Shown one piece after another: positions 1 to 64,000 of a stretch of DNA of 64,000 nucleotides. A model generated the notes under the pieces. That model ran no database searches. It was not told the origin of the DNA and worked only from the letters and a program-made list of their open reading frames with translations. Source of the stretch: Burkholderiales bacterium (GTDB taxonomy: Bacteria; Pseudomonadota; Gammaproteobacteria; Burkholderiales; SG8-39); NCBI GenBank assembly GCA_049582045.1, contig JBAUTD010000559.1, positions 11,720 through 75,719 on the forward strand. Reading direction: 5' to 3'. The first letter of the stretch is position 1. Every line of letters begins with the position of its first letter. A program made the position numbers and the translations under genes.

Positions 1-1038
1 CAGGTTCAGAAGAATTCGTGGGATATGGTCGTAGACTGGCTTGCCGCCGGCGTCGACCCCAACCAAGCGACCCTGTTCGTCCAGTCCCTGGTGCCGGAGC
101 ATTCGGAACTGCATCTGCTGCTTTCGATGATGACGCCGCTCGGTTGGCTCGAGAGGGTGCCGACCTACAAGGACCAGCAGGAAAAGCTCTCGGATCGCGA
201 TCTTTCGACCTACGGCTTTCTTGGCTACCCGCTGCTGCAATCCGCGGATATCCTCATCTATCGGGCCAAGTACGTGCCAGTGGGAGAGGACCAGGTTCCC
301 CACGTCGAGTTTACGCGCGAGGTGGCACGGCGCTTCAACCACCTTTACGGGCGCGAAGCTGGATTCGAGGACAAGGCGAAGGCCGCAGTAAAGAAGATGG
401 GATCGAAGAAGGCTCGGGTGTTCAACGACCTACGGACGAAATTCCTCGAGCAGGGAGACGTCGAGGCGTTGCAGCGCGCACAGGCGCTCTTGGAGGAGCA
501 GCAGAACCTGCCGCGCGGCGATCGAGAGCGCCTGTTCGGTTGGCTCGAGGGAAGCGGCAAGAAGATCCTTGTGGAGCCAGACGCGCTGCTGACCGAGTCG
601 GCGCGCCTGCCGGGCCTGGACGGGCAGAAGATGTCCAAGTCTTACGGCAACGCTATTGAACTGCGCGACGAGCCGGAAACGGTTGCCAAGAAGATTCGAA
701 CCATGCCGACGGATCCGGCGCGTGTGAAGCGCAGCGACCCGGGCAATCCCGACGTCTGCCCGGTCTGGCAGCTGCATCTTGTCTACTCCGACCAGCCGCG
801 GAAGGACTGGGTGCGCCAGGGGTGCACGACAGCGGGGATCGGCTGCCTAGAATGCAAGCAGCCGGTAATCGATGCAGTGCAGGCGGAGCTCGCCCCGATG
901 CGTGAACGCGCCCAGACCTATCTCGATGACCCAACGCTGGTCAAGAACATCATTGCCGACGGCTGCGACCGTGCAAGCAAATTGGCCGGCGAGACCATGC
1001 GCGACGTGCGCGAGGCAATGGGTTTGAGCTACAACTGA
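1..1038 (+). CDS. trpS: tryptophan--tRNA ligase (TrpRS), 5'-truncated by window edge
   Basis: Frame 1 is open from nt 1 with no start in the window. Class I aaRS KMSKS loop 'GQKMSKSYGN' and TrpRS-like 'PVGEDQVPHVEFTREVARRFN' are present. TGA 1036-1038 shares 1 nt with the scpA ATG. Confidence 0.93.
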   Translation, partial: QVQKNSWDMVVDWLAAGVDPNQATLFVQSLVPEHSELHLLLSMMTPLGWLERVPTYKDQQEKLSDRDLSTYGFLGYPLLQSADILIYRAKYVPVGEDQVPHVEFTREVARRFNHLYGREAGFEDKAKAAVKKMGSKKARVFNDLRTKFLEQGDVEALQRAQALLEEQQNLPRGDRERLFGWLEGSGKKILVEPDALLTESARLPGLDGQKMSKSYGNAIELRDEPETVAKKIRTMPTDPARVKRSDPGNPDVCPVWQLHLVYSDQPRKDWVRQGCTTAGIGCLECKQPVIDAVQAELAPMRERAQTYLDDPTLVKNIIADGCDRASKLAGETMRDVREAMGLSYN

Positions 1039-1844
1039 TGTCAGAGCCCGTCCAACAGACTATCGCCACGCCAATCGCGCGCCTCTACGGCGAGCCGCTG
1101 GCCGAGTTCCCGCACGACCTGTACATCCCGCCAGATGCGCTCGAAGTGATTCTGGAGGCATTCGAAGGGCCCCTCGACCTCTTGCTGTACCTGATCCGCA
1201 AGCAGAACCTCGATGTGCTGGATATCCCGATGGCGCCGCTCACGCGCCAATATCTGGAGTACGTCGAGATGATGCGCTCGAAGAACCTGGAGCTTGCCGC
1301 CGAGTATCTGGTCATGGCGGCCATGCTCATGGCCATCAAGTCGCGCATGCTGCTCCCTCGACCGCCGTCTCTGGCCGAGGAGGAAGAAGATCCGCGCGCC
1401 GAGCTGGTCAGGCGCCTGCTCGAATACGAGCAGATCAAGCAGGCGGCCCACAGGCTGGACGCGCTGCCCCAGGTTGGGCGCGATATCGTCGCAATCTCGG
1501 TCTGGATTGAAAAGACAGTCGAGGAGCGCTTGCCTGAAGTCGATGCGCGCGATCTGGCGGAAGCATGGCGCGGCCTGCTCACGCGCGCGCGCCTCGCCGC
1601 GCACCACCGCGTTTCGCGCGAGGAGTTGTCAGTGCGCGCGCACATGAGCGCAATACTGCGGCGGCTGCGCGAGCATCGAGTGCTAGAGTTTTCCGAGCTG
1701 TTCGACCCGGCGCGTGGTGTCGCGGTCCTGGTGGTGAATTTCCTCGCGCTGCTGGAGTTGGCCCGCGAGCTGTTGATCGAAATCACTCAGTCCGAATGTT
1801 TCGCGCCCATCTACGTAAAATTAGCGAATGCTGAGCCCCACTGA
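1038..1844 (+). CDS. scpA: segregation and condensation protein A (kleisin)
   Basis: 268 aa with ScpA-type N-terminus '[35 protein letters not shown]'. scpB follows directly. Confidence 0.92.
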
Positions 1845-2445
1845 AGTCAAACGTGTTATTGAGGCGGCGTTGCTTTCCTCGCGCGAACCGCTTTCGCTCA
1901 TTGATCTGAGACGTCTGTTTGACGAAGAAATCGGAGCGGACACGCTGCGGCGACTGCTAGGCGAATTGCGCGAGGAATGGCGTGATCGCGCTGTCGAGCT
2001 GGTGAACCTCGCGAGCGGCTGGCGATTCCAGACGCGGCCCGAATTCCAGAATTACGTCGATCGCCTGAATCCGGAGCGGCTGCCACGTTATTCCCGTGCC
2101 GTGATGGAGACGCTCGCGATCATCGCGTATCGACAACCGGTGACCCGGGGGGACATAGAGGACATCCGCGGCGTCGCGGTCTCGGCGCAGATCATCCAGA
2201 CGCTCGAGACCCGGGGCTGGATCGACACAGTCGGGCACCGCGAGACTCCCGGCCGACCGGCGCTGTACGCGACGACCAAAGCGTTTCTCGACGACCTTGG
2301 GCTGCGCTCGCTCGAGGAACTGCCGCCGCTCGAGGAAATTGCCAGGACACTGCAAATTGAACCCGCCACGGCCCAGACCGACGCCAGCGACACGCAGGCG
2401 GCAGCCACGCCGGCAGAGCACGTCGAATCCACAACCGGCGCCTGA
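1828..2445 (+). CDS. scpB: segregation and condensation protein B
   Basis: 205 aa with '[14 protein letters not shown]' and '[24 protein letters not shown]' winged-helix pattern. It overlaps the scpA end by 17 nt. Confidence 0.9.
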
Positions 2446-3193
2446 GGCGGGCGGGGCGGAACGCCTGCAGAAGCTGCTTGCCGCAGCCGGACTCGGTTCG
2501 CGGCGCGAAATAGAGGGCTGGATCAGCGCTGGCCGCGTGTCGGTGGATGGGCGAATCGCGCAGCTGGGAGATCGGGCAACTTCGGCGAGCCGAGTATGCG
2601 TCGATGGCGAGCCGGTTGCCATGCGCGAGACATCCGGGCTACCACGTGTACTGCTCTATCACAAGCCGATCGGAGAGCTCGTCACCCGTCAAGATCCGGG
2701 CGGTCGCCCAACTGTATTCGCGCGGCTGCCTGCAGTAGGAGGTGGCAAGTGGGCTGCCGTCGGTCGACTGGACATAAACACTTCGGGGCTATTGCTATTC
2801 ACTAATTCGGGGGAACTCGCCAATCGGATGATGCACCCCAGATATGGGATGGTGCGCGAGTACGCGGTCCGCGCGTTGGGGCGCCTCGGTCCTGCGGAGC
2901 GGCGCCGGTTGCTGCAAGGGGTCGAGCTCGACGACGGTAGGGCGGCGTTCGAGCGGATCGATGCGCACAATGGCGACACGGGAGCCAATCGCTGGTACAG
3001 CGTGGCACTACGCGAAGGGCGCAATCGCGAGGTCCGGCGGCTTTTCGAGGCGGTGGGTCTGCGAGTAAGCCGATTGGTACGGACCGCCTTCGGGCCTGTT
3101 CGCCTGCCGCGGGACCTTGAGCCAGGACAGTGGCGCGAACTCGAGCCGCAAAGAGTACGTGAATTGCTGACTGCGCCCACACCTGCGGGGTAA
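2297..3193 (+). CDS. rluB: 23S rRNA pseudouridine synthase RluB family (start codon unresolved; maximal ORF given)
   Basis: S4 domain '[31 protein letters not shown]' and catalytic-Asp motif '[16 protein letters not shown]'. There is no ATG or GTG upstream of the S4 domain. In-frame TTGs at 2297, 2339 and 2357 all lie inside scpB, and a CTG sits at 2465. Confidence 0.85.
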
Positions 3194-3294
3194 CGGGCGC
3201 CTTCGGTCGGCAGGATTGTCCGTCGCACGAAAATCTGTTAAACTTCAAAAGCTTTAGGGCCCCATAGGCATTGATTGGGGTCCGACAAGGCGCG

Positions 3295-3320
3295 ATGGGC
3301 TTCGGCCCATTTTTTGTTTG
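3295..3320 (+). terminator. intrinsic-terminator-like hairpin (rluB terminator and/or rimP-nusA-infB leader attenuator)
   Basis: ATGGGC-TTCG-GCCCAT stem-loop (3295-3310) followed by TTTTTGTTTG. The T-tract ends 17 nt before the rimP ATG. A second hairpin at 3257-3283 lies just upstream. Confidence 0.6.
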
Positions 3321-3337
3321 CGCAGCCGAACGGGTAT

Positions 3338-3772
3338 ATGGGGGCGATCGCCGGCGTAGTGGAGCCCGCCGTGGCGGGGCTGGGTTTTGAGCTGGTCGAC
3401 ACCCAGGTGTCGAGCAGAGGGCGGATGGTGCGCGTTTTCATCGACAAGCCGGGAGGCGTGTCGGTGGACGATTGCGCCGACGTCAGCCACCACCTGACGC
3501 GTGTTTTCGCGGTCGAGGGGATTGATTTCGACCGCCTCGAGGTTTCTTCGCCGGGCCTCGATCGGCCGCTGCGCAAGGCCGCGGACTTTGCGCGGTTCGC
3601 CGGTCAGAAGGTGGATGTGCGTATGCGGGCGCCGGACGCGAGCGGCAGACGCCGCTTCGTCGGAACGCTGCAGGAAACGACGGGCGAGGTCGTGACGGTA
3701 GTCGTCGACGGCCAGGCGATTGAGTTGAGTCTCGCAGGCATGGAACGGGCGCGGCTAGTTCCGGACTTGTGA
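3338..3772 (+). CDS. rimP: ribosome maturation factor RimP
   Basis: 'VEPAVAGLGFELVD', 'VDDCADVSHHL' and 'LEVSSPGLDRPL' match the RimP pattern. The track ORF start (TTG 3275) would include the terminator hairpin, so ATG 3338 was chosen. Confidence 0.9.
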   Translation: MGAIAGVVEPAVAGLGFELVDTQVSSRGRMVRVFIDKPGGVSVDDCADVSHHLTRVFAVEGIDFDRLEVSSPGLDRPLRKAADFARFAGQKVDVRMRAPDASGRRRFVGTLQETTGEVVTVVVDGQAIELSLAGMERARLVPDL

Positions 3773-3790
3773 GTAATTTGGAGATATTCA

Positions 3791-5305
3791 ATGAGTCGTG
3801 AAATTCTGCTTCTTGTGGATGCCCTGGCGCGAGAGAAGAACGTCAATCGCGACGTTGTATTTGCGGCGCTGGAAATGGCGCTTGCCTCGGCCACCAAGAA
3901 GCGCTTCAGCGACGACGTCGAGGTGCGGGTCGCGATCGATCGCAACACCGGGAACTACGAATCGTTCAGGCGCTGGAAGGTGGTCCCGGACGACGTGCTG
4001 GAAATTCCGGCAGCGCAGATCACACTGTCTGAGGCGCAAGGGCGTAACCCCGAGCTCAAGCTCGACGACTACGTGGAAGAAGCGCTCGAACCGATCGAGT
4101 TCGGCCGCATCGGGGCGCAGACAGCCAAGCAGGTGATTCTGCAGCGCATTCGCGATGCAGAGCGGGAGCAGATTCTGAACGACTTCCTCTCGCGAGGCGA
4201 TGAACTGGTCACCGGCACTGTGAAGCGGATGGAGCGCGGCAGCGCAATCGTCGAGTCGGGGCGGCTAGAGGCGCTGCTGCCGCGTGATCAGATGATTCCA
4301 AAGGAAAACCTGCGCATTGGAGATCGGGTCAGGGCCTGGGTGATGAAGATCGACCGGGGCGCGCGCGGGCCGCAACTCATACTCTCGCGCACGGCCCCGC
4401 AATTCATCATGAAGCTATTCGAGCTCGAAGTTCCGGAAATCGAGGAAGGCTTGCTGGAAATCAAGTCTGCCGCGCGCGATCCGGGGATTCGGGCAAAGAT
4501 CGGCGTGCATTCGAACGACAAGCGCATCGACCCCATCGGCACATGCGTGGGCATGCGAGGCTCGCGCGTGCAGGCCGTCACGCAGGAATTGGCGGGCGAA
4601 CGGGTCGACATCGTGCTTTGGTCTGCGGATCCGGCGCAATTCGTGATAGGTGCGCTGGCGCCCGCGGAAGTATCGTCGATCGTGGTGGATGAAGAAAAGC
4701 ATGCAATGGATGTCGTGGTGGATGAGGAGAATCTCGCCATCGCAATCGGCCGCAGCGGACAGAACGTGCGGCTCGCCTCGGAGCTTACGGCATGGCAGAT
4801 CAACTTGATGACGGAGGAAGAGTCGGCCACCAAGCAGGCCGAGGAAAGCGGTCGTACGCGCAATCTGTTCATCGAGCGACTCGACGTCGATGAGGAGGTC
4901 GCCGACATCCTGATTCAGGAAGGTTTCTCGACGCTGGAGGAAATTGCGTACGTGCCGATCAACGAGTTGCTCGAAATCGAGGCGTTTGACGAGGACACCG
5001 TCAACGAGCTTCGCAATCGCGCACGCAACGCACTGCTGGTCGCGGCGATCGCGAACGAGGAGAAAGTCGAGGGAGTGGCCGCGGACCTTCTCCAGCTGGA
5101 GGGCATGGATACCCAACTGGCCGCCAAGCTTGCGGAGGGCGGCGTGAAGACGCGCGATGATCTCGGCGATCTCGCAGTCGACGAGCTTGCGGAGCTCAGC
5201 GGGATCGACGAGGAGCGCGCGAAGACCTTGATCATGGCGGCGCGTGCGCACTGGTTCGCGGACGAACCCGCCACGGGTGAGGCAGAGCACAAGGAGGTTC
5301 AGTAA
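3791..5305 (+). CDS. nusA: transcription termination/antitermination factor NusA
   Basis: 504 aa with N-terminus '[18 protein letters not shown]', S1/KH region and an acidic C-terminal repeat region. It sits in the conserved rimP-nusA-infB order. Confidence 0.96.
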
Positions 5306-5306
5306 C

Positions 5307-7898
<2,592 letters not shown>

Positions 7899-7906
7899 CG
7901 ATCGGC

Positions 7907-8263
7907 ATGGTGCGACGCAGCGGACGTGCACAGAAGGTCGGGGACCAGATACAGCGGGAGCTCTCCTCGATTCTGCACCGCGAGCTGCGCGACCCTAGGG
8001 TTGGGATGATCACGCTGACCGGTGTCGAAGTTTCACCGGACTGCGCTCACGCGACAGTGTTCTTTACCTGCCTCGACGCCTCGCACGTTCCGGCGGCAAT
8101 CGAGGGCTTGCGGCGCGCAGGAGGCTTTCTGCGAACGCAATTGGCGAAACGCATCAAACTCTACACGGCGCCGGAGCTTCGGTTCGCATACGATGAGTCG
8201 ATCGAGCGCGGAGCTCATCTGTCGAAACTCATCGACAGCGTCACCGGCGGACAGAAGCGCTGA
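7907..8263 (+). CDS. rbfA: ribosome-binding factor A
   Basis: 'RAQKVGDQIQRELSSILHRELRDPRVGMITLTGVEVSPD' is typical RbfA. ATG 7907 lies 8 nt after the infB stop. Confidence 0.93.
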   Translation: MVRRSGRAQKVGDQIQRELSSILHRELRDPRVGMITLTGVEVSPDCAHATVFFTCLDASHVPAAIEGLRRAGGFLRTQLAKRIKLYTAPELRFAYDESIERGAHLSKLIDSVTGGQKR

Positions 8264-8280
8264 GCCGCGCGGGTCCTAGC

Positions 8281-9213
8281 ATGCGCCGCCGGGTGGACGC
8301 GGCCCTTCTATTGGACAAACCGGTCGGCCTCAGCTCGAACGCGGCGCTGCAGGCAGTCAAGCGTTTGTTCGGAGCCGCCAAGGCGGGTCATGGCGGAACG
8401 CTGGATCCGCTCGCATCGGGACTGCTTCTGGTGCTGTTCGGTGATGCGACCAAGTTTGCAGGCTCGCAGCTGGACGCTGACAAGTGCTATCTCGCCACGG
8501 TTCGCCTCGGTGTGACGACTACAACCGGGGACTCTGAGGGCCAGATCATCGAGCAGCGGCCGGTGAGCGTTTCAGAGCCGCAGATCGACGCGGTCTTGGC
8601 GAAGTTTCGCGGCCCGATCTCGCAGATTCCGCCCATGTACTCCGCCCTCAAGCTGAAGGGCAAGCCCCTTTACGTTTTGGCGCGCGAAGGTAAGACCGTG
8701 GAGCGCCTCCCGCGCGCGATCTCGATTCACGAGCTGGTTCGGGTCTCGCTGCAGGGAGCCCTTCTTGAGCTGCGAGTTCGCTGCAGCAAGGGAACTTACG
8801 TGCGTAGTCTGGCGGAGGATATCGGAGCGGCGCTTGGCACCGGTGCGCACCTGGCCTCCCTGCGCCGCACTGGGTCAGGCGGCCTGTCGGTGGACGACGC
8901 GAGCACCCTCGAGGCGCTTGGAGAAATGACCGAGGATGAACGAGAACGCCGGCTCTTGCCGCTGGGAGCGTTGCTGGGCAATCTGCCCCGCATGGACTGC
9001 AGCGTCGAGCAGGAAGGACGCTTGCGCGACGGTCAGGCGATCAGAGTGGATCCCGGGCCGGCGGGGCAGTGCGCGCTGTACGGCCCGGTTGGACTGATCG
9101 GGCTGGGCTTGGCGGACGGGACAGGGTCGCTGCGACCGGTGAGACTGACCGCCCCGCCGGGGGAGACGGGACAGGCGCAACCGGCTGAAATACATAAAAA
9201 AACTTGTGAATAG
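8281..9213 (+). CDS. truB: tRNA pseudouridine(55) synthase TruB
   Basis: Catalytic motif '[14 protein letters not shown]' and conserved position after rbfA. Confidence 0.94.
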
Positions 9214-9233
9214 CGTGCGGCTTGAGTTAAAAT
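9204..9233 (+). promoter_or_regulatory. candidate sigma70 promoter for rpsO
   Basis: TTGTGA (9204-9209), 18-nt spacer, TAAAAT (9228-9233), in the AT-rich 3' end of truB. This is hexamer matching only. Confidence 0.3.
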
Positions 9234-9256
9234 CCTGCTTCGCACGAGGAGAGAAT

Positions 9257-9526
9257 ATGGGATTGCAGGTAGCGCAGAAGGCGCAGGTTGTTCAACAGTT
9301 TCAACGCTCCGGTAAAGACACTGGCTCGCCGGAGGTGCAGATCGCACTTCTTACGGAGCGGATTAACGGCCTTTCCGAGCACTTCAAGAGCCATGTCAAG
9401 GATTTCCATTCGCGCCGCGGCCTGCTGAAGATGGTTAGCCAGCGACGTAAGTTGCTCGACTACCTGAAGCGCACCGACGCGGACAAGTATCGGGCGCTGA
9501 TCGAGCGGCTCGGCCTGCGTAAGTAG
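9257..9526 (+). CDS. rpsO: 30S ribosomal protein S15
   Basis: 89 aa with '[49 protein letters not shown]'. SD AGGAGAG (9247-9253) precedes ATG 9257. Confidence 0.97.
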
Positions 9527-9550
9527 CCTCTCTCTCGATGTATCGAAGGA

Positions 9551-9587
9551 AGACGCTCATTCAACAGATGAGCGTTTTCGTTTTTTG
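9551..9587 (+). terminator. rho-independent terminator after rpsO
   Basis: Stem ACGCTCAT (9553-9560) / ATGAGCGT (9568-9575), 7-nt loop, then TTTCGTTTTTT. Confidence 0.85.
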
Positions 9588-9594
9588 CGTCAGC

Positions 9595-9637
9595 CGCGAG
9601 CGCTGAGCGCCGCACCCTCGCGCCGCCAAGGCGGCGC
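9595..9637 (+). promoter_or_regulatory. GC-rich structured pnp leader (hairpins)
   Basis: CGCGAG (9595-9600) pairs with CTCGCG (9617-9622). A palindromic GCGCCGCC-AA-GGCGGCGC sits at 9620-9637, between the rpsO terminator and the pnp TTG start. Confidence 0.5.
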
Positions 9638-9662
9638 AGCTTGCATTTAGAGGAAACAAGCT

Positions 9663-11777
9663 TTGAATCCGATCAAGAAGACGTTCACATACGGTAACCA
9701 GCAGGTCACGTTCGAAACCGGCGAGATTGCTCGCCAGGCGCATGGCGCCGTGCTCTGCACCATCGACGACACGGTAGTACTAGCCACTGTCGTGGCGGCG
9801 AAGGAGGCCCGATCGGGACAGGATTTCTTCCCGCTGACAGTCGACTACGTCGAGAAGACTTATGCTGCCGGCAAGATTCCCGGGGGCTTCTTCAAGCGTG
9901 AAGGGCGTCCTTCCGAAAAGGAGACGCTCACTTGCAGGCTGATCGACCGCCCGATCCGGCCGTTGTTTCCGGACGGGTTCTACAACGAAGTGCAGGTCGT
10001 CGCCACCGTTATGTCGTGCAACCCCGAGGTCGACCCTGATATTCCCGCAATGCTCGGGGTTTCGGCCGCGCTCACCCTCTCCGGCATTCCGTTCAGCGGA
10101 CCGATCGGTGGTTGCCGGGTGGGTTATATCGATGGTCAATTTGTGCTCAATCCGACCACCACGCAGCTGAAGGATTCGAAACTAAATCTGGTTGTCGCCG
10201 GTACCGACCAGGGCGTGCTGATGGTGGAGTCCGAGGCATTGGAGTTGCCTGAGGACGTGATGCTCGGGGCGGTCGTGTTCGGCCACGAGCAGATGCAGGC
10301 GGCCATTCGCGCAATTGACGAACTGGCGGAAGTTGCCGGCAAGCCGGCCTGGGAAGTGCAGCTGCCGCAGAAGAACCAGGCCATGATCGCCCGAGTGGGC
10401 GAGCTGGCCGAAAAAGATCTGCGCGAAGCGTTCGAGATGCGCCAGAAGCAAACACGCAACGTGAGGCTGGGAGAGATTCGCAAGGCGACTCTCGCCAAAC
10501 TGCAAGAGGAGGCGAAAGACGCCGGAACCGAGATCAGTTCGAACGAGGTGAAGGAGATATTTTTCGACATCGAATCGAAGATCGTACGTAGTCAAATCCT
10601 CGACGGCGAGCCCCGCATCGATGGCCGGGATACGAGGACGGTCCGACCAATTACCATCCGGCCCGGAGTGCTGCCGCGTACTCACGGATCGGCGTTGTTC
10701 ACCCGCGGTGAAACGCAAGCCCTGGTCACCGTAACGCTCGGGACCGGACGGGACGAGCAGATCATCGACGCACTGATGGGCGAATACCGCGAGCGGTTCA
10801 TGCTGCACTACAACATGCCTCCCTACGCGACGGGCGAAACGGGGCGCATGGGTACGCCGAAACGGCGCGAGGTCGGCCATGGCCGGCTCGCCAAGCGGGC
10901 GCTGGCTGCGGTGTTGCCTACGGCAGAAGAGTTCGGTTATTCGATGCGGGTCGTGTCCGAGATCACCGAGTCGAATGGATCCTCCTCGATGGCGTCTGTG
11001 TGCGGCGGCAGCCTGGCACTGATGGACGCGGGCGTGCCGGTCAAGGCGCACGTCGCCGGCATCGCGATGGGCCTGATCAAGGAAGGCAAGCGCTTCGCGG
11101 TGCTTACAGACATTCTCGGCGACGAGGATCATCTCGGAGACATGGACTTCAAGGTGGCCGGCACTGACCGTGGGGTCACCGCGCTGCAGATGGACCTCAA
11201 GATCGAATCGATCACCAAGGAGATCATGCGCGTGGCGCTTGATCAGGCGCGGGAAGGCAGGCTGCACATCCTGGGCCTCATGCAGCAGGCAATGCAGCAT
11301 TCGCGCCAGGAGGTTTCGACCTTTGCGCCGCGCATCATCAAGATCAAGATCAATCCGGAGAAGATTCGCGACGTGATCGGCAAAGGCGGCGTCGTGATCC
11401 GCGGACTGCAGGAAGCGACGGGGGCAACGATCGAAATCGAGGATGACGGCACCGTATCGATCGCCTCGACAAGCGCCGAGGGCGGCGAGGCGGCAAAGCA
11501 GAAGATCCTCGAGCTGACCGCGGACGTCGAGGTAGGCAAGATCTACGAAGGTCCGGTACTGAGATTGCTCGATTTCGGCGCGATCATTCAGCTGCTGCCC
11601 GGACGCGACGGCCTGCTGCATATCTCGCAGATAAGCAACGAGCGAGTAAATGCGGTCTCCGACTACCTCAAGGAAGGGCAGATCGTGAAGGTGAAGGTGC
11701 TCGAAGCCGACGACAAGGGCAGGGTACGCCTGTCGATGAAGGCCGTGAATCCACCCGAGACGGCAAAGCAGAGCTGA
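9663..11777 (+). CDS. pnp: polyribonucleotide nucleotidyltransferase (PNPase)
   Basis: 704 aa from a TTG start, with two RNase PH domains ('[21 protein letters not shown]') and KH plus S1 C-terminal domains. Confidence 0.97.
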
Positions 11778-11798
11778 GTCGCGCCCGCGGCTTCGGGG

Positions 11799-11829
11799 AA
11801 AAAAAGAGGGCGCCTAGGCGCCCTTTTTC
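11799..11829. terminator. bidirectional rho-independent terminator between convergent pnp and dksA
   Basis: AAAAAAAGAGGGCGCC-TA-GGCGCCCTTTTT: a GC stem flanked by an A-tract on one side and a T-tract on the other. Confidence 0.85.
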
Positions 11830-11853
11830 ATGGAATGCGGTGCCCGGCGTTGC

Positions 11854-12279
11854 CTACTTGGCGACCTGCTTCTCGCGCAACTCGTCCAAGGTCTTGCAGT
11901 CTATGCATAGCGTCGCAGTCGGACGGGCCTCGAGGCGCTTCAGTCCGATCTCCACTCCGCAGCTGTCGCAGTAGCCGTATTCGTTCGCATCGATGCGGCC
12001 GATCGTTTCATCGATCTTCTTGATCAGTTTTCGCTCCCGGTCGCGGTTGCGAAGTTCCAACGCCATATCGGATTCCTGGCTGGCTCGGTCATTCGGGTCC
12101 GCGAACACGGTCGCTTCGTCCTGCATGGTATGAACCGTGCGATCGATCTCTTCCGACAGCTCGGCCTTAAGCTGCTCGAGGATCTTCCGGAAGTGGGTGC
12201 GCTGGCGCGCGTTCATATACTCTTCGCCCTTCTTCGGTGCGTACGGCGTGAAGCTCTTCCGGGTCAGTTCGACGGCCAT
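11854..12279 (-). CDS. dksA: RNA polymerase-binding transcription factor DksA
   Basis: Coiled-coil region plus C4 zinc finger 'CDSCGVEIGLKRLEARPTATLCIDC'. ATG 12279 is preferred over the track's TTG at 12339. Confidence 0.9.
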   Translation of the reverse strand: MAVELTRKSFTPYAPKKGEEYMNARQRTHFRKILEQLKAELSEEIDRTVHTMQDEATVFADPNDRASQESDMALELRNRDRERKLIKKIDETIGRIDANEYGYCDSCGVEIGLKRLEARPTATLCIDCKTLDELREKQVAK

Positions 12280-12385
12280 TGATGCAGATGCCTGGAAAAA
12301 GGAAAGGCGCTTTTTAGCAGAAATAGACCCCTGCCGCAAGCAAACTCGGACCGTGCTTATATCCCAGTTCTTTCACGGAGTTGCG

Positions 12386-12414
12386 TTGCTCCGCTGGCTC
12401 TCCCGGAGTATCAT
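12386..12414 (+). promoter_or_regulatory. candidate sigma70 promoter of the tRNA cluster
   Basis: TTGCTC (12386-12391), 17-nt spacer, TATCAT (12409-12414), then a GC-rich discriminator GTGCGACC. The first tRNA starts at 12429. Confidence 0.5.
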
Positions 12415-12428
12415 GTGCGACCGTTTTT

Positions 12429-12505
12429 CGGGGTGTGGCGCAGTCTGGTAGCGCGCTTGCTTTGGGAGCAAGATGTCGGGAGTTCGAATCTCTCCACCCC
12501 GACCA
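12429..12505 (+). tRNA. tRNA-Pro (anticodon TGG)
   Basis: Hand-folded cloverleaf, 77 nt: acceptor CGGGGTG/CACCCCG, D stem GCGC/GCGC, anticodon stem CTTGC/GCAAG with loop TTTGGGA, T loop TTCGAAT, encoded CCA. Confidence 0.93.
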
Positions 12506-12518
12506 GCTTCGCAGGCGG

Positions 12519-12595
12519 CTGCCCGTAGCTCAACCGGATAGAGCACCAGCCTTCTAAGCTGGGGGTTGTGGGTTCGAGTCCCGCCGGGCAGGCCA
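12519..12595 (+). tRNA. tRNA-Arg (anticodon TCT)
   Basis: Hand-folded, 77 nt: acceptor CTGCCCG/CGGGCAG (C1:G72), D stem GCTC/GAGC, anticodon stem CCAGC/GCTGG with loop CTTCTAA, T loop TTCGAGT, discriminator G, encoded CCA. Confidence 0.9.
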
Positions 12596-12666
12596 GAATC
12601 GCGTCTGCGACGGTGCTGCGTGGCGGGTGCAGGTTTAGGCGGCGGATTGAGCAGTTGTGTTTCGAC

Positions 12667-12742
12667 GGTGGCCGTAGCTCAACGGTAGAGTCCTGGATTG
12701 TGATTCCAGTTGTTGTGGGTTCGAGTCCCATCGGCCACCCCA
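12667..12742 (+). tRNA. tRNA-His (anticodon GTG) with encoded G-1
   Basis: Hand-folded, 76 nt: extra 5' G (12667) opposite C73, acceptor GTGGCCG/CGGCCAC, anticodon stem CTGGA/TCCAG with loop TTGTGAT, T loop TTCGAGT, encoded CCA. Confidence 0.93.
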
Positions 12743-12744
12743 TT

Positions 12745-13680
12745 TCACCGCACGCTTTGTCCCTTTCGAGCAGGTCTTGAGGGAAGCTCGGCTGCGCTGA
12801 GAGGAACGAGTGCCTTGCGTTCGAGGACGAAGACGTGGTCCGCTCCGGCGCTGGTCTCGGGCCAAGCGAACGGAACTGCGGGATAGGCACGCTCGAGGGC
12901 CCGCCGATTGTGGCCGATCTCGCATACCAGAGAGCCGCCCGGCCGCAGATGCTCCGCAGCATGAGCGAGGATCTTGCTCACCAGCGCGAGCCCGTCTGCG
13001 CCGCCCGCAAGCGCGAGGGCGGGCTCGTGGCGGTATTCACGCGGCAGTACGCGCATCGACGCTGCGTTTACGTAGGGGGGATTGGATACGATCAGATCGT
13101 AGCTCCGGCCCTTCAGGCTCGAAAACAGGTCCGAGTGGACAAGTCGGATGCGGCGGCCGAGACGATAGCGCGCCACGTTGCGTCGGGCGACCGCAAGTGC
13201 GCCTAGCGAGACATCGGTCGCATCCACCTTGGCCTGGGGGAAGGTCTTGGCGAGCAAAACCGCAAGGCAGCCAGATCCGGTGCACATGTCGAGCGCGCAG
13301 CGAACCGGACTCCTTAGCCAGGGTTCGAACCGTTCGCGTGCGAGCTCGGCGATGAACGAGCGCGGGATGATGACTCGTCGATCGACATAGAAGCTGTACT
13401 CGCCAAGCCAGGCCTCGCGCGTAAGGTATGCGACCGGGATTTTCTCGCGTATTCGTCGCTCGACGAGTGTCAGAATCCGGCGTTGTTCGCCTGGTGCCAC
13501 GATCCGCTCAAGGTATGGGGTCAGGTCTTCCAGGGGCAAGTGCAGCGTGTGAAGAATCAGGTAGCCCGCGTCGTCGCGCGCGTTGTGCGTGCCGTGTCCG
13601 TAATGGAGGGACGCGCGCTCGAGGCGTGCAACGATATCGCGGAACAGCGTGCCTACCGTAGCAGCGCCGTGTGGCGGCAT
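12745..13680 (-). CDS. prmB: 50S ribosomal protein L3 glutamine N5-methyltransferase (PrmB/HemK family)
   Basis: SAM motif 'DMCTGSGCLA', catalytic 'NPPYV', and PrmB-type 'TREAWLGEYSFYVDRRVIIPRSFIAEL'. The stop lies 3 nt from the tRNA-His 3' end. Confidence 0.88.
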   Translation of the reverse strand: MPPHGAATVGTLFRDIVARLERASLHYGHGTHNARDDAGYLILHTLHLPLEDLTPYLERIVAPGEQRRILTLVERRIREKIPVAYLTREAWLGEYSFYVDRRVIIPRSFIAELARERFEPWLRSPVRCALDMCTGSGCLAVLLAKTFPQAKVDATDVSLGALAVARRNVARYRLGRRIRLVHSDLFSSLKGRSYDLIVSNPPYVNAASMRVLPREYRHEPALALAGGADGLALVSKILAHAAEHLRPGGSLVCEIGHNRRALERAYPAVPFAWPETSAGADHVFVLERKALVPLSAAELPSRPARKGQSVR

Positions 13681-13688
13681 GCCGGGCG

Positions 13689-16030
<2,342 letters not shown>

Positions 16031-16056
16031 GACTACCCCCCTGCAATTGCAACAGT

Positions 16057-16878
16057 CTAATCGCCCCGCAATAGCTCGTTCAGGCTTGTCTTCGCCCGCG
16101 TCTTCGCGTCGACCTTCTTGACGATGACTGCGCAATACAGCGCGCAACTTCGATCGCCGGACGGTAGTGTCCCGGGTACGACCACTGAACCGGAAGGCAC
16201 GCGCCCGTAAATGATTTCGCCACTCTCCCGATCGAAGATCCTGGTGCTCTGGCCAATGAATACCCCCATGGAGATCACGCTGTTTTCCTCGACGATCACG
16301 CCCTCAACGACTTCGGAGCGTGCCCCGATGAAGCAGTTGTCCTCGATGATGACCGGGTTCGCCTGTAGCGGCTCGAGTACCCCTCCGATGCCGACGCCCC
16401 CCGAAAGATGCACGTTCTTTCCGATCTGGGCACAAGAACCTACGGTGGCCCAGGTGTCGACCATCGTTCCCTCGTCGACGTAGGCACCGATGTTCACGTA
16501 GGAGGGCATTAGCACCACGTTGCGAGCGATATACGACCCGCGGCGCGCCATGGCCGGCGGGACGACCCGAAACCCGCCGCTGTTGAATCGCGCCGTATCG
16601 TAGTCGGCGAACTTGGATGGAACTTTGTCGAAATAGCGGGTCGCTCCGCCCTCCATCAGGCGGTTGTCGTCGATTCTGAACGACAGCAGCACGGCCTTCT
16701 TGATCCACTGGTGCGTGATCCAGCTGCCGGAGCTCTTGTCACACACCCTGAGCCGCCCTGCATCGAGCCCGTCGATGACGAATTCGACTGCATCGCGCAG
16801 CGCGCGTGATACGGACGATGGCCCAATTTTTGCGCGCTCTTCCCAGGCTTCGTCGATCGTCTTGCGTGCAGATTCCAT
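16057..16878 (-). CDS. dapD: 2,3,4,5-tetrahydropyridine-2,6-dicarboxylate N-succinyltransferase
   Basis: 273 aa with N-terminus '[11 protein letters not shown]' and a hexapeptide-repeat C-terminal half typical of DapD. Confidence 0.94.
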
Positions 16879-16884
16879 GGTGAC

Positions 16885-18078
16885 TCAGAGTGTACGAGCG
16901 AATCGGTTGATGCGTCCCGCGGCCTCGACGCATTCGGCAAGTGGCGCGACCAGCGCCACGCGTACCCGGTTGCGTCCCGGGTTCCCGCCCTGCGCGTCGC
17001 GCGCAAGGAAGCTGCCTGGCAGAACGAGCACATTATATTCGTGCTGCAAGCGCCGTGCGAACTCGCGGTCATCGATCGGCGTGCGTATCCAGAGGTAAAA
17101 ACCTCCTTCTGGCATGTTGACCGAAAGCGGCACCCGGACCAGGGGAAGAACCGCGCGGAATTTCTCCGTATACAGGCGCCGGTTTTCCCGAACGTGAACT
17201 TCGTCACGCCATGCCGCGATGGACGCCTGCTGCACCGTCAAGCTCATCGCCGAGCCGTGGTACGTGCGGTAAAGAAGAAAATCGCGCAGTAGCTTGGGAT
17301 CGCCGGCGACGAAGCCTGAGCGCATCCCCGGGGCATTCGACCGCTTGGAAAGGCTCGAGAACACCACCAGCCTGGAATAGTCCTTGCGGCCAAGGCGATG
17401 CGAAGCTTCGAGTGCGCCGAGGGGCGGGTTGGCTTCGTCGAAGTACAGCTCGGAATAGCACTCGTCGGACGCGATCGCGAATCCGTGGCGCTCCGAAAGC
17501 TCGAAAAGCAGCTGCCACTCCTCCAACCTCATGACGCTTCCGCTTGGATTGGCAGGTGAGCAGGCGTAGACCAGCTGCACGCCACGCCACTCGGAATCGG
17601 GCAGCGTATCGTAGCGCACTCGGAAGCCGGATTCCTCTTGTGCATTGAGATACACCGGCGTGGCGCCGGCAAGGATCGCCGCGCCTTCGTAGATCTGGTA
17701 GAACGGGTTCGGGCAGACGACCTTTGCCCTGCCGCCGAGCGGGTCAACCATGGACTGCGCGAAGGCGAACAGCGCTTCGCGCGAGCCATTCACCGGCAAG
17801 ACCTCGGTGGCCGGGTCCACGGGGGGTAACGCGTAGCGTCGCGTGAGCCATTGCGCAATCGCCTCGCGCAGCGCCGGCGTCCCGGCCGTCGCCGGATAGG
17901 CCGCAAGTCCATCGAGCGCGCCAGTGAGCGCTTCTCGGATCAGCGCGGGGGTCGGGTGCTTGGGCTCGCCGATCGAGAGGTTGATCGGGCGCAATTTCGG
18001 GTTCGGGTCTACGCCATCGAGCAGCGCGCGCAGCTTCTCGAATGCGTATGGCTGTAGCGCAGCGAGACGAGGATTCAT
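16885..18078 (-). CDS. dapC: succinyldiaminopimelate transaminase
   Basis: '[20 protein letters not shown]', class I aminotransferase with PLP-Lys region '[16 protein letters not shown]'. ATG 18078 overlaps the queF stop (ATGA). The 679-aa track ORF was trimmed. Confidence 0.9.
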
Positions 18079-18542
18079 CGCTGCGGCTCGGCGCCAGGCA
18101 AGGCGTCCAACTGAAGGGGTGGCGGAGGGCGCCAGCCGCGCTTGCGGTGCTCGGCGACGATTGTGGTGAATAGGCCGCCTCGCACGTTGAAGCGCGCACA
18201 CAGGCGCATGTAGCGAGGACGCAGCGCCTGCACCAGGTCGTCCAGCATCCGATTGGTTACCGCCTCGTGGAATGCGCCTTGATCGCGGAACGACCAGACG
18301 TAGAGTTTTAGCGATTTCAGCTCCACACACGCGCGGTCCGGAACGTAGTCCAGGGCCAATACGGCGAAGTCGGGCTGTCCCGTCATCGGGCAGAGGCAGG
18401 TGAATTCCGGAATCTCCACGTGGATGCGAAAATCGCGCCCTGGGGTCGGATTGGGGAACGTCCGTAGAGTCTTGCCAGAGAGGCGCGATACCATTTCTTG
18501 CCGACGGGGAATGGGCGAAAGCGTGCGCGAAAATGGTATCAT
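18075..18542 (-). CDS. queF: NADPH-dependent 7-cyano-7-deazaguanine (preQ0) reductase, unimodular type
   Basis: Catalytic Cys region '[14 protein letters not shown]' and QueF motif '[12 protein letters not shown]'. Confidence 0.92.
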
Positions 18543-18613
18543 GCCGGACGTTTTTTCTGGCGCTCTTTCCTCGCGCGCCGCAACCTAATTCTTCTCGAAT
18601 TCGATAACGATAC

Positions 18614-21600
18614 GTGCGCCTCACGCAGATCAAGCTTTCCGGTTTCAAGTCGTTCGTCGACCCCACCTCCATCCACGTGCCGGGACAGCTGGTCGGCATC
18701 GTGGGCCCCAACGGCTGCGGCAAATCCAATGTGATAGACGCCGTGCGCTGGGTGCTCGGCGAATCGCGCGCTTCGGCATTGCGCGGCGACTCAATGCAGG
18801 ACGTCATCTTCAACGGGTCGGTGAACCGCAAGCCGCTGGCCAGAGCAAGCGTCGAACTGCTGTTCGACAATTCGCAGGGACGTGCCGCCGGACAATGGTC
18901 CCAGTACGCGGAGATATCGGTCAAGCGGGTGCTTCAGCGCGACGGCGAATCGTCCTACCACATCAACAACACCCACGTGCGGCGGCGCGACATCACGGAC
19001 ATGTTTCTCGGTACCGGTCTCGGGCCGCGGGCCTACGCGATCATTGAGCAGGGCATGATTTCGCGCGTGATCGAGGCGAAGCCAGAGGAGCTGCGCGTAT
19101 TCCTGGAAGAGGCGGCCGGGATCTCGAAGTACAAGGAACGCCGGCGCGAGACCGAGAACCGGCTCTCGGACACGAAGGAAAATCTGGCGCGCGTGACGGA
19201 CATCCGTATTGAGCTCGGCTCACAGATCGAGAAGCTGGAAGCGCAAGCCGAGGTGGCAGGTCGCTACAAGGAATTTCAGGCGGAGCTGCAGCTTAAGCAG
19301 CAGCTTCTGTGGTTCGTGCGACGGCGCGACGCCGCGGGCGAGCGCGAGAGACACTCCCGAGAAATGGCGAAGGCCAGCAACGAGCTGGAGGCCGAAACCG
19401 CAAAGCTGCGCGAGATCGAATCGAGCCTGGAGGCGGCCCGCGCGGCGCATTACAAGGTCGGCGACGAAATGAACGCTGCCCAGGCGGCACTGTATGGAGC
19501 CAATGCGGAGCTCGCGCGCAACGAGTCGGAGCTGCGCCACGTGGAGGAGACGCGACAACGGCTCGAAGGTCAGCACACGGAGCGGCGCATCCAGCTCGAC
19601 TCGTGGCGCGAGCAGCGCTCTCAGCTCACACAGGCGCTTCACATGTGGGCCGCCCGCTCCGAGACTGCAAAGCAGCGCGTGGTCGAAGCGCAGACGCGTC
19701 TGGCGCTTGAGAATGAAAAGCTGCCGCAGGCCGAGCAGTCCTTTCGCTCCTCGCAGGAACGTCTGAGCGAAGCACGCGGTCGCCTGATGCGGGCGGAGAG
19801 CAGCCTGCAGATCGAGCAATCGAACCTCGCTCATCTGGAGCGCAATATCCAGTCGCTCGACCAGCGGGGCGAGCGGCTGCGGGGCGAGCTTGAAACGCTG
19901 CTACGGCCCGACGCCGCCGAGCTGGCGGCCCTGGATGGGGTGATCATCAGCATCGACGCCTCCATTGCGGAAGCCGAACAAGGAATAGAAGCGCTCCAGG
20001 CCGATTGCACGCGCCTGGAGGCGGAGCAATCAGCGGCCCTGGAACGGGTGGCGCAAGCCTCGCGTGAGGCGACCGCGGCAGAAGCACAACTGGCGACGCT
20101 GCGGCAAATTCAGGCTGCGGCCGAAGACAACGCGCCGCTGCACGATTGGCTCGAATCGCACGCTCTCTCGGCCTTGCCGCGCTTATGGCAGAAGCTGCGT
20201 ATCGAGGCGGGATGGGAGACCGCGGTCGAAGCGGTACTGCGCGAGCGCCTGCATGCTTTTGAGCTGGCCGATCCCGCGCGGCTTGCGGCGCTGGCGTTGG
20301 ATCAGCCGCCAGTCAAGGCGAGTCTGTTTACGCCTGGGGCGGGCAACGCGCTTGAGGGTTTCTCCGGTCATCCCTCCCTCGCATCCAAGGTACACGCGAC
20401 GGACGCGGCGGTAGCAGGTGCGCTGGCGGACTGGCTATCCGGCATCTACGCCCTCGAGGGTGCCACGGATGCGCAGACACGCGAGCAGCTGCCGGTGGGA
20501 GCGGTGCTGGTGAACCGGGCAGGACACCAGTTCACCCGGAACACGCTGAGCTTCCACGCACCGGATCCGTCGGATGCGGGGTTGCTGGCCCGACAGGGCG
20601 AGATCGAGGCGCTGGAGGCGCGCTTCCAGGAGCTCGATTCCCGACTTGAGGAGGAACGGCGTGCGCTGGCCGGTATCGAAGCCGAATTGGCGGGGCGGCA
20701 GAGCGGGCTGGAGATCGCGCGCGACACGTTTGCTGGGCGTCAGACGGAACGGCATGACCGGCAGATCGAGCTGCTGAAGCTGAACCAGGCCCAGGAGCGC
20801 TACAGCGAGCGCAGTGCGCAGATCGGAGCGGAGCTGAGCGAGATCACGCGCGATGTCGACCAGAGCCGCGAACGCCTGGGACAATGCCAGGCTGCGGTTG
20901 AGCGCGTCGACGGGGAGATCCGTACAGCGCGTGAAGAACTGGAGGCGATCAAGACCGATCACTTCGCAGCCGAGGTTCGACTAACAGATCAACGACGGGA
21001 AATTCAACAAGCCGAACGTGCATCACAGGACGCTGTGTTCGGCGAGCGCGAATGTACCTCCAAGATCAGCGAGATCGACAACTCGGTGCGCGTCATCGAT
21101 CAGCAAATAGATAGCGCGGAGATTGAGATCGCGAAGCTGACCGAAGAGCTGGCGCAGGACCCGGTTCCGGCGGTGCGCGCCGCCCTCGAGGCCGCGGTGG
21201 AAACACGTATCGCTTGCGAGAGAACGTTGGCAGAAGCTCGCAATATGGTCGAGGCCGCCGCGGGTGTGCTGCGCGGGTACGAGGAGGAGCGACTGCAAGT
21301 CGATGGGCGAATCGCTCCGCTACGCGACAGAATAGGCGAGTTGCGTCTCAAGGAACAAGCAGCGCAGATCAATCACGACCAGTTCGAGCAGCAGCTGCGC
21401 GAGGTCGACGCGGACGAGGCGAGGCTGGAAACCGAAGCCGAGCGTGCGCCGCGTCCGTCGGCGCTGCAAGCCGAGCTGACGCGGTTGACGCAGGCGATCA
21501 ACGAGCTCGGAGCCGTCAATTTGGCGGCGCTGGAGGAACTGCACAGTAGCCGCGAGCGCAAGTCCTATCTGGATTCCCAGGCCGCCGATCTGGACGAGGC

Positions 21601-22129
21601 CCTCAATACACTGGAAGACGCGATCCGCCGCATCGACAAGGAGACACGCGAGCTGTTGCGCGAAACGTTTGAAAGCGTGAATCGTCATTTCGGATCGCTT
21701 TTCCCCGCGTTGTTTGGTGGCGGGGAGGCGAAGTTGATCATGACCGGCGAGGAGATTCTCGACGCGGGCGTCCAGGTCATGGCGCAGCCGCCCGGAAAGA
21801 GAAACAGCACGATTCATTTGCTGTCCGGCGGCGAAAAGGCGCTTACGGCGATCGCGCTGGTGTTCGCGATGTTCCAGCTCAACCCGGCGCCGTTCTGCCT
21901 CCTGGACGAGGTCGATGCTCCCCTAGACGACAGCAACACGGTGCGTTTCTGCGACCTCGTACGCAAGATGTCGAGCCAGACCCAGTTTCTGTTCATCAGC
22001 CACAACAAGCTGACGATGGAGCTTGCCGCGCAGCTAGTCGGCGTCACGATGCCCGAGTCCGGGGTCTCTCGCGTCGTCGCGGTTGATATCGACGAAGCCC
22101 TGCGCATGCGGGAGGAGCTCGCGGCCTGA
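18614..22129 (+). CDS. smc: chromosome segregation protein SMC
   Basis: 1171 aa from a GTG start: Walker A 'GPNGCGKSN', long coiled coils, signature 'LSGGEKALTA', Walker B 'FCLLDEVDAPLD'. Confidence 0.96.
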   Translation: MRLTQIKLSGFKSFVDPTSIHVPGQLVGIVGPNGCGKSNVIDAVRWVLGESRASALRGDSMQDVIFNGSVNRKPLARASVELLFDNSQGRAAGQWSQYAEISVKRVLQRDGESSYHINNTHVRRRDITDMFLGTGLGPRAYAIIEQGMISRVIEAKPEELRVFLEEAAGISKYKERRRETENRLSDTKENLARVTDIRIELGSQIEKLEAQAEVAGRYKEFQAELQLKQQLLWFVRRRDAAGERERHSREMAKASNELEAETAKLREIESSLEAARAAHYKVGDEMNAAQAALYGANAELARNESELRHVEETRQRLEGQHTERRIQLDSWREQRSQLTQALHMWAARSETAKQRVVEAQTRLALENEKLPQAEQSFRSSQERLSEARGRLMRAESSLQIEQSNLAHLERNIQSLDQRGERLRGELETLLRPDAAELAALDGVIISIDASIAEAEQGIEALQADCTRLEAEQSAALERVAQASREATAAEAQLATLRQIQAAAEDNAPLHDWLESHALSALPRLWQKLRIEAGWETAVEAVLRERLHAFELADPARLAALALDQPPVKASLFTPGAGNALEGFSGHPSLASKVHATDAAVAGALADWLSGIYALEGATDAQTREQLPVGAVLVNRAGHQFTRNTLSFHAPDPSDAGLLARQGEIEALEARFQELDSRLEEERRALAGIEAELAGRQSGLEIARDTFAGRQTERHDRQIELLKLNQAQERYSERSAQIGAELSEITRDVDQSRERLGQCQAAVERVDGEIRTAREELEAIKTDHFAAEVRLTDQRREIQQAERASQDAVFGERECTSKISEIDNSVRVIDQQIDSAEIEIAKLTEELAQDPVPAVRAALEAAVETRIACERTLAEARNMVEAAAGVLRGYEEERLQVDGRIAPLRDRIGELRLKEQAAQINHDQFEQQLREVDADEARLETEAERAPRPSALQAELTRLTQAINELGAVNLAALEELHSSRERKSYLDSQAADLDEALNTLEDAIRRIDKETRELLRETFESVNRHFGSLFPALFGGGEAKLIMTGEEILDAGVQVMAQPPGKRNSTIHLLSGGEKALTAIALVFAMFQLNPAPFCLLDEVDAPLDDSNTVRFCDLVRKMSSQTQFLFISHNKLTMELAAQLVGVTMPESGVSRVVAVDIDEALRMREELAA

Positions 22130-22168
22130 CGGCTACCGGCGCCCGTCCGCATCCTGCGGCCTGACCTC

Positions 22169-26093
<3,925 letters not shown>

Positions 26094-26160
26094 GGGCAAA
26101 CGGTTCGGCTATACTCATCAGGTTTAGCATTCGCTAATATACATGCATGAGGAGGGAAAT

Positions 26161-26529
26161 ATGGCCGACAAGCTTATGATCGTGATGGTGAACACCGACC
26201 CGCGGGACCCTGCCGAACTCGGTGCGCCGTTCTTTCAGGCGACCGTGGCAGCCGCCATGGAGTACGAGGTCGAGGTGGTGCTCACGGGACGCGCGGGCGA
26301 ACTCGCAGTCAAGGGCGTCGCAGAGAAGCTGCACGTCAAGGAAGGTTCGCCCAAGAGTGTTTACGATTTCATGAAGGACGCCCATGAAGCTGGCGTCAAG
26401 TTCAAAGTCTGCACCCCCACGCTTGAGTTGTGGGGCGAGGATCTCATTCCCGAGATCGAGGAAACGGTTGGCGGCGCGTACGTGATCTCGCAGGCGATGG
26501 ACGACGACGTGGTGACTTTCACCTACTGA
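26161..26529 (+). CDS. DsrE/DsrF-like family small protein (function unknown)
   Basis: 122 aa: 'KLMIVMVNTD...PFFQATVAAAMEYEVEVVLTGRAG', single Cys in 'KFKVCTPT'. Strong SD GAGGAGGG (26149-26156) precedes ATG 26161. Confidence 0.7.
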   Translation: MADKLMIVMVNTDPRDPAELGAPFFQATVAAAMEYEVEVVLTGRAGELAVKGVAEKLHVKEGSPKSVYDFMKDAHEAGVKFKVCTPTLELWGEDLIPEIEETVGGAYVISQAMDDDVVTFTY

Positions 26530-26531
26530 GA

Positions 26532-27080
26532 ATGCGCGATCCAGCGCAGGCTTGGGCCTTCCTCGAGGACTCCGACCGGATAGCGAGCGCCGACGATGTG
26601 CAGGCGGCCGTTCGTCGCGTCGCCGGAGAGGTCAACGGCAGCCTCTGCGAGGCTTACCCGCTTGTTCTGCTGGTGATGGCCGGGGCCGTGGTTTTCGCGG
26701 GACAGCTCTTACCGCTGCTTCATTTTCCGCTGGATCTGGACTATGTTCATGCCTCGCGCTATGGCGACAAGACAGCCGGGGGAACCCTTGAATGGCGTGT
26801 GGCGCCCCCTGTGGGCGTGCGAGGTCGCACTGTGCTGCTGCTGGACGACATCCTCGACGGCGGAACGACGCTGCTCGCGATTCGCGATCGGCTGCGCGAA
26901 GAGGGTGCGACGCGGGTGCTCAGTGCGGTACTGGTAGAGAAGGTGCTGGCTGGCGGCAGACCGATCGCGGCGGACTTCGTTGGACTTAGGATTCCCGACC
27001 GTTTCGTATTCGGCTGCGGGATGGACGCGAAGGGCTACTGGCGCAATCTTCCGGAGATCCGCGCCATGAAGAGGACCTGA
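26532..27080 (+). CDS. hpt: hypoxanthine(-guanine) phosphoribosyltransferase
   Basis: PRPP-binding motif 'VLLLDDILDGGTTL'. ATG 26532 lies 2 nt after the upstream stop. The track start at 26430 overlaps the DsrE-like gene and was rejected. Confidence 0.88.
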   Translation: MRDPAQAWAFLEDSDRIASADDVQAAVRRVAGEVNGSLCEAYPLVLLVMAGAVVFAGQLLPLLHFPLDLDYVHASRYGDKTAGGTLEWRVAPPVGVRGRTVLLLDDILDGGTTLLAIRDRLREEGATRVLSAVLVEKVLAGGRPIAADFVGLRIPDRFVFGCGMDAKGYWRNLPEIRAMKRT

Positions 27081-27817
27081 TGCTGGCGATTATCGGTGGC
27101 AGCGGCCTGTCACAGTTGGGAAACCTGAAGATAGAGCTGCGCAAGGTGGCCCGCACTCCGTACGGGGAGCCTTCGGGGCCGCTCACTTTCGGGCGCGTCG
27201 GCGGGCGCGACGTGGTTTTTCTCGCACGCCACGGCTACGGTCACACGGTCGCGCCGCACGAGGTCAATTACCGCGCGAATCTGTGGGCCTTGAAGGAAGA
27301 GGGAGTCGCGGGCGTCGTGTCGGTGGCATCCGTAGGCGGCATCCGCAAGGATCTGGGGCCCGGCGCGTTGGTACTTCCGGACCAGATCATCGACTACACC
27401 TGGGGCCGTGGATCGACCTTTTTCGAAGGAGCAGATGCGCCCGTGACGCACATCGACTTCACGGAGCCTTATTCGTCCTCCCTAAGGCAACGCATCCTTG
27501 ACGCCGCAAAGTCGTGCCGAGAGCCGGTGGCGGACGGAGCCGTGTATGCCGCGACGCAGGGTCCGCGCTTGGAGACGGCGGCGGAGATCAATCGCATGGA
27601 GCGCGACGGGGCTGACGTGGTGGGCATGACAGGCATGCCCGAAGCGGTGCTCGCGCGCGAACTCGGCCTGGAGTACGCGGCGATTGCGGTGGTCGCGAAC
27701 TACGCGGCAGGCCGCGGGGACAGTGCGCGGGGCGTTTCACTTGAGCGCATCGGCGCGGTACTTGACGAGGCAATGGGCCGCGTGCGCAAGATCATCGAGC
27801 ACTTGGCGGGCGGATGA
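27080..27817 (+). CDS. mtnP: S-methyl-5'-thioadenosine / S-methyl-5'-thioinosine phosphorylase (MtnP family)
   Basis: 245 aa: 'LAIIGGSGL', 'FLARHG.GH...[14 protein letters not shown]', '[15 protein letters not shown]'. The start shares 1 nt with the hpt stop (TGATG). Confidence 0.88.
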
Positions 27818-28344
27818 TCCGCGAAGTGCTCAAGATGGGCAATCCGTCGCTACTGACGGTTGCGACTTCGGTGGAGCGCTTCGGTACGCCGGAGCTGGAT
27901 GCGCTGCTGACCGATATGCGAGAAACGATGGCGCACCTTGATGGCGCCGGGCTCGCGGCGCCCCAGATCGGCGTCGGTCTGCGCGTCGTGATATTCGGCG
28001 TGAAACGAAATCCGCGCTATCCCGGGGTGGAGGAGGTGCCCGATACGGTCCTGATAAACCCGATCATCGAACCCCTTGCCCCCGAGATGGAGGAAGGCTG
28101 GGAGGGATGTCTGTCGGTACCGGGCATGCGTGGCCTCGTACCGCGTTACGCCAGGCTTCGGTATTCAGGGCGCGATGAGCACGGCACGCCCATTCAGCGG
28201 GTGGCGGAAGGATTTCATGCGCGCGTTGTCCAGCATGAGTGCGATCACCTCGACGGAATTCTCTATCCGATGCGGATAAGGGATTTGAGAAACTTCGGAT
28301 TCATCGACGCCATATTCCCGGACGAAGAGCTGCCACCCGAGTAG
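27814..28344 (+). CDS. def: peptide deformylase
   Basis: Motifs '[10 protein letters not shown]', 'EGCLSVPG' and 'HECDHLDG'. There is a 4-nt overlap with mtnP. Confidence 0.95.
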
Positions 28345-28354
28345 TTGACCCCGG

Positions 28355-30934
28355 TCAGACCTGGAGTTCCTTCGCGAGCTCCTGCTCCAGACGCAGGACT
28401 GTCTTGGAATCGGAAAGCGCCTCGCCCGAAATCAGGAACACGTCTTCGGCCCGGTCGCCCAGCGTATTGATCTTAGCGGTGTGCAGGTCGATGTGGTAGC
28501 GCGCAAGGGTCCGCGCCACGCCATAGAGCAGTCCGGGATGATCGCCGGCGATGATCGACAGTACCTGGTAGGTCCCGCGTTCGTCCGGACGAATATCGAC
28601 TACGGGTGATATCGGGAAATGGCGCACGCGGCGCGACAGGCGGCCGCCCCGAGGCGGACCGAGCGGAACCTCGGATTCGAGCTCCTGCGAGAGCTCGGTT
28701 TCCACTAGATTGATCATATCCCGGTAATGCACACCCTTGCCTTCGCCCATCACGATGAAGGTGTCCAACGCGTATCCGTTGCGGGTCGTATGGATCTTGG
28801 CCTCGACGATATTGAAGTTGATCTTGTCGAAGCAACCGCAGATTCGAGCAAACAAGGCTGGACGATCGCGCGTATAGATCATCACCTGCAGGCCGTCGTC
28901 AAACGGCGCAAGCCGCGCCTTCACGACGGGTGTGTCTGCGTTCACGCGATAGTGGAGGTTGCGGGTTTGCCAGGCAATTTCCTGCGCGTCGTGACGCAGA
29001 AAATAGGTTGTGTCGAGCTGCGCCCACAGGCGATCCTTTACGCCGTCTGACAGAGCATATAGCCTGAGCAGCCGCGTTGCCTCCGCCTGCTTCTCGGCGA
29101 GCGCGGCGTCCAGTTGAAGAGTTTCGCCGGTAAGAACGCGTCGGGCGGCGCGAAATAGATCTTCGAGCAGCTTGGCCTTCCACGCGTTCCAGACTTTTGG
29201 ACTGGTGCCGCGAATGTCCGCCACCGTAAGCAGATATAGCGCGATCAAGCGTCGCTCGGTCCCGACGCGCTCCGCGAACGCGTGAATGACTCCGGGATCG
29301 TGGACGTCCTGCTTTTGCGCGACCATGGACATCGAGAGGTGGTTCGTGACCAGGAACACCACGAGTTCCTCGTCTTCGGTCGCGAGTTCGTGGCGACGAC
29401 AAAATATCCTCGCGTCGCTCGCCCCGAGTTCGGAATGGTCGCCGCCTCTGCCTTTCGCTACGTCGTGATATAGAGCAGCGATATACAGCAGCCAGTGGCG
29501 CGTGAATCCGCTCATCAGCTGGCTGCACAGCGGGAATTCGTGGGCCAGCTCCGGCATCGTGAATCGGCGCAGGTTGCGCAGCACCATCAGAATGTGCTGA
29601 TCGACCGTGTACACGTGAAACAGGTCGTGCTGCATCTGTCCGACCACGTGACCAAATTCCGGCAAGTAGCGGCCGAGGATGCCGTATTGGTTCATGCGGC
29701 GAAACTCGTGCACGATGCCGTGCGGCTGCTGCAGGATTTGCAGAAACATCAGCCTGGCGACCGGGTCCCGCCGGAACCGGGCGTCTATTCGACGCCGTCC
29801 GCGCCAAAGCGCCCGCAGGGTGGGCGCAGTCATGCCCTGGAGTTCGTGATGCTGCTGCATCAGGAGGAAGCTTTCGAGCACCGCGAGCGGCTCGCGTTCG
29901 AACAATCCTTCGTCGCAGGCTTCGAGCAATTCGCCGCGGGCACGGAAACGCTCGTTCAGCGGCTGCAATTCCACCTCGGACTTGGGGAAAAGGCGTGCGC
30001 CCAAGTTCTGCAGCAGGATCGTGTTCAGCTGGGTTATCGTTTTCGCCGTGCGGTAGTAGCGCTGCATCATCACTTCACTGGCGCGGCGCGTTGGTGTTTC
30101 GGAATCGCCGAGCTGATTGGCGAGCGCGTTCTGAAGGTCGAATACGAGCCGGTCTTCCCGCCGCCCTGCGAGATAGTGCAGGCGAATTCGCAGGTTCTGC
30201 AGCACAGATTCGCTGCGCGAGAGCTGGCGCATCTCGTCGTGCTGGATCAGACCGTGGGTCTCAAGGTCGCGCCAGCCGTTTCCGATTCCAGCTGCCCTGG
30301 CGATCCACTGAATGACATGCAGGTCGCGCAGGCCGCCGGGAGCTTCCTTCAGGTTGGGCTCGAGGGAGTAGGGAGTGTCCTGGTGCTTGGCATGGCGCTG
30401 TTCCTGCTCGAGCTTCTTCGCCTTGAAGAACGACGCGGGGTCGAACGCCTGATGAAGGGCCGCGTCGAGCTTGCGATACAGCGTTCGGCTGCCTGCGAGG
30501 AAACGGGCCTCAAGCAGGGTTGTGCGCACTGTAATGTCGGCTTCTGCCGCCTCCAGGCAAGCCGCGATGGTGCGAACACTGTGACCGGCCTCCAGACCGA
30601 CATCCCATAGCTGCCCGACGAGAGACTCGAGCCGGGAGCGCTCATCGGGCGAGGGTTCCCTTGCCAACAGGATAAGAACGTCGATATCCGAGAACGGGAA
30701 CAGCTCCGCGCGACCATACCCACCGGTGGCCAGCAGCGCAGCGCCCGCGGCAGGCTGCGAATCGCGCCATATCGCCTTGATGGTGCGATCGACCAGTTTG
30801 GAGTGGCCGTGCAGCAGGGCGCGCGGCCGCGGTCGCCGCAAATAGGCTTCGCGCAGGGTGCCGCGCGCAGCCTGCAATTGCGCGCGAATCCGCGAGACGG
30901 TCGTGCCGGGTCCAGCGGGCTGCGTTGCAGCCAT
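28355..30934 (-). CDS. glnD: [protein-PII] uridylyltransferase/uridylyl-removing enzyme
   Basis: 859 aa: nucleotidyltransferase N-terminus 'GGYGRAELFPFSDIDVLILL', HD domain 'AALYHDVAKGRGGDH', two C-terminal ACT-like regions. Confidence 0.95.
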   Translation of the reverse strand: MAATQPAGPGTTVSRIRAQLQAARGTLREAYLRRPRPRALLHGHSKLVDRTIKAIWRDSQPAAGAALLATGGYGRAELFPFSDIDVLILLAREPSPDERSRLESLVGQLWDVGLEAGHSVRTIAACLEAAEADITVRTTLLEARFLAGSRTLYRKLDAALHQAFDPASFFKAKKLEQEQRHAKHQDTPYSLEPNLKEAPGGLRDLHVIQWIARAAGIGNGWRDLETHGLIQHDEMRQLSRSESVLQNLRIRLHYLAGRREDRLVFDLQNALANQLGDSETPTRRASEVMMQRYYRTAKTITQLNTILLQNLGARLFPKSEVELQPLNERFRARGELLEACDEGLFEREPLAVLESFLLMQQHHELQGMTAPTLRALWRGRRRIDARFRRDPVARLMFLQILQQPHGIVHEFRRMNQYGILGRYLPEFGHVVGQMQHDLFHVYTVDQHILMVLRNLRRFTMPELAHEFPLCSQLMSGFTRHWLLYIAALYHDVAKGRGGDHSELGASDARIFCRRHELATEDEELVVFLVTNHLSMSMVAQKQDVHDPGVIHAFAERVGTERRLIALYLLTVADIRGTSPKVWNAWKAKLLEDLFRAARRVLTGETLQLDAALAEKQAEATRLLRLYALSDGVKDRLWAQLDTTYFLRHDAQEIAWQTRNLHYRVNADTPVVKARLAPFDDGLQVMIYTRDRPALFARICGCFDKINFNIVEAKIHTTRNGYALDTFIVMGEGKGVHYRDMINLVETELSQELESEVPLGPPRGGRLSRRVRHFPISPVVDIRPDERGTYQVLSIIAGDHPGLLYGVARTLARYHIDLHTAKINTLGDRAEDVFLISGEALSDSKTVLRLEQELAKELQV

Positions 30935-30937
30935 CGT

Positions 30938-31738
30938 CTACGCCGCGAAGGCGGGAGGCGGCGGCGAGTTCGACGACACCGTCAGTACCTGGTAGCCCGA
31001 CTCGGTGACGAGTACGGTGTGTTCCCACTGCGCGGAAAGGCTGTGATCTTTGGTAACGATTGTCCAGCCGTCGGCCAGTTCACGGATCGCCGCTTTTCCG
31101 GCGTTGATCATCGGTTCGACCGTAAAGGTCATTCCCGGCTCGAGTACAAGCCCGGTGCCGGGCTTGCCGTAATGCAGAACCTGCGGCTCCTCGTGAAAAT
31201 TGCGCCCGATGCCGTGACCGCAGAACTCCCGTACGACCGAGAAGCCGTTCTTTTCGGCGTTTGCTTGGATGGCCGCGCCTACGTCGCCAAGGCGACCGCC
31301 CGGGCGCACCTGTATGATTCCGAGCCACATGCACTCGTAGGTAACTTCTACCAGCCGGCGCGCCTGGACGCCAGGCTCGCCCACGTAGAACATGCGGCTC
31401 GAGTCGCCGTGGAATCCATCCTTTATCACCGTCACGTCGATGTTCAGAATATCGCCGGCCTTGAGCACACGGTCGCCTGGAATTCCGTGGCAGACCTGAT
31501 GGTTCACCGAAGTGCAGATCGACTTGGGGTAGGGCTTGTACCCGGGCGGCGCGTAGTTCAGCGGCGCGGGCACAGTTTCTTGCACCTTGACCATGTAATC
31601 GTGGCACAGAGCGTCGAGCTTGCTTGTCGACGCCCCTGAGCGCACGTGCGGTGCGATGAAATCCAGCACCTCGGACGCGAGACGTCCGGCGACCCGCATC
31701 TTCGCGATCTCGTCGGGTGTCTTACGCGTGACGGCCAT
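30938..31738 (-). CDS. map: type I methionine aminopeptidase
   Basis: 'TPDEIAKMRVAGRL', 'DILNIDVTV', 'FCGHGIG' and 'EHTVLVT'. ATG 31738 chosen; the track start at 31786 adds 16 aa with no support. Confidence 0.94.
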   Translation of the reverse strand: MAVTRKTPDEIAKMRVAGRLASEVLDFIAPHVRSGASTSKLDALCHDYMVKVQETVPAPLNYAPPGYKPYPKSICTSVNHQVCHGIPGDRVLKAGDILNIDVTVIKDGFHGDSSRMFYVGEPGVQARRLVEVTYECMWLGIIQVRPGGRLGDVGAAIQANAEKNGFSVVREFCGHGIGRNFHEEPQVLHYGKPGTGLVLEPGMTFTVEPMINAGKAAIRELADGWTIVTKDHSLSAQWEHTVLVTESGYQVLTVSSNSPPPPAFAA

Positions 31739-31791
31739 GGGCTGGCAAAAGGGATTGAGGATACGAGAATCGCCCCTGAGAGGCAATTCTA

Positions 31792-31821
31792 TTGAGTGTT
31801 GATATCTGATTATGCTAGAAT
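31792..31821 (+). promoter_or_regulatory. candidate sigma70 promoter for rpsB-tsf (extended -10)
   Basis: TTGAGT (31792-31797), 18-nt spacer, TGcTAGAAT with TAGAAT at 31816-31821. This would leave a leader of about 125 nt before GTG 31954. Confidence 0.45.
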
Positions 31822-31953
31822 TTTGGGCTGGTCAGGGTTGCTTCCGATGGGTGCGTTCTGACCAAATTTCCTGCCCGGCTGGTTAGGGTGCCCGGCTCTT
31901 GCCGGGTCGACGTTGCGGCCGCGCGGCAGACTTAACCCTACGAGGAGCAAATA

Positions 31954-32703
31954 GTGTCAGTGACCATGCGTCAAATGCTCGAGGCAGGCGTCCATTTCGG
32001 GCACCAGACTCGATACTGGAATCCGAAGATGGCGCCATTCATCTTCGGTCATCGCAACAAGATCCACATCATCAATCTCGAGACGACCCTGGCAATGTAC
32101 CAGGACGCGCTCAAGTACATCCGGCGTCTGGCGGCCAACAAGGGAAATTTGCTGTTCGTCGGCACCAAGCGTCAGGCGCGCGAGATCATCAGGGAAGAGG
32201 CTGTGCGCTGTGGCATGCCTTTCGTCGATCACCGTTGGCTTGGCGGGATGCTGACGAACTTCAAGACCGTCAAGCAGTCGATCAAGCGCTTGAAGGAAAT
32301 GGAACAAATGGCGCAGGACGGCACCTTCGAGCGGATGTCCAAGAAGGAAGCGCTGGGGCTGCAGCGAGAACTGGAAAAACTTAACCGCTCCCTTGGCGGG
32401 ATCAAGGACCTGGGGAGTCTGCCCGACGCGTTGTTCGTGATCGATGTGGGCTATCAGAAGGGCGCGATCGCTGAGGCGGTGAAACTCGGCATTCCCGTCG
32501 TGGGGGTGGTCGATACCAATCATTCGCCTGAAGGTATCGACTACGTCATCCCGGGCAACGACGATTCCAGCCGCGCGATCAGGCTGTACGCACGGGGGGT
32601 CGCCGATGCCGTCCTCGAAGGACGTTCTCAATCGGTGGAAGAGATTGTCGAGGCATCGCGCGACGAATTCGTCGAAGTGGACGACGAGGCAAGCGAGGAA
32701 TGA
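31954..32703 (+). CDS. rpsB: 30S ribosomal protein S2
   Basis: '[22 protein letters not shown]'. GTG start with SD GAGGAG 7 nt upstream. Confidence 0.97.
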
Positions 32704-32725
32704 TGCGGGCGCAGCCCGGGGCGTG

Positions 32726-32751
32726 AAAAGGGGGCCGATGGCCCCTTTTTT
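32726..32751 (+). terminator. terminator/attenuator hairpin between rpsB and tsf
   Basis: AAAAGGGGGCC-GAT-GGCCCCTTTTTT, 23 nt after the rpsB stop. Confidence 0.7.
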
Positions 32752-32814
32752 CAACCTGGAATTTGAAATCGATAATTATGGGGCTTCGCAGCCCCTGGCA
32801 AGGAGCCGTCGGCA

Positions 32815-33693
32815 ATGGCAGAGATCACCGCAGGTCTGGTGAAAGAGCTCCGGGAGATGACCGGGCTTGGAATGATGGAGTGCAAGAAGGCGCTTGGCGA
32901 AACCGGGGGCGACCTGCGCAAAGCGGAAGAGCTTCTGCGCATAAAGAGCGGGGCCAAGGCGAGCAAGGCGGCCGGGCGAATTGCTGCGGAAGGCATCGTG
33001 GGCGCGTTCATTTCCGCGGACGCTCGTCTGGGGGCGCTGGTCGAGGTCAACTGCGAAACGGACTTCGTGGCGAAGAACGAGGATTTCCTGTCTTTTGCCA
33101 ACGCAGTGGCAGAACTGGTAGCGAAGACGGATCCAAGGGACGTCGAGGCGCTGGCATCGCTTGTTCTCGATGGTGCCAAGGTGGAGGAGCGCCGGCAAAG
33201 CCTGGTGCAGAAGATCGGCGAGAACATCTCCGTGCGCCGATTCGAGCGTCTTCAGACCACTTCGCGCCTAGCGCTCTATCTGCATGGGACCAAGATCGGC
33301 GTCATCGTCGATTACGACGGTCCGGAACAAGTCGGCAAGGATGTCGCAATGCACGTCGCGTTCGCCAAGCCCGCGTATCTCGCAAAGGCCGAGGTGCCGG
33401 CGGACGTGGTGGCGCGCGAGCGCGAGATCTTGACTGCGAGAGCCAAGGAGTCCGGCAAGCCGGACGAAATCGTGGCCAAGATGGTCGAAGGTGGGGTCAA
33501 CAAATTCCTCAACGAGATTGCCTTGCTCGGACAGCCTTTTGTAAAGGACGACAAGCAAAGTATCGAGAAGATGCTGGGCGTTCACAAAGCCAAGGTGCAC
33601 GCGTACAAGTATCTCGTCGTCGGCCAGGGGATCGAAAGAAAGACGAATGACTTCGCGGCGGAAGTCCAGGCGCAGGTGGGATTGGCGCGCTAG
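32815..33693 (+). CDS. tsf: translation elongation factor Ts
   Basis: '[24 protein letters not shown]' UBA-like N-terminus. SD AAGGAG lies upstream. Confidence 0.97.
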
Positions 33694-33727
33694 CCGCGTA
33701 TTGCCATCACGCCGGAGAATCTAAGCC

Positions 33728-34441
33728 TTGCGACCCAGCTATAAGCGCATCCTGCTCAAACTGTCCGGCGAAGCGCTGATGGGTAGCGATCCTTACGGGA
33801 TCAACCGCCAGACGATCGAGGGGATTGTCGCCGAGATCGCGCAAGTGGCCAGTCTGGGTGTGGAAATCGGAATCGTCATCGGCGGCGGTAACATCTTCCG
33901 CGGTGTTGCGCCGGGTGCCTCGGGCATGGATCGCGCTACCGCGGACTACATGGGAATGCTCGCCACCGTCATGAATGCACTTGCGTTGCAGGACGCCCTG
34001 CGCCACGCCGGGCTGGCAAGCAGAGTTCAGTCCGCGCTGCATGTCGAGCAGATCGTCGAGCCGTACATCCGGGGCAAGGCGATTCGCTACCTTGAAGAAG
34101 GCAAGATCGTAGTCTTCGCGGCTGGCACCGGCAATCCGTTCTTCACCACCGACACTGCGGCCGCCTTGCGCGGAAGCGAGATGGGCGCGGAAATCGTAAT
34201 CAAGGCGACTAAGGTAGACGGCGTATATACCGCCGACCCGAAGAAGGACGCCTCCGCAAAGCGATACGGCCGGATCAGCTTCGACGAGGCGATCGCCCGT
34301 AATCTCAAGGTGATGGATGCGACTGCGCTCACGCTCTGTCGCGATCAGAAGCTCCCGATCAACGTGTTCAGCATCTTCAAGAAGGGCGCGCTGAGGCGCG
34401 TAGTTCTCGGCGAAGACGAGGGCACGCTAGTGCACGTGTGA
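33728..34441 (+). CDS. pyrH: UMP kinase
   Basis: '[13 protein letters not shown]', 'GGGNIFRG' and '[18 protein letters not shown]'. TTG start. Confidence 0.95.
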
Positions 34442-34460
34442 GTCTGCATAGGAGGCCGAC

Positions 34461-35018
34461 ATGATTCCGGAACTCAAGAAGAGCACCGAGCAGAAGATGC
34501 GCAAGAGCATCGACGCGTTCAAATCGGATTTGTCGAAGGTGCGAACCGGTCGTGCGCACACCGGTATTCTCGACCACGTCATGATCGATTACTACGGTAC
34601 GGCCACGTCATTGAATCAGGTCGCGAAGGTTACGCTGCTCGACGCGCGCACTATCGGAGTGGCACCGTTCGAGAAGAAGATGGTGCAGGCGGTGGAGAAG
34701 GCAATTCGCGAATCCGACCTCGGGCTCAATCCCGCTGCTATGGGGGAGACGATTCGGGTTCCGATGCCCGCTCTTACCGAGGAACGGCGCAAAGAACTCA
34801 TCAAGGTGGTACGCCATGAGGCAGAAAACGCCCGGATCGCGGTTCGCAACCTACGGCGCGATGCGAATCACGTACTCAAGGAAGCTCTCAAGAAGAAGGA
34901 AGTATCGGAGAACGATGAGCGCCGGGCTCAGGACGACGTGCAGAAGCTTACCGACCGCCATGTCGCGGAAATCGACACGCTCTTGCAGCAGAAGGAAAAT
35001 GAGCTGATGGCGGTCTGA
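34461..35018 (+). CDS. frr: ribosome recycling factor
   Basis: 185 aa: '[18 protein letters not shown]' and '[18 protein letters not shown]'. Confidence 0.96.
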
Positions 35019-35025
35019 GGCTGCG

Positions 35026-35841
35026 ATGAGCGAATACGCGAGCTCGACTCGGGAGATTCCGGTCCACGGAGATTTGCCACGCCACGTCGCCATCATCATG
35101 GACGGAAACGGTCGCTGGGCGAAACAGCGTCACTTGCCGCGATTCGCAGGCCACAAACGCGGCGTTGAGTCCGTGCGCGCGGTGGTCAAGGCATGCGCCC
35201 AGCTGGGCGTGGAGTACCTTACTCTGTTTGCGTTCAGCTCCGAGAACTGGAGGCGTCCGCCGGACGAGGTTGCGCTGCTTATGCAGCTGTTTCGTGGTGC
35301 TTTGAGCAACGAGGTGGAGAAGCTCCACCGCAATGGCATCCGCTTGAAATTGGTCGGCGATACCCAGCGATTCGATTCGAAAATTCGAGCGTTGATCGAA
35401 CGCGGGGAAACTCTGACGGCGAACAATTCTGGATTGACGCTGACCATCGCGGCGAACTACGGCGGACGGTGGGATATCCTGCACGCTCTGACCAAGCTGT
35501 TGCACGAGCAGCCCGAAGCCGCCAAAGGCCAAATACGAGAGGACGCGATCGCGCCGTACCTCGCGATGAGCTACGCACCGGAGCCCGACCTGTTCATTCG
35601 CACGGGCGGAGAGCAGAGAGTGAGTAACTTCCTCCTCTGGCAGCTCGCCTATACGGAACTTTATTTCACCGATACGCTATGGCCAGACTTCGACCGACAT
35701 GCGTTGGAATCTGCGATTGCATCGTATCGCCGGCGCGAGCGGCGTTACGGCCGCACCAGTGAGCAGGTTGGAGCGGCGACCAAACCCGCCGCGGCGACCA
35801 CGGCGTCCGGTTCGGAGCCGGCCACTGGCACATTGGCCTGA
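35026..35841 (+). CDS. uppS: undecaprenyl diphosphate synthase (cis-prenyltransferase)
   Basis: '[15 protein letters not shown]', '[14 protein letters not shown]' and '[23 protein letters not shown]'. Confidence 0.95.
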
Positions 35842-35846
35842 ACGGC

Positions 35847-36665
35847 TTGTTGTCCATCCGAATTCTGACCGCAGTCGCGCTTCTCGCGGCGTTCGGCTCC
35901 GCGCTGATTTTTCTGGGGCCGACGCAGTTTTCGCTGCTAGTCGCGGGTATTGTCGCCCTCGGTGCATTCGAGTGGGGCAGGCTGGCAAATTTTTCACCAG
36001 GCGTCGCGGCCGCCTATGCGGTCTCGATGGCGCTGGCATTCGGAGCCGTGCAATGGATGCTCGCGCCACTCGAAATTCGACAGACCACCCTGGCAATCGT
36101 ATTCGAGGGCGCTGGGCTGCTGTGGCTTGCCGTGCTTCCTGCCTGGTTACGTGCGGGCGTCGACCGACGCCAGCGCTGGCTGCTGCCGATCGCCGGTGTC
36201 GCCGTGCTTTTGCCTGCGGCGCTGGCCATGGTTTCAATGCCGCGTACGCTATTGCTGCTGGCGCTAGGCTTGGTTTGGGTCTCGGACAGCGCGGCATACT
36301 TTACTGGGCGGGCGATGGGTCGGCACAAGCTCGCGCCCACCATCAGCCCCGGAAAGACCTGGGAGGGGGTAGCCGGCGCTGCCTTGGCGACGGCAGCCTA
36401 CGCTATCATTTGCGCGTTGCTGATCCCGCAGCTTGGGGAGCGCGTGCGCGGTGCAGTCTGGCTGGTCTATCTGGCGGGTGCCGAGCTACTGTTGCTTGCG
36501 AGCGTTCTCGGCGACCTGTTCGAGTCGGCGCTCAAGCGGCAGGCGTCGGTTAAGGATAGCGGCTCGCTGCTTCCGGGCCATGGAGGCGTGCTGGACAGGA
36601 TCGATAGCGCGACAGCCGTGCTTCCGATCGCCGCGTTACTGCTGTACTGGATGACAAGGACGTGA
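35847..36665 (+). CDS. cdsA: phosphatidate cytidylyltransferase
   Basis: Multi-TM protein with CDS signature '[27 protein letters not shown]'. TTG start. Confidence 0.92.
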
Positions 36666-37891
36666 GCGTAACCGCACCGAGAACGGAGCGAGACCGGGGC
36701 CCGCTGGGGCTTACCGTGCTGGGCGCCACCGGGTCTGTCGGCGCGAGCACGCTCGACGTGGTAGCTCGCCATGGCGACAGATATTCGATACTTGCACTCA
36801 CCGCCCATCGATCCGCGGACGCGTTGCGCGAGCTTTGCGTCCGACACCAGCCACGCTACGCCGTTCTTTCAGGACTTGAAGACAGTCCGCTTGTCAGAAC
36901 GCGCTTTTCCGAGGCCGGTTGCCGCTGCGAGCTGCTCTTTGGCCGCAGGGCCCTGGAGGAGATCGCGTCCAGTGCAGGCTCGGATGTGGTGATGGCCGCC
37001 ATAGTCGGCGCTGCAGGTCTGGCGCCGACTCTCGCGGCCGCGACCGCGGGAAAGCGCGTATTGCTCGCCAACAAGGAAGCGCTTGTCATGGCTGGACCTC
37101 TGTTCATGAGCGCGGTGCGCGACGCAGGTGCGGAATTGCTGCCGATCGACAGCGAGCACAATGCCGTGTTCCAGTGCCTGCCGCATGGGGTACACGCAAG
37201 GCCTGTGCTATCGGCGGTGCGCAGAATCCTGCTTACCGCATCGGGCGGGCCATTCCGTTCCGTTCCGCTCGATAGGCTCGCGGCAGTTACGCCCGACGAA
37301 GCGTGCGCTCATCCCAACTGGGTGATGGGCCGTAAGATATCCGTCGATTCGGCCACCATGATGAACAAGGGACTGGAGGTCATCGAGGCGCGCTGGCTGT
37401 TCGACATGGAGCCCGAGCAGATCGAGGTCGTCATCCATCCCCAGAGCATCGTGCACTCGCTGGTCGAATACGTGGACGGCTCGATGATCGCCCAGCTTTC
37501 CAATCCGGACATGCGTGTTCCGATCGCGCACGCGCTCGGGTTCCCGGATCGGATCGTTTCGGGTGCGACGCCACTTGACCTGGGCGCGATCGGCCAACTT
37601 TCTTTCGAACGGCCCGATCTCGAAAGATTCCCGTGCCTTTCGCTCGCCTATGCGGCGCTGCGCGCCGGAGGAAGCGCCGCGGCGGTGCTGAATGCAGCGA
37701 ACGAAATCGCAGTCGAGTCGTTCTTGGCGGGGCGGCTACGCTTTACACGAATTCCGGAGGTGGTTCGGGCTGCGCTCGAATCGGTGCCGGCAGGCCCCGC
37801 CAGCGATCTGGCGAGCGTCCTCGACGCCGACGCACGCGCGCGCGCGGCGGCATCGTCAATCGTTGCGCGCATCATGGGTCGAGCCGCATGA
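36662..37891 (+). CDS. dxr: 1-deoxy-D-xylulose 5-phosphate reductoisomerase
   Basis: '[14 protein letters not shown]', 'LANKEALV', '[13 protein letters not shown]' and '[23 protein letters not shown]'. Confidence 0.96.
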
Positions 37892-39252
37892 GTCTTCTGC
37901 ACACCGTAGTAGCGTTTGTTGTTGCGCTGGGCATTCTTATCGTCGTCCACGAGTACGGGCATTACCTGGCCGCGCGACTGTGCGACATCAAAGTGCTGCG
38001 GTTTTCCGTCGGTTTCGGCAAGCCGATCGCAACGTGGCGCCGCGGCCGCGACGGCACGGAATGGACAATCGCAGCTATTCCTTTCGGCGGCTACGTGAAG
38101 ATGCTGGATGAACGCGAAGGTTTCGTAGCGCAAGCGGACCTGACTCGGGCGTTCAATCGGCAGAACGTGTGGAAACGCTTCCTCGTGGTCGCCGCGGGGC
38201 CGGTGTTCAATTTCATATTTGCCGTGCTTGTCTACGCCGGCCTGTTTATGCATGGCCTACCCGAGGTACGCCCGGTCATCGCGCAACCTCCAGCGGGCAC
38301 GCTTGCGGCACAAGCAGGTTTCCGCGCCGGGGAGACGCTGCGCGCAATCGACAACAAGCCTGTGAGAACTTGGGGGGAGGTCAGGTGGCGTGTGCTCGAG
38401 GCCGCCTTGCAGCACGAGGTGCTCTCGGTCGAGGCCATCGATGAGCATCGGAACATATCGGTGCTGACGCTTGACCTTCGCGCCGTAACCGACAAAGAAG
38501 TCGAAGGCGACCTTCTCGCACGCCTGGGGCTGCAGCTGTTCCGGCCGTCGCTTGCGCCGGTGCTCGGAAGACTCGTTTCGGGCAGTCCTGCAGAACACGC
38601 TGGACTTGCGGCAGGAGACCGCATCACCCGGGTGGACGGCGCGCCCGTGTCGACGTGGGAGGGTCTTGTGGGCCTGATACGTGCGAATCCGGAAAAGACA
38701 CTTAGGCTTGATGTGCTTCGCGGCGACACGAATCTCAGGCTTGAAGTGCGCCCGGAGTTGGTCGAGCTGAACGGCGAGAAGATCGGTCGCATCGGTGCGG
38801 CACCGTTTATTCCCGCCTCTCACGCCGACCGCATGCTGGTGCGCGTCCACTATGGACCCTGGGAAAGTTTGGTCAAAGGTGCAGGCAAGACATACGACAT
38901 TGCCGTCTTCAGCTTGAGGATGATCGGGAAGATGTTGCTCGGCGAGGTGTCCTGGCGGCACTTGTCAGGCCCCGTGACCATCGCCGATTTCGCCGGGCAA
39001 TCCGCGCAATTGGGTTGGATCCCGTATGTCAATTTTCTCGCCCTGATCAGCATCAGTCTCGGTGTTCTGAATCTGCTCCCGATCCCGCTGCTCGATGGTG
39101 GACACTTGATGTACTATACGGTCGAGTTAATCAAGGGCAGCCCTGTTTCAGATCGCGCGATGGAACTCGGTCAGCGCGTTGGGCTGACGCTACTTCTGGT
39201 CATGATGGCCTTTGCGTTCTACAACGACCTGACTCGCCTGCTCTCCGGCTGA
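37888..39252 (+). CDS. rseP: RIP zinc metalloprotease RseP
   Basis: ATG 37888 overlaps the dxr stop (ATGA). HExxH '[10 protein letters not shown]', PDZ region and '[12 protein letters not shown]'. The track start at 37633 lies inside dxr and was rejected. Confidence 0.94.
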
Positions 39253-39255
39253 TCG

Positions 39256-41538
39256 ATGCGCAAAGGACTACTCCGCGCGCTCGGTAGCGGCTTGTTCGCG
39301 TTTGCCATGAGCGTTGCGGCTCAGACGTTCAGCCCGTTCGTAATCAAGGACATCCGTCTCGAGGGGCTCCAACGCACCGAGCCTGGGACAGTATTCAGCT
39401 ACCTGCCCGTCAAAGTGGGCGAAACCATGACCGAGGCGAAGGCCCAGCAGGCGTTGCGGGCGCTGTTCGCTACCGGGTTCTTCAAGGACGTGCGGCTGGA
39501 GGTGGACAAGGACGTCCTGGTAGTCGTAGTCCAGGAGCGTCCAGCGATTGCGCAAATCGATTTTTCCGGGGTGAAGGAATTCAGCGCCGAAGCGTTGAAG
39601 AAGGTGCTCCGGGAGCAGGGGCTGGCCGAAGGGCGGATATTTGACCGGGCAGTGCTCGACAAGGCGGAACAAGAGCTCAAGCGCCAGTACCTCTCCAAAG
39701 GGCGCTATGCGGCACAGGTCCAGACCACGGTTACCCCGCTAGAACGAAATCGCGTGGGGATCAATATTGCGGTCACCGAAGGCGATGTCGCGAAGATCCG
39801 CTCAATCAATATCGTCGGGGCGCACGCGTTTCCGGAAAAGGAACTGCTGGGGCTTTTCGTACTGCGCACACCGGGATGGCTGACCTGGTACACCAAGAAC
39901 GACCAGTATTCCCGCCAGCGCCTGGCGGGCGACCTGGAGACTCTGCGCTCCTTCTATCTAGATCGCGGCTATCTGGACTTCAATATCGATTCAACCCAGG
40001 TCTCGATAACGCCCGACAAGCGGGACATCTATATAACAGTGAATGTCACGGAAGGGGACAAATACACGGTCTCGGATGTGAAGCTGGCCGGACAGATGCT
40101 CGTGCCGGAAGCCGAACTGCGGAAGCTCATCAAGATCAAGCCGGGCGACGTATTTTCGCGCGCCAAGTTGACCGAGACCACCAAGGCGATCACCGAGCGG
40201 CTCGGCAACGACGGCTACGCGTTCGCGAACGCCAATGCCGTGCCTCAGATCGATAAAGCCAAGCGCACCGTAGCGTTCACGATCTTGGTCGATCCCGGTC
40301 GGCGAGTCTACGTGCGCAGAATCCTGGTCAATGGCAATACGCGAACGCGTGATGAAGTCGTGCGACGCGAGATGCGGCAACTCGAAGGCGCCTACTACGA
40401 TGCCGCCAAGATTCAGCTCTCGCGCCGACGCATCGACCGCACAGGGTACTTCTCGGATGTCACGGTAGACACCCAGCCGGTGCAGGGCAGCTCGGATCAG
40501 GTCGATGTGGATTTCACGGTGCAGGAGAAGCCCACCGGGGCGCTGCTGCTCGGGGCGGGCTTTTCGAGCGTGGACAAAATCATCATTTCCGCATCGATCA
40601 CCCAGCCCAACGTCTTCGGCAGTGGAAAATATCTCTCCCTCCAGGTAAACAGCGGCAGCGTGAACAAGACCTACTCGCTGTCGTACGTCAACCCGTACTA
40701 CACGGTCGACGGGATCAGTCAGGGGTTCGACATCTACAAGCGGGACGTGGACGCTTCCACGCTTCTTGTCGGCGCCTACCAGACCAAGACGCTCGGAGCG
40801 GGAATCAAGTTCGGTTACCCGCTAAGCGAGGCGGATTCCGTAAGCATTGGATTCAATGCGGAGGACGTGAAGCTGACCACGTACTCGAACAGTCCCTTTG
40901 TGTACACGGACTTTGCCACCAAGTTCGGCGATAAATACACCTATGGCGCAACGACCTTGGGGTGGGCGCACGATACTCGCGATAGCGTGATCATCCCGAC
41001 CTCAGGTGTTCTCTCGCGCGTGAGTCTCGAGCTTGGCGCGGGGGATTTGGAATACTACAAACTCAACTTCGCGCACCAGTGGTTGAAGCCGCTTAGCCGA
41101 CAGTACACGTTGCGTCTGGCCGGAACGCTCGGCTACGCAGGAGGTATGGGAAACAAGCCGCTGCCGTTCTTCAAGAACTACTACGCCGGCGGGCCGGATA
41201 CGGTACGGGGCTACGCAACCTACTCGCTCGGTCCGAGAGACCCCTTGAACAATGCGCTCGGCGGCAGCCGCGAGGTGGTAGGTACCGCCGAGATCCTGTT
41301 TCCCATGCCAGGGGCCCAGAATGACAAGTCTCTCCGCCTCAGCGCGTTCCTGGATGCCGGCCAGGTCTACGGGGAAGGCGAGAAAGTCTCGCTTAGCGCA
41401 CTGCGCTACTCGACTGGCCTGGGCCTCAACTGGAGTTCTCCGTTCGGCCCCCTGCGCCTGTCTCTGGGCATTCCGCTCAACAGGAAGCCGGGCGACAACG
41501 TGCAGAGGTTACAATTCACCTTTGGCACTGCCTTCTGA
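39256..41538 (+). CDS. bamA: outer membrane protein assembly factor BamA
   Basis: 760 aa: signal peptide, POTRA repeats, C-terminal beta-barrel ending '...LQFTFGTAF'. Confidence 0.96.
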
Positions 41539-41551
41539 CTTCGAAGCGGAT

Positions 41552-42073
41552 ATGACAATCATGCGGTTTCCCAGGGTTCTTGCCGCCGCTGTCGTTCTGG
41601 CGGCTTTTGTGCCGGCTTCGGCAAACGCGCAAACCAAGATCGGCTTCGTCAACACCGAGCGGATCTTGCGCGACTCAGCGCCAGCGGCGCAGGCTTCCAA
41701 GAGGCTGGAGAACGAATTCGCCAAGAAGCAGCAGGATTTGCAGAAACTCGCGGATCAGCTCAAGAAGATGCAGAGCGATCTGGAAAAAAACGCGGTAACG
41801 ATGTCCGACGCGCAGCGCCGCAACAAGGAACGCGAGTTCAACGAGCTCAATCGAGAGCTGCAGCGCAGAGACCGGGATTTCCGCGACGAAGTGAATCAGC
41901 GCCGAAACGAGGAGATGGCACAGCTCCTCGATAAGGCGAACCGTGTCATTCGGCAGATCGCGGAGCGTGAGAACTACGACGCCATCCTGCAGGATGGCGT
42001 TTACGTCAATCCGCGCATCGATATAACCGACAAGGTTATCAAGGCGCTGGAGGGCAAGCCACCCGCGAAGTGA
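41552..42073 (+). CDS. skp: periplasmic chaperone Skp (OmpH family)
   Basis: Signal peptide 'MRFPRVLAAAVVLAAFVPASANA' and a charged coiled-coil body. ATG 41552 lies 13 nt after the bamA stop. Confidence 0.88.
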   Translation: MTIMRFPRVLAAAVVLAAFVPASANAQTKIGFVNTERILRDSAPAAQASKRLENEFAKKQQDLQKLADQLKKMQSDLEKNAVTMSDAQRRNKEREFNELNRELQRRDRDFRDEVNQRRNEEMAQLLDKANRVIRQIAERENYDAILQDGVYVNPRIDITDKVIKALEGKPPAK

Positions 42074-42074
42074 T

Positions 42075-43112
42075 ATGCCGGTGCCCTACACGCTCGCGGA
42101 GATCGCCTCGCGCCTCGGCGGCCGCGTGGTCGGCAATCCGGATACCCTGATCCGACAGGTCGGCTCTCTGGAGCATGCGGGAGCGGATCAGATCACGTTC
42201 TTCTCGCATTCACGGCACAAGGGCAAGCTCGCGGCAACGCGCGCGGGAGCCGTCGTTCTTGGCCAAGGCGCGCAGAGCCTTACCGGAATTCCGCGCATCA
42301 TCTGCGAGAACCCATACGCGTATTTCGCTCGCGTGTCGCAAATGTTCAATCCGTCCTCGGCGCCGCAGCCCGGGCGACATCCGACTGCAAACGTGTCGCC
42401 CGCCGCGCGCGTGGCTGCGTCGGCGCGGATCGACGCCGGCGCAGTCGTCGAGGACGAAGCGAGCATCGGTGAAGGCGTTTGGATCGGGGCTGGTTGCCAT
42501 GTCGGGCGCGGCACTTCGATCGGCGAAGGCAGCAAGATGTATCCCTCTGTCGTCGTCTACCACGAGTGCCGGATCGGACGGCGTGCGATCATCCACTCCG
42601 GTGCGGTGATCGGCGCGGATGGCTTCGGCGTCGCTGAAGACGGAGGCGAGTGGATCAAGATTCCCCAAATCGGGCGGGTTATCATCGGCGACGACGTCGA
42701 GATCGGAGCCAATACCACCATAGACCGGGGCGCGATTGACGATACCATCGTCGAGGACGGGGTGAAGCTCGATAACCAGGTTCAGGTCGGGCACAACGTG
42801 CGCATCGGTAGTCATACTGCGATCGCGGGTTGCGTCGGCATTGCGGGCAGCGCCAGCATCGGTCGACACTGCACGATCGGCGGGGCAGCGGTGATCCTTG
42901 GGCATCTCAAGCTCGCCGACCGAGTCAACATATCGGCAGGCACACTGATCTCCCGCTCCATCAACGAGCCAGGTACCTATACGGGCGTATTCCCGTTCGA
43001 CCGCAACGACTCCTGGGTGCGCAACGCCGTGTGGCTGCGCCACCTTTCCGATCTCGCAGACCGTGTTCGTGTATTAGAGAAGCTTCTCGGGACAAAGGAC
43101 AAAAATGGCTGA
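42075..43112 (+). CDS. lpxD: UDP-3-O-acylglucosamine N-acyltransferase
   Basis: 345 aa with left-handed beta-helix hexapeptide repeats, in the conserved skp-lpxD-fabZ-lpxA order. Confidence 0.94.
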   Translation: MPVPYTLAEIASRLGGRVVGNPDTLIRQVGSLEHAGADQITFFSHSRHKGKLAATRAGAVVLGQGAQSLTGIPRIICENPYAYFARVSQMFNPSSAPQPGRHPTANVSPAARVAASARIDAGAVVEDEASIGEGVWIGAGCHVGRGTSIGEGSKMYPSVVVYHECRIGRRAIIHSGAVIGADGFGVAEDGGEWIKIPQIGRVIIGDDVEIGANTTIDRGAIDDTIVEDGVKLDNQVQVGHNVRIGSHTAIAGCVGIAGSASIGRHCTIGGAAVILGHLKLADRVNISAGTLISRSINEPGTYTGVFPFDRNDSWVRNAVWLRHLSDLADRVRVLEKLLGTKDKNG

Positions 43113-43563
43113 GATGGACGTTTACGACGTACTCAAACACCTGCCGCAGCGCTTTCCCCTGCTGATGGTAGACCGGGTCGCCGAATGCGAGCCAGGAAAG
43201 CGGATCGTCGCGCTGAAGAACGTATCGGTCAATGAACCCTATTTCCCTGGCCATTTCCCGGGCCGTCCGATCATGCCGGGGGTGCTGATCCTGGAGGCGA
43301 TGGCGCAGGCCGCGGCGATCCTGGTGTTCCGCACAGTGGGGGAGCAACCGGGAGAGGACGGGTTGTACTACTACGCAGGAATCGACAAGGCGCGGTTTCG
43401 CAAACCCGTGGTTCCCGGAGACCAGCTGGAAATCGAGGTTGCGATCATCGGCAGCAAGCGCAGCATCTGGAAGTTCTCCTGCGCTGCCAGGGTAGATGGC
43501 ACGATCGTGGCGGAGGCCGAGATTCTCTGCACCGGGCGCACCTTCGCAGCCGAGGGCGCATGA
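43105..43563 (+). CDS. fabZ: 3-hydroxyacyl-ACP dehydratase FabZ
   Basis: '[13 protein letters not shown]' and '[26 protein letters not shown]'. Confidence 0.96.
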
Positions 43564-44330
43564 TCCACCCGTCGGCAATCGTTCATCCGGAGGCCATGCT
43601 GGCGCCGGACGTGTCGGTGGGCCCCTTCGCGATCATCGGCTCTCAGGTCGAGATCGCGGCGGGAACGCACATCGGTTCGAACGTCTTGATCGAAGGACAG
43701 ACTCGTATCGGACGCAACAATCGCATCTTCCCCTTTGCTTCGATTGGCGCGGCACCCCAGGACAAGAAATACGCCGGCGAAGACACCGCGGTCGAGATTG
43801 GCGACGGCAACACGATTCGAGAATACGTGACGATCAACCGCGGCACGGCGCAGGACGCGGGCGTGACCAGGATCGGGAACGACAACTGGATCATGGCATA
43901 TGTGCATTTTGCGCACGACTGCCAGATCGGCAGCCACACCATATTCGCCAACTACTGCGGTCTCGCGGGGCACGTTCATGTCGAGGACTGGGCAATTCTC
44001 GGCGGGATGACGCTTGTCCACCAGTTCGTGCGCATCGGCGCCCATAGCTTCACCGGTATGGGAACCTACCTGTCACAGGACCTGCCGCCGTACGTCACGG
44101 CCGCGGGCAACATGGCGAAGCCTTACGGCATCAACAGCGAAGGCTTGCGGCGGCGAGGGTTCGATGCGGATACCATTGCCACGCTGAAACTCGCTTATCG
44201 TGCGCTTTTCCGATCCGGGCTGAGCCTGCAAGACGCTCGACGCGAACTGGAAGGACTCGCCGGGGGGTGCGGTGCAGTGCGGCCGATCCTCGATTTCCTC
44301 GCGCGCTCCGTGCGCGGCATCATCCGCTAA
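43560..44330 (+). CDS. lpxA: acyl-ACP--UDP-N-acetylglucosamine O-acyltransferase
   Basis: '[12 protein letters not shown]', hexapeptide repeats and a helical C-terminal domain. Confidence 0.95.
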   Translation: MIHPSAIVHPEAMLAPDVSVGPFAIIGSQVEIAAGTHIGSNVLIEGQTRIGRNNRIFPFASIGAAPQDKKYAGEDTAVEIGDGNTIREYVTINRGTAQDAGVTRIGNDNWIMAYVHFAHDCQIGSHTIFANYCGLAGHVHVEDWAILGGMTLVHQFVRIGAHSFTGMGTYLSQDLPPYVTAAGNMAKPYGINSEGLRRRGFDADTIATLKLAYRALFRSGLSLQDARRELEGLAGGCGAVRPILDFLARSVRGIIR

Positions 44331-44333
44331 GCC

Positions 44334-45491
44334 GTGTCCGAGCGGCTAGCGGTCGCGATGGTCGCCGGCGAGGCATCCGGCGACCTGCTCGGCGCGCATT
44401 TGATCGCCGCGCTCACCGAGCGGCGACCGGGGCTGCGCTTCGCCGGGATCGGCGGACCAAAGATGCAGGCGGAGGGATTCGACTCGTTTTATCCCATGGA
44501 GAAGCTGTCGGTGCGAGGCTATGCGGAAGTGCTGAGGCACTATCGCGAGATCAGCGGCATCCGCAGGCAGCTCTCCGCGCGTCTGATCGAAGCTCGACCG
44601 TCTGTCTTCATTGGAGTCGATGCGCCGGACTTCAATCTGGATCTCGAACGAAACCTCAAGAGCGCGGGAATTCCTACCGTGCACTACGTCAGTCCTTCGA
44701 TTTGGGCCTGGCGGGCGGGCCGCATGGGCAAGATCTCGGCGTCCGTTTCCCACATGCTGACCTTGTTCCCGTTCGAAGCACCGCTGTATGAGAAGGCGGG
44801 CGTTCCGGTCACCTACGTCGGACATCCATTGGCGGATCTGATTCCGCTGGATGTGAACAAAGACGAGGCGCGATCGCAGCTTAGGCTGCCGATGCGGCAT
44901 CCCATAATTGCACTGTTGCCGGGCAGCCGAAAATCCGAACTGCATTACATGGCCGAGACGTTCGTCAAGACGGCCCGCCGCCTGTACGAGGAATTCAAGG
45001 ATATCCACTTCATTTGCCCTATGGTTTCGCGCGATACGCGGGAGCTGTTCGAAGCGGCAATCGGACACCATGCCGGCGGCGAGCTGCCGCTTACGATCTT
45101 GTTTGGTCATTCTCATGAAGCGCTCGCTGCCGCCGATATCGCCCTGGTAGCCAGCGGCACAGCTTCGCTCGAAGCGGCCTTGTTCAAGACGCCGATGGTC
45201 GTCGCTTACCGTATGTCGCCGGTCACGTGGGCGCTGATGCGTCATATGATTCGCCTACCCTTTGTCAGCCTGCCAAACATTCTCGCGAACGAGGCCTTGG
45301 TCGCCGAGTTCCTGCAGAATCGCGCCACGCCTGGCGCGCTCAGCTCCGCGCTTACCGAGCTGATGCACGACGCCGATCGGCGCCGTGGCCAAGTCGCTCG
45401 CTTTCGGGAGATTCATCTGGACTTGCGCCAGAATACAGCCCAGAAGGCGGCAGACACGGTGCTTCGCGTGCTCGACTCAACCCATGCCTAG
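44334..45491 (+). CDS. lpxB: lipid-A-disaccharide synthase
   Basis: '[15 protein letters not shown]', '[12 protein letters not shown]' and '[11 protein letters not shown]'. GTG start. Confidence 0.94.
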
Positions 45492-46056
45492 TCCCCGCGT
45501 ATGCGGCGTGGACGAGGCCGGACGAGGTCCGATCGCCGGGCCGGTTTATGCCGCGGCGGTCATTCTCGATCCGAAACGGCCAATCGAAGGCCTGGCCGAC
45601 TCCAAGCTGCTCGCGCCGGCACGCAGGGAGGAGCTGGCGCACGAGATCCGGGCCCGCGCCAGTGCCTGGTCCGTCGCCAGCGCGAGCGTCGAGGAAATAG
45701 ACAACATGAATATCCTTCAGGCGACTTTGCTGGCCATGACGCGAGCGGTCGAAGGGCTGGCCCAGCCTGCCGAGGAAGCCTGGATAGACGGTGACCACTG
45801 CCCGAGGCTTTCGATCTCCAGGGTCCGGGCGATCATCGGCGGCGATCGGCTGCATCCGGTCATCTCCGCCGCGTCGATCCTCGCCAAGACAGAGCGTGAC
45901 GCCGAGATGCGCCGTTTGCACTTGAGCTACCCGCAGTACGGGCTCGACCGACACAAGGGCTACCCCACGCGCGAGCATCTCGCCCTGCTAAGGCGCTTCG
46001 GTGTATGCGAGATCTATCGCCGCTCGTTCTCCCCGGTGCGCCAGTTGCTCGAATGA
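45484..46056 (+). CDS. rnhB: ribonuclease HII
   Basis: '[20 protein letters not shown]', 'DSKLL' and 'KGYPT'. ATG 45484 overlaps the lpxB end by 8 nt. Confidence 0.94.
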
Positions 46057-46844
46057 CCGGTCTGCGTTCGCGCGCGAATCCGCGGGTGCGCCGGTGGCAG
46101 CGGCTGGTACGCGATGCGCGCATACGACGCAGCGAGTGCTGCGCGCTTATCGAGGGCCCGCACCTGGTAGCGGCCTATCTCGACCAGGGAGGACGCCCCA
46201 AGGCGATATTGGTCAGCGAAGGCGCTATGCGGCGGATCGAGGTGGCGCAGCTGGTTCAGCGCGCAGCGATCGAGCCCGTGCTGCTGTCGGATTCCCTTTT
46301 CCGCTCTATCGCGGATGCCGAGGCGCCGACGGGCATTGCGGCCGAGATCGGGATCCGCGCGGGCGCGAAGCGGCTCGAGGAGTCGACCGGCTGCGTCTTT
46401 CTGGAGGGCATACAGGACTCGGGCAACGTGGGAACAATTATCCGCAGCGCAGCGGCCTTCGGCGCAGAGAATGTGGTGCTGTCCAGGGGATGCGCAGACG
46501 CGTGGTCGCCAAAGGCGCTACGCGCGGGAATGGGAGGGCACTTCGCTCTGGACGTGCTCGAAGGGGAAGACCTTGTCGCGGCGATCGAGCGCTTCGGCGG
46601 CAAGACGGTCTGCGCTGTCACGCGCGGCGGGATCCCCGTGCACGAGCTGAATTTGCGTGGCCGCCTGGGGTGGATTTTCGGCAGCGAAGGGCAGGGCGTA
46701 AGCGAAGCGCTGGCGGCGAACGCGGCCCATCGCATAACGATCCCGATCGCAGCCGAGGCCGAGTCGCTGAACGTCGCGGCCGCGGCTGCGATCTGCTTGT
46801 ACGAGGCCCGGCGTCAACTCAGTAGAGATGCCGCTCCATTCTGA
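46053..46844 (+). CDS. SpoU/TrmH-family RNA 2'-O-methyltransferase
   Basis: '[16 protein letters not shown]', '[10 protein letters not shown]' and '[15 protein letters not shown]'. The ATG overlaps the rnhB stop (ATGA). Confidence 0.88.
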
Positions 46845-47643
46845 GCTCGCGCAGAATCGTGGTCGCGATCTCCTCGATTGATTTTGCGGTCGAGTCTATC
46901 CAGCGAATGCCTTCGCGGTGCATGAGGATCTTGGCTTGCTCCACCTCGTAGCGGCAGTTTTCCAGGTCGGCATACTTGCTGTTCGGTCGACGTGATCCCC
47001 GGATTTCCGTCAGCCGCTCGGGCGCAATGCTCAGCCCGAACAGCTTGGACTTGCGGCTGCGCAGCGCGCGCGGCAGTTGCTTGCGGTCAAAGTCTTCCGG
47101 AATGAGCGGATAATTGGCGGCCTTTACGCCAAACTGCAGCGCAAGATACAGGCACGTGGGGGTCTTGCCGCTGCGGGAAACACCAACCAGGATCAAATCG
47201 GCTTGGTCGATTTCCTTTTCGGTGGCGCCATCGTCGTGCGCCATGGCGTAGTTTATCGCCTCGATGCGGTCGTAGTAGTTCTGGTTATTACTGGCACTGT
47301 GCGAGCGACCGATGGTGTGACTCGAGGGCAGCCCCAGTCCCGCCTCCAGCGGGCCGATAAAGGTTTCGAAGAAATCAAGGTAAAGCGCGTTGGCCTTGCG
47401 CAGCACTTCGCGTACGTCGTTGTTGACCAAGGTCGAAAACACGATCGGTTGTCCATTGCCCTTGGACGCTTCCTGCTCGATGCGCGCGAGGCACTCTTGC
47501 GCCTTGTCTGCGCTGTCGATGAACGACAGGGTGACCTGATCGAACTCGGTGCCCTCGAACTGCGTTAGCAGGCTGTGCCCCAGCATCTGGGCGGTAATGC
47601 CGGTTCCGTCGGAAACGAAGAATACGGTGCGTCTGGCGGTCAT
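46819..47643 (-). CDS. ppsR: PEP synthase regulatory protein (bifunctional kinase/pyrophosphorylase, DUF299)
   Basis: 'TVFFVSDGTGITA' and P-loop 'LVGVSRSGKTPTCLYLA'. It is divergent from ppsA, and its 3' end overlaps the convergent trmH-like gene by 26 nt. Confidence 0.93.
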   Translation of the reverse strand: MTARRTVFFVSDGTGITAQMLGHSLLTQFEGTEFDQVTLSFIDSADKAQECLARIEQEASKGNGQPIVFSTLVNNDVREVLRKANALYLDFFETFIGPLEAGLGLPSSHTIGRSHSASNNQNYYDRIEAINYAMAHDDGATEKEIDQADLILVGVSRSGKTPTCLYLALQFGVKAANYPLIPEDFDRKQLPRALRSRKSKLFGLSIAPERLTEIRGSRRPNSKYADLENCRYEVEQAKILMHREGIRWIDSTAKSIEEIATTILRELRMERHLY

Positions 47644-47741
47644 TGCGAGGGTGGGGCGGCGCAGTTTGTGCTGCGCGGCATGGAGCGAGTCGATAAAATA
47701 GGCACTTTACCCGTGAGCGGCAACCACGAGGGAGCGAGATC

Positions 47742-50144
47742 GTGTACATAGCTTGGCTGAAAGACCTGCGAATGACCGACCTGGATCAGGTCGGCGGCAA
47801 GAACGCTTCGCTTGGGGAGATGATTGGCGGCCTCGCGCAGGCTGGAATCATGGTCCCGGGCGGCTTCGCCACCACCGCGCAGGCATATCGGGAGTTTCTC
47901 GCCGCCAGCGGACTTGACCGGCGCATCGCTGAGCGCCTCAAGAAACTCGATCCGACCAACGTCGAAGCGCTCGCGAAGTGTGGCGCCGAAGTTCGTTCCT
48001 GGATTGAATCAGCCCCTTTCCCTACTCCGATCGAACGGTCTATTAGATCCTATTATCAAGACCTTACAGAAAATACCTCAGGTAATACATCTTTTGCGGT
48101 ACGGTCCTCTGCGACGGCCGAGGACTTGCCTGACGCATCATTCGCGGGGCAGCAGGAGACATTTCTGAACGTTCGCGGCATCGACAACGTACTGGATGCA
48201 ATCCGGCAGGTGTTCGCTTCACTGTACAACGATCGCGCGATTTCCTATCGCGTTCATCACGGCTTCGCCGATGTGGAGGTGGCCTTGTCGGCCGCCGTGC
48301 AGCAAATGGTCCGCAGCGATTTGGCGGCAAGCGGGGTGATGTTCACGCTCGACACCGAGTCCGGGTTCCCCGGCGTCGTCTTCATCACCAGCTCCTATGG
48401 TCTGGGAGAGATGGTGGTTCAGGGCGCCGTGAATCCGGACGAGTTCTACGTCCACAAGCCGATGCTGGCGAAAGGCCGGCCGGCCATCGTCCGGCGTGGA
48501 CTCGGCTCCAAGCGGCAGAAAATGGTGTTCGCGGACGCCGACACGGCGGGACGTTCCACGAAGGTGGTGGAAGTGCCCGAGGCCGACCGCAACCGCTTCT
48601 CGCTCGAAGATGAGGATGTGCTTCAGCTGGCGCGCTATGCGGTGGCGATCGAAAAGCACTACGGCAGGCCGATGGATATCGAGTGGGCTCGGGACGGGAC
48701 GGACGGGAAGCTCTATGTACTGCAGTCGCGGCCGGAGACCGTAAGGTCGCGCAAAGGGGCCGCGAATGAGCGTTATACCCTCAAGGGTCGCTCCAAGGTC
48801 CTGATTAGCGGACGCGCCATCGGGCACAAGATCGGCGTCGGCGCGGTGCGCATTGTCGCGGACGCGTCGAAGATGTCGCTGGTCAAGAAGGGTGACGTGC
48901 TGGTGACCGACATGACGGATCCCAATTGGGAACCCGTGATGAAGCTCGCTTCCGCCATTGTAACCAATCGCGGCGGGCGGACCTGCCACGCGGCGATCAT
49001 TGCGCGCGAGCTGGGCATCCCGGCGGTGGTCGGATGCGGCGACGCAACGGAACGTCTCAAGGCCGGCAAGGAGATCACTGTATCCTGCGCCGAGGGCGAT
49101 ACCGGCAACGTGTACGACGGCGCGCTGCCATTCGAGGTATCGAACACCGAGCTGGGAGAAATGCCCATAATCCCGGTGAAGATCGCGATGAACGTGGGCA
49201 ATCCGCAGCTCGCATTCGATTTCGCACAGCTACCGAGCGCTGGCGTCGGGCTGGCCAGGCTCGAATTCGTGATCAACAATGAAATCGGCGTTCATCCGCG
49301 CGCTTGTCTGGAATATCCGGACCTGCCGGCGGATCTGAAGGCGAAAGTGGAAACCGCAGCGCGGGGTTACCGTGATCCGAAAACATTCTTCAGCGAAAAG
49401 CTGGTCGAAGGCGTGGCGACGATCGCCGCCGCGTTCTGGCCCAAGCCGGTAATCGTGCGTCTGTCCGATTTCAAGTCCAACGAGTACAAGAAGCTGATCG
49501 GCGGCGAGCGCTATGAGCCGGACGAAGAAAACCCGATGCTCGGCTTTCGCGGCGCGTCGCGCTATGTCGCGTCCACTTTCCGCGAGTGCTTCGAGCTCGA
49601 ATGCGCGGCGATGCGCAAAGTCCGTGACGAAGTCGGCCTGACCAACGTGGAGCTTATGGTGCCTTTTGTGCGTACGTTGAACGAGGCTAGGCAGGTAATC
49701 AACCTGCTTGCGGCGAACGGGCTCGAGCGCGGCGTGAACGGGCTGCGGATCGTTATGATGTGTGAGCTGCCGTCGAACTCCGTCCTGGCCGAGCAGTTCC
49801 TGGAATATTTCGACGGATTCTCGATCGGATCGAACGACATGACGCAGCTCACGCTCGGTCTTGACCGCGACTCCGGATTGGTAGCGGAAATCTTCGACGA
49901 GCGCGACCCGGCGGTGAAGGCGATGCTGTCGATGGCCATACGCGCCTGCCGCAAGCAGGGAAAGTACGTCGGCATTTGCGGGCAAGGGCCGTCGGATCAC
50001 CCGGACCTTGCGCGCTGGCTGATGGAGGAGGGAATCGAAAGCCTCTCGCTGAATCCGGATACCGTGGTATCCACTTGGCTTTCTCTTGCGGAGCGGCACG
50101 ATTCGGCAAACGTGCCGGAGAAAGTTCGGCCGACCAGCGCTTGA
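47742..50144 (+). CDS. ppsA: phosphoenolpyruvate synthase
   Basis: 800 aa: '[11 protein letters not shown]', phosphohistidine region '[21 protein letters not shown]' and '[11 protein letters not shown]'. GTG start with SD GAGGGA. Confidence 0.96.
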
Positions 50145-50184
50145 GCAGAGGCTGCCTCACGAGCGGCTGCGCAGCAGCCTCTGC
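50145..50184. repeat. 11-bp perfect inverted repeat at the ppsA/smpB convergent junction (possible terminator)
   Basis: GCAGAGGCTGC (50145-50155) and GCAGCCTCTGC (50174-50184) around an 18-nt loop. It begins 1 nt after the ppsA stop and covers the last smpB codons. No clear U-tract. Confidence 0.35.
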
Positions 50185-50603
50185 TTGTCGCGCTCCCATT
50201 CGCGGTCGCGCTCTGCGGCGCGCTTGTCATGCTTGAGCTTGCCGCGCCCCAACGCGACCTCGAGCTTGATTCGGCCTTTCTTGTAATGCATGTCCAGCGG
50301 AATCAGGGTGTAGCCGCGCTGCTCCACCTTGCCGATAAGGCGCTGGACTTCTTCCGCGTGCATGAGCAATTTGCGGCTACGCGTCGGATCGGGCACGAAG
50401 TGCGTAGAAACAGTGGGCAGCGGACTGATGTGCGCCCCTACCAGCCACAGCGCCCCGTTGCGCACGAGCACGTAGGCATCCCCGAGCTGCACCCGGCCCG
50501 CTCGAATCGCCTTGACCTCCCATCCTTCCAGGACAAGACCCGCCTCGTAGCGCTCCTCGATGAAATAGTCGTGAAAGGCCTTTCGGTTCTGAGCAATCGA
50601 CAT
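50157..50603 (-). CDS. smpB: SsrA-binding protein SmpB
   Basis: '[29 protein letters not shown]' and a basic C-terminal tail. Confidence 0.96.
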
Positions 50604-50653
50604 GAGAGTTGGCCGGGGCGGGCGCTGATTCTAACAGCGGAGCGGACGGAGCC

Positions 50654-51097
50654 TTGAAGCGCGTGGTGCGGTCAGCGATCGTCGAGCATCCCGCGGCAGC
50701 GATCTATTCGCTCGTCGAAGATATCGAATCCTACCCCGAGTTCCTGCCCTGGTGTCGCGGCACGACGGTGATCCAACGCAGCCCGGGCCGCACCGTGGCG
50801 ACGCTCACCGTCGGCATGCGCGGCATCAGGCAATCGTTCACGACCGAGAACGCCAATCGCCCGGGCGAGGGGATAGATCTGCGACTGGTGGAAGGACCAT
50901 TCAGGCGATTCGCGGCCGCCTGGCGTTTCAGCCCGCTGGACGAGCACGCGGCGCGGATAGAATTCTCGATGGAGTACGAGTTTTCGAGCAAGGTGCTGGG
51001 CAAGGCGCTTGAGCCGCTGTTCGACCAAATTGCAGACACCATGGTAAATGCCTTCAGCCGCCGGGCCGAGCAGCTCTATGGAAAAGCTCCGAATTGA
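50654..51097 (+). CDS. ratA: SRPBCC-fold RatA/CoQ10-like protein
   Basis: 'VEDIESYPEFLPWC' and 'LVEGPFRRFAAAWRF'. TTG 50654 chosen by length comparison with the RatA family; the track start at 50609 is also possible. Confidence 0.8.
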   Translation: MKRVVRSAIVEHPAAAIYSLVEDIESYPEFLPWCRGTTVIQRSPGRTVATLTVGMRGIRQSFTTENANRPGEGIDLRLVEGPFRRFAAAWRFSPLDEHAARIEFSMEYEFSSKVLGKALEPLFDQIADTMVNAFSRRAEQLYGKAPN

Positions 51098-51362
51098 GGT
51101 CGTCTACGCGCTGCCAGACGACCAGCACGTGCTGGTCGTCGGCCTGGCGCCGGGCTCTACGGTAGCCGATGCGCTCGAAGCTTCCGGCATCTGCGCTCAT
51201 CACCCGGAAATCGACCTCTCCCGCCAGGTGGTCGGGATATTCGGCCGTCGTGTACGGATGCATCAGCGGCTGCGCCAGGACGACCGGGTCGAAATCTATC
51301 GCGCGCTCATCGCTGACCCGAAATCGTCTCGCCGTCGGCGCGCCGCGAAGCGCCGGCGCTAG
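51078..51362 (+). CDS. rnfH: RnfH family protein (UPF0125, ubiquitin-like fold)
   Basis: 'IEVVYALPDDQHV...VGIFGRRVRMHQRLRQDDRVEIYRALIADPK'. It overlaps ratA by 20 nt. Confidence 0.85.
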   Translation: MEKLRIEVVYALPDDQHVLVVGLAPGSTVADALEASGICAHHPEIDLSRQVVGIFGRRVRMHQRLRQDDRVEIYRALIADPKSSRRRRAAKRRR

Positions 51363-51366
51363 CCGG

Positions 51367-51846
51367 CTAGTTGCACCACTGGCTTACGGCCTCGCGTGCC
51401 CGGGCGGTGTCCTGCGCTCTCTGGGCATCGTCGATAAAGTAGCGCTCGCCCTTGCTGTCGATCCGCATGATCCGCTGCCCGCTCTGGAGCGTTTCCAGCG
51501 ACTGCCGCGCGCTTTCGCAATTGACCTTCTTCTCCTCCGCCGCTTTGCGTTCCCGGTCCGCCTTGGCTGCGGCTTCCTGCCCTTCCTTCATGCGGCGCCG
51601 GAAATCGAGCTCCTGCTCTGCGGGGGTCAGCGGTCCGCGCTTGGCACCCTTGCCGCCGCCTGCTTCAGCGCTGGGCGCAGATTCGGCCGGCGGTGCAACG
51701 CCCTTCAGGGGCGTCACTTTTGTTGCGCCCTCGGGCGGAGTATCGCCGTACCCGACGTGTCCGCCGCTGTCCACCCACCTGTACGCCTGGGCATGCGCCG
51801 CGCCGACCGCGAACGCCGCAAGGGCAATCCATATCCATCGCTTCAT
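51367..51846 (-). CDS. secreted DUF4124-domain protein
   Basis: Signal peptide 'MKRWIWIALAAFAVGAAHA', then 'YRWVDSGGHVGYGDTPP', a charged linker and two Cys near the C-terminus. SD GAGGAGAG precedes ATG 51846. The remainder of the 575-aa track ORF is antisense to guaB. Confidence 0.8.
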   Translation of the reverse strand: MKRWIWIALAAFAVGAAHAQAYRWVDSGGHVGYGDTPPEGATKVTPLKGVAPPAESAPSAEAGGGKGAKRGPLTPAEQELDFRRRMKEGQEAAAKADRERKAAEEKKVNCESARQSLETLQSGQRIMRIDSKGERYFIDDAQRAQDTARAREAVSQWCN

Positions 51847-52000
51847 GCTCTCTCCTCGTGCCCCCGTCCCCGGGCCGGCACACGCCAAGCCTCCCGCAGA
51901 CACGATGACGGTATCGACTTTCACGGTGGTCGTCAAACGGCTGGCCCGGTCGTGAACTAGTTCCGCCATGCCGGCGCAGCCGACCGTCGCAGGCCTCGCG

Positions 52001-52006
52001 TATAAT
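52001..52006 (+). promoter_or_regulatory. candidate -10 hexamer for guaBA
   Basis: Perfect TATAAT 27 nt upstream of the guaB ATG. No good -35 at 17-18 nt (AGCCGA). Confidence 0.35.
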
Positions 52007-52032
52007 GCGTTTTTGCGAGAAAGGTAGCCTAA

Positions 52033-53493
<1,461 letters not shown>

Positions 53494-53500
53494 GAGCAGG

Positions 53501-55988
<2,488 letters not shown>

Positions 55989-56002
55989 CGCCCTCTCCGG
56001 GC

Positions 56003-56896
56003 TCAGCCGCCCAGGAACAGGCGGCCGACTTCGGGGTTCTGCAGCAGGTCGTCGCCCGTGCCGGCCAGCGCCAGCTGACCGGAGACAAGCACGTATCCCA
56101 GATCGGCGAACTCGAGGCCTTTCTTCGCGTTCTGCTCGACCATGAGGATGGTCTTGCCTTCGCGGTGCTGGAGGTCGTGCAGGATCTCGAACACCATGTC
56201 GATGAAGCGAGGCTCGAGGCCGATCGACGGTTCGTCGACCAGCAGCACGTCGGGTTCCATCACCAGGGCGCGGGAAATCTCGAGCAAGCGCCGCTCGCCG
56301 CCCGAGAGGACCTTGGCGGCGTGATGTCGGCGCGCAGCCAGGCGATCGTACTTGTCGAATACACGCTCCGCGGCGGCCTTTGCCTTTGCGTGGGAGTGCA
56401 GCAGGTATCCTCCCATTAACAGATTTTCCTCGACTGTCATGTTCGGGAACACGGACTTGTCCTGCAGGATGTAAGCGACTCGCGCCTCCTTCAGCTTGCG
56501 ATCAGAGGTGAGGTGCGTGATGTTACGCTTGTCGCTGCCTTGTCCGACGGTGATCTCCCCGCCATAGATCCGGGTAAATCCGTAGACGGAATGCAGTATG
56601 GTCGACTTGCCGGCTCCATTTGGCCCGATCAGGCATAGCGACTGCGCCCGTGCGACGTGCAGCGTGAAGTCGTGCAGGATTTCCATGTTGCCGTAGCCCG
56701 CACGCAGATTCCGGATCGAAAGGAACGGCTCATTGCCGGCCAGCGCGATCAGATTCGACTCGGGAATTTCGGAGCGCAGTTCCTCGGCCTGGCGTGCGAC
56801 GTCGTCGACGGACAGGACGACGTCCACCGAACCTTCGTGATAGCCCCCGGCAAGCGTAGTCTCCTTCGCCACGTCAGTGCGCTCCCAGGTAGGCAT
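56003..56896 (-). CDS. ABC transporter ATP-binding protein, LivF-like, with N-terminal extension
   Basis: Walker A 'GPNGAGKST', signature 'LSGGERRLLEISRA', Walker B 'LLVDEPSIG'. The start is ATG 56896 or GTG 56827. There is no canonical start near the core beginning at 'FLSIRNL'. Confidence 0.88.
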   Translation of the reverse strand: MPTWERTDVAKETTLAGGYHEGSVDVVLSVDDVARQAEELRSEIPESNLIALAGNEPFLSIRNLRAGYGNMEILHDFTLHVARAQSLCLIGPNGAGKSTILHSVYGFTRIYGGEITVGQGSDKRNITHLTSDRKLKEARVAYILQDKSVFPNMTVEENLLMGGYLLHSHAKAKAAAERVFDKYDRLAARRHHAAKVLSGGERRLLEISRALVMEPDVLLVDEPSIGLEPRFIDMVFEILHDLQHREGKTILMVEQNAKKGLEFADLGYVLVSGQLALAGTGDDLLQNPEVGRLFLGG

Positions 56897-57620
56897 CGAT
56901 CACACGCTGATCGTCGCGGATCTGCGCCGGCGTACCGCTTGCGAGCAATTCCCCGTGAGACATGCAGTAGATATGGTTCGCAAGGTTCATGATGACACGC
57001 ATGTTGTGCTCGATCACGAACAGTGTGATGCCGAATTCCTGGTTGGCGCGCTTGAGGCGGTCGATCAGGCCGTTAATCAGGGTCGGATTGATCCCGGCCG
57101 TTGGCTCGTCGAGCAGCAGCACCTTCGGTTCGTTCATGAGCGCCATTGCGAACTCGAGCAGCTTCTGCTGACCGAAGGACAGCGAACCGGCGACCAGCAT
57201 ACGTTTGGAATAGAGTCCAACGAACTCGAGCAATCGTTCGGCTTTATCGCTCACCTCGCGCGGATAGCGTCCGAACATGTTCTGCCAGGCATGTTCCCGG
57301 TGCGGTAGTGAAATCAGCAAATTCTGGATGCAGTCCATCTTCGCGAAAATGCGCGTCTGCTGGAAGGTGCGCAGCATTCCGAGCCGTGCAATCTGCTGCA
57401 CCGAGAGATGCGAGATTTCCCGCCCCTCGAACTGGATCGATCCCGCGTCGATCGGATGTTGGCCGACGATCGAGTTGAACAAGGTAGTCTTGCCCGAACC
57501 GTTCGGGCCGATCAGCCCGGTGATTCCGCCGGGCTCGACCTTGAGCGAGACATTCTGGTTGGCGACCACGCCACCGAACGCTTTGGTGACGTTACGCACT
57601 TCGATGATCGCTTCGCTCAT
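56874..57620 (-). CDS. ABC transporter ATP-binding protein, LivG-like
   Basis: 'IIEVRNVTKAFGG', Walker A 'GPNGSGKTT', 'LSFGQQKLLEFA' and 'LLLDEPTAG'. ATG 57620 overlaps the permease stop (ATGA). The track start at 57980 was rejected. Confidence 0.92.
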   Translation of the reverse strand: MSEAIIEVRNVTKAFGGVVANQNVSLKVEPGGITGLIGPNGSGKTTLFNSIVGQHPIDAGSIQFEGREISHLSVQQIARLGMLRTFQQTRIFAKMDCIQNLLISLPHREHAWQNMFGRYPREVSDKAERLLEFVGLYSKRMLVAGSLSFGQQKLLEFAMALMNEPKVLLLDEPTAGINPTLINGLIDRLKRANQEFGITLFVIEHNMRVIMNLANHIYCMSHGELLASGTPAQIRDDQRVIDAYLGAH

Positions 57621-58657
57621 GGCTTGCCGGCAGCCTTGGGCTCGGTTTCGACGCGCACGCCGAACCACTCGGGCTTGCGGTCCCGCAACCATCCCAAGAT
57701 TCCCTGCTGGAAGTAGACCACGTTGACGATGATAAGCACGCCAAGCGCGATGTACTGCCAGCCGAGCAGGTAAGTCCAGGTCAGCTCGCGCAAGGCGTAG
57801 AACAGCGTGGCACCGACGATCGGCCCCCAGAGCGTTCCTTTGCCCCCGAGCAACGCCATCGCGATCATAAAGATCCCGAAAGTAAGCGTGGGGTAGGCGG
57901 TTTCCAGAGGCTCGATGAATCCCGTCATATTTCCGAATAGCGCGCCAGCGATTCCGAGGAAGAATGCCGACACGGACCACGCAACCATCTTGTAGCGTCC
58001 GGTGTGCAGTCCAAGCGCCTCAGCCTTGTCCTCGTCATCTCGGATCGCGTTGATCGCCAGGCTGAAGCGCGTGCTGTAGAGCCAGCGTAGGAACAGGTAA
58101 CAGAGAACGGCTGCCAGCATGCATGCGCCGTAGAAGAATCTCTCTCGCATCCCGGGGCCGCCCGGGAACACTGGCATTGCGATTCCGCTGCCTCCGCCGA
58201 CCCAGCCCCAGGCACTGGTGAGTTCGGCCGCCGCGATGGCGACTCCAAGCGTGCCTATGGCGAAGTAGGGGCCGCGCAACCCGAACAGGATCCAGCTCAG
58301 GATGGCGGCCAAGATCATTGGCAGGATCGCAGCCAGGAGCACACCTAGCGCGAGACCGGTGTAGTACTGCTGATCGGTGAAATCGACCTTGATCGCGCCG
58401 GTGGCGGCGGTGTATTCGCCGACGTTGTACACGAGGGCGATCTGCACGATCGCGCAGATGTACATCCCGAAGCCGAAAAAGGTGATATTTCCCAGTGAGT
58501 TGTAACCCATCTGGCCGCCCATCGTGTCCCAGGTCTGCGCGAACAGCACGAAAATCCAGAAAATCGCGAACTGAACCGTATGCGCGGGAAACGCGAAGGG
58601 TGCCGCAATTCCGGCGGCAAGCAGGACGAGGTGGAGCGCGAGCGATTTTCGGGTCAT
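57617..58657 (-). CDS. branched-chain-amino-acid-type ABC permease, LivM-like
   Basis: 346 aa, multi-TM, with 'GQMGYNSLGNITFFGFGMY'. ATG 58657 overlaps the livH-like stop (ATGA). The upstream 299 aa of the track ORF run out of frame across livH. Confidence 0.88.
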   Translation of the reverse strand: MTRKSLALHLVLLAAGIAAPFAFPAHTVQFAIFWIFVLFAQTWDTMGGQMGYNSLGNITFFGFGMYICAIVQIALVYNVGEYTAATGAIKVDFTDQQYYTGLALGVLLAAILPMILAAILSWILFGLRGPYFAIGTLGVAIAAAELTSAWGWVGGGSGIAMPVFPGGPGMRERFFYGACMLAAVLCYLFLRWLYSTRFSLAINAIRDDEDKAEALGLHTGRYKMVAWSVSAFFLGIAGALFGNMTGFIEPLETAYPTLTFGIFMIAMALLGGKGTLWGPIVGATLFYALRELTWTYLLGWQYIALGVLIIVNVVYFQQGILGWLRDRKPEWFGVRVETEPKAAGKP

Positions 58658-59556
58658 TGGAGCGCCATCCGGTGGCGGCGCAATAGCGTTTGGCGCCAGA
58701 TGAGGATGATCAGCAGCAGGCCGACGACGGTTGCCTGCTGGAACTGGGCGCCCAGCACGAAGCCGCTGTACTGCTCTACCACTCCAAGGCCGAGCGCGGT
58801 CACGATCACGGCAGGAAAATTGCCCAACCCAGCCGCGGTCACGATGACGAACGCGCGCACGGAGTAGGCGATGCCGTAGAACGGCTGGATCACCCAGATC
58901 ATGGCAATGATCACTCCCGCCACGCCGCAAATCGCCGAGTTGATCGAGAACGTAAGCGCGTAGACCAGGTCTGTATTGACTCCGAGCACACGTGCCGCGC
59001 GCGGATCCTGAGCGGTCGCCCGAATCGCCTGACCCATCCGGCTCTTCCTCAGAAACAGGACCATGGCCACTGCCAGCACCGCGCACATCCCGAACGCAAT
59101 GACCCGGATCTGCGTAATGTCTACCATGCCGCCGAACATCTCGAACCGGCCGAAGCCGGACTTGAGCGTGCGCACATCGGGGCCGAATACCAGGTTCATC
59201 ACCTGTTGCATGGTGATTGCAAGACCGAACGTCGCGAGCAACGAGGTGAACAGGTCGAGCTGGATCACGCGACGGATGATCAGCTTGTAAATGAGCCAGC
59301 CGTAGCCGAACATCAGCGCGGCCACCGGCACGATCGCCACGATCGGGTGGATGCCGTGGCGCGACAGCTCGTAGCCGAGATAGCCGCCCAGCATCACGAA
59401 GTCGCCCTGGGCGAGGTTCTTGACGCTCGTCACGCCCCAGACCAGCGCAAGGCCGTAGGCGGCGAGGGCGAATACCGCCCCGATACTCAGGCCATTCAGC
59501 CACAGTTGAAGGTTGAATACCGGCGCGGTGCCGAGTATTTGAAGATTGTCCCACAT
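58654..59556 (-). CDS. branched-chain-amino-acid-type ABC permease, LivH-like
   Basis: 300 aa, multi-TM, with 'LNGLSIGAVFALAAYGLALVWG' and 'NLAQGDFVMLGGY'. Confidence 0.9.
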   Translation of the reverse strand: MWDNLQILGTAPVFNLQLWLNGLSIGAVFALAAYGLALVWGVTSVKNLAQGDFVMLGGYLGYELSRHGIHPIVAIVPVAALMFGYGWLIYKLIIRRVIQLDLFTSLLATFGLAITMQQVMNLVFGPDVRTLKSGFGRFEMFGGMVDITQIRVIAFGMCAVLAVAMVLFLRKSRMGQAIRATAQDPRAARVLGVNTDLVYALTFSINSAICGVAGVIIAMIWVIQPFYGIAYSVRAFVIVTAAGLGNFPAVIVTALGLGVVEQYSGFVLGAQFQQATVVGLLLIILIWRQTLLRRHRMALQ

Positions 59557-59566
59557 GAACGCAATC

Positions 59567-59591
59567 GCGCCGGCCCTGCGAGGGCCGGCGC
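59567..59591 (-). promoter_or_regulatory. intercistronic GC-rich hairpin between binding-protein and permease genes
   Basis: GCGCCGGCCCT-GCG-AGGGCCGGCGC: an 11-bp perfect stem with a 3-nt loop and no U-tract, inside the 67-nt gap. Confidence 0.6.
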
Positions 59592-59623
59592 GCCTAGGCT
59601 ACGTTAAGCAACGAAACGAGCGC

Positions 59624-60862
59624 TTACATCGGCGCTTTGCGCGGGTACACCACCGGCTCGGAGGCGTACTTGGTCGGCGCCACCACGACGTACTTGCCGT
59701 CCTGGATCTGGCGCAGCACCATCGGCTTGGCGATGTTGTTGCCTTCCGCGCTGAACTTGATGTTGCCGTAGAACGTTTGCATGTCGGTCGCAGCGAGCGC
59801 ATCACGCAGCTTCTCGGTATCGAAGCTCTGCGCCCGGCGGAACGCGTCAGCCCAGATCTCGATGACCGCCGAGGCTTGCGCAACCTGGTAGGGAACGATC
59901 TTGTACTCCTTGTGTGCGGCAAGGAACGCCTTGTTGAAGTCCATGGCCGTACCGAACACGTTGTCTTTGTACTTGAGCGTTTCGGCCCACTGAGTCGGGC
60001 AGAGGATGCCCTCGGACGCCGCGCCGAACTGGGAAGTCAGTTTGGCCGATTCACAGTGAGTCATGGCGACGATAGACGCGTTGACGCCCAGCTCCTTCAT
60101 TTGTCGCGCCGCAGTCGTTGCACCTTTCGTGTGTCCCGAAAACGCGAGGATGTCAGGCCTGAGGGCCTTGACCTTCGTGAGCGTGGCTGAGATGTCGCTC
60201 AAGTCGCGCGGCATCTTGTCGTCGACAACGATCTTCATGCCGTACTTCTTGGCCTCGTCGACGACCCCTTGCCGCACGTCGAGGGAGAACGGGTCGTTCT
60301 CGAACGCCATCCCGATCTTCAGATCGCTCGGATTCTTGCCGCTCTTCTGAGCCAGTTCCGCGGCGAGTTCGATGACCGGTGACAGGTACTGATCGGACGT
60401 CGAAAGGGCCGCGAACATGTAGCGATAGCCCTGCGTAAAGAGTGAGCGCGACGCTCCTTCAGCCTCAACCATCGGAATCTTGTACTTCTCGGTCACCGGC
60501 GCTGCCGCCTTGGTGGGGCCGGAGCCGTATGGGCCGAGAATGTACTTGATGCCGTCCTGGTTGATGATTCGCTCCAGGAGCTGAGCCGTACGGGCGGGAG
60601 TCGACTCGTCGTCGTAATACTTGACGGCCAGCTTGTAGGTCTTGCCGTTGATCTTGACGCCGCCCATCTCGTTGATGCGCTTGACGCCGAAGTTGTAGCC
60701 GTCGCTGGCGTTCTTGCCTTCCTGCGAGTACTTACCGGTGATCGAGATCGCCGAGCCGAGCGTGATCGTATCTTCCGCCGAGGCCTGGCCGGAAAACGCT
60801 AACGCAGCCGCGACGGCCGCTGCGCCTGTCAGGCGCGCAGTCTTAGAGCATAGAACCTTCAT
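59624..60862 (-). CDS. ABC transporter periplasmic substrate-binding protein (type 1 PBP, Leu/Ile/Val-binding family-like)
   Basis: Signal peptide 'MKVLCSKTARLTGAAAVAAALAFSGQASA' followed by 'ITLGSAISITGKYS'. SD AAGGAGG lies 5 nt before ATG 60862. The track start at 60943 was rejected. Confidence 0.88.
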   Translation of the reverse strand: MKVLCSKTARLTGAAAVAAALAFSGQASAEDTITLGSAISITGKYSQEGKNASDGYNFGVKRINEMGGVKINGKTYKLAVKYYDDESTPARTAQLLERIINQDGIKYILGPYGSGPTKAAAPVTEKYKIPMVEAEGASRSLFTQGYRYMFAALSTSDQYLSPVIELAAELAQKSGKNPSDLKIGMAFENDPFSLDVRQGVVDEAKKYGMKIVVDDKMPRDLSDISATLTKVKALRPDILAFSGHTKGATTAARQMKELGVNASIVAMTHCESAKLTSQFGAASEGILCPTQWAETLKYKDNVFGTAMDFNKAFLAAHKEYKIVPYQVAQASAVIEIWADAFRRAQSFDTEKLRDALAATDMQTFYGNIKFSAEGNNIAKPMVLRQIQDGKYVVVAPTKYASEPVVYPRKAPM

Positions 60863-60988
60863 GAGCTCCTCCTTTGGGATTATCTGCCTGTCTTGTGCAG
60901 GTTTTGCTGCTAGAGGTAGAACCTTAATACGAACATGTATCAACAGGCAAGCCGTGCGAGCGCGCCCACAGCCCGATGAGCGGGATTG

Positions 60989-61996
60989 TCAGCTGCCGCG
61001 AGCCCTGCGGGACAGCAGGGCCGTAACGGTGGCGCGAGATGGTGAGCGCAACACTTCGACTTCGGTGATAAGTCCGGTGACCAGCTCCGCGGGCGTAACG
61101 TCGAATGCGGGGTTTCGCACCGATACGCCCTCGGGTGCCCAGCGCGATCCGCGGTATCCCGTCACCTCGTCCGCAGGGCGTTCCTCGATCGGGATCGACG
61201 CGCCCTGCGCAATTGCGGGGTCGAAGGTCGACAGTGGCGCCGCGACGTAGAACGGCAGTCCGTGTCGCCGGGCGAGAACCGCCAGCGTGTAGGTCCCGAT
61301 CTTGTTGGCGACGTCGCCGTTGGCCGCAATGCGATCGGCGCCTACGATCAGCATGTCGACTTCACCGCGGTTCATCAGAAAGCCCGCCATGTTGTCGGTC
61401 ACCAGCGTAACGGGGATGCGCTCCTGCACCATTTCCCAGGCCGTCAAACGCGCCCCCTGCAGATACGGGCGGGTTTCATTGGCGACGACCGAGATGCGCT
61501 TACCCTGGTCGCGCGCCGAGCGCACCACGCCGAGCGCGGTGCCGTGGCCCGCGGTCGCGAGCGCCCCCGCGTTGCAGTGAGTCATGATGCGTGCGCCGTC
61601 GGCAACCAGGGCCGCGCCGCGCGCACCGATCGCCCGGTTGACCGCGAGATCCTCCTCGTAAATGGCGAGCGCTTCGTGTTCGAGGGCGGAGGCACCCCCT
61701 CGCGCCATTGCCTGGCGCATGCGCGCAAGTGCCCAGAAGAGATTCACCGCGGTGGGCCGGCTGTGCGCGAGCGCATCGAACGCCGCCTCCAACGCCGCGG
61801 GACGCGCGGACTCGAGCGCAATGCCGAAGGCGGCGGCGCAACCGATCGCCGGGGCCCCGCGAATTACCATGTCGCGGATCGCGCGCGCCGTATCGCCGGC
61901 GGTACGGCAAGTCAGGTATTCGATCTTCTCCGGCAACGCGCGCTGGTCGAGCAGCTCCAGCGTCTTGCCGGTCCAGCGCAGGGTGTCGACGCCCAT
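60989..61996 (-). CDS. mtnA: S-methyl-5-thioribose-1-phosphate isomerase
   Basis: 335 aa: 'LELLDQRALP', 'MVIRGAPAIG' and 'VGADRIAANGDVANKIGTY'. ATG 61996 shares 1 nt with the upstream stop. The 471-aa track ORF was trimmed. Confidence 0.9.
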   Translation of the reverse strand: MGVDTLRWTGKTLELLDQRALPEKIEYLTCRTAGDTARAIRDMVIRGAPAIGCAAAFGIALESARPAALEAAFDALAHSRPTAVNLFWALARMRQAMARGGASALEHEALAIYEEDLAVNRAIGARGAALVADGARIMTHCNAGALATAGHGTALGVVRSARDQGKRISVVANETRPYLQGARLTAWEMVQERIPVTLVTDNMAGFLMNRGEVDMLIVGADRIAANGDVANKIGTYTLAVLARRHGLPFYVAAPLSTFDPAIAQGASIPIEERPADEVTGYRGSRWAPEGVSVRNPAFDVTPAELVTGLITEVEVLRSPSRATVTALLSRRARGS

Positions 61997-63966
61997 CAGA
62001 CCACGCGCTCGTTGCCGCCGTCGACCGGAATCTGCGCGCCCGTGGTTTTCGCGAACAGCGGCCCGCACAACTCCGCGGCGAGCTCGGCCACGTCCCTCGA
62101 CGCAACTTCGGTCCGTAGGAGGTTGTTGCGCTTGTACTGCTCGACGCTGAGCTTGTAGGCCGCGGCCCGCGCGGCCAGCAGCTCGTCGGTCCACAGCGCG
62201 GTGTCGTATACCGCGTTGGGATGCAGCGAGTTGACGCGAATGCCGTCCTTGCCCCATTCGAGCGCCGCCACTCGCGCCAACTGATTGAGCGCGGCCTTGG
62301 AGGCCGAATAGGCCGCGGCGCCGGGACCCGGTGCCGGAACGTTCTTGGAGCCGATCACCACGATGCGTCCACCGCGCGGCGAGGTCTTCATCAGCGCATG
62401 GCACGCCTGCATGACGTTCAGGTTGGCTTCGACATTTATCGCCATTGTGCTGTGCCAGGTCTGAGCCGAGATGTCCTGGATCGGCTGCGACGAAGGAAAG
62501 ATGCCTGCGTTCAGCACCAGCATGTCAATGCCGCCGTAACGCTTCACGGCATTGCACAGCGCCGCGTCGACCGCGTGCGCGTCGGTGACGTCGCAGGCAA
62601 TTCCGGCGAAATCCGGGCGCGTCCACATGGTTTCGATTGCAAGGTTGCGATCGAGTCCCACGACGGCCGCACCTCGCTTCAAGAACGCCTCGACGCAGGC
62701 CTTTCCGATCCCCGAGGCGGCGCCGGTCACCAGCGCGACTTCGCCGGCGAACAGCGGCGGCGCGCCCGCCTTGCGCAGCTTCGCCTGCTCCAGATCCCAG
62801 TACTCGATGTCGAAGACGTCGCGCTCGCCGACCGCCTGCCAACCGCCCAGCAACTCGGCGCGCAGGATGACGTCGATCGTGTGGTCGTAGAGCTCCTCGA
62901 TGATCGCAGCATCTCGTGCCGTTCGGCCGGCCGCGGCAAACCCCAGCGTCGGGTCCAGCGCCATGCGCGGCGCGGGGTCCAGCATGGTCTTGTTCTCTTT
63001 CGCCCGCGCGGCATTGCGCTCGAAATAGTCGCGGTAGCCGCGTGCGTATGCCTGCACGTCGAATCCGAGCATTGGCAAAGGCTTGGTGCGAATCACGTGA
63101 TCCGGTGTTGCCGGCCCGCGCTGCGAAAGGCGGCCGAGCTCCGGGTGCTGCGCGAACGAGAGGAATTTGGGCGAATCGTTAACTTTGAGAATCATGGGTG
63201 CGCCGGCGAGGTCCGAAATCGCACGCCGCAATCCGGCAATTGCCTCGCGCGAGGCAGTCGCCGGCTGCGCCGCTGGCGGGCTCACGTTCCATGCCTTGTT
63301 CGCCGCGAGATAGTCCTCGGCCATCGACACGAGCCTGATCATGCGCTCGTAGGACTCCCTGGCGTCGGCCCCGAACGAGAATACGCCGTGCGACAGCAGC
63401 ACCATGCCGATGGTCCGCGGGCCCGCGTGGGTGGCGAACTCGCGCGCGCAATGGGCCGCGAGATCGAATCCGGCCATGATGTAGGGGATGACCACGACCA
63501 GGTCGCCGTAGATCTCTCGCACGCGCTGCTCGCCGCGCGGCGCGTTGCTGATCGAAAGCACCGCGTCGGCGTGGGTGTGGTCGACGTAGGCGTGCGGCAG
63601 GATCGCGTGCAGGATCGTCTCGACGGAGGGCGAGGGCGCGCCCGCGCGCAGCGTGTGCGTGTTCAACTCGTTGACCATCTGCGGATCGGACAGCGCGGAC
63701 AGCTGCGCCAGGCGCCGGACGTAATCGAGCGCAACGGGAGTGAACCCGGCGGCCTCGATCGTCTCGAGATCCCATCCGCTGCCTTTCACATAGAGCACGT
63801 CGTCAGACGTGCCAAAGAGGTTTGTCTCGCGCAGTTTTACCGAAGTGTTTCCCCCGCCGTGAAGGACGAGCGTCCGGTCCGTTCCCAACAGCCGAGACGT
63901 GTAGACCCGCGGGCCGAGCGGGCCTGAATACCGCGCTGCTTCGGAATCGTTCCAGAGACTGCGCAT
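61996..63966 (-). CDS. bifunctional class II aldolase/adducin-domain protein fused to short-chain dehydrogenase/reductase
   Basis: N-terminal 'LHGGGNTSVK', 'VKGSGWDL' and 'HAYVDHTHADAV'. C-terminal SDR with 'ALVTGAASGIGKA', 'LNAGI' and 'YSASKAAL'. 656 aa. Confidence 0.88.
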   Translation of the reverse strand: MRSLWNDSEAARYSGPLGPRVYTSRLLGTDRTLVLHGGGNTSVKLRETNLFGTSDDVLYVKGSGWDLETIEAAGFTPVALDYVRRLAQLSALSDPQMVNELNTHTLRAGAPSPSVETILHAILPHAYVDHTHADAVLSISNAPRGEQRVREIYGDLVVVIPYIMAGFDLAAHCAREFATHAGPRTIGMVLLSHGVFSFGADARESYERMIRLVSMAEDYLAANKAWNVSPPAAQPATASREAIAGLRRAISDLAGAPMILKVNDSPKFLSFAQHPELGRLSQRGPATPDHVIRTKPLPMLGFDVQAYARGYRDYFERNAARAKENKTMLDPAPRMALDPTLGFAAAGRTARDAAIIEELYDHTIDVILRAELLGGWQAVGERDVFDIEYWDLEQAKLRKAGAPPLFAGEVALVTGAASGIGKACVEAFLKRGAAVVGLDRNLAIETMWTRPDFAGIACDVTDAHAVDAALCNAVKRYGGIDMLVLNAGIFPSSQPIQDISAQTWHSTMAINVEANLNVMQACHALMKTSPRGGRIVVIGSKNVPAPGPGAAAYSASKAALNQLARVAALEWGKDGIRVNSLHPNAVYDTALWTDELLAARAAAYKLSVEQYKRNNLLRTEVASRDVAELAAELCGPLFAKTTGAQIPVDGGNERVV

Positions 63967-63990
63967 AGCTATCCCGCGGCAAAACGTGAA

Positions 63991-63996
63991 ATTATA
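63991..63996 (-). promoter_or_regulatory. candidate -10 hexamer for the aldolase-SDR/mtnA operon
   Basis: The minus strand reads TATAAT, 25 nt upstream of ATG 63966. The -35 region would lie outside the window. Confidence 0.35.
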
Positions 63997-64000
63997 CTTT

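Follow-up and report, generated by a model that had tools for sequence, protein, structure and literature searches.

The window analyzed here, a 64-kb stretch of DNA, carries on its minus strand a gene for a protein in which a class II aldolase region is joined to a short-chain dehydrogenase (SDR), followed directly by mtnA (Table 1). Both the fused ORF and its contact with mtnA had been read from the letters in a preliminary description of this DNA, and both stand: the ORF list and Pfam agree on an N-terminal aldolase and a C-terminal SDR, and the two genes overlap by one base, the fusion's TGA (61998-61996) and the mtnA ATG (61996-61994) having the A of TGATG in common. Such a stop/start overlap is found in 30 of 57 related loci with mtnA directly downstream of the fusion gene. 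The downstream protein belongs to the MtnA family, scoring 424.2 bits on TIGR00512 salvage_mtnA (cutoff 279), 438 on NF004326 and 273 on Pfam IF-2B. Upstream of the fusion gene there is a possible -10 box, and GTATAAT stands at the identical distance in two related loci (L001 and L082); a promoter consensus scan returned no complete promoter, since the end of the window cuts off the -35 region. In L001, which is 88% identical, the gene 5' of the fusion encodes a GNAT protein and is transcribed divergently.

Table 1. Features of the fusion-mtnA locus and of the phosphorylase locus in the window.
Feature	Position	Strand	Basis or remark
Bifunctional aldolase/short-chain dehydrogenase gene, 656 aa	61996..63966	-	NF006196; first gene of the operon
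Class II aldolase domain, aa 22-219	63310..63903	-	Pfam PF00596, 70.3 bits
Conserved middle region, aa 226-400 (175 aa)	62767..63291	-	without Pfam model
Classical SDR domain, aa 406-656	61999..62751	-	Pfam adh_short 159 bits, adh_short_C2 155.8 bits
mtnA, S-methyl-5-thioribose-1-phosphate isomerase, 335 aa	60989..61996	-	TIGR00512, NF004326, Pfam IF-2B
TGATG stop/start junction	61994..61998	-	sequence read directly; translational coupling
TATAAT hexamer, possible -10 box	63991..63996	-	24 nt upstream of the fusion ATG
S-methyl-5'-thioinosine/-adenosine phosphorylase, 245 aa	27080..27817	+	NF006599, 390.8 bits (cutoff 223)
hpt, hypoxanthine-guanine phosphoribosyltransferase	26532..27080	+	NF006605, 238 bits (cutoff 181)

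The window also contains a gene for an S-methyl-5'-thioinosine (MTI)/-adenosine phosphorylase, which the preliminary description did not mention. It lies 34 kb from the fusion and mtnA and is unlinked to them; its product also passes TIGR01694 MTAP (283.8 bits, cutoff 274.85). Its start is overlapped by the stop of hpt, whose NF006605 match begins at ORF residue 39. Known DHAP shunts include a route to the ribose-1-phosphate, by MtnP or by MtnN plus MtnK, and this phosphorylase would provide one. We infer that it is the source of MTR-1-P for MtnA, and Hpt would salvage the base it releases. According to a GC3-made gene list, the rest of the window holds only housekeeping genes and a Liv-type transporter. 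In this list, complemented by Pfam scans of the few unclear ORFs, there are no rhamnose genes and, as had been noted before, no mtnB/C/D-like genes.

Pfam places Aldolase_II at residues 22-219 of the fusion protein and adh_short/adh_short_C2 at residues 410-651, and the motifs previously pointed out are all present: GGGNTSVK (37-44), VKGSGWDL (60-67) and HAYVDHTHADAV (125-136) in the aldolase, and TGAASGIGKA (414-423), NAGI (486-489) and YSASK (553-557) in the SDR. The Aldolase_II match covers profile positions 5-182 of 183, above the threshold of 22.2 bits. H130, H132 and H193 are predicted as metal ligands, E116 as the catalytic acid/base, and GGGNTS (37-42) and GSG (62-64) as phosphate-binding loops; with the PF00596 score, the three histidines and the glutamate place the N-terminus in the class II aldolase/adducin superfamily. 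In alignments these residues are conserved in the NF006196 clade, to which the fusion belongs, and in the RhaEW clade alike, and a PDB profile search pairs two of them, E116 and H193, with residues of the FucA-like chain 2opi. The spacing between H132 and H193 is 61 residues, the same as between H94 and H155 in E. coli FucA.

The C-terminus has all the hallmarks of a classical SDR (TGxxxGxG, NAG and the N-S-Y-K tetrad): TGAASGIG (414-421), NAG (486-488) and the catalytic N511, S540, Y553 and K557 are invariant across the family. At the end of beta-2 stands Asp439, from which NAD(H) is predicted as the preferred cofactor. Among SDRs of solved structure, N-acylmannosamine 1-dehydrogenase, sorbitol dehydrogenases and sulfoquinovose 1-dehydrogenase come closest. 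The region between the two domains gave no match in the Pfam scan, and it is conserved in the family, with the motifs RGPATPDHVIRTK (283-295) and EYWDLEQAKL (388-397) and invariant columns at G284, T287-H290, K295 and E388-L397. It is also the best-modelled part of the AlphaFold prediction (block pLDDT 85-96 across most of residues 210-370), the model as a whole being mediocre (mean pLDDT 68.8) and its active-site loops poor. In the 120 closest homologs the length is 656-664 aa and the Pfam content that of the fusion. A separate locus (L016) encodes the aldolase domain and middle region without an SDR.

The protein is a member of NF006196 ("bifunctional aldolase/short-chain dehydrogenase"), a family whose name carries no substrate: its 1042.6 bits exceed the cutoff of 831, residues 1-656 fall on profile positions 1-657 of 657, and it has the family's architecture (PRK08324.2-4) of Aldolase_II, middle region and SDR in about 656 aa. 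Homologs from Holophagales, Micromonospora, Pseudomonadales, Bacteroidetes, Gammaproteobacteria and Pseudanabaena pass the same cutoff. The preliminary description presupposed an aldolase outside the rhamnose-specific family, and the scores bear this out, since the whole protein reaches 455.6 bits on TIGR02632 RhaD_aldol-ADH, below the cutoff of 567.75, and true members of that family reach 981 (L017) and 752 bits (L019). The aldolase domain scores strongly only on fusion-family models; NCBIfam models of stand-alone aldolases, MtnB and RhaD give 11-14 bits, those of MtnB and RhaD about 11-13. An identity as MtnB was rejected at 13.1 bits on TIGR03328 salvage_mtnB (cutoff 137). Among stand-alone aldolases, the PDB profile search with this domain returned only the FucA-like chain (E = 0.007). 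The NCBIfam models and the PDB profile search speak against orthology to the stand-alone class II aldolases Ald2 and DrdA (about 210-220 aa). As judged from its sequence, the fusion aldolase is a RhaE-type domain with only remote similarity to Ald2, DrdA and MtnB, which would make the fusion-mtnA module a non-orthologous replacement and not a fused Ald2.

Gene linkage was surveyed in 90 related NF006196 loci, 72 of them assessable. In known DHAP shunts the isomerase gene accompanies the aldolase gene, and here 59 of the 72 loci have mtnA within 200 nt of the fusion gene, 4 others having it within 3.2 kb. Of the loci that could be assessed, 5 of 9 from genome representatives and 54 of 63 from metagenomes are such close pairs; the metagenome loci are not independent counts, most of them coming from one related, syntenic proteobacterial lineage. 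No mtnA is near the fusion gene in nine assessable members, those of Pseudanabaena and Holophagales among them. Among the linked loci are those of Betaproteobacteria, a Gammaproteobacterium, Micromonospora and a Bacteroidetes MAG, and since the pairing recurs in so many assessable loci and in at least 4 phyla or classes, it is far beyond chance. In a neighbor-joining tree, loci with linked mtnA are spread over the NF006196 clade, its deepest branches included. mtnA is downstream of the fusion in the proteobacterial loci and upstream in those of Micromonospora (L005) and Bacteroidetes (L007). The fusion proteins of these two are 46-54% identical to that of the window and their MtnA proteins 41-48%, suggesting that the pairing is ancient or has arisen repeatedly.

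A check of the orthologs' neighborhoods confirmed mtnA as their companion, at times joined by mtnP and apt, and showed no association with rhamnose genes. In 19 diverse NF006196 loci the sole recurrent flanking families are MtnA (6), MTA phosphorylase (3) and Apt (3), and rhamnose isomerase, kinase, mutarotase and transporter are not among them. MTA phosphorylase lies inside the fusion cluster in three loci, with the gene order fusion-mtnP-apt-mtnA in L154 and L151 and fusion-x-mtnP-apt-HAD-mtnA in L142. Of the ORFs that flank 15 more distant fusion loci, 6 match L-rhamnose isomerase and 6 rhamnulokinase, and mtnA is near none of the 15.

From the recurrence of the fusion-mtnA pairing in distant bacteria, we suggest that the fusion probably splits the sugar made by MtnA and converts the resulting aldehyde; that one protein might do both had been put forward in the preliminary description, and family placement and gene linkage support it. 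We regard it as somewhat more likely than not that the fusion and mtnA form a variant of the DHAP shunt, in which a RhaE-type aldolase would cleave MTRu-1-P or 5-deoxyribulose-1-P and the SDR would then convert the aldehyde, probably by NAD+-dependent oxidation. We propose that the module disposes of the ribose part of 5'-methylthioadenosine/-inosine and, probably, of that of 5'-deoxyadenosine as well. In this scheme, a nucleoside phosphorylase, here the MTI-type enzyme paired with hpt, would yield 5-methylthioribose-1-P (or 5-deoxyribose-1-P), which MtnA would isomerize to the ketose-1-phosphate. The N-terminal Zn-type class II aldolase, through E116, H130, H132 and H193, would carry out a retro-aldol cleavage to DHAP and 2-(methylthio)acetaldehyde or acetaldehyde. 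The C-terminal NAD-type SDR (D439; N511-S540-Y553-K557) would convert this aldehyde at once: by analogy with RhaEW, the hydrated aldehyde would most likely be oxidized to (methylthio)acetate or acetate with formation of NADH. Given such a module, oxidation is the direction towards which we lean, and reduction of the aldehyde to the alcohol falls somewhat short of an even chance. Since known DHAP shunts release an alcohol in vivo (2-methylthioethanol, ethanol), oxidation would be a departure from them.

The alternative that survives best, though unlikely as a whole, keeps the same module and cleavage and makes the SDR a reductase, which would turn 2-(methylthio)acetaldehyde or acetaldehyde and NADH into 2-(methylthio)ethanol or ethanol; the fusion would then contain the alcohol dehydrogenase still missing from the classical DHAP shunt, joined to the aldolase. 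The mtnA/mtnP/apt context fits this equally well, alcohols are the in vivo products of the characterized shunts (PMC5893883, PMC10986504, PMC13474568), and alcohol/carbonyl pairs are the substrates of most SDRs. However, the only characterized members of the fusion superfamily oxidize their aldehyde with NAD+ and are inactive with NADH (PMC3870299), and the NAD-type Asp439 is conserved between the NF006196 and RhaEW clades. Furthermore, several of the closest solved or modelled SDRs dehydrogenate a hemiacetal C1 (N-acylmannosamine 1-, sulfoquinovose 1- and glucose 1-dehydrogenase), a reaction that parallels the oxidation of an aldehyde hydrate and therefore argues, if only suggestively, against a reductase.

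It is much less probable that the two genes serve a different substrate stream or share only their regulation, so that the isomerase would use a different ribose-1-P derivative, or an unrelated ketose phosphate would be the substrate of the fusion. IF-2B-family isomerases are promiscuous, accepting also 5-deoxyribose-1-P and ribose-1,5-bisphosphate (PMC6079011), and some members of the fusion family have no mtnA nearby; but the isomerases next to the fusion score well above the cutoff of the MtnA equivalog model, and the additional genes of the clusters encode MTA phosphorylase and adenine phosphoribosyltransferase. We give still less weight to a role beside MtnA in the metabolism of methionine/SAM by-products in which the fusion is not an aldolase, for example an MtnB-like dehydratase or epimerase with the SDR reducing or oxidizing a keto intermediate of an undescribed salvage route. 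The class II aldolase fold and its metal site are common to MtnB dehydratases (PMC6302742), the window is free of mtnB/C/D, and such a role would fit the linkage to mtnA, mtnP and apt equally well. Nevertheless, the N-terminal domain stays far below the MtnB cutoff, its only characterized relatives are aldolases, and aldol cleavage supplies an obvious substrate for the SDR, whereas the known steps after dehydration need none. Least credible of all is that the fusion is a plain RhaEW ortholog, a rhamnulose-1-P/fuculose-1-P aldolase and lactaldehyde dehydrogenase of deoxyhexose catabolism beside which mtnA lies without meaning: JGI names homologs "rhamnose utilization protein RhaD", the architecture and catalytic residues match RhaEW and the TIGR02632 score is still 455 bits, but this is below the cutoff and NF006196 is by far the better match, the rhamnose genes found at true TIGR02632-type loci are neither in the window nor recurrent in the 19 sets of NF006196 flanks, and the linkage to mtnA recurs across phyla in variable gene order.

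Returning to the disposal module, we found no paper describing an mtnA-coupled aldolase/SDR fusion in the literature covered, which leaves aside North 2020, and the pair would probably represent a so far undescribed form of a disposal route that is itself known. A bolder and more tentative extension is that NF006196 as a whole represents an unrecognized, widespread oxidative DHAP shunt, its RhaE-type aldolase acting on MTRu-1-P/5-deoxyribulose-1-P and its SDR serving as an aldehyde (hydrate) dehydrogenase that produces (methylthio)acetate or acetate. If so, the long-missing aldehyde-processing step would have been found for many soil Burkholderiales and for scattered Actinomycetota, Bacteroidota, Gammaproteobacteria and others, and methylthioacetate would be predicted as a new sulfur metabolite, the end product of MTA disposal.

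The nearest characterized system is RhaEW (B. subtilis YuxG, Chloroflexus aurantiacus Caur_2283; TIGR02632/NF006189), which likewise joins a RhaE-type aldolase, the middle region and an NAD-type SDR, both proteins keeping H130, H132, H193, Asp439 and S540-Y553-K557. RhaEW cleaves rhamnulose-1-P and oxidizes the lactaldehyde to lactate with NAD+, is inactive with NADH and yields no DHAP when NAD+ is absent (PMC3870299). By this analogy, the two domains of the fusion may be obligatorily coupled, and the predicted logic is parallel: one polypeptide splits a ketose-1-P into DHAP and an aldehyde, which it then processes (PMC3870299). The fusion differs in belonging to a separate equivalog family, with 31-32% identity to actinobacterial RhaEW-type proteins and 34-38% to other TIGR02632-side fusions, and in consistent replacements between the clades that include L35/N, A133/P, A135/S, M164/R and F198/W. 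It also differs in its partners: where RhaEW has rhaA/rhaI, rhaB and sugar transporters beside it, the fusion family has mtnA, mtnP and apt; RhaEW orthologs are always located in rha loci (PMC3870299). Of the solved structures, only PDB 3m4r from Thermoplasma acidophilum (structural genomics; E = 8e-46, 39% identity, same motifs) shows clear homology to the aldolase domain; it is the isolated N-terminal class II aldolase domain of a conserved archaeal protein, without a substrate complex. MtnB has the class II aldolase fold too and acts on MTRu-1-P, and its fusions (Tetrahymena MtnBD, Arabidopsis DEP1) are a precedent for joining consecutive steps of MTA recycling (PMC6302742, PMC6079011); MtnB, however, dehydrates towards methionine, and its partners are a dioxygenase and a HAD phosphatase. 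The DHAP shunt of R. rubrum, R. palustris and ExPEC E. coli (MtnP or MtnN plus MtnK, MtnA, Ald2) resembles the module in having a phosphorylase and MtnA upstream, and in this shunt and in the Bacillus DrdK-DrdI-DrdA 5-deoxyribose pathway the aldolase gene clusters with that of the isomerase. The products predicted for the fusion's cleavage, DHAP and methylthioacetaldehyde or acetaldehyde, are also those of the known shunts. The enzyme that processes the aldehyde in the DHAP shunt, called unknown as of 2026, is separate from the aldolase (PMC13474568), whereas in the fusion module the predicted aldehyde converter is part of the same polypeptide, and its product may be an acid where that of the known shunts is an alcohol.

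SAM chemistry inevitably yields MTA and 5'-deoxyadenosine (5dAdo), both of them inhibitory, and to our knowledge a route for their disposal is therefore needed by every cell. The DHAP shunt (MtnP or MtnN/MtnK, MtnA and the aldolase Ald2) is the most recently recognised of these routes; like it, the Drd pathway of Bacillus and the RhaEW fusion of a rhamnulose-1-P aldolase with a lactaldehyde dehydrogenase are established. From the sequences, we consider it rather probable that the aldolase-SDR fusion and mtnA of the window form a DHAP-shunt module, with substrate, chemistry and redox direction read by inference, and this reading is supported by conserved genomic context. In our scheme, a phosphorylase would yield MTR-1-P or 5-deoxyribose-1-P, and MtnA would convert it to the ketose-1-P. 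The aldolase domain of the fusion would then split the ketose-1-P into DHAP and 2-(methylthio)acetaldehyde or acetaldehyde, and the SDR domain would process the aldehyde. As recently as 2026, the aldehyde-processing enzyme of the DHAP shunt was still termed unknown (PMC13474568). Being tied genetically to mtnA, mtnP and apt, the fusion offers a concrete, clonable candidate for both the cleavage and the aldehyde step, an acknowledged gap.

The preliminary description had read the gene as a class II aldolase region followed by a classical SDR and coupled to mtnA, and our analysis agrees. Pfam places the class II aldolase at residues 22-219 and the SDR at 410-651, and every motif quoted there is found in the fusion. 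The last base of the fusion's TGA (61998-61996) is also the A of the ATG (61996-61994) of the downstream gene, which is indeed mtnA by its family score. As had also been noted, the window holds no mtnB/C/D candidate; its remaining genes are housekeeping. Since a GNAT gene lies upstream in divergent orientation in L001, a homolog of 88% identity whose contig is 899 kb long, the fusion is the first gene of the operon. A TATAAT hexamer is found 24 nt 5' of its ATG and is conserved among three relatives. Rfam elements, SAM and SAH riboswitches among them, were absent from the vicinity of the fusion across 13 diverse loci.

Features of the window considered in this analysis
Feature	Position	Strand	Basis or remark
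Fusion ORF, 656 aa	61996-63966	-	ORF call
Middle region of the fusion, 175 aa (aa 226-400)	62767-63291	-	no Pfam model
mtnA, 335 aa	60989-61996	-	TIGR00512 (MtnA equivalog) 424 bits, cutoff 279
Liv-type ABC transporter, five genes (binding protein, two permeases, two ATPases)	56003-60862	-	126 nt downstream of mtnA
DsrE/DsrF-like protein, 128 aa	26143-26529	+	immediately 5' of hpt
Run of hpt, MTI/MTA phosphorylase and peptide deformylase	26532-28344	+	stop/start overlaps at 27080 and 27814-27817
S-methyl-5'-thioinosine/-adenosine phosphorylase	27080-27817	+	NF006599 391 bits

Among the matches listed, 25 fusion loci were gathered from species-representative genomes and 80 from metagenomes. Only about 25 of the 80 loci from the genome scan with full-length alignment were fusions, the remainder being generic SDRs; because these swamped that scan, the metagenome query was restricted to the aldolase plus the middle region. 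Seven homologs score above the cutoff of NF006196, the family of the fusion, and come from Holophagales, an unclassified proteobacterium, Micromonospora, Pseudomonadales, Bacteroidetes, a Gammaproteobacterium and Pseudanabaena. Within the NF006196 clade, 5 of the 9 genome loci and 54 of the 63 metagenome loci that could be assessed have mtnA at most 200 nt from the fusion, counts that are not independent, as the metagenome loci come mostly from one related, syntenic proteobacterial lineage; four further loci of the clade have it no more than 3.2 kb away. What counts as independent evidence is that the linkage recurs in four distant lineages, together with its differing gene orders and the mtnP-apt insertions. 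mtnA stands downstream of the fusion in proteobacterial loci and upstream in those of Micromonospora (L005) and Bacteroidetes (L007). The order is fusion-mtnP-apt-mtnA in two loci (L151 and L154) and fusion-x-mtnP-apt-HAD-mtnA in a third (L142). Where mtnA is directly downstream (57 loci), stop and start codons overlap in 30. In a neighbour-joining tree the linkage spans the NF006196 clade from its deepest branches to the crown, and MtnA, MTA phosphorylase and adenine phosphoribosyltransferase are the only flank families that recur among 19 deliberately diverse loci.

All-versus-all clustering of flanking ORFs was set aside, since antisense ORFs in DNA of high GC content interfered with it and it returned mostly lineage synteny (ygfZ-like, tadA) instead of functional partners. 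Some NF006196 members (L003, L004, L006, L025, L153, L159 and L160) have no mtnA within 3-8 kb; in one of them, Pseudanabaena L025, the fusion is preceded by a small ORF that by eye is RidA-like. B12-binding radical SAM enzymes generate 5dAdo. In L151, whose cluster reads fusion-mtnP-apt-mtnA, a gene for one (3446-4981, plus strand) precedes the fusion by 20 nt, a single case consistent with a role in 5dAdo disposal.

The preliminary description had held that orthologs residing in rhamnose clusters would speak against such a module; we found this to be true of sister subfamilies only and not of NF006196. mtnA is missing from all 15 of the more distant fusion loci (31-45% identity), and among their flanking ORFs six match L-rhamnose isomerase and six match rhamnulokinase. 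Two of the distant fusions that were scored, L017 and L019, lie above the cutoff of TIGR02632 (RhaD_aldol-ADH, the RhaEW model). The fusion of the window reaches 455.6 bits with TIGR02632, under its cutoff of 567.75, and 1042.6 bits over its full length with the NCBIfam model NF006196, "bifunctional aldolase/short-chain dehydrogenase" (cutoff 831). In HMM scoring of the aldolase domain alone, only fusion-family models match strongly, while stand-alone aldolase, MtnB and RhaD models give 11-14 bits. When a profile of the first 400 residues was searched against the PDB, 3m4r was the one clear relative (E = 5e-76); it represents, in isolation, the N-terminal domain of a Thermoplasma protein that is uncharacterised. 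A FucA-like chain comes next, at E = 0.007. Because of these scores and profile matches, we assign the aldolase domain to a predicted RhaE-type class II group, remote from MtnB, FucA, classical RhaD and Ald2/DrdA, a placement made by models and PDB profile. Among at least 8000 fusion-family matches listed, many metagenome and MAG proteins carry the public label "rhamnose utilization protein RhaD", which is probably wrong for the NF006196 subfamily. Such probable mislabelling distorts metabolic reconstructions of soil-bacterial sulfur and SAM recycling.

The predicted catalytic Glu (E116), the metal-binding H130/H132/H193 and the phosphate loops are conserved throughout the family. At the residue-116 column, the presumed catalytic Glu (PSVET/SIET) is found in NF006196 and other subfamilies, and Asp (PSIDT) in L017 and L021, two actinobacterial fusions of TIGR02632 type. 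The SDR half has TGxxxGxG, NAG and the tetrad N511-S540-Y553-K557. Its Asp439, at the end of beta-2, is invariant; an Asp at this position is the classical signature of NAD(H) preference. Among the closest SDR matches are several hemiacetal C1 dehydrogenases, namely the 1-dehydrogenases of N-acylmannosamine, sulfoquinovose and glucose. In the middle region, the motifs GPATPDHVIRTK and EYWDLEQAKL are invariant and among the most conserved of the superfamily. This region is also the highest-confidence part of an otherwise mediocre AlphaFold2 model (mean pLDDT 68.8, from a shallow input alignment of 78-90% identity), in which the active-site loops are poor; Foldseek with the model returned only 3m4r and generic SDRs. 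A Campylobacterales MAG locus, L016, encodes a 398-aa stand-alone RhaE-type aldolase with the middle region and no SDR (957-2153, plus strand). Judged from this predicted protein, which has both parts without an SDR, the middle region and the aldolase half belong together in evolutionary terms. An ALDH in place of the SDR was sought beside it; Pfam finds no match in the 474-aa ORF that follows.

The window also carries a pair absent from the preliminary description, hpt and an MTI/MTA phosphorylase. With these predicted genes, the organism can produce 5-methylthioribose-1-P and salvage the base that is set free. The pair parallels the mtnP-apt pairs of L142, L151 and L154, and the pairing of a hypoxanthine phosphoribosyltransferase with an MTI-type phosphorylase suggests that MTA is deaminated to MTI first. 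In Pseudomonas aeruginosa, MTA is deaminated to MTI prior to phosphorolysis. The Liv-type transporter was rejected as part of the module because it follows mtnA only in relatives of at least 85% identity (L001, L082 and L083); no terminator is predicted between mtnA and the transporter, whose binding protein is only weakly like LivK or UrtA.

If the module reading holds, we lean slightly towards oxidation of the aldehyde to the acid by the SDR domain, on three grounds: RhaEW as a precedent, the conservation of the NAD-type Asp, and the hemiacetal C1 dehydrogenases among the closest SDR matches. RhaEW of Chloroflexus and Bacillus, the sole characterised relatives of the fusion, turn rhamnulose-1-P into DHAP and lactate in a reaction that depends on NAD+; they are inactive with NADH and form no DHAP without NAD+ (PMC3870299). 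Reduction of the aldehyde to the alcohol by the SDR is a serious alternative, the alcohol being the product in known DHAP shunts.

Our full-text literature search, which did not cover North et al. 2020, found no report of an aldolase-SDR fusion partnered with mtnA or acting in MTA/5dAdo metabolism. Prior notice is possible in that work, reportedly the main survey of DHAP-shunt gene clusters. Compared with the known DHAP shunt, the aldolase here appears non-orthologous and is fused to a putative dehydrogenase. If our reading is true, the DHAP shunt has two separate origins, in branches of the class II aldolase fold that are distant from each other. The candidate novelty is a fused, non-orthologous implementation of the DHAP shunt, one that would extend the known logic rather than surprise.
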